Below, piece by piece: positions 1 through 23,808 of a stretch of 23,808 nucleotides of DNA. The stretch is taken from positions 1 to 23,808 of the forward strand of contig JBHLLG010000040.1 of NCBI GenBank assembly GCA_048885925.1, in the 5' to 3' direction. The notes beneath the pieces were generated by a model, which ran no database searches, was not told the DNA's origin, and saw nothing but the letters and a program-made list of their open reading frames with translations. The translations under genes and the position numbers were made by a program. The DNA is from Candidatus Hermodarchaeota archaeon (GTDB lineage Archaea > Asgardarchaeota > Lokiarchaeia > Sigyniarchaeales > SOKP01). Each line of letters opens with the position of its first letter. Position 1 is the first letter of the stretch.

Positions 1-1
1 A

Positions 2-895
2 TTAGGGAAAGAATTTTTTCTAAAAGCACAAAAAATTAAAGATATGTTAAAAACAGTAGGAGCCCCTCCACCTACACCAGCTACTCCTATAAAAACTGAA
101 GAAGATAGATCACAAATCATCGATAAAAAACCAGAAGTATTAAAAGAAGAAACTTCTCCCCCAAAAACAACAATTCCTGAAAAACCACTCCCTCCTAAAC
201 TACCCCCTAAAATAACGCCTTCAATAACTTCTCAAGAATTACCCACTGAAAAGAAAATTATAGAAACTCCTAAATTAGAAAATCCTCTTGAGATGATGCA
301 TAAAAATGCTGAGGAAATTATAAAATCAGGAAAATCTAAACACAAACAAGAGAGTGTCGGTTTAAAGTTAAATCCCGAAGATTTTATGGTAAAAGCCAAA
401 CCAAAATCAGTAGAATTTATGACAAAAGATGCCAAAACTAAATTAACAATATCACCATATAGTCATGTAAAGGATAATGGTGATTTTAAAGCACCAAATT
501 CCATTTCTCCTTTAAATTTAATGGATAAAAAACAAGAGTCAAGTCCTAGTCCTCTTAAAAAACCGATTATCCCTATGAAATCTCCTGAATTCCCAGCGGA
601 GAATATTCGGCAAAAAATTGATGAAATAGAAAAAAATTCTAAAGTGATTGAAATGCAGCAAAAGCCTACAATAAAGGAACCAATGCAGAAAGAAGAATTA
701 AAAAAATCAATTATAGAACTAAAGATTAAAAAAACAGATTTATCAAAGATGTCATTAGATTTTGAAATGAAAGAGCTCAGGGGAGAACTCACCAAGGAAG
801 AATTAGATGAAAAAAAGGTAAAAATTGATGAATATTTAAAAAAGATTGAGCAACAAATTCAAAAATATCAAAAACTTTTAAATGAATTACAGTAA
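2..895 (+). CDS. 5'-truncated protein with a Pro/Lys/Glu-rich low-complexity linker and C-terminal helical/coiled-coil domain
   Basis: The frame is open from position 2 (LGKEFFLKAQKIKD precedes the ATG at 44), so the real start probably lies outside the window. Pro-rich tracts (PPPTPATP, PEKPLPPKLPPK) are followed by a heptad-rich C-terminus (ELRGELTKEELDEKK...). TAA stop. Confidence 0.7.
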   Translation, partial: LGKEFFLKAQKIKDMLKTVGAPPPTPATPIKTEEDRSQIIDKKPEVLKEETSPPKTTIPEKPLPPKLPPKITPSITSQELPTEKKIIETPKLENPLEMMHKNAEEIIKSGKSKHKQESVGLKLNPEDFMVKAKPKSVEFMTKDAKTKLTISPYSHVKDNGDFKAPNSISPLNLMDKKQESSPSPLKKPIIPMKSPEFPAENIRQKIDEIEKNSKVIEMQQKPTIKEPMQKEELKKSIIELKIKKTDLSKMSLDFEMKELRGELTKEELDEKKVKIDEYLKKIEQQIQKYQKLLNELQ

Positions 896-1021
896 TTGGA
901 GAATATAGAAAAAACTTTACTTGTATCTTCTTGTTAGCATTTTCTTGACTTTTTATGATTTTTGTATTATTTCTACATTTTATAGTTTTTTTGATAAATA
1001 GAATTGATTTTAAAAGATAAT

Positions 1022-1894
1022 TTAGATAAAATTTTTTATATAGCTATCAGGAACATTAGCTTCACCTATGATAATTCCTTTTTTCCCTCCATGATAATCA
1101 GAACCACCAGATTTTTTTAAGTTGTATGTCTCAGCAAGTTTTCGGTAATAGTTTGGGAAAAATTCTTGTGCCCATTTCGTTCTTTCTGTATCATAAAAAG
1201 GTCGATTTTTTGCATATGTATATTCAATTTCAAGTCCTTTTATTCCTGCTTTAATAAATTGTTGTAAGAATTTTTCGCGTTTCGCAACTTCATAAATTCC
1301 TGGATGTGCTAAAATAGGAGTTCCTCCTGAAGAATTAATTAAATCTATAGATTCTTCAAGATTAAGCTCTACTTTTCTATCAACAAATGCTGCACCCCCT
1401 ATACTAATCATCTCGAATAACTCTTTTCTAGACTTTCCTTTTACTTTATCTGGATTATTTCTCTCCATAATCTCAACAATGTGAGGTCGACCTACAACTT
1501 GATGTACTGCTATAGCTTTAACATCATCAAATGAGATGTTATAATCAAATTCATCTCTTAATCGTTTACAAATAGCTTTTTTTTGTTCCAGTCTGCCTTT
1601 TATTTGTTCATTTATTCTATTTATAAATATTACAGATGTATGGTCAATATTCAACCCAATGATATGAATATTTATTAATTCTCTTTTTAGTTCATTTCTA
1701 ATTGAAATTTCTATACCGGGAATTGTTATTATGTTTTTTGATTCTCCATATGATAAAAAATCGTCTATACCTTCTATTGTATCATGGTCTGTTATAGCAA
1801 TTGCTTTTAGTTTAAGAAATAATGCTTGATCAATTAATTGTGAAGGAGTAGTTAATCCATCAGAAGCACTAGTATGCAAATGAAAGTCAATCAT
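1022..1894 (-). CDS. PHP-domain metal-dependent phosphoesterase (TrpH/YciV-like)
   Basis: Motifs DFHLHTSASDG, AITDHDT, GIEIS, IHIIG, GRPHI, LAHP and GGSDYHG. ATG at 1894 is preferred over the TTG at 1897. Confidence 0.92.
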   Translation of the reverse strand: MIDFHLHTSASDGLTTPSQLIDQALFLKLKAIAITDHDTIEGIDDFLSYGESKNIITIPGIEISIRNELKRELINIHIIGLNIDHTSVIFINRINEQIKGRLEQKKAICKRLRDEFDYNISFDDVKAIAVHQVVGRPHIVEIMERNNPDKVKGKSRKELFEMISIGGAAFVDRKVELNLEESIDLINSSGGTPILAHPGIYEVAKREKFLQQFIKAGIKGLEIEYTYAKNRPFYDTERTKWAQEFFPNYYRKLAETYNLKKSGGSDYHGGKKGIIIGEANVPDSYIKNFI

Positions 1895-1918
1895 CAAAAT
1901 TATGAATTAATTAGATTA

Positions 1919-1950
1919 TTATACTTTTTTTAAACGAAAAAAAAGTATAA
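1919..1950. promoter_or_regulatory. 13-bp perfect inverted repeat between divergent genes; probable back-to-back BRE/TATA-like promoter elements
   Basis: TTATACTTTTTTT (1919-1931) and AAAAAAAGTATAA (1938-1950) with a 6-nt spacer. The minus-strand copy ends about 25 nt before the PHP ATG. Confidence 0.5.
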
Positions 1951-2038
1951 AATTTAACCAATTATATATAATTATTATTTAACATTTTAAAGTTGTTATA
2001 GTGTAAAAGAAGGTGGCATTAAAATACCGATAGTTATT

Positions 2039-3433
2039 ATGAAATTTGGTGGTTCTTGTCTCAGAGATAAAGAAGCTTTTTATAAAATCCTCAAAATAAC
2101 AAGCATTTATAATAATGTAAAGAAAGTGTATGTAGCATCAGCTTTTAATGGTATAACAGATTTACTTCTAAAAACAGCAAATACCTTAGAAGATGATAAA
2201 GAAACAGACAAGTATATGGCATTAATCGAAAAAAGGCATATAGATGTAATTGAACAAATATTTACTGAGGATTCTGAATATTATTTGAAAGCAAAAGATT
2301 GGATTGATGAAAAATTAAGTGAGTTAGAGGATAGATTTGCTGATATTAAAGAATTTGGATTAGAACCATATTATAAAGATTACATATTAAGTTTTGGAGA
2401 AATTTTATCAACATACATATTAAACTGTTTCCTTTTAAGCAATGGATTAGATTCAGAATTTATCGCAACGAATAAATTAATTATTACGAATGACGATTTT
2501 AATAATGCTTACCCATTATATAATTTGACAAACTCTCGAATTGAGCGATTGTTAATCCCACTTATAGAGAATCCTAAAAAAGACACAATCATTTGTTTAA
2601 CAGGATTTATTGGTAGGAATAAATTAGGTGTTACAACAACCCTTGGGAGAGGAGGATCTGATTATACAGCAACTATTCTAGCACGAGGGTTATATGAAGT
2701 AGGAAATGATAAAAATATTAGAGTAATTCTATGGAAAGACGTTGATGGATTATTAGCAATCGATCCAAAATTTATTTCAAATCCCTCTCTCATTAAAAAC
2801 TTGGATTACGCTGAAGCAAAACATATTGCTAATTTCGGAGCAAAAATTCTTCATCCTAAATGCTTAGAAGCTATCGAAAATTATAAAATACCCTTAGAAA
2901 TACGAAATTTTGATAAACCATTAGAAACTAACTTTACAGAGATTTCTGAGAGAACTGATAGGGATCTTATTAAAGGGATTTCTGCTGTTGAATTTGCTAC
3001 AATTATAACAGTTATTTCCGGAAGTATGGTTGACGTTCCTGGTATTTTAGCTCAAATATTTAAAGTTATGAGTAAAAATAAAATTAGTGTTTCTTTAGTA
3101 GCTCAAAGTTCCTCTGAAGTAAGTACTTCTTTTATTATAAAAGAAGAGGAATCTGAGAAAGCTATTAATGCTTTAAAAAGTGCAGATTTTGTTTCAGAGT
3201 TTTTTAAAATAAAATGGGAAAAAGTTGCTGTGATTAATATAACAGGGCTTAAAATTCTTGAAACTAAAACAAAAGCAGAAATTTTTAATGCTCTTGGAAA
3301 GAAAAAAATTAGAGTAAGAGCAATTTCACAAAGTTATGATGAGTTAAATCTGTCTATCGTTATTGAAAGGGCCAAATTAAGTGAGGCTATAAATATAATT
3401 CATAATGATCTCTACGACATTTTAGATATTTAA
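2039..3433 (+). CDS. lysC: Aspartate kinase with C-terminal ACT domains
   Basis: KFGGS, VASAFNGITDLL, SFGEILS, TTLGRGGSDYTA, WKDVDGL..DP, FGAKILHP, and ACT repeats (PGILAQIFKVMSKNKISV). The true start may be a few codons upstream (see findings). Confidence 0.92.
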   Translation: MKFGGSCLRDKEAFYKILKITSIYNNVKKVYVASAFNGITDLLLKTANTLEDDKETDKYMALIEKRHIDVIEQIFTEDSEYYLKAKDWIDEKLSELEDRFADIKEFGLEPYYKDYILSFGEILSTYILNCFLLSNGLDSEFIATNKLIITNDDFNNAYPLYNLTNSRIERLLIPLIENPKKDTIICLTGFIGRNKLGVTTTLGRGGSDYTATILARGLYEVGNDKNIRVILWKDVDGLLAIDPKFISNPSLIKNLDYAEAKHIANFGAKILHPKCLEAIENYKIPLEIRNFDKPLETNFTEISERTDRDLIKGISAVEFATIITVISGSMVDVPGILAQIFKVMSKNKISVSLVAQSSSEVSTSFIIKEEESEKAINALKSADFVSEFFKIKWEKVAVINITGLKILETKTKAEIFNALGKKKIRVRAISQSYDELNLSIVIERAKLSEAINIIHNDLYDILDI

Positions 3434-3531
3434 TTTTAGTAAAAAACTACTATTTGTTAAGAAAGTTAAAGGAATTGAAAATAAAGAGTTAATTATTCAA
3501 GAAAAAGTTAGATAGAATTTTTCAGTAAACC

Positions 3532-4056
3532 TTAAGTTCTAGAATCAATAATTCGACGAGTTAATTCAGTAAAAGCCTCATCAACATTAACACCTGTTTT
3601 AGCAGAAGTTTCAATATAAATACTTCCCTCGTTTTCTGCAAAAGAACGTGCTTCGTCCCTATCAATTACCATTCCAACATCTTCAATTAAATCAGCTTTA
3701 TTCCCAATAAATACAAAAGGAATATTCTCACCAGCGAATTGCCTTATTTCAGTAAGCCATTTCCTTGTTTCTGCATAAGTTTGTTCTCGAGTTAAGTCAA
3801 AAACCAACAATGCTCCAGCTGCACCTTTATAAAAAGTACTACGTATGAATTCAAATCGTTGTTGACCTCCTATGTCCCAAATACTTAGTGTAGCAATTTC
3901 TCCCTGTCGAAATTCAACGTCTTTAGTTAAAATATCTACTCCAACAGTTAATTTATAGTTAGCTTGGAATCTATTCTTTATAAAACGTTGGACAAGGCTA
4001 GTTTTACCTACAGCTGCCGCCCCTGTTAATAATACTTTTAATTTAAAACTTGACAT
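3532..4056 (-). CDS. Rab-like Ras-superfamily small GTPase (Asgard eukaryotic signature protein)
   Basis: G1 GAAAVGKTS, G2 YKLTVGVD, G3 WDIGGQ, Rab-like FYKGA and LVFDLT, G4 NKAD, G5 ETSAK. No C-terminal prenylation Cys. SD-like GAGTGA 6 nt upstream of the ATG. Confidence 0.93.
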   Translation of the reverse strand: MSSFKLKVLLTGAAAVGKTSLVQRFIKNRFQANYKLTVGVDILTKDVEFRQGEIATLSIWDIGGQQRFEFIRSTFYKGAAGALLVFDLTREQTYAETRKWLTEIRQFAGENIPFVFIGNKADLIEDVGMVIDRDEARSFAENEGSIYIETSAKTGVNVDEAFTELTRRIIDSRT

Positions 4057-4186
4057 TAAGGTTCACTCAAGTTGTTTTTTTAATCTCGTTTTAAAATTTT
4101 TAATTGTGTATATAAATAAATTTAAAGTTTTAATAAATTAAAAGTTTAAATATTTTTCTTTTAAATATTACCATTTTAAATACAAA

Positions 4187-4732
4187 TTATAAAAAATACA
4201 TATCATCAATAACTTTAAAAATTATCCGTAAAAAAAAATCTAGACTATTTTCTTTCCCTCCTATTTGATCAGAAAACCATTTTTCAAAAGCTTCTTCCCT
4301 TTCTTCCTTCATATTCAGAATATGTTCCAATTTTAATTTCTGATCTTCCGTTTTATAATAATAATTATAACATTTTATGCAATTCCATCCTTTCAAAAGA
4401 GGATTCCAGGCCATATCTTCGCCAAGAGTAGCAACATTCGGAGATAATTTGTTTTCTTTAATAGATAAACATGTAGCTCCATTAACACAACTTAAAATTG
4501 AACTTTCCTAAAAATGAAGCAGGTTATTACTTATTTTTATCAGCATACTCTCTCTCTTTTCTTGGGAGGATGTAAGCACCTTTTTTCTACTATATAGGTC
4601 CATCAAATATCCTAATCGTCTTAACTCAGACTGTATTGCCTCCTTTAGAATTACACGTAAATTTGTCCTTACTCTACGTAATTGAGGATCCTTAATAACA
4701 ATAATTTTCCATTTTTGGGATTTCATTATCAT
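4187..4732 (-). pseudogene. Single ~181-codon Cys4 (putative Zn-binding) protein gene interrupted by one in-frame TAG at 4508-4510 (nonsense allele, sequencing error or read-through)
   Basis: ORFs 4508-4732 and 4187-4414 are in the same frame. The 31 codons between them are open (ESSILSCVNGATCLSIKENKLSPNVATLGED) and supply a Cys pair matching the downstream WNCIKC. Confidence 0.7.
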
Positions 4733-4893
4733 TAAATAAAAAATTTAGAATAAACTCCGTTATTCCATGAACTATAGAAATTTTAAATTTAAATATTTTT
4801 ACATAAAATTAAATTAATTTTTAAGCAGTTCTATCGATTTTTAATTGAAAGAAATTAAGAAGGGTGAAGAAATACAATTTTTATACCTAAATC

Positions 4894-6849
4894 TTACCTT
4901 TTAGGTATATCTTTAAATTCTACCAAACTTGGGAATAAACCGAGATTTAAATGAGGAAAATACATTGCTTCTGCATATTCGTTTTGAAATGTTTTATTTA
5001 TAGCAATTTCTATATATTTGATTTTTTTTAATAACTGTTGAGCCTTATCCCTTATATTTCTATTCAATAAACAGTACTGTGCTCCAATTCCCGCAGCGTT
5101 TCCTATCTGAAAAATCTTATGATTTTCAATATCAGGAATCATTCCTATAAATTTAGCATTTTGAGCATTAATATAGTTACCGAAAGCTCCCGCTAAAAAG
5201 ATTTGTTCAATCTTAAGATTCCTCTTTAAATTAAGCATTATTATTCTTAATCCAGAATAAAAAGCAGCTTTTGCCATTTGGATTTGTCTAATATCACTTT
5301 GACTAATAGTTATTTCCCTTTCTAGAGAAGTTTCTTCCTTATTAGCAATAATAAATTCGAATTTTTTATCAGTTTTTATAAATCTTTCATGAGAAAGAAA
5401 TTCTCTATTAAAATTTCCACTTCTAGTTAAAATTTTGGTTCTTAACATCTCGGCTATTATATCAACCAAACCAGAGCCACATATACCTATTGGTTTCCTG
5501 TTTTTAATGGTAGTATAAGTTATATTAAAAGTCTTAGGATTAATTTCAACAGAATCAATAGCACCTGCAGCGGCTCTCATTCCATCTCTAATGTGAGCAC
5601 CTTCTAGAGCAGAACCTGCTGCGCATGATCCTACAGCTAGGATTTTATTATTTCCAACTATTAATTCTCCATTTGTACCAATATCAATTGCTAATGTAAG
5701 CTTTTTTTCATTATATATTTCTGAAGCGAGTATTACTCCTATAGTATCAGCACCAACATAACCAGCTATAATCGGTGCTGTATAAACGTTACCATTTTGA
5801 GAAATATTAAGATTTAACTCTTTAGCTTTAATATTTAGATTTTTTTGAATCACGGGTACAAATGGACTTAAGCCTATATTAACGGGATCTAATTTGAGAA
5901 ATATATGATGCATTACTGAATTTCCAACAACAGTGGCTTCATAGATTTGAGAAGGCTTAATATTTGCTTTTTCACACGTAATCTTTATGATATCATTTAA
6001 ATCATTAATTATTAAAGAATTTAATTTATGAAGATTTTCATTGCTTTCTTTTATATAAGTCAAGCGGGTTATTAGATCTTCTCCATAAGCAGTTTGACTA
6101 TTTAATTTCGAATCTACTGAATAAACCTTACCATTATTTAAATTTATAAGATACCCTACAATTGTAGTTGTTCCAATATCAAAAGCAATTCCAAAATTTT
6201 CTTCAATTGTATTATTCGGCTCACAGGCAATAATTTTAGAACAATCCCATATAACCAACGTAATTTTATGTTCATTTTGTCTTAATAAAAGGGGAATATC
6301 ATTCAAAAGATCAAAATCAATGTCAATTTTATTTTTTTTATTTAAATTTGGATATTTAGAATAAAGTGCTATTTGGATTCTTTCAAAATCAGAATAGGGT
6401 TCATCTAAAGAAGGTTTTTTAACTTCAATATAAACCTTTTTAATTGCTGGTTGAGTTCTTATCCCTTTACTTATCCCTGAAGTTAATATATTAAATTCTC
6501 TAAGTAAAAATTCACTTGGGATAAAAATTCTAAACTGAGGAGGATTAATTTCTTCTAAAATTTGTACTTTATTCATATCTAATTTTATTTCGCATGCTAA
6601 TCGCCAATCATTTTCAATTTCATCCTTATCCAATAATTTCTTTTCGGCATTAGTCAAAGGAGATAAATATTCACTTCCATTTTGAACTAATATTTTACAT
6701 TTCCCGCAGGTTCCTAATCCTCCACATAAAGATCTAATTGGGATTTTTAAATCAGCTAGAATTTCATATAAAGAATTGCTTCTTGAAAAATGTATCCTCC
6801 TAGAAATAGGTTCAAGATCTATGATAATATTTCTATTTTTTATTTGCAT
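4894..6849 (-). CDS. ASKHA-type ATP-dependent reductive activator of corrinoid proteins (RACo/DUF4445 family) with N-terminal 2Fe-2S ferredoxin domain
   Basis: CGGLGTCGKC...RLAC 2Fe-2S motif; FDIGTTT, YGEDLITR, GYVGAD, IDIGTNGE, GICGSG, LAGAFG, GNAA. Confidence 0.9.
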   Translation of the reverse strand: MQIKNRNIIIDLEPISRRIHFSRSNSLYEILADLKIPIRSLCGGLGTCGKCKILVQNGSEYLSPLTNAEKKLLDKDEIENDWRLACEIKLDMNKVQILEEINPPQFRIFIPSEFLLREFNILTSGISKGIRTQPAIKKVYIEVKKPSLDEPYSDFERIQIALYSKYPNLNKKNKIDIDFDLLNDIPLLLRQNEHKITLVIWDCSKIIACEPNNTIEENFGIAFDIGTTTIVGYLINLNNGKVYSVDSKLNSQTAYGEDLITRLTYIKESNENLHKLNSLIINDLNDIIKITCEKANIKPSQIYEATVVGNSVMHHIFLKLDPVNIGLSPFVPVIQKNLNIKAKELNLNISQNGNVYTAPIIAGYVGADTIGVILASEIYNEKKLTLAIDIGTNGELIVGNNKILAVGSCAAGSALEGAHIRDGMRAAAGAIDSVEINPKTFNITYTTIKNRKPIGICGSGLVDIIAEMLRTKILTRSGNFNREFLSHERFIKTDKKFEFIIANKEETSLEREITISQSDIRQIQMAKAAFYSGLRIIMLNLKRNLKIEQIFLAGAFGNYINAQNAKFIGMIPDIENHKIFQIGNAAGIGAQYCLLNRNIRDKAQQLLKKIKYIEIAINKTFQNEYAEAMYFPHLNLGLFPSLVEFKDIPKR

Positions 6850-7048
6850 AACTTAGTCTTAATAGTGCTTATTAATTTTTTTTTTAAAATTTAAGTTCAA
6901 TATTCCTATGAATCCAAATCAATTTATCGTTTTCAATGATTTAGTTTAAATAATTATCACAATATAAAAAGTTTAATTACTTAGTATTGGTTAAATTAAA
7001 GTAAGAATAATGTTTGTATTTTATATTTTTAATTACTTTTAAGCGGAT

Positions 7049-10000
7049 TTGATAAAATTGCAGAATCCAGAAGAATTAGCACAAGAAGCATTAAAATTTT
7101 TAGATATTGCCCAAAAATTTGAAGAAGATAATAATATTGAGCAAGCTATTTCAACCTATCAAAAAGCTGCTGATTTTTTAAAGAAAAGTGGGTTTTTGAT
7201 GCATAGAATCGAGGAAATATATGATAGAATTAGTGAGTTGAAGGATTTTTTGCAGAAAGAAACTTTTTATCAACGAGCTCAAACAAAGGCTCAAGTTGAA
7301 CATCTTCAAGACCAAGCTTTTAATCTATTAGAAGGCGCGAAGAAGTTAGAATTTGAGGGATTTGTTGAAGATTCTATTCAACAATATATGTCTGCTATTA
7401 AATTATTAGATCAAACAGGTTGGTCTGAAACTCAGTTAGAAAACATTAAATCAAAAATTAATGAACTTGTAAGAAATTTAGAACAAAAAAAACTTTTAAA
7501 AAAAACTCATCAACAAGAATTAGAAGTGCAACAACCCATTACTCAAATACAACCAGATGAGAACCTTCAAGTCGTTGGAATTTTTGGGCAAAAAAGTGAT
7601 GCAGAAAAACTAAAAGTTATTGAAACATTTCGAAAAAAGAAAAAACATGAAGAAGATATACAAAATCAAGCATTTGCTCATATTGATGCAGCTAAAATAT
7701 TTGAAAAAGATAAAAAATTTGATAATGCAATAATGAATTATGAGAGAGCTATAGAATTATTAAAATCTATAGGGTGGAGTGCTCAGATCCGAAATATTCA
7801 AGTCATAATTGGAAAACTTCAAAGAGATAAAGCACAATTCGAAGCTTTGGAGGCTCGACAACAAGAATTAACAGTTCCATTAACCGGTGATATTGAAAAG
7901 CAGAAGATTATTCTTGAAAAAGAAGCAAAACAGAAAAAGGAAAAATTAACTGAATTTGAAGCAAAGAAAAAAATTGAAGAGGAGGTTCAATACAAAGCTT
8001 TTCAATTGTTAGATATTGGAAATAGACTTGAAAGAGAAAAAAAATATGATGAGGCAATTGAAAAACTTGAGCAAGCAGTTCAACATCTCAGGTCAATAGA
8101 TTGGGACACTTATATTCAACCGATTACAAAATTAATTAACAATGTAAAAGAGAAACAAAAGAGTGAACTAAAGTTAGAAGAAGAAAAAGAAAAAAGAGAA
8201 AGATCTCTTGTAGAATTAAAAGATTCCATATTTAAAAAGCAGAGGGAAGAGATAGTTCAATCAGCAAGTGAATTAGATACAAAAAGAAAAGCATATTTAG
8301 AAAGAAGAAAGCTTGAGAAGAAGAAAGAAGAAGATCTCTTTATAACCTTAGAAAAGGCAGATGAAATTTTAAAAGATAAAAATTTTGATGATGCAATAAA
8401 TGAATATAAAAAAGCATTAATTATTCTCAAAAGTTTGGGCTCAGTTTGGGAAGTTTATACTTCTATGATTAAAAACACAATCTCTAATATTGAAAAGTTA
8501 AAACACTCACAATTAGAAAAAAAATATGAGGAACAAAAGAAGTTGGAAGCAAGAGAATACGAAGAATTAGACTTCCAGAAACAAATAATTAATCTTTTAA
8601 AAAAAGAGCAGGAAAAACTAAAAGAAAAAGAGATTGTTATAAAAGACCGTGAGGAAGAGATCATACTTTTTGAGAATCGTAAAAAAACCGCTTTTGAGTT
8701 TTTGGATTCAGCTATAGATCATTTAAAGAATGGAAATTATGAAGAATCTATTAGAGCTTACCAGAATGCAGGTTCAATTTTTGCTGAAATTCGATGGACT
8801 GATGAGATCTCATTAATTGAGAATTCAATACAAGAGGTAGAGGATTTAATAAGAATACAAAAAATCCAAAAACAAAAGGCATTTCAAGATATAATAGAGA
8901 GACAAAAGGAAGAGGAAGAGTTCCAAAAGCAGATTTCAAATTATTTACAAGAAGAACGCGAAAAATTGAAAAAAAAAGAAGTTGAAATAATGGAACGTGA
9001 AAAAGAATCTAAATATCGGGAGAAAAAAAGAGAAGCAGGTTTTAAATTATTAGAAGAAGCACAGGTCAATGTAAAACAAGGAAATTTTGATAATGCTATT
9101 GAAATACTTCAGTATGCTATTTCTTTTTTTACTGATGCTCAATGGCAAAATGAGATTACTTTCATTCAAAATTCTATAGTAGAAATTGAAAATAAAAAAA
9201 GAGAAGCAGAAATACAAAAGCAAATCAAATTTCAAGCAGAATTAGAGCGTGAAAAACGTGAAAGGGTGTTTCAAGAAGCTATTACAAGGGAGATGAAAGC
9301 TCAACAAGCGGAATTTAAAAAAAGAGAAATAATATTAAGAGAAAGAGAAAAAGAAACTGCCTATCGAGAGAAAAAGAAAGAAGAGGCGTTTGATTTGCTT
9401 GACAAGGCTCAAGATTTTCTTTCTCATAATAAATTTGACGAGACGCTTGAACTTTATTACAATATAGCGAATATTTTTGCTCAAATTCAGTGGATAGAAG
9501 AAATTCCAATAATTCAAGAGGCAATTCAGAATATCGAAAATAAAAGAAGAGAGAATCAATTGTATAAACAAAAACTTTTACAAAAAGCTATCAAAAAAGA
9601 AGCTTCTAATAAAGCCTTTATCGAAAAAATTAAATATCAACGCGAAAGAAAAAAAATTGAAGCCATACAAGAGAAAGAAATGTTAGAAAAGCAGAAAAAG
9701 CTTTCAGCCCAGAATTTAAATAAACAACAAAAGGCATTTAAGTTGATTGAGGATGGAGATATCCTTATTACAAAAGAAGATTTTGATGGGGCAATAAGTA
9801 GTTATAATAATGCTGCAGAAATTCTAAAAGATATTGGTTGGGGAGAAGAATATTTAAAGTCATTAAAGGAAACTATTGATATGATAGAGTTACGTAAAAA
9901 AGAAAAAGAAAAAGAAAAACAAAAGCAATTTGAGATCTCATTAAAGCAACAAAAAGAAGACGAGTTATTTCAAAAAACAATTAAAGAATATATGCAAAAA

Positions 10001-13000
10001 GAACAAAAAAGACTAAAAGCAAAAGAAATTGAAGTTCTCCAAAGAGAAGAGTTACTTCAAAAAATGGAAAGTAAAAAGTTAGAAGCTTTTAAAATCATGG
10101 ATAATGCTGAACTTTTATTTAAACAAAGTAATTATGAAGATTCTATTAAAAAATACCAACAAGCTGAATTAATATTAAATGAAATAAATTTTCCTACAAA
10201 TGTAGTAAGGGAAATGATTCAAAAAGTTCAAGAGAGAAAGAGAGAAGAAGATATTTATAAAATAAATGAATTTGAGCAAAAAATCAGAAGGGAGCAAGAA
10301 GAATATTCATTTCAACAACAGATTTTAGAAAAAATTCAATTAGAAGAACAGAATATGAAAGCAAAACAAGAAAAACTAAGGAAACAGGAGGAATTGAAAT
10401 TATATAGAGAACAGAAAAGACAGAATGCATTTAGTCTTTTAGAAGAGGCTCAAAAACAAATTGAAAACAGTAATTTTGATAACGCAATCAAATTATATCG
10501 TGAAGCCGAAGTTATTTTCAGAGAAATAGAGTGGAATGAACAAATTGAATTGATTCAGAATTCTATTAATGTAATAGAGAATAAGAAAAGAGAGGCAGAG
10601 TTACAAAAACAAAAAGAATTTGAAATAACCCTTGAAAAAGAAAGACAAGAAAAATTATTTCACGAAAACCTTATTAAAGAGATGAAAATCCAACGTAAGG
10701 AATTACAAAAAAAAGAAATCCAATTTAGAGAACTGGAAAAGGAGTTAGCATATAGAGAGGAAAGAAAAAATTATGCATTTAACTTATTAGATAAAGCCCA
10801 AAATCATATTTCACAGGGGGAATTTGATAAATCAATTGAAGTTTATCATAATATAGCTAATATTTTTGCAGAAATTCAATGGACAGATGAAATTCCTATC
10901 ATTAGTAAAGCAATTCAGAATATAAAAGCTAAAAAGAAAGAAAAAGAATTGCTAAAACAGAAATCCTTTCAGGATGCAATAGAAAAAGAAAAAGAAGATT
11001 TTGCTTTTTTGGAAAAGATAAGACTCCTACAAGAAAAAGAAAAAGAAAAAGCTATAAAACAAAAGGAATTAATTCAAAGGAAAGAACTATTATCTTCTCA
11101 AGTCTTATCTAAGGAAGAAAAAGCCTTTAAATTGATAGATGAAGGTTATTCTCTACTTAATCAAAAGAATTATGATAAAGCGTTACAAAATTATCAAGAT
11201 GTAATAAAAATTTTAACTGGAATAGGATGGACGAGTGAATATTTAACAATACTCCAGAATAATATAAAAGAAATCGAAATTCGAAAACAACAAATTGAAA
11301 AAGAGAAAAGATTGGAAGAAGAATTATTAATTAAACGTCAAAAAGAAGAAGAACAATTCCAAAATAAAATTATAGAATATATGGAAAACGAACAAAAAAG
11401 ATTACGAGCTAAACAAATTGAAATCCAACGACAGGAAGCTCAACAGCGGGAAATGGAAAAGAAAAGATCAGATGCATTTAAATTGATGGATATAGCAGAA
11501 AATTTCTTTAACAAAAAACAATATGATCAAGCAATTGAAAAATATCGTCAATCAGAATTAATCTTAAACGAAATTGGATTTCCAACTAAGGCAATCACAG
11601 AAACGATTAATAAAACTCAAGAGAAAATTAGAGAAGAGTTCATTTTAAAACAAAAGGAGTTAGAAAAAAATCTTCAACAAGAACGTAATAATCTTAAATT
11701 CCAACAGAAAATAAAAGAAAATCTTAGATTAAATGAAATGAAAATGAAAGCAAAACAAGAAGAATTAAAAAAACAGAGAGAAAAACAAGCATATATGGAT
11801 AATAGAAAAGTAGAAGCGTTCGATCTTCTTAAAGAAGCAGAAACATACGTAGTTCAAACGCAATATGACAAAGCTCTTGAATATTATTATGCTGCAGAAT
11901 CAATATTAAATGAAATTGCATTTCCAACCCAAACCATTCGAGAAGTAATTCTTAAAGTTCAAGAGAAGAAACGCAAATATCAACTACAAAAACAAAAAGA
12001 GTTCGATATAGAAATGCAAAAAGAACGAGAGGAGTGGGAATTACAGCAAAAACTAGCAGCTAATTTACAATTAGAAAAAGAACGTTTGAAAGTAAAGGAA
12101 TTAGAGATTTTAAAGAAGGAGCAGTTAAAATCAAAACTCGAGAAAAGGAAAGAGCAAGCATTTAAAATGTTAGATGAAGCTGAACAATTGCTTAAAGCAA
12201 AAAATTATGATAATGCATTAGTTTGCTATAGAAAAGCAGAGACCATTTTAAATGAATTACAATTTCCAACAGATTCAATTAAGAATATGGCATTTAGAAT
12301 TAAAAAATTACAAAAACAAAAAGAAGAACAAGAAAGTTTGAAATATCAAAAAGAATTAGAGAGATTTGAAGAAGAAAGATTATTAAAATCCCTTATTGAG
12401 GAAAGAAAGTGGCAAGAAAGAGAAAGAAAGAAAGCCCAACAATTAGCACTTGAAGAACGAGAGAGGATTATTCAAGAACAAATGAGTGTGAGAGAATCAG
12501 CCTATTCTTTGTTAGAAGAAGCTGGGAATTATTTGAAACAACGAACTCCAAACTACAATCAAGCTATCTCTTTATATGTTCAAGCAAAGAACATTTTATC
12601 AGAAAATATTGGTTGGGAACCAGAAATAAATAATTTAGATGCATTAATTAAAGATTTACAACAAGAAGAAGCTAATTTTCTAGAAAAAAAACGTTTGGAA
12701 GAACAAGCTCGTTTGCAACGTGAATATGAACTTGCTCAATTTCAAGAAGAAGTGAGAAGAAGAAGATTAGAACAAGAAAAGGTAAAGAGAGAACAAGAAA
12801 AGCAATATCGGGATCTAATATATAAAAAGCAACACATAGAGCAAATAAGAGATGAAGGTTTAAGACTCATTGATGAGGGGAAAAAACTAGCTGCATATCA
12901 TAATTTTGAAAAAGCATATAAGAACTTTGAAGCTTCGATTTTAAAGTTCAGAGATATCGGTTGGAACGAAGAGATAAAATATATTGAAACTGAAATTAAA

Positions 13001-13426
13001 AATACAAAAATTTTAGAAGAAAAAGTAAAAAAAGATGAAAAAAGAATCCAAACAATCCAAGAACAGTTAGAAGAACAAAGAATTTTAGAAGTCGAACGTA
13101 TAAAAGCTGAAGAAGAAAAATTAAGAGGAACAATTGGTGAGGTTAGTGAATTAGCTGATGATCTAATAAGTTTGATTGAAGAAAGAAAAAAAGAACAAAA
13201 ATTAATAGAAGCAAAGGGCAAAGAGAAGATTAAGTATAAAGCAAAGCAATTCCGAAAGGAAATGACAAACTTAATAAAAATGAAACAAGAACTAATGGCT
13301 GAGATTACAAAAAAGGAAGAAAATGAAAGACTATTTGAAGAAAAGTTAGAAAAGTCTAAAGAAAGAGAAGAAGTCGACAATATTAAGAGAATGATTAAGG
13401 AAGCGGCTGAAAAGAAGAAAAAATAA
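7049..13426 (+). CDS. Giant (2125 aa) repeat protein: ~18 MIT/TPR-like helical modules separated by E/K/Q/R-rich helical linkers
   Basis: Recurring AFxLLxxA-x(6-7)-[FY]DxAIxxYxxA-x(4-6)-I-x-[W/FP] unit with a 114-117 aa period in the central region. Uninterrupted 6.4-kb ORF with TTG start. Confidence 0.85.
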   Translation: MIKLQNPEELAQEALKFLDIAQKFEEDNNIEQAISTYQKAADFLKKSGFLMHRIEEIYDRISELKDFLQKETFYQRAQTKAQVEHLQDQAFNLLEGAKKLEFEGFVEDSIQQYMSAIKLLDQTGWSETQLENIKSKINELVRNLEQKKLLKKTHQQELEVQQPITQIQPDENLQVVGIFGQKSDAEKLKVIETFRKKKKHEEDIQNQAFAHIDAAKIFEKDKKFDNAIMNYERAIELLKSIGWSAQIRNIQVIIGKLQRDKAQFEALEARQQELTVPLTGDIEKQKIILEKEAKQKKEKLTEFEAKKKIEEEVQYKAFQLLDIGNRLEREKKYDEAIEKLEQAVQHLRSIDWDTYIQPITKLINNVKEKQKSELKLEEEKEKRERSLVELKDSIFKKQREEIVQSASELDTKRKAYLERRKLEKKKEEDLFITLEKADEILKDKNFDDAINEYKKALIILKSLGSVWEVYTSMIKNTISNIEKLKHSQLEKKYEEQKKLEAREYEELDFQKQIINLLKKEQEKLKEKEIVIKDREEEIILFENRKKTAFEFLDSAIDHLKNGNYEESIRAYQNAGSIFAEIRWTDEISLIENSIQEVEDLIRIQKIQKQKAFQDIIERQKEEEEFQKQISNYLQEEREKLKKKEVEIMEREKESKYREKKREAGFKLLEEAQVNVKQGNFDNAIEILQYAISFFTDAQWQNEITFIQNSIVEIENKKREAEIQKQIKFQAELEREKRERVFQEAITREMKAQQAEFKKREIILREREKETAYREKKKEEAFDLLDKAQDFLSHNKFDETLELYYNIANIFAQIQWIEEIPIIQEAIQNIENKRRENQLYKQKLLQKAIKKEASNKAFIEKIKYQRERKKIEAIQEKEMLEKQKKLSAQNLNKQQKAFKLIEDGDILITKEDFDGAISSYNNAAEILKDIGWGEEYLKSLKETIDMIELRKKEKEKEKQKQFEISLKQQKEDELFQKTIKEYMQKEQKRLKAKEIEVLQREELLQKMESKKLEAFKIMDNAELLFKQSNYEDSIKKYQQAELILNEINFPTNVVREMIQKVQERKREEDIYKINEFEQKIRREQEEYSFQQQILEKIQLEEQNMKAKQEKLRKQEELKLYREQKRQNAFSLLEEAQKQIENSNFDNAIKLYREAEVIFREIEWNEQIELIQNSINVIENKKREAELQKQKEFEITLEKERQEKLFHENLIKEMKIQRKELQKKEIQFRELEKELAYREERKNYAFNLLDKAQNHISQGEFDKSIEVYHNIANIFAEIQWTDEIPIISKAIQNIKAKKKEKELLKQKSFQDAIEKEKEDFAFLEKIRLLQEKEKEKAIKQKELIQRKELLSSQVLSKEEKAFKLIDEGYSLLNQKNYDKALQNYQDVIKILTGIGWTSEYLTILQNNIKEIEIRKQQIEKEKRLEEELLIKRQKEEEQFQNKIIEYMENEQKRLRAKQIEIQRQEAQQREMEKKRSDAFKLMDIAENFFNKKQYDQAIEKYRQSELILNEIGFPTKAITETINKTQEKIREEFILKQKELEKNLQQERNNLKFQQKIKENLRLNEMKMKAKQEELKKQREKQAYMDNRKVEAFDLLKEAETYVVQTQYDKALEYYYAAESILNEIAFPTQTIREVILKVQEKKRKYQLQKQKEFDIEMQKEREEWELQQKLAANLQLEKERLKVKELEILKKEQLKSKLEKRKEQAFKMLDEAEQLLKAKNYDNALVCYRKAETILNELQFPTDSIKNMAFRIKKLQKQKEEQESLKYQKELERFEEERLLKSLIEERKWQERERKKAQQLALEERERIIQEQMSVRESAYSLLEEAGNYLKQRTPNYNQAISLYVQAKNILSENIGWEPEINNLDALIKDLQQEEANFLEKKRLEEQARLQREYELAQFQEEVRRRRLEQEKVKREQEKQYRDLIYKKQHIEQIRDEGLRLIDEGKKLAAYHNFEKAYKNFEASILKFRDIGWNEEIKYIETEIKNTKILEEKVKKDEKRIQTIQEQLEEQRILEVERIKAEEEKLRGTIGEVSELADDLISLIEERKKEQKLIEAKGKEKIKYKAKQFRKEMTNLIKMKQELMAEITKKEENERLFEEKLEKSKEREEVDNIKRMIKEAAEKKKK
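9035..12500 (+). repeat. Intragenic higher-order repeat (module order A-B-C-D-A'-B'-C'-D'-D''-D''')
   Basis: Conserved Phe codons at 9041, 9389, 9737, 10088, 10430, 10778, 11126, 11477, 11819 and 12161 give spacings of 348, 348, 351, 342, 348, 348, 351, 342 and 342 nt, i.e. a 1389-nt super-period. Confidence 0.85.
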
Positions 13427-13582
13427 TAAGATTCTTCTATCCTTTTTTCTTAATTTTAAAAATGCCTGATAAATGATAATTCTAGATTAATTACTTTATA
13501 TAAATAAAGAATTAACTGAAAGAATTTAAATTTTGAATATTAAATATTAATATTATAAAATTAAAAATTAAAGTAGTTAAAA

Positions 13583-15166
13583 ATGACAGAAAAAACAGAG
13601 GATATAGTTAAATCCCGAATGTATGCTCGACAAAAATTAATTGATGGATGGGATCAAGAAATTATTGATAAAGGAGTAATTATGATTATTGGTGTTGGTG
13701 CTTTAGGTTGCGAGATAGCTAAGGATTTCGCTCTTATGGGAATTGGTAAACTGATCCTTGTTGATCTTGACACCATTGAAACTTCCAATTTGTCACGACA
13801 GATGCTTTTTAAACCCGGTGATGAAGGTCGTCCTAAAGCTGAAGTCGCCGCAGAAAGATTGAAGGAGATGAATCCATACCTCAAGGTGGATTATTATTTT
13901 GAGAAGCTTCAAAAATTACCCATGTCCGTATATGAAGAATCCGATGTAGTAGTTGCAGCTCTAGATAATTTTAATGCTAGATTAGACTTGAATAAAATAT
14001 GTCTTCGCCTGAAGAAACCTATGGTAGAAGGTGGAACAGTGGGATTTGAAGGCCATGTACAGATTGTAATTCCTAAAGAATCAGAATTAAAATATAAAAG
14101 TAAAGAACAAGAAATTGATAATTTAGTCCAATCAAAACTTTGGGAGATAACAGAAAGCGAATATCCTGATTATTTCAAAGCACAGAGAAGAATTGAAGAA
14201 TTAGAGGAAGAAATAGAAAATATTAAAGCAGAAAGTATAAGCCCTCTGGTTCAAAGATTTCGTAAAGAAATTGAAATGGTTTTTGATTGGAAATATGCTC
14301 CAGAATTGTTAGATCAAACTCCATGTTATAGGTGTTTAGTCCCAATACCTCCAGCAGACGATAAACTTGTCGCAGCATGTACCTTAAAGGGCTTACCACG
14401 GAATCGAAATCATTGCGTCATAAAAGCTGAAGTGGATTTTGAAAAAATGTATGGTCATAAACCAGAACTTAATTTAAATGACGAAGTACTCAAATTGAAA
14501 GAACTAGCACAAATTGAATTAGAAAAATTAAGAGAACGTGTATTAAATGAAAATATTTCGGAGGAGAAAAGAGAAACATTAAACGAAGAAGAGATTAAGG
14601 AGTGGAAACGAAATATATATGAAACTTTTGGACCAGATTATAAATTTGAAGAAATGGAAAATATTCTTGGAAATAAAATTGCTGCTATACAGACAGTTAG
14701 CTCAGTAATAGCTAGCATCCAATCTCAAGAAGCACTTAAACTATTATTTAGAGTTAATGGTAGGAATATTGGTACTCCCATGGATCCACCTTATGTGAAT
14801 TATAATGGGATATATGGACAATTTGATCACTTAAATATAATAAAAAGAGAGGATTGCCTTGCTTGTGGAATAATTGAAGGAGAAGAGAATGTTCAAATTG
14901 TCGTTCCATTCGATGCAAAGATTGGTTATATTTTTGAAGCGTTGAAAGTAACTGGTTACGAATTAGATCCAGAATTATGGATGATTACAAATCCAATGAC
15001 AAAAGAAATCTATTGGAATCCTTATATGCCTTCGCTTAAAGATCCACATATAAAGTTAACCTCCTTAAAAATAAAAAGTAATGATATAGTTAGCTTAACT
15101 CCTTTAGGAAAAGCTTTAACAGAATCAGATATCAAGAAATATAATGTTGTTATTGCTTTTATGTAA
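13583..15166 (+). CDS. E1 ubiquitin/Ubl-activating enzyme (ThiF/MoeB adenylation domain, catalytic-Cys domain, probable C-terminal ubiquitin-fold domain)
   Basis: RMYARQ, GVGALGCE, VDLDTIETSNLSRQMLF, KAEVAA, LDNFNAR, GGTVGFEG; Zn pairs CYRC and CLAC; catalytic motif ACTLKGLPRNRNHC (Cys266) resembling UBA3/UBA2. Confidence 0.9.
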   Translation: MTEKTEDIVKSRMYARQKLIDGWDQEIIDKGVIMIIGVGALGCEIAKDFALMGIGKLILVDLDTIETSNLSRQMLFKPGDEGRPKAEVAAERLKEMNPYLKVDYYFEKLQKLPMSVYEESDVVVAALDNFNARLDLNKICLRLKKPMVEGGTVGFEGHVQIVIPKESELKYKSKEQEIDNLVQSKLWEITESEYPDYFKAQRRIEELEEEIENIKAESISPLVQRFRKEIEMVFDWKYAPELLDQTPCYRCLVPIPPADDKLVAACTLKGLPRNRNHCVIKAEVDFEKMYGHKPELNLNDEVLKLKELAQIELEKLRERVLNENISEEKRETLNEEEIKEWKRNIYETFGPDYKFEEMENILGNKIAAIQTVSSVIASIQSQEALKLLFRVNGRNIGTPMDPPYVNYNGIYGQFDHLNIIKREDCLACGIIEGEENVQIVVPFDAKIGYIFEALKVTGYELDPELWMITNPMTKEIYWNPYMPSLKDPHIKLTSLKIKSNDIVSLTPLGKALTESDIKKYNVVIAFM

Positions 15167-15252
15167 GTTCTTTTTATTATTTAAAAGATAATTATTAAAG
15201 AGAGGTTTAACTCATTCCTAAAAATAAGAAAGTAAAGCAAAAGGACAAACCA

Positions 15253-15768
15253 ATGAGTAAAACTTTATTTAAATTCATGAAAAGAGAGTTTACGCTTCGT
15301 GATAGGAAATTTCCTCCCATTGAAAAGATAAAAAAAACAAAAATAAAGAAGGGTGATGTTGTTTTGGATTATGGATGTGGTCCTGGAAGTTATACAATAG
15401 CTGCTGCAGAAATAGTAGGTAATACAGGAAAAGTGTATGCCGCGGATATTCATCCTTTAGCAATTGAAGAAGTCAATAAGAGGGCAATAGAGAGAGGAAT
15501 AAAAAACATTGAGACGATTTTAACAAGTTGTGATACAGAATTAGAGAGTTGTGTCATTGATGTTGTTCTATTATTAGATATTTACCACGATCTCTCAAAT
15601 CCTGAAGTAATCCTAAAAGAGTTACACCGTGTCTTAAAAAAAGATGGATGGCTCTCAGTAGATGATCATCATCTAAAGGATGATGAGATTGTAAACAATA
15701 TCACATCTACAGGTTTATTTAGATTTTATGAACAAGATGATAAACTCTTCAATTTCATTAAAATGTAG
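15253..15768 (+). CDS. Class I SAM-dependent methyltransferase
   Basis: Motif I VLDYGCGPG, VYAADI, ELHRVLKKDG. Ends TAG TAG TAA. Confidence 0.88.
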   Translation: MSKTLFKFMKREFTLRDRKFPPIEKIKKTKIKKGDVVLDYGCGPGSYTIAAAEIVGNTGKVYAADIHPLAIEEVNKRAIERGIKNIETILTSCDTELESCVIDVVLLLDIYHDLSNPEVILKELHRVLKKDGWLSVDDHHLKDDEIVNNITSTGLFRFYEQDDKLFNFIKM

Positions 15769-15798
15769 TAGTAATATAAAAATTGTCTTACCTTTCTT

Positions 15799-16404
15799 TT
15801 AATTCACTAATTTCTTTCTAACTAAATTTATCAAATCATCTATAAAGTATGATTCTATACCAGCATTTTTTCCTGTTAGAATATCACTTTCTAAATCGCC
15901 AAAATATATTACTTGTTCTTTCTTTACGCCATAATGATCTTCAATTTTTAAAAGGCCATCTGGTGCGGGTTTCCATTTTCTCACATCTTCTCTACCTACT
16001 ATAAAGTCTATTTTTTTAGCTATATTTGCTATCTCTAAAGCTCGAATTACTGAAATTCTTGTGTTAAGTGATAAAACAGCAAATTTAGTTTCTTTTTTGA
16101 CCCCGAATAATTCTTTATTTTTGATAAAAAAAATAGTTTCATTAATAGGTTGAGTTTCTTTTATATTTTCAAGCTCGTAATGTCGAATAATATCAAAAAA
16201 ATTTTCTAGTACTTGTTCATCATTCTTTTTAACGATACTATCTAAACACTTTGAGATTCTTTTGAAATCACAATTATCATTATATATTTGTTTATACTTC
16301 TTGATTAAAACATCTTTTAATGCAATCCAGTCTGCTGTTAAATTAACAATTGTTCCATCTAAGTCGAAAACTATAATTTTTTTATTGTCAAATATAATTT
16401 TCAT
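15799..16404 (-). CDS. HAD-superfamily hydrolase (phosphoglycolate phosphatase-like)
   Basis: FDLDGT (motif I), LSLN (II), KPAPDG (III), GDLESD (IV). Confidence 0.9.
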   Translation of the reverse strand: MKIIFDNKKIIVFDLDGTIVNLTADWIALKDVLIKKYKQIYNDNCDFKRISKCLDSIVKKNDEQVLENFFDIIRHYELENIKETQPINETIFFIKNKELFGVKKETKFAVLSLNTRISVIRALEIANIAKKIDFIVGREDVRKWKPAPDGLLKIEDHYGVKKEQVIYFGDLESDILTGKNAGIESYFIDDLINLVRKKLVN

Positions 16405-16497
16405 AATACTTTAATAGGTGTTATTTTCAATCTACTGAATTGAAATTATCATAACATAAAAAATAAAAATATGAAAGAGAAAATTAATTAAATTTCT

Positions 16498-17019
16498 TTA
16501 ATCCATGGCATATTTCTTAGTCCAAGCCGCTGCTTTAGCCTCAAACTTTTTCTGTGCTCTAAAATATTGTTCTCCTGCTTCATGATTTAACGGGTCACCT
16601 GGATTAAAGAAGGGAGGTTCAATATGCATCATCCCTTTTAAAGCTTCTATGATATTTGTAAGTGTTTTACTTGGAGTCCAACCTGAAGCTCCAGTACTAG
16701 CATCTACTTTTCCAACTAGATCAGGGTTAATTAGATCTAAACAAATATTAAGTTTTCCAGGAGGAATTGAGGAATCAATATTAGGGTGCCACATTAAAGT
16801 AACTGCGTATGCGTATGGGGGAGCAAAAGGGTAGTTTTCAGGAAACTTGATTTCAAATACAAACTTACCATCTGCATAAGGAGTTCCTTTCTTTCCTATG
16901 ATGGTAAGTCTTAAGTGATCAATACTTCTACCCCATGGTTCTAAAATAACCAGTGGATCATTTTTGTATGCCTCGATTGCCTCAGTATAGTCTGTTTCTT
17001 CTCTAATGATGATCACCAA
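16498..17019 (-). CDS. E2 ubiquitin-conjugating enzyme (UBC fold)
   Basis: GKKGTPYADGKF, FPENYPFAPP, WHPNID, catalytic ICLDL (Cys codon 16741-16743), WTPS, DPLNHEA and a C-terminal AAAWTKKYA helix. Start uncertain (TTG 17019, GTG 17016 or ATT 17007). Confidence 0.93.
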   Translation of the reverse strand: MVIIIREETDYTEAIEAYKNDPLVILEPWGRSIDHLRLTIIGKKGTPYADGKFVFEIKFPENYPFAPPYAYAVTLMWHPNIDSSIPPGKLNICLDLINPDLVGKVDASTGASGWTPSKTLTNIIEALKGMMHIEPPFFNPGDPLNHEAGEQYFRAQKKFEAKAAAWTKKYAMD

Positions 17020-17113
17020 TCTTTTAATTTTGCTTTTTAATTTTAATTGTTATATGAGTTAAATTTTATAAAATTATTGATTAATTGAATAAAAATTTTT
17101 CACAGCAAAAGTA

Positions 17114-17267
17114 TTTTATGCTTTTTATTTGTAAAATTTTTGGGTTAATATCATTATAAAGTAAATTTATATTAAGTTTTTTTAATCAAAAAGAAATGTT
17201 GAGTTACACACAAAAATTTGTAGATTCAATTTTATAAAAATCATTTTCTAAAGTAAAAAGCATAAAA
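17114..17267. promoter_or_regulatory. 17-bp imperfect inverted repeat between the divergent E2 gene and tRNA-Tyr
   Basis: TTTTATGCTTTTTATTT (17114-17130) versus AAGTAAAAAGCATAAAA (17251-17267), 16/17 complementary. Confidence 0.4.
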
Positions 17268-17308
17268 AATATATAAATTCTATAATTATTTAATTTTAAA
17301 TAAATAAA

Positions 17309-17462
17309 CCCCTCTTAACTCAGACTGGTAGAGTGCTCGGCTGTAGATAATATCGCGTAATGAAGCTAATTGCTTATGAAATTACGTCAGCCGAAACCGA
17401 GCGGTCGCTGGATCGAAGTGATTCTCAAAGAGAAATTCACGATATGCCGGCAGAGGGGACCA
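17309..17462 (+). tRNA. trnY: tRNA-Tyr(GTA) with two introns (37/38: 17347-17395; 59/60: 17418-17445) and encoded CCA
   Basis: Acceptor CCCCTCT/AGAGGGG (C1-G72, A73, CCA), D arm ACTC/GAGT, anticodon stem CTCGG/CCGAG, anticodon GTA at 17343-17345, variable loop CGGTC, T stem GCTGG/CCGGC. The second insert forms a strict bulge-helix-bulge. Confidence 0.93.
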
Positions 17463-17465
17463 TTC

Positions 17466-17474
17466 TTTTTCTTT
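17466..17474 (+). terminator. Oligo-T archaeal terminator after tRNA-Tyr
   Basis: TTTTTCTTT immediately after the CCA end. Confidence 0.45.
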
Positions 17475-17506
17475 AAAACTTAAGATTAATTATAAAAAAA
17501 AATAAT

Positions 17507-19471
17507 TTAAATTAATAATTTATTTTTACGTCTGGCTAGAGTCCTGGAAATTAGATAAATTAGCGATAATAAGCAGATAATTAGTATTAAATTTATTTCA
17601 TACCCAGGAATTAGATCCTTTTTTTCTTTTAATGATATTTGAATAAATGTTACATTCGGATCTGATAATTGTACTATTACATCATTTCCATATTCTAATC
17701 TTACTCTATCTGGACTACTTGTCAATGGTATAGGAAAAGTTGTTGTGCTATTTATCCAAACTACCTCATCATATAGAATTGAGTTCTCTGAATCATAAAC
17801 TCGAAGTATCACTTGTTGATTATATGGATATAAATTTAGAATTTCGTTTTCATCTTCTATTGTTACATTTAAGATATTAGTAGAGTCATCATAATTACAT
17901 TTATAAAAACTGTATTTTGGAAGAAAATCATTATCGAACCAGGGAAAAAACAACCAATCTAATGATTCATTAACCGTATTTTCAAAAGTATTCTGCAAAT
18001 CAGACAATAGTGCTATTTTGAATTTATAATCGTCAAAGAAGCTATTTAATCCTAAAATAAAATTGGTTTGATCGATAGTTCTGCTTATTTTCTCAAAGAT
18101 TAAAGGAGATTTATAGTATGAGATAAAAACCCAATTTAAATTACTTTCACTGAGATCATAAGCAGATTGATTAATTTTTGAAGGCAAGCCTTCATCAGCG
18201 TAGTATGTACGAACTCTATCGTAATATCTAGTAAATTGAAAATATTCCCAATTACTGTAATAGTGTCTCGCGTAGTAATCAGTAGACCAGCAGGTTAATC
18301 CCTCATCTAGAAAACCCCAATCAACTTCATCAAAACCTACTAAATTATACCACCATTGGTGTGCAATTTCATGAACTATAGCTTTTTCTAAAATCTGCTT
18401 TTTAATAGATAAAGGATAATCATAGGTATCAATAATTTCTGAGGCATAAACTTGAGTAGGATATTCCATACCTAAATAATAAGCATACTCTTCGACGATA
18501 TTAAGAGTTGAATATGGATATGGTCCAAAGGTATCACTAAATAAGTTGAGTGCATTAATTGCATAAATTAAAGCATCATTTTGCCAAACCGTAGCTGACT
18601 TTGGAAGATAGTAAGTAGAAACATTAACACCATTAACTATAGTAGATTGTATCTGATAAGATTTCGAAGCTGCGAATGTAACTTCTCTAACTGGAAATTT
18701 TGGATTAAAATGATACTTAGTTGTCCCGCCATTAGGTATCTGATCAACTAATTCTCCCGTTGCTGTTATAAAATGGTCATTAGGGGCTTCAATAATCAAA
18801 CTATAATTAGCCATATCGTAATAGAATGGATCACAATTATTTAGATATGGATCTGTATTCCATCCATCGTATTCATCATAAACACATGGCATAGGGTAAA
18901 AACTGGTAAATTTGTATATTCGAGAGTTGGTTGAATCTGATCCATGAGAGTTAGCTCGATCAATACCTCCATCAGGGATAACAGAATAAAATTCAATGAT
19001 AAAAAATGTTCTATTATAAGGCATTAATGTTGATTCTAGATCGACCCATAAAAGTTGAGCTGTATCATTTACTTCGAAAGTGAGAGGTGTTTTAGGTTCA
19101 ATTACAGTAGTAACGTTTATAATATCAATATCCCCCTTCCTACTTTGACATTCCATACCAGAGAGATAAAGATGGAAAGGTATTCGTGTAAAGCTATTCG
19201 GATCATTATTATAAAAATTAACACTTAAATTTCCTGAAATACTCGAAGTAGATGGATTAAAGCTGACAGAGAGATTATATTCCGAAAATTCATCGCCATT
19301 AGTGGATAAATTGGGTGATTCTTTAGATTCTTTTTTAGTTTCCTGGAGAATTTCTATTAATTTGTCAGAATATTCTGGAGTATGTTGTAAATAAAGAACA
19401 CCATTAAAACAGAGATAGATAAAACATATAATAGATATTAAACGGAATTTGGATTTAATTTTATACACCAA
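17507..19471 (-). CDS. Secreted/surface-anchored M1-family (gluzincin) metallo-aminopeptidase with C-terminal IPGY sorting signal (Loki-CTERM-like)
   Basis: N-terminal basic plus hydrophobic signal; GMEYP (GAMEN-like), HEIAHQWW and LDEG (HExxH-x18-E); C-terminal IPGY + TM helix + RRKNK tail. Confidence 0.88.
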   Translation of the reverse strand: MVYKIKSKFRLISIICFIYLCFNGVLYLQHTPEYSDKLIEILQETKKESKESPNLSTNGDEFSEYNLSVSFNPSTSSISGNLSVNFYNNDPNSFTRIPFHLYLSGMECQSRKGDIDIINVTTVIEPKTPLTFEVNDTAQLLWVDLESTLMPYNRTFFIIEFYSVIPDGGIDRANSHGSDSTNSRIYKFTSFYPMPCVYDEYDGWNTDPYLNNCDPFYYDMANYSLIIEAPNDHFITATGELVDQIPNGGTTKYHFNPKFPVREVTFAASKSYQIQSTIVNGVNVSTYYLPKSATVWQNDALIYAINALNLFSDTFGPYPYSTLNIVEEYAYYLGMEYPTQVYASEIIDTYDYPLSIKKQILEKAIVHEIAHQWWYNLVGFDEVDWGFLDEGLTCWSTDYYARHYYSNWEYFQFTRYYDRVRTYYADEGLPSKINQSAYDLSESNLNWVFISYYKSPLIFEKISRTIDQTNFILGLNSFFDDYKFKIALLSDLQNTFENTVNESLDWLFFPWFDNDFLPKYSFYKCNYDDSTNILNVTIEDENEILNLYPYNQQVILRVYDSENSILYDEVVWINSTTTFPIPLTSSPDRVRLEYGNDVIVQLSDPNVTFIQISLKEKKDLIPGYEINLILIICLLSLIYLISRTLARRKNKLLI

Positions 19472-19787
19472 AACTTATTAGATTTAAATTAGTTTTTAAT
19501 TAATTTTTTAATATTTAAAGTTAATTCCATCAATTTCTTTTGTTTTATTATCCACACAAATTAATGAGAAATGATTTAATTGAATTTTTAATTTAATTTG
19601 GCTCGTTAGAGCTATATTTAGAATTTATAGTGGCATAAAATTATCAAAAATTAAAATATCCCTTCAAATACTTCACAAACTTATTATTTTGATTGTCATT
19701 ATTTTAATTATAAAAAGTATAATTGAATTATTCTTCAATATAATCAGAGCTATATCAAAGTAAAAAAACTAAGGAAATAGAGAATTT

Positions 19788-20216
19788 ATGAGTGAAAATA
19801 ATTACAATAACGAACAACACGAATTAGAGAAAATTCGAATGAAAAAGATGCGAGCAATAATGGAGGCTAAAAAAAGGGAGGAACTCGTTCAAGAAAGAGT
19901 AGTATCTATTTCAGATAAAATCGATTATGTTTTAAAAGTTGTTTTGGCTCCAGATGCATATAATTACTTAAATAATTTAAAGATAAATGAACCCCATGTT
20001 TATCAGTCTATATATAATGAATTAATCAGTCCTGATGTAATACAAAGTATTGATTATCTTATACAAATAATTAACCGTAGAGGAGGAGTTCCTAGAAGAA
20101 TCCCTCTTGACGTTATCATATTTTTAGAAAGAAAAGTTAAAGGAATTAGAAGTAAAATTCAAGTAAAAAGAGGAGATGACATTATGGATTTAAGTTCTTT
20201 TCTTACTAAAGATTAA
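19788..20216 (+). CDS. Divergent PDCD5-like (dsDNA-binding/prefoldin-associated family) protein
   Basis: ELEKIRMKKM and LKVVLAPDAYNYL resemble the PDCD5 ELEEIRRRKL and LRQILTPEARERL segments; basic C-terminal KIQVKR. Confidence 0.6.
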   Translation: MSENNYNNEQHELEKIRMKKMRAIMEAKKREELVQERVVSISDKIDYVLKVVLAPDAYNYLNNLKINEPHVYQSIYNELISPDVIQSIDYLIQIINRRGGVPRRIPLDVIIFLERKVKGIRSKIQVKRGDDIMDLSSFLTKD

Positions 20217-20256
20217 AATAAAATTTTTTAAAAAAATTCTCAAACAAAAACATAAT

Positions 20257-20811
20257 TTACTGTTCTCTTCCTGAAATTATTGCTACTACTTCCCATTCAT
20301 TATTAGGAAGAGAATTGGCAGAGATATCAAAAAATTGAAACGCAAAAGGTCTTCCAAATATTTGTTCAACCATAAAACCGAAAGAACTTATTGTAAATAT
20401 AAAAATTCTTTTTAAAATAGATTCTGTGCTCGTATTGATATTTAATTGTCTTATAACATCCTCTACAACTTCAATTTCTTTTATATTATATTGATAATTA
20501 AAAACTAATTTAAAATCAACGGGAGTTGGTGCTTCCGGATCCGAAAATGATAGTCCTCTTTTTCGGAAATGAAAAAAATTGTTTAAATAAAAGGAAAATA
20601 TTTCCTCGTGATGGTCTTTTAAGAGATGAGAAATACGTGAGCGCTCTTTATATTCAGGCCAGTACTTTTGCATTAATTCCAGAAGTCTAGGATAATTTTT
20701 ATACTTATTTTCACTCTCTTTTTTTAGATAATTAAGTAATTGGTTCTTGAGTGGTTTAAACTGTGATTCTCGACCAACCCTAGTTATAAAATTTCGAAAA
20801 TTTTGGCTCAT
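20257..20811 (-). CDS. Hypothetical protein (184 aa)
   Basis: Non-overlapping ORF with ATG/TAA and globular-protein-like composition; no motif recognised. Confidence 0.7.
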   Translation of the reverse strand: MSQNFRNFITRVGRESQFKPLKNQLLNYLKKESENKYKNYPRLLELMQKYWPEYKERSRISHLLKDHHEEIFSFYLNNFFHFRKRGLSFSDPEAPTPVDFKLVFNYQYNIKEIEVVEDVIRQLNINTSTESILKRIFIFTISSFGFMVEQIFGRPFAFQFFDISANSLPNNEWEVVAIISGREQ

Positions 20812-21007
20812 ACTCTTAATATGAAAAATAATTCTATTTACACTATTTACAATGTTATTTAATTTTTTTTATAATATTTTGATAATACAAGTCCTCATAT
20901 TTATTACTACTTTTTTTTAATACTTATCAATTATTAACTAGAACAATAAAAAAGAACCGTAATTTACATTAATAAAATTAATAGGAACAATATTTTTAAT
21001 TGCAATT

Positions 21008-22201
21008 ATGGTTGACAGAGTCGGTTTAATTTATACTGAGGAGTATCAAAAATACAATTTTGGTCCAGATCATCCCTTAAGACCCTTAAGGCTTAAATTA
21101 ACTTATAGCTTAATGGAAAAACTGAATCTTCTGAGAAATGAAAGACTAACAATTTTAAAACCTCGATTAGCGACGCAACAAGAAATAGAGATGATTCATT
21201 CTCCACAATACGTTGAAGTAGTTAAAAAATTAAGTGAAAATCCAAAAGACAAAAGTATTGTTCCTTATCATTATGGTTTAGGTCCTGGAGATAACCCAAT
21301 TTTTAAAGGAATGTATGAAGCCTCTGCACTAATATGTGGAGCATCTATTGTAGCTGCTGAAACGGTTTGGAAAGAAGAGGATTTTAAAATAACCTTTAAT
21401 CCTGCTGGAGGTCTTCACCATGCTATGAAAGATAAAGCTTCAGGATTTTGTATTTTTAATGATATTGGTGTTGCCATTAAACGCCTCAAAAGATTAGAAG
21501 AAGATATTAAAATAGCATATTTAGATATAGATTGTCATCATGGAGACGGTGTACAATGGCTATTTTATGACGATCCTAATGTTTTAAAAATATCATACCA
21601 TCAAGATGGGAGGTTCCTCTTCCCTGGAACTGGAAGTGTTAATGAAATAGGTGAAGGAAAGGGTAAAGGCTTTTCTATCAACTTTCCGCTAATACCCGGA
21701 ACTAATAATAAAACATTTCTGAATCTGTTTAGAAAAACTACACCAAAAATATTAGAAACATATGCCCCAGACATATTAATTACGCAACTTGGAGTAGATA
21801 CGTACTTTAACGATCCATTAACTCAAATGGGATTCTCTCTTTCGATTTATAAAGATATTGCTCAAACTATGAGAACTTGTGCTCGTGATTATTGTAATAA
21901 TAAATGGCTAGCTGTTGGTGGGGGAGGTTATTTGATGACTGTTGTTCCAAGAGCATGGTCTTTATTTCTAGCAAGGATGCTCGATGTCGAGTTAGAGAAT
22001 AAATTACCCGATAGTTGGATAAAAGAAGCCAAACAAGACGCACCATATGAAGAAACTCCCTATTTATTATGGGATAGAGCTGAAAAAGTAGAGGTTCAAA
22101 TGCTTTCGCACCCAGAAATCGCTAAAAAAATTATTGATTATACAAATTCTTTAATAGAACTTTCAAATGAAAGATATTTGCCTAAATTGGCTAAATCCTA
22201 G
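21008..22201 (+). CDS. acuC: Zn-dependent histone deacetylase family protein (class I/AcuC-like)
   Basis: FGPDHPLRPLRL, GDNP, GGLHHA, SGFCIFND, DIDCHHGDGVQ, FPGTG, GVDT..DPL, GGGGY. Confidence 0.92.
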   Translation: MVDRVGLIYTEEYQKYNFGPDHPLRPLRLKLTYSLMEKLNLLRNERLTILKPRLATQQEIEMIHSPQYVEVVKKLSENPKDKSIVPYHYGLGPGDNPIFKGMYEASALICGASIVAAETVWKEEDFKITFNPAGGLHHAMKDKASGFCIFNDIGVAIKRLKRLEEDIKIAYLDIDCHHGDGVQWLFYDDPNVLKISYHQDGRFLFPGTGSVNEIGEGKGKGFSINFPLIPGTNNKTFLNLFRKTTPKILETYAPDILITQLGVDTYFNDPLTQMGFSLSIYKDIAQTMRTCARDYCNNKWLAVGGGGYLMTVVPRAWSLFLARMLDVELENKLPDSWIKEAKQDAPYEETPYLLWDRAEKVEVQMLSHPEIAKKIIDYTNSLIELSNERYLPKLAKS

Positions 22202-22332
22202 GCTTCTTTATTTTTAATTTGCATTTCTAAAGGTAATTTAAATAAAATTTATTAAATCCTTTACCTGTTTAGATTTATTTTCAAAGACAATTTTTTACTA
22301 AGTAAAATAAAGATAAAATTTTTTTGGGGTAA

Positions 22333-23151
22333 ATGTCCAATCTTTTATTAACGTATAATAGTAAATCAGAATCTTTTTACCATCAAGCAATTAAGAGATT
22401 GATTTTCAAATACATATCAGATTCTAATAAGAATATAGTAGAAAAATCTCTGGAAAAATACATTAATAATAGAAGAGCAGATGTTTATTTTAAACTAAAT
22501 ACTGGTGAAAAAATAGTTGTAGAAGTTCAAAGTTCTAAAATTTCAGTAAAAGAAATCATTAACCGTACAAAACATTACAATAACCTTGACATCCATGTTC
22601 TATGGATTCTCTATGGAAACGGCTCTTGTGTTGCTTCATCGAAGTTTCCTGAAGATAAAAAAGATGTTAAAATTAGTACAGTTGAACATTTCCTACATAA
22701 AATGTATGGAGGAAGAGTTTACTATGTTAATATAAACTTTTATGAAGATAAAACTACAATCTCCGCTCCATTTGCATTATATTTTTCTTTTCCTTCAAAA
22801 AAAAAATATCGAAAAATCTTTCGAACTAAATATCAAAAATATTATATCAAAAATATTAATTTTGCCAAAATTCCGGGTTGGAACTTACTATGTGTCAATT
22901 ACAATGGTTTTAGGTTAGCTAGATTTTATGATAAAAATATCAAATTGGTATTGAAAGAGAAAATTATTAAGTTTCTCAAATACAATTCAGAGAGTTACAA
23001 ATTTAAAAAAAAGTTAATAAAATTAATCATTAACCATTTTAAACAAAAATATGGAATTCCCTTAATCTATAAAACAGTTTTAGAATTGACACAAGAAAAA
23101 AAAATAGAAATAAATATTAAAGTTATTCATAGAATCAAAAAATATTTTTAA
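22333..23151 (+). CDS. CoiA-like PD-(D/E)XK nuclease-fold protein
   Basis: ESxYH...K, E...RRADV, VEVQxSxIS, RTxxY...VLWI pattern typical of CoiA-like nuclease domains; highly basic C-terminus. Confidence 0.7.
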   Translation: MSNLLLTYNSKSESFYHQAIKRLIFKYISDSNKNIVEKSLEKYINNRRADVYFKLNTGEKIVVEVQSSKISVKEIINRTKHYNNLDIHVLWILYGNGSCVASSKFPEDKKDVKISTVEHFLHKMYGGRVYYVNINFYEDKTTISAPFALYFSFPSKKKYRKIFRTKYQKYYIKNINFAKIPGWNLLCVNYNGFRLARFYDKNIKLVLKEKIIKFLKYNSESYKFKKKLIKLIINHFKQKYGIPLIYKTVLELTQEKKIEINIKVIHRIKKYF

Positions 23152-23374
23152 AATAAAAAATAAATAATTGAAATTCTGTTAATGTAAGAAGAAATATTTC
23201 TAAAATTGAACTATTTATAGTAAAATTAGTTATTAGATTTCTGAAATTATTAAATTAGTTTCAAATTTTTGAAAGATATAATTTAAATAAATTTTATCTT
23301 CAAATTCAATTTTGTCATGTGAAAAAAGGAAATTTTTAAATACTAGTTTTTGATGAACATTAAGTGTAAAACAA

Positions 23375-23519
23375 AAAAAGATCGGAATATCATGATAATA
23401 AAATATATTCTTATACCTAATGCCGTTGAATCGGCTAAATACCTCAACCCTTAACCCTGTTATTAGATAAATACGTCTCCTCTTTTTGCAATTTTGAATA
23501 TCATGTTTTCCGATTTTTT
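23375..23519 (+). ncRNA. Candidate structured RNA or inverted-repeat element in the 3' intergenic region
   Basis: Long imperfect outer stem (23375-23404 with 23491-23519) enclosing a GCCG/CGGC hairpin whose loop can pair downstream. Confidence 0.3.
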
Positions 23520-23808
23520 CTACTTCTTATCTTAATTCTTGTTAAAGATTTTTTTAAAAAAATGATGAAAATTTAAATTTATTAAGTAGAGGATATAACA
23601 AAAAACTTGAACTTAAAAGTCAAAAAATAGTAAAGTGGATAAATACTGCCTTTTTGTGGTAAGTTTTAGAGCTTTTCAGAATCCTGTTTCAATTTAATAA
23701 AGAGAAGTTAGATTAATCCAAATATTAGAGTGAGAATACTGCTTAATGAAAATATTACAGCCAACCTTATTATTAATTTAAAGTTATATTGTTCCTTTTG
23801 TTTAGTTA

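Follow-up and report, generated by a model that had tools for sequence, protein, structure and literature searches.

A putative second ubiquitin-like E1/E2 pair and a giant MIT/TPR-like rod protein at one locus of a Candidatus Hermodarchaeota archaeon

Gene content and layout of the window

The window, that is, the whole stretch of 23,808 nucleotides that was analysed, holds the gene of a giant rod protein (positions 7049–13426, forward strand), which is translated from a TTG start into 2125 amino acids comprising 18 repeat modules; the corresponding database entry begins three codons downstream and therefore counts 2122 amino acids. The next gene, co-oriented with the giant and separated from it by a gap of 156 bp, encodes a UBA3-like E1 (13583–15166, forward strand; 527 aa). 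In the intergenic region ahead of this E1 (13427–13582, forward strand), an oligo-T tract past the stop codon of the giant is followed by a conserved promoter-like block, so that the T-rich tract and TATA-like motifs noted in a sequence-only reading of this DNA are indeed present. An E2 gene (16498–17019, reverse strand; 173 aa, with HPN at 78–80 and Cys93) is convergent with the E1 gene and lies 1.3 kb from its stop codon; between the two stand only a class I SAM methyltransferase (15253–15768, forward strand; 171 aa; Pfam Methyltransf_31, 3.3e-19) and a HAD-IA hydrolase (15799–16404, reverse strand; 201 aa; Pfam HAD_2, 5.6e-25). The open reading frame positions thus agree with the arrangement described in that reading. 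A Rab-like small GTPase is encoded at 3532–4056 on the reverse strand (174 aa; Pfam Ras, 6.1e-49).

Pfam searches of 15 open reading frames of at least 80 aa and of two small intergenic ones bear out the earlier remark that the window is devoid of a ubiquitin, RING or JAMM gene; the two small frames, searched as possible hidden Ubl or RING genes in the gaps, were assigned to no family, and the window has no tRNA genes. As a side observation, relatives' copies of these genes carry 30-nt intron-like inserts; no account of mRNA mini-introns in Asgard archaea, nor of a multi-MIT giant, was found in the literature searched.

The two enzymes between E1 and E2 differ in their persistence. The methyltransferase is probably a bystander, as only three of the six further loci in this genus have it and all remaining loci examined are without it. 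No other gene stays directly beside E1 as persistently as that of the HAD hydrolase, which is next to it in 18 of 20 own-family loci (it is absent from one, G094, and a contig end intervenes in the other, G095); it also adjoins E1 in the locus of family f3 and, in genus g17, forms a tightly packed row with Ras and E1 (Ras-E1-HAD). Its top NCBIfam match is the pyrophosphatase PpaX (3.9e-19; 69 bits against a cut-off of 218), and the thought that it might assist E1 as a pyrophosphatase was set aside as a weak idea, because this score falls far under the cut-off.

The conjugation enzymes and a candidate modifier

The E1 is of the eukaryotic, UBA3-like type that had been proposed for it. It matches Pfam ThiF at 2.7e-59 (200.6 bits against a cut-off of 28.1), its top sequence match is UBA1 (5.1e-41), its best Foldseek match is UBA3 (2nvu_B, E 2.2e-24) over a full-length alignment of 527 columns, and its relatives bear the JGI label 'ubiquitin-activating enzyme E1 C'. 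An adenylation domain is succeeded by a helical insert (residues 165–245), the Cys266 loop, a helical Cys domain (275–363) that is seen in the structural model, and a C-terminal ubiquitin-fold domain (434–527), which is modelled by AF2 as beta-grasp-like with pLDDT 80–93 and is the predicted recruiter of E2. Across 30 sequences the residues R16/Q17, G37xG39xxG42, D61, D63, R72, K85, D128, C248/C251, C266 and C425/C428 are invariant; these include the ATP-site residues (glycine motif, arginine finger and Mg/ATP-binding aspartates), two CxxC pairs (C248/C251 and C425/C428) and the catalytic cysteine, C266 (AACTLKG), whose counterpart in an alignment with human UBA1 is the catalytic Cys of PICTLKN.

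The atypical insert that had been noticed in E1 amounts to about 80 aa (165–245) and is modelled as a helix at 174–188 followed by a 48-residue helix at 195–242, while a second insert of 25 aa (approximately 322–346) lies within the Cys domain. The E1 orthologues of family f4 are devoid of the helical insert and carry instead a fused, degenerate N-terminal ThiF domain in the manner of UBA1; the window E1 has no such fused second inactive adenylation domain, which occurs only in those orthologues. Moreover, no APPBP1- or SAE1-like partner subunit is recognisable among the five ThiF-family genes of the own genome, and the single-chain window E1 probably works as a homodimer.

The E2 matches Pfam UQ_con at 4.2e-26 (91.7 bits against a cut-off of 27), and its HPN motif is followed by the catalytic cysteine within the roughly 8–14 residues that characterize the UBC fold, in agreement with an alignment to Ubc1; H78, P79, N80, C93, W114 and P116 are invariant in 27 sequences. 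In comparison with yeast Ubc1, four residues are added between HPN and the cysteine and 13 after it, which substantiates the two loops reported around the active site; the canonical E2 of the own genome has part of both loops too. With 82–99% identity in the family and 70–76% in other families of the order, E2 is the most conserved of all genes in the block.

A canonical cluster is also present in the own genome, on contig C4, and consists of three Ubl genes, a 411-aa E1, a 175-aa E2 and a JAB protein. The window enzymes share 47% identity with its E1 (in the N-terminal domain) and 39% with its E2, and both E1s are equally good matches to eukaryotic E1s. The window E1 and E2 are a second pair that is distinct from the canonical archaeal cluster. 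Across the order, E1 is found at a best E of 1e-55 or lower in 132 of 150 genomes and E2 at 1e-50 or lower in 126 of 150; outside it, E1 is absent at 1e-55 from all 157 genomes searched, and E2 yields only paralogue-level matches of 39–47% identity in 32 of the 157. The orthologues of both enzymes therefore appear confined to this Lokiarchaeia-type order. Draft genomes from which both enzymes are missing do not count as independent evidence, since the two genes lie close together in the own family. No account of a second Lokiarchaeial E1/E2/Ubl set was found in the literature searched, although supplementary catalogues (such as those of PMC9192718 or the asCOG tables) may list the proteins.

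The absence of a ubiquitin gene holds for the window but not for the genome, in which a likely cognate modifier is encoded on another contig (C34:24203-24457). This orphan Ubl of 83–85 aa matches Pfam ubiquitin at 36.7 bits against a cut-off of 25.4 and is 93–100% identical in the family and 73–93% identical across the order; it ends in ...TQAGG plus one residue in the own genome (...TQAGG-I), in ...TQAGG-stop in genome G020 and in GG-C in genome G004. It is found at E of 1e-5 or lower in 127 of 150 genomes of the order and, at 1e-8, in none of the 157 genomes outside. In G004, of family f4, the Ubl lies 1.4 kb from the E1 orthologue on a single 6.4-kb contig; similarly, in G020, of family f2, the Ubl, a 379-aa Ubl-domain protein and an E2 paralogue (68% identity; 13-nt overlap with the preceding gene) stand in one row. 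The Ubl adjoins neither E1 nor E2 in the own family or in three complete chromosomes of f2, and the E2 neighbourhoods of f2 and f4, in which Ubl, RING and JAMM genes were sought, contain unrelated genes only. The window enzymes likely use the orphan Ubl as their modifier. If the chemistry follows that of UBA3, UBA2 and UBA1, the Ubl would be trimmed to its GG end and adenylated by E1, which would then hold it in thioester linkage at Cys266; E2 would be brought in by the ubiquitin-fold domain at the C-terminus of E1, and the Ubl would move to Cys93 of E2 and finally to target lysines.

The giant rod protein and its GTPase neighbour

The 18 modules of the giant recur with a period of 109–119 aa (about 116), far beyond chance, and only the first spacing is shorter (76 aa). 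Each module is a short three-helix MIT/TPR-like bundle of approximately 60 residues, and the bundles are joined by charged helices of approximately 57 residues, which consist to 63% of E, K, R, Q or D and show a weak heptad signal; lysine makes up 15% of the protein. In an AF2 model of three modules (pLDDT 94), one unbroken helix of 93 residues runs from each module into the next, and simple arithmetic from this model suggests a length of roughly 0.2 micrometre for the fully extended giant.

The module resembles both TPR and MIT domains. Helices 1 and 2 carry the TPR/MIT-type motif A..L..A...G.Y..AI..Y..A, and the strongest signal of a module sequence profile is a generic TPR hairpin, beside which VPS4A and archaeal MIT domains match weakly (E 0.006–0.07). 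Pfam assigns the protein to TPR_2 (6.5e-20) and MIT (1.6e-12) by summed scores, with no single stretch passing; for MIT, the sum is 47.8 bits, and individual matches in a genome search reach at most 22.3 bits, with the cut-off at 30. The only compact Foldseek matches of the module are the MIT domains of Vps4, VPS4A-CHMP6 (2k3w, TMt 0.54), MITD1 and calpain-7, the local matches having a probability of 0.97–0.99, E of 0.26–0.5 and an rmsd of about 4 Å, and the three-module rod model has no match at E of 1e-3 or lower. A TPR superhelix comprises at least three adjacent 34-residue repeats; the hairpins of the giant are single, with helices of about 57 residues between them, and do not stack into such a superhelix. 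Against the Protein Atlas, a 414-aa piece of the giant retrieves only generic TPR or 'hypothetical' clusters with low recognition (best score 0.91). All 207 database relatives are named Promethearchaeota or Lokiarchaeota, and relatives have from 4 to at least 21 modules. The giant evolves fast, with identities within the genus of 54–65% as against 83–90% for E1 and 92–99% for E2; the module number shifts in blocks, and conservation on the module surfaces is confined to core residues.

The Rab-like GTPase contains the conserved motifs GAAAVGKTS, WDIGGQ, GNKxDL and ETSAK, and all of its top 60 solved relatives are Rab or Ypt proteins, the best being Rab22A (9.7e-39), Rab11, Rab14 and a Thorarchaeota Rab (4.7e-37). 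It ends in ...RRIIxSRT, with no prenylation cysteine at the C-terminus. The GTPase gene is present in all 11 own-family loci that reach far enough upstream; in the sister family f2, an orthologue of 67–70% identity stands divergently upstream of the giant homologue in three of three complete chromosomes, and a Ras-family GTPase likewise precedes a paralogous giant on contig C3. By its gene neighbourhood, the Rab-like GTPase appears to be the conserved partner of the giant. Asgard genomes hold many small GTPases, so some adjacency of this kind is expected by chance.

Interpretation of the locus and its relation to known systems

The sequence-only reading had assembled the giant, E1 and E2 into a three-gene module in which the giant would serve as a scaffold, an E3-like adaptor or a lysine-rich substrate specific to this E1 and E2. 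The genes are present and E1 and E2 are an intact pair; the giant as their dedicated component did not stand. The check proposed for it, conservation of the gene neighbourhood, gave a divided result, since in 20 of the 22 informative own-family loci the giant precedes E1 on the same strand, whereas the genes are dispersed in f2. In addition, the single f3 genome holds a giant-like gene, E1, HAD and E2 within 12 kb, albeit rearranged; the f2 homologue of the giant lies 30–50 kb from E1 in three of three complete chromosomes, with E2 at least 1 Mb away; window-type E1, E2 and the giant are missing together from genome G115; and the high lysine content would suit a substrate. However, the adjacency of giant and E1 is not specific, because synteny in the family extends over the whole 24-kb block, with its Asp kinase, GTPase, RACo, HDAC and two genes of unknown kind. 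E1 appears to have its own promoter, as the oligo-T tract is followed by a block, AAAGAGTTTAAATTTTGA...ATTATA, that lies 20–65 nt before the ATG in seven of seven loci of the genus; outside this block the spacer is unconserved. Moreover, a gene of about 510–526 aa on the opposite strand separates the giant from E1 in eight of 20 loci (six of the eight were checked by open reading frame listing, and the one tested is a subtilase), two own-family genomes (G126 and G087) retain E1-HAD(-E2) but have a giant neither at this locus nor elsewhere, E2 is surrounded by unrelated genes in f2 and f4, and the module surfaces are unconserved outside core residues. A dedicated role of the giant in this conjugation pathway is thus quite unlikely. 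It is also very doubtful that the giant is a multivalent MIT platform that binds the C-terminal helices of ESCRT-III and thereby organises or measures the polymers. The three-helix bundle with MIT domains as its sole compact structural matches, the weak profile matches to VPS4A and archaeal MIT, and the presence in the genome of Vps4 and of two ESCRT-III genes, the products of which have presumably MIM1-like tails with an amphipathic helix at the end, would agree with this proposal; however, a three-helix bundle is a simple fold for which Foldseek offers nothing at E of 1e-3 or lower, sequence comparison points most strongly to the generic TPR hairpin, and the giant is not encoded near the ESCRT genes (contigs C1 and C2).

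Alternatively, the window E1 and E2 could be redundant or specialised paralogues that act on the canonical Ubls of contig C4, the orphan Ubl being served otherwise or left unconjugated. This is unlikely, although both E1s match their eukaryotic counterparts equally well, most of the genomes examined show no linkage of the Ubl to E1 and E2, and G115 (92% complete) keeps the Ubl where window-type E1, E2 and giant were not found, so that canonical enzymes might serve it or the genes might lie in the unassembled part. On the other side, E1, E2 and Ubl have the same order-restricted range, the Ubl stands beside the E1 orthologue in G004 and beside the E2 paralogue in G020, Ubl and E2 alike show the exceptional conservation that a modifier and its enzyme would be expected to have, and the canonical Ubls already adjoin an E1, an E2 and a JAB protein of their own. 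Two systems side by side are the best explanation, and a rather probable one: a conjugation pathway of E1, E2 and the likely orphan Ubl, and a giant rod that would be tied to the Rab-like GTPase and not to this pathway. The most plausible role of the giant is that of a spacer, a tether or a multivalent platform that would operate with the divergent GTPase. Highly improbable is the more ambitious account in which two undescribed eukaryote-like systems are functionally coupled in the own family, namely an order-specific Ubl-E1-E2 pathway, with the E1 of one family independently fused in the UBA1 manner, and a Rab-like GTPase whose effector or tether, a rod of about 0.2 micrometre with MIT-like knobs, would double as a platform for Ubl conjugation; if true, it would represent a prokaryotic forerunner of GTPase-controlled long tethers combined with ubiquitin-type marking.

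Descriptions of ubiquitin systems in Asgard archaea usually feature a single Ub-E1-E2-RING-JAMM cluster. One well-sampled order appears to possess an additional, complete-looking second pathway, the parts of which are dispersed over the genome and conserved like housekeeping genes. Its E1 occurs in two natural forms, a single-domain form with a helical arm and a UBA1-like fused form, and the step from homodimeric to pseudo-heterodimeric enzymes in the evolution of eukaryotic E1s thereby becomes directly testable. The giant defines a new architecture of MIT-like knobs on single helices. To our knowledge, GTPase effectors in Asgard archaea are essentially unknown, and the gene-order tie of the giant to the Rab-like GTPase provides a concrete candidate. 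At the same time, the analysis corrects the attractive yet weakly founded three-gene module.

Several known systems can be set beside those of the locus. The loop insertions next to the active site of Cdc34/UBE2R and UBE2G have a likeness in the 13-residue insert that follows the cysteine of the window E2 in comparison with Ubc1 and UbcH5; the loop of the window E2, NPDLVGKVDASTGASG, is not markedly acidic, however, and an extra insert of four residues precedes the cysteine. In its domain order (adenylation domain, crossover/Cys loop, helical Cys domain, ubiquitin-fold domain), the window E1 equals UBA3 and the active halves of UBA1, UBA6 and SAE2, but, in contrast to UBA3 and SAE2 with their partner subunits, it has no recognised APPBP1- or SAE1-like partner gene. 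The f4 orthologue, unlike the window E1, resembles UBA1 in its fusion with a degenerate N-terminal ThiF domain. Neither insert of the window E1 occurs in the canonical archaeal E1 or in the f4 orthologue, and the 80-aa arm precedes the CxxC of the Zn site.

The modules of the giant share their three-helix bundle and motif with the MIT domains of Vps4, MITD1 and calpain-7 and with single TPR hairpins, from which the giant differs in having 18 copies in one chain and linker helices that extend helix 3 of one module without a break into helix 1 of the module after it. Among eukaryotes, golgins and EEA1 are long, rod-like Rab effectors and tethers, and other rods are built from spectrin repeats or single alpha-helices. 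Like these, the giant is very long, mostly helical and repetitive, and its gene stands beside that of a Rab-like GTPase; it has no sequence relationship to them and no membrane anchor, and its GTPase has no lipidated tail. In contrast to two-stranded coiled-coil rods, the giant would consist of knobs on single helices, and its suggested tie to the GTPase is one of gene order.

Archaeal Ub-E1-E2-(RING)-JAMM clusters are documented for Caldiarchaeum subterraneum and Asgard archaea (PMC5654768, PMC9192718). The window pair belongs to the same enzyme families as these clusters, one of which the own genome carries on C4, and it differs from them in having no adjacent Ubl, JAMM or RING gene, in a presumed Ubl that is solitary elsewhere in the genome, and in the restriction of the set to one order.

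Gene order and the linkage of the giant gene to E1 and E2

The full 23.8-kb contig (~28% G+C) belongs to a draft genome of 3.9 Mb and 95% completeness, and the relatives of its proteins carry the source names Promethearchaeota or Lokiarchaeota archaeon. An unknown ORF and a PHP-domain protein lie upstream of an aspartate kinase (2039-3433, +), which is followed by a small GTPase (3532-4056, -) and a RACo-type activase (4894-6849, -). Next come the giant (7049-13426, +) and E1 (13583-15166, +), then a methyltransferase (15253-15768, +), a HAD hydrolase (15799-16404, -) and E2 (16498-17019, -). Beyond E2 the contig encodes an M1 peptidase, a PDCD5-like protein, a 184-aa protein of unknown family, a deacetylase and a CoiA-like nuclease. 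The 184-aa protein (20257-20811, -) is syntenic at 60-89% identity across the family, and no Pfam or NCBIfam family matched it. The coordinates and distances of the sequence-only reading are all correct, and a family search of ORFs and small intergenic ORFs bears out its remark that the window holds no Ubl, RING or JAB gene.

That reading joined the giant, E1 and E2 into one ubiquitin-like conjugation module, a proposal that the gene neighborhoods partly support. The giant stands upstream of E1 in the same orientation in all 20 loci of the first survey and in 20 of 22 informative loci overall; moreover, a single f3 genome holds the giant, E1 and E2 inside 12 kb, and three chromosomes of the sister family f2 place a giant homologue within 30-50 kb of E1. 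However, synteny in the family extends over the whole block around the three genes, the giant stop is followed by an oligo-T tract, a promoter-like block ahead of E1 is kept in 7/7 genus loci, and an opposite-strand gene of ~510-526 aa separates the giant from E1 in 8/20 loci (six verified, two deduced from gap size); the single such gene checked for family is a subtilase. Two genomes (G126 and G087) retain E1-HAD(-E2) with ordinary genes upstream and have no module-family match in the genome. In f2 and f4 the E2 gene lies at least 1 Mb from E1 amid unrelated genes (G022, G032, G011, G013). Loss of linkage among the three genes in related genomes had been named as half of what would refute the module, and the sister families show this loss.

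The giant repeat protein and the Rab-like GTPase

The giant consists of 18 modules with a period of ~116 residues, arranged in a four-module super-repeat. In an AF2 model of three modules, built from 92 module triplets of the giant and its orthologues (pLDDT 94, pTM 0.43), each module forms short helices of 18 and 17 residues and then a 93-residue helix that spans the linker and continues as the first helix of the module that follows. With 63% E/K/R/Q/D, 27% hydrophobic residues and a weak heptad signal, the linkers are more consistent with stiff single helices than with a classical coiled coil. Sequence profiles of the modules match the TPR consensus and give weak hits to MIT domains; a Foldseek search with the model returned nothing at E <= 1e-3, and all of its compact local matches are MIT domains, so the term MIT/TPR-like describes the fold of the giant and is not a claim of membership.

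All 207 proteins of the giant family in the search come from Lokiarchaeia-type sources, and their module number varies by genus, with 4 in g12, 7-8 or 14 in g6, 14 in g4, g7, g8 and g10, 18 in g1, and at least 20 in g3, where forms of 2927 aa occur. Within the genus, the length stays constant at 2120-2127 aa with a sequence identity of only 54-65%, and conservation is concentrated on core residues.

The neighborhood of the giant also includes the window GTPase, which is Rab-like (the best 60 solved relatives listed are all Rab or Ypt) and has no C-terminal Cys. In each of the three complete f2 chromosomes, the orthologue of this GTPase lies divergently upstream of the best giant homologue (988-1165 aa), directly adjoining it in one; the orthologue is 67-70% identical to the window GTPase, and other Ras paralogues reach 30-36%. 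In the window's own family the GTPase (84-100% identity) is present in all 11 loci that extend far enough upstream. A second giant of the module family (1783 aa) occurs on contig C3 of the same genome (C3:63189-70439; L017:3189-10439), directly behind a Ras-family GTPase and a proteasome alpha subunit. Because the giant/GTPase neighborhood is conserved, the giant is read, from gene order only, as a long spacer or tether tied to the window GTPase.

The enzymes E1 and E2 and short inserts in their relatives

The best sequence match of E1 is the active adenylation half of UBA1 (5.1e-41), and the best structural match of its model is UBA3 (Foldseek, E 2.2e-24, 527 columns). In an alignment of 30 E1s (29 window-type sequences and the canonical E1 of contig C4), every sequence keeps the ATP-site residues, two CxxC pairs and Cys266, which aligns with the catalytic Cys of UBA1. 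The model (pLDDT 77) presents a Rossmann core, a disordered Cys loop, a helical Cys domain and a confidently predicted C-terminal beta-grasp-like domain, from which fold an arm protrudes, composed of a helix at 174-188 and a 48-residue helix at 195-242. This arm and a second insert (~322-346) are present in f1, f2 and f3; neither the genome's own canonical E1 nor the f4 orthologues have them. The f4 orthologues are ORFs of 792-980 aa that begin with an additional ThiF-like domain bearing a degenerate glycine motif (L075:8889-11267, -; L076:1613-4555, -; also L079 and L080). These fused orthologues are alike to UBA1 in layout, with inactive and active adenylation domains joined, and the arm and the fused ThiF domain are mutually exclusive across the eight E1 sequences aligned. 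We infer that the window E1 is a homodimer, in which the arm may provide dimer contacts.

E2 forms a full UBC domain (HPN at 78-80, Cys93) and carries, relative to Ubc1, a 4-residue insert ahead of the Cys and a 13-residue insert behind it. It is the best conserved gene of the block, at 82-99% identity in the family and 70-76% in f2, f3 and f4, as compared with 66-90% in the family for E1, and with 57-72% for RACo and 69-82% for the deacetylase. The most persistent direct neighbor of E1 is the HAD hydrolase, whose closest named relative is the pyrophosphatase PpaX, at a score far under the cut-off of that model; genus g17 has Ras-like GTPase, E1 and HAD genes in tight succession, with spacers of 3-8 bp (L072:8381-11221; L081:1426-4340).

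In several relatives, the E1, E2, Ubl and GTPase genes contain inserts of exactly 30 nt (one of 31 nt) that bring in-frame stops or shift the frame, with intact and highly conserved coding sequence on both flanks. They lie at nt 122-123 of E1 (L037, L047), nt 205 (L063, L062) and nt 400 (L102) of E2, nt 224 and ~208 of Ubl (L101 and L076, respectively), and nt 193 of the GTPase (L065). Every insert has a hairpin of 5-10 bp. At the five sites inspected for exon pairing (E2 nt 205 and nt 400, both Ubl sites and GTPase nt 193), ~3-4 exon bases just 5' of the insert can be read to pair with bases right after the hairpin, leaving a ~3-base bulge at the 5' junction, less clear-cut in the GTPase, in what would be a bulge-helix-bulge-like shape. 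Where an insert is common to two species, at two sites, its sequence has diverged and the stem is preserved. Search tables suggest further inserts, such as +60 and +90 nt in E2 genes, and the lengths of 488 and 476 aa given to some E1 genes in the database are consistent with truncation at such inserts. Judged from sequence, the inserts look like candidate small spliced introns in Asgard protein-coding mRNAs and merit separate follow-up; small spliced introns of protein-coding genes are known in archaea from cbf5 of Crenarchaeota (PMC2738675).

A candidate modifier and the proposed order-specific conjugation set

Within the genome, the ubiquitin family is matched best by a solitary frame of 85 codons on contig C34 (C34:24203-24457; L010:1447-1701) that ends in ...TQAGG-I. 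This orphan Ubl is detected in 127 of the 150 genomes of the order, at 93-100% identity in the family and 73-93% over the order, and is missing from 157/157 genomes outside the order at E <= 1e-8. In the f4 genome G004, it lies 1.4 kb from a fused E1 orthologue on a contig of 6.4 kb, with two small ORFs between. In the f2 genome G020 (L096 = G020:C630, 366-2452), a row is formed by a Ubl terminating exactly at GG, a 379-aa protein with a Ubl domain at residues ~271-353 and an unknown N-terminal part, and an E2 paralogue (68% identity) that starts inside the gene before it. On the strength of its shared range, its extreme conservation and these two links, the orphan Ubl is the best candidate modifier, and we infer its pairing with the window-type E1 and E2, although one genome (G115) keeps the Ubl while window-type E1 and E2 have no match there.

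The orphan Ubl frame begins with ATT in place of the ATG of other genera and has TGA TAA stops immediately upstream, an arrangement identical in all 6 genus loci read, which suggests a non-canonical start codon or another mode of translation initiation. Domains of the same type also lie inside open frames of great length, the longest reaching 4221 aa in G126 (L103 = G126:C1, ~7354-7581), and in 452-778-aa frames of further genomes.

On C4, the canonical cluster combines three Ubl genes with those for a JAB protein, an E1 of 411 aa and an E2 of 175 aa. A third system on C41 (C41:18485-23015; L016:4485-9015) is a JAB-E1-E2-like row that encodes an AAA/CN-hydrolase protein of 791 aa and a JAB protein, then E1-like and E2-like proteins of 294 and 192 aa, and resembles bacterial-type E1-E2-JAB sets.

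As counted from the search tables, window-type E1 occurs at a best E <= 1e-55 in 132/150 genomes of the order and window-type E2 at E <= 1e-50 in 126/150. Among 157 other Asgard genomes, no window-type E1 was found at 1e-55, nor was window-type E2, for which 32 genomes gave only paralogue-level matches (39-47% identity). No description of a second Ubl-E1-E2 set, of its two E1 forms or of the giant's architecture was found in the literature searched, including passages of PMC9192718 and PMC10936438. Although the enzyme families themselves are known, the proposed pathway is a new variant, namely a second Ubl-E1-E2 set that is dispersed and order-specific and has an E1 of two architectures, and the giant is a new architecture from known elements.
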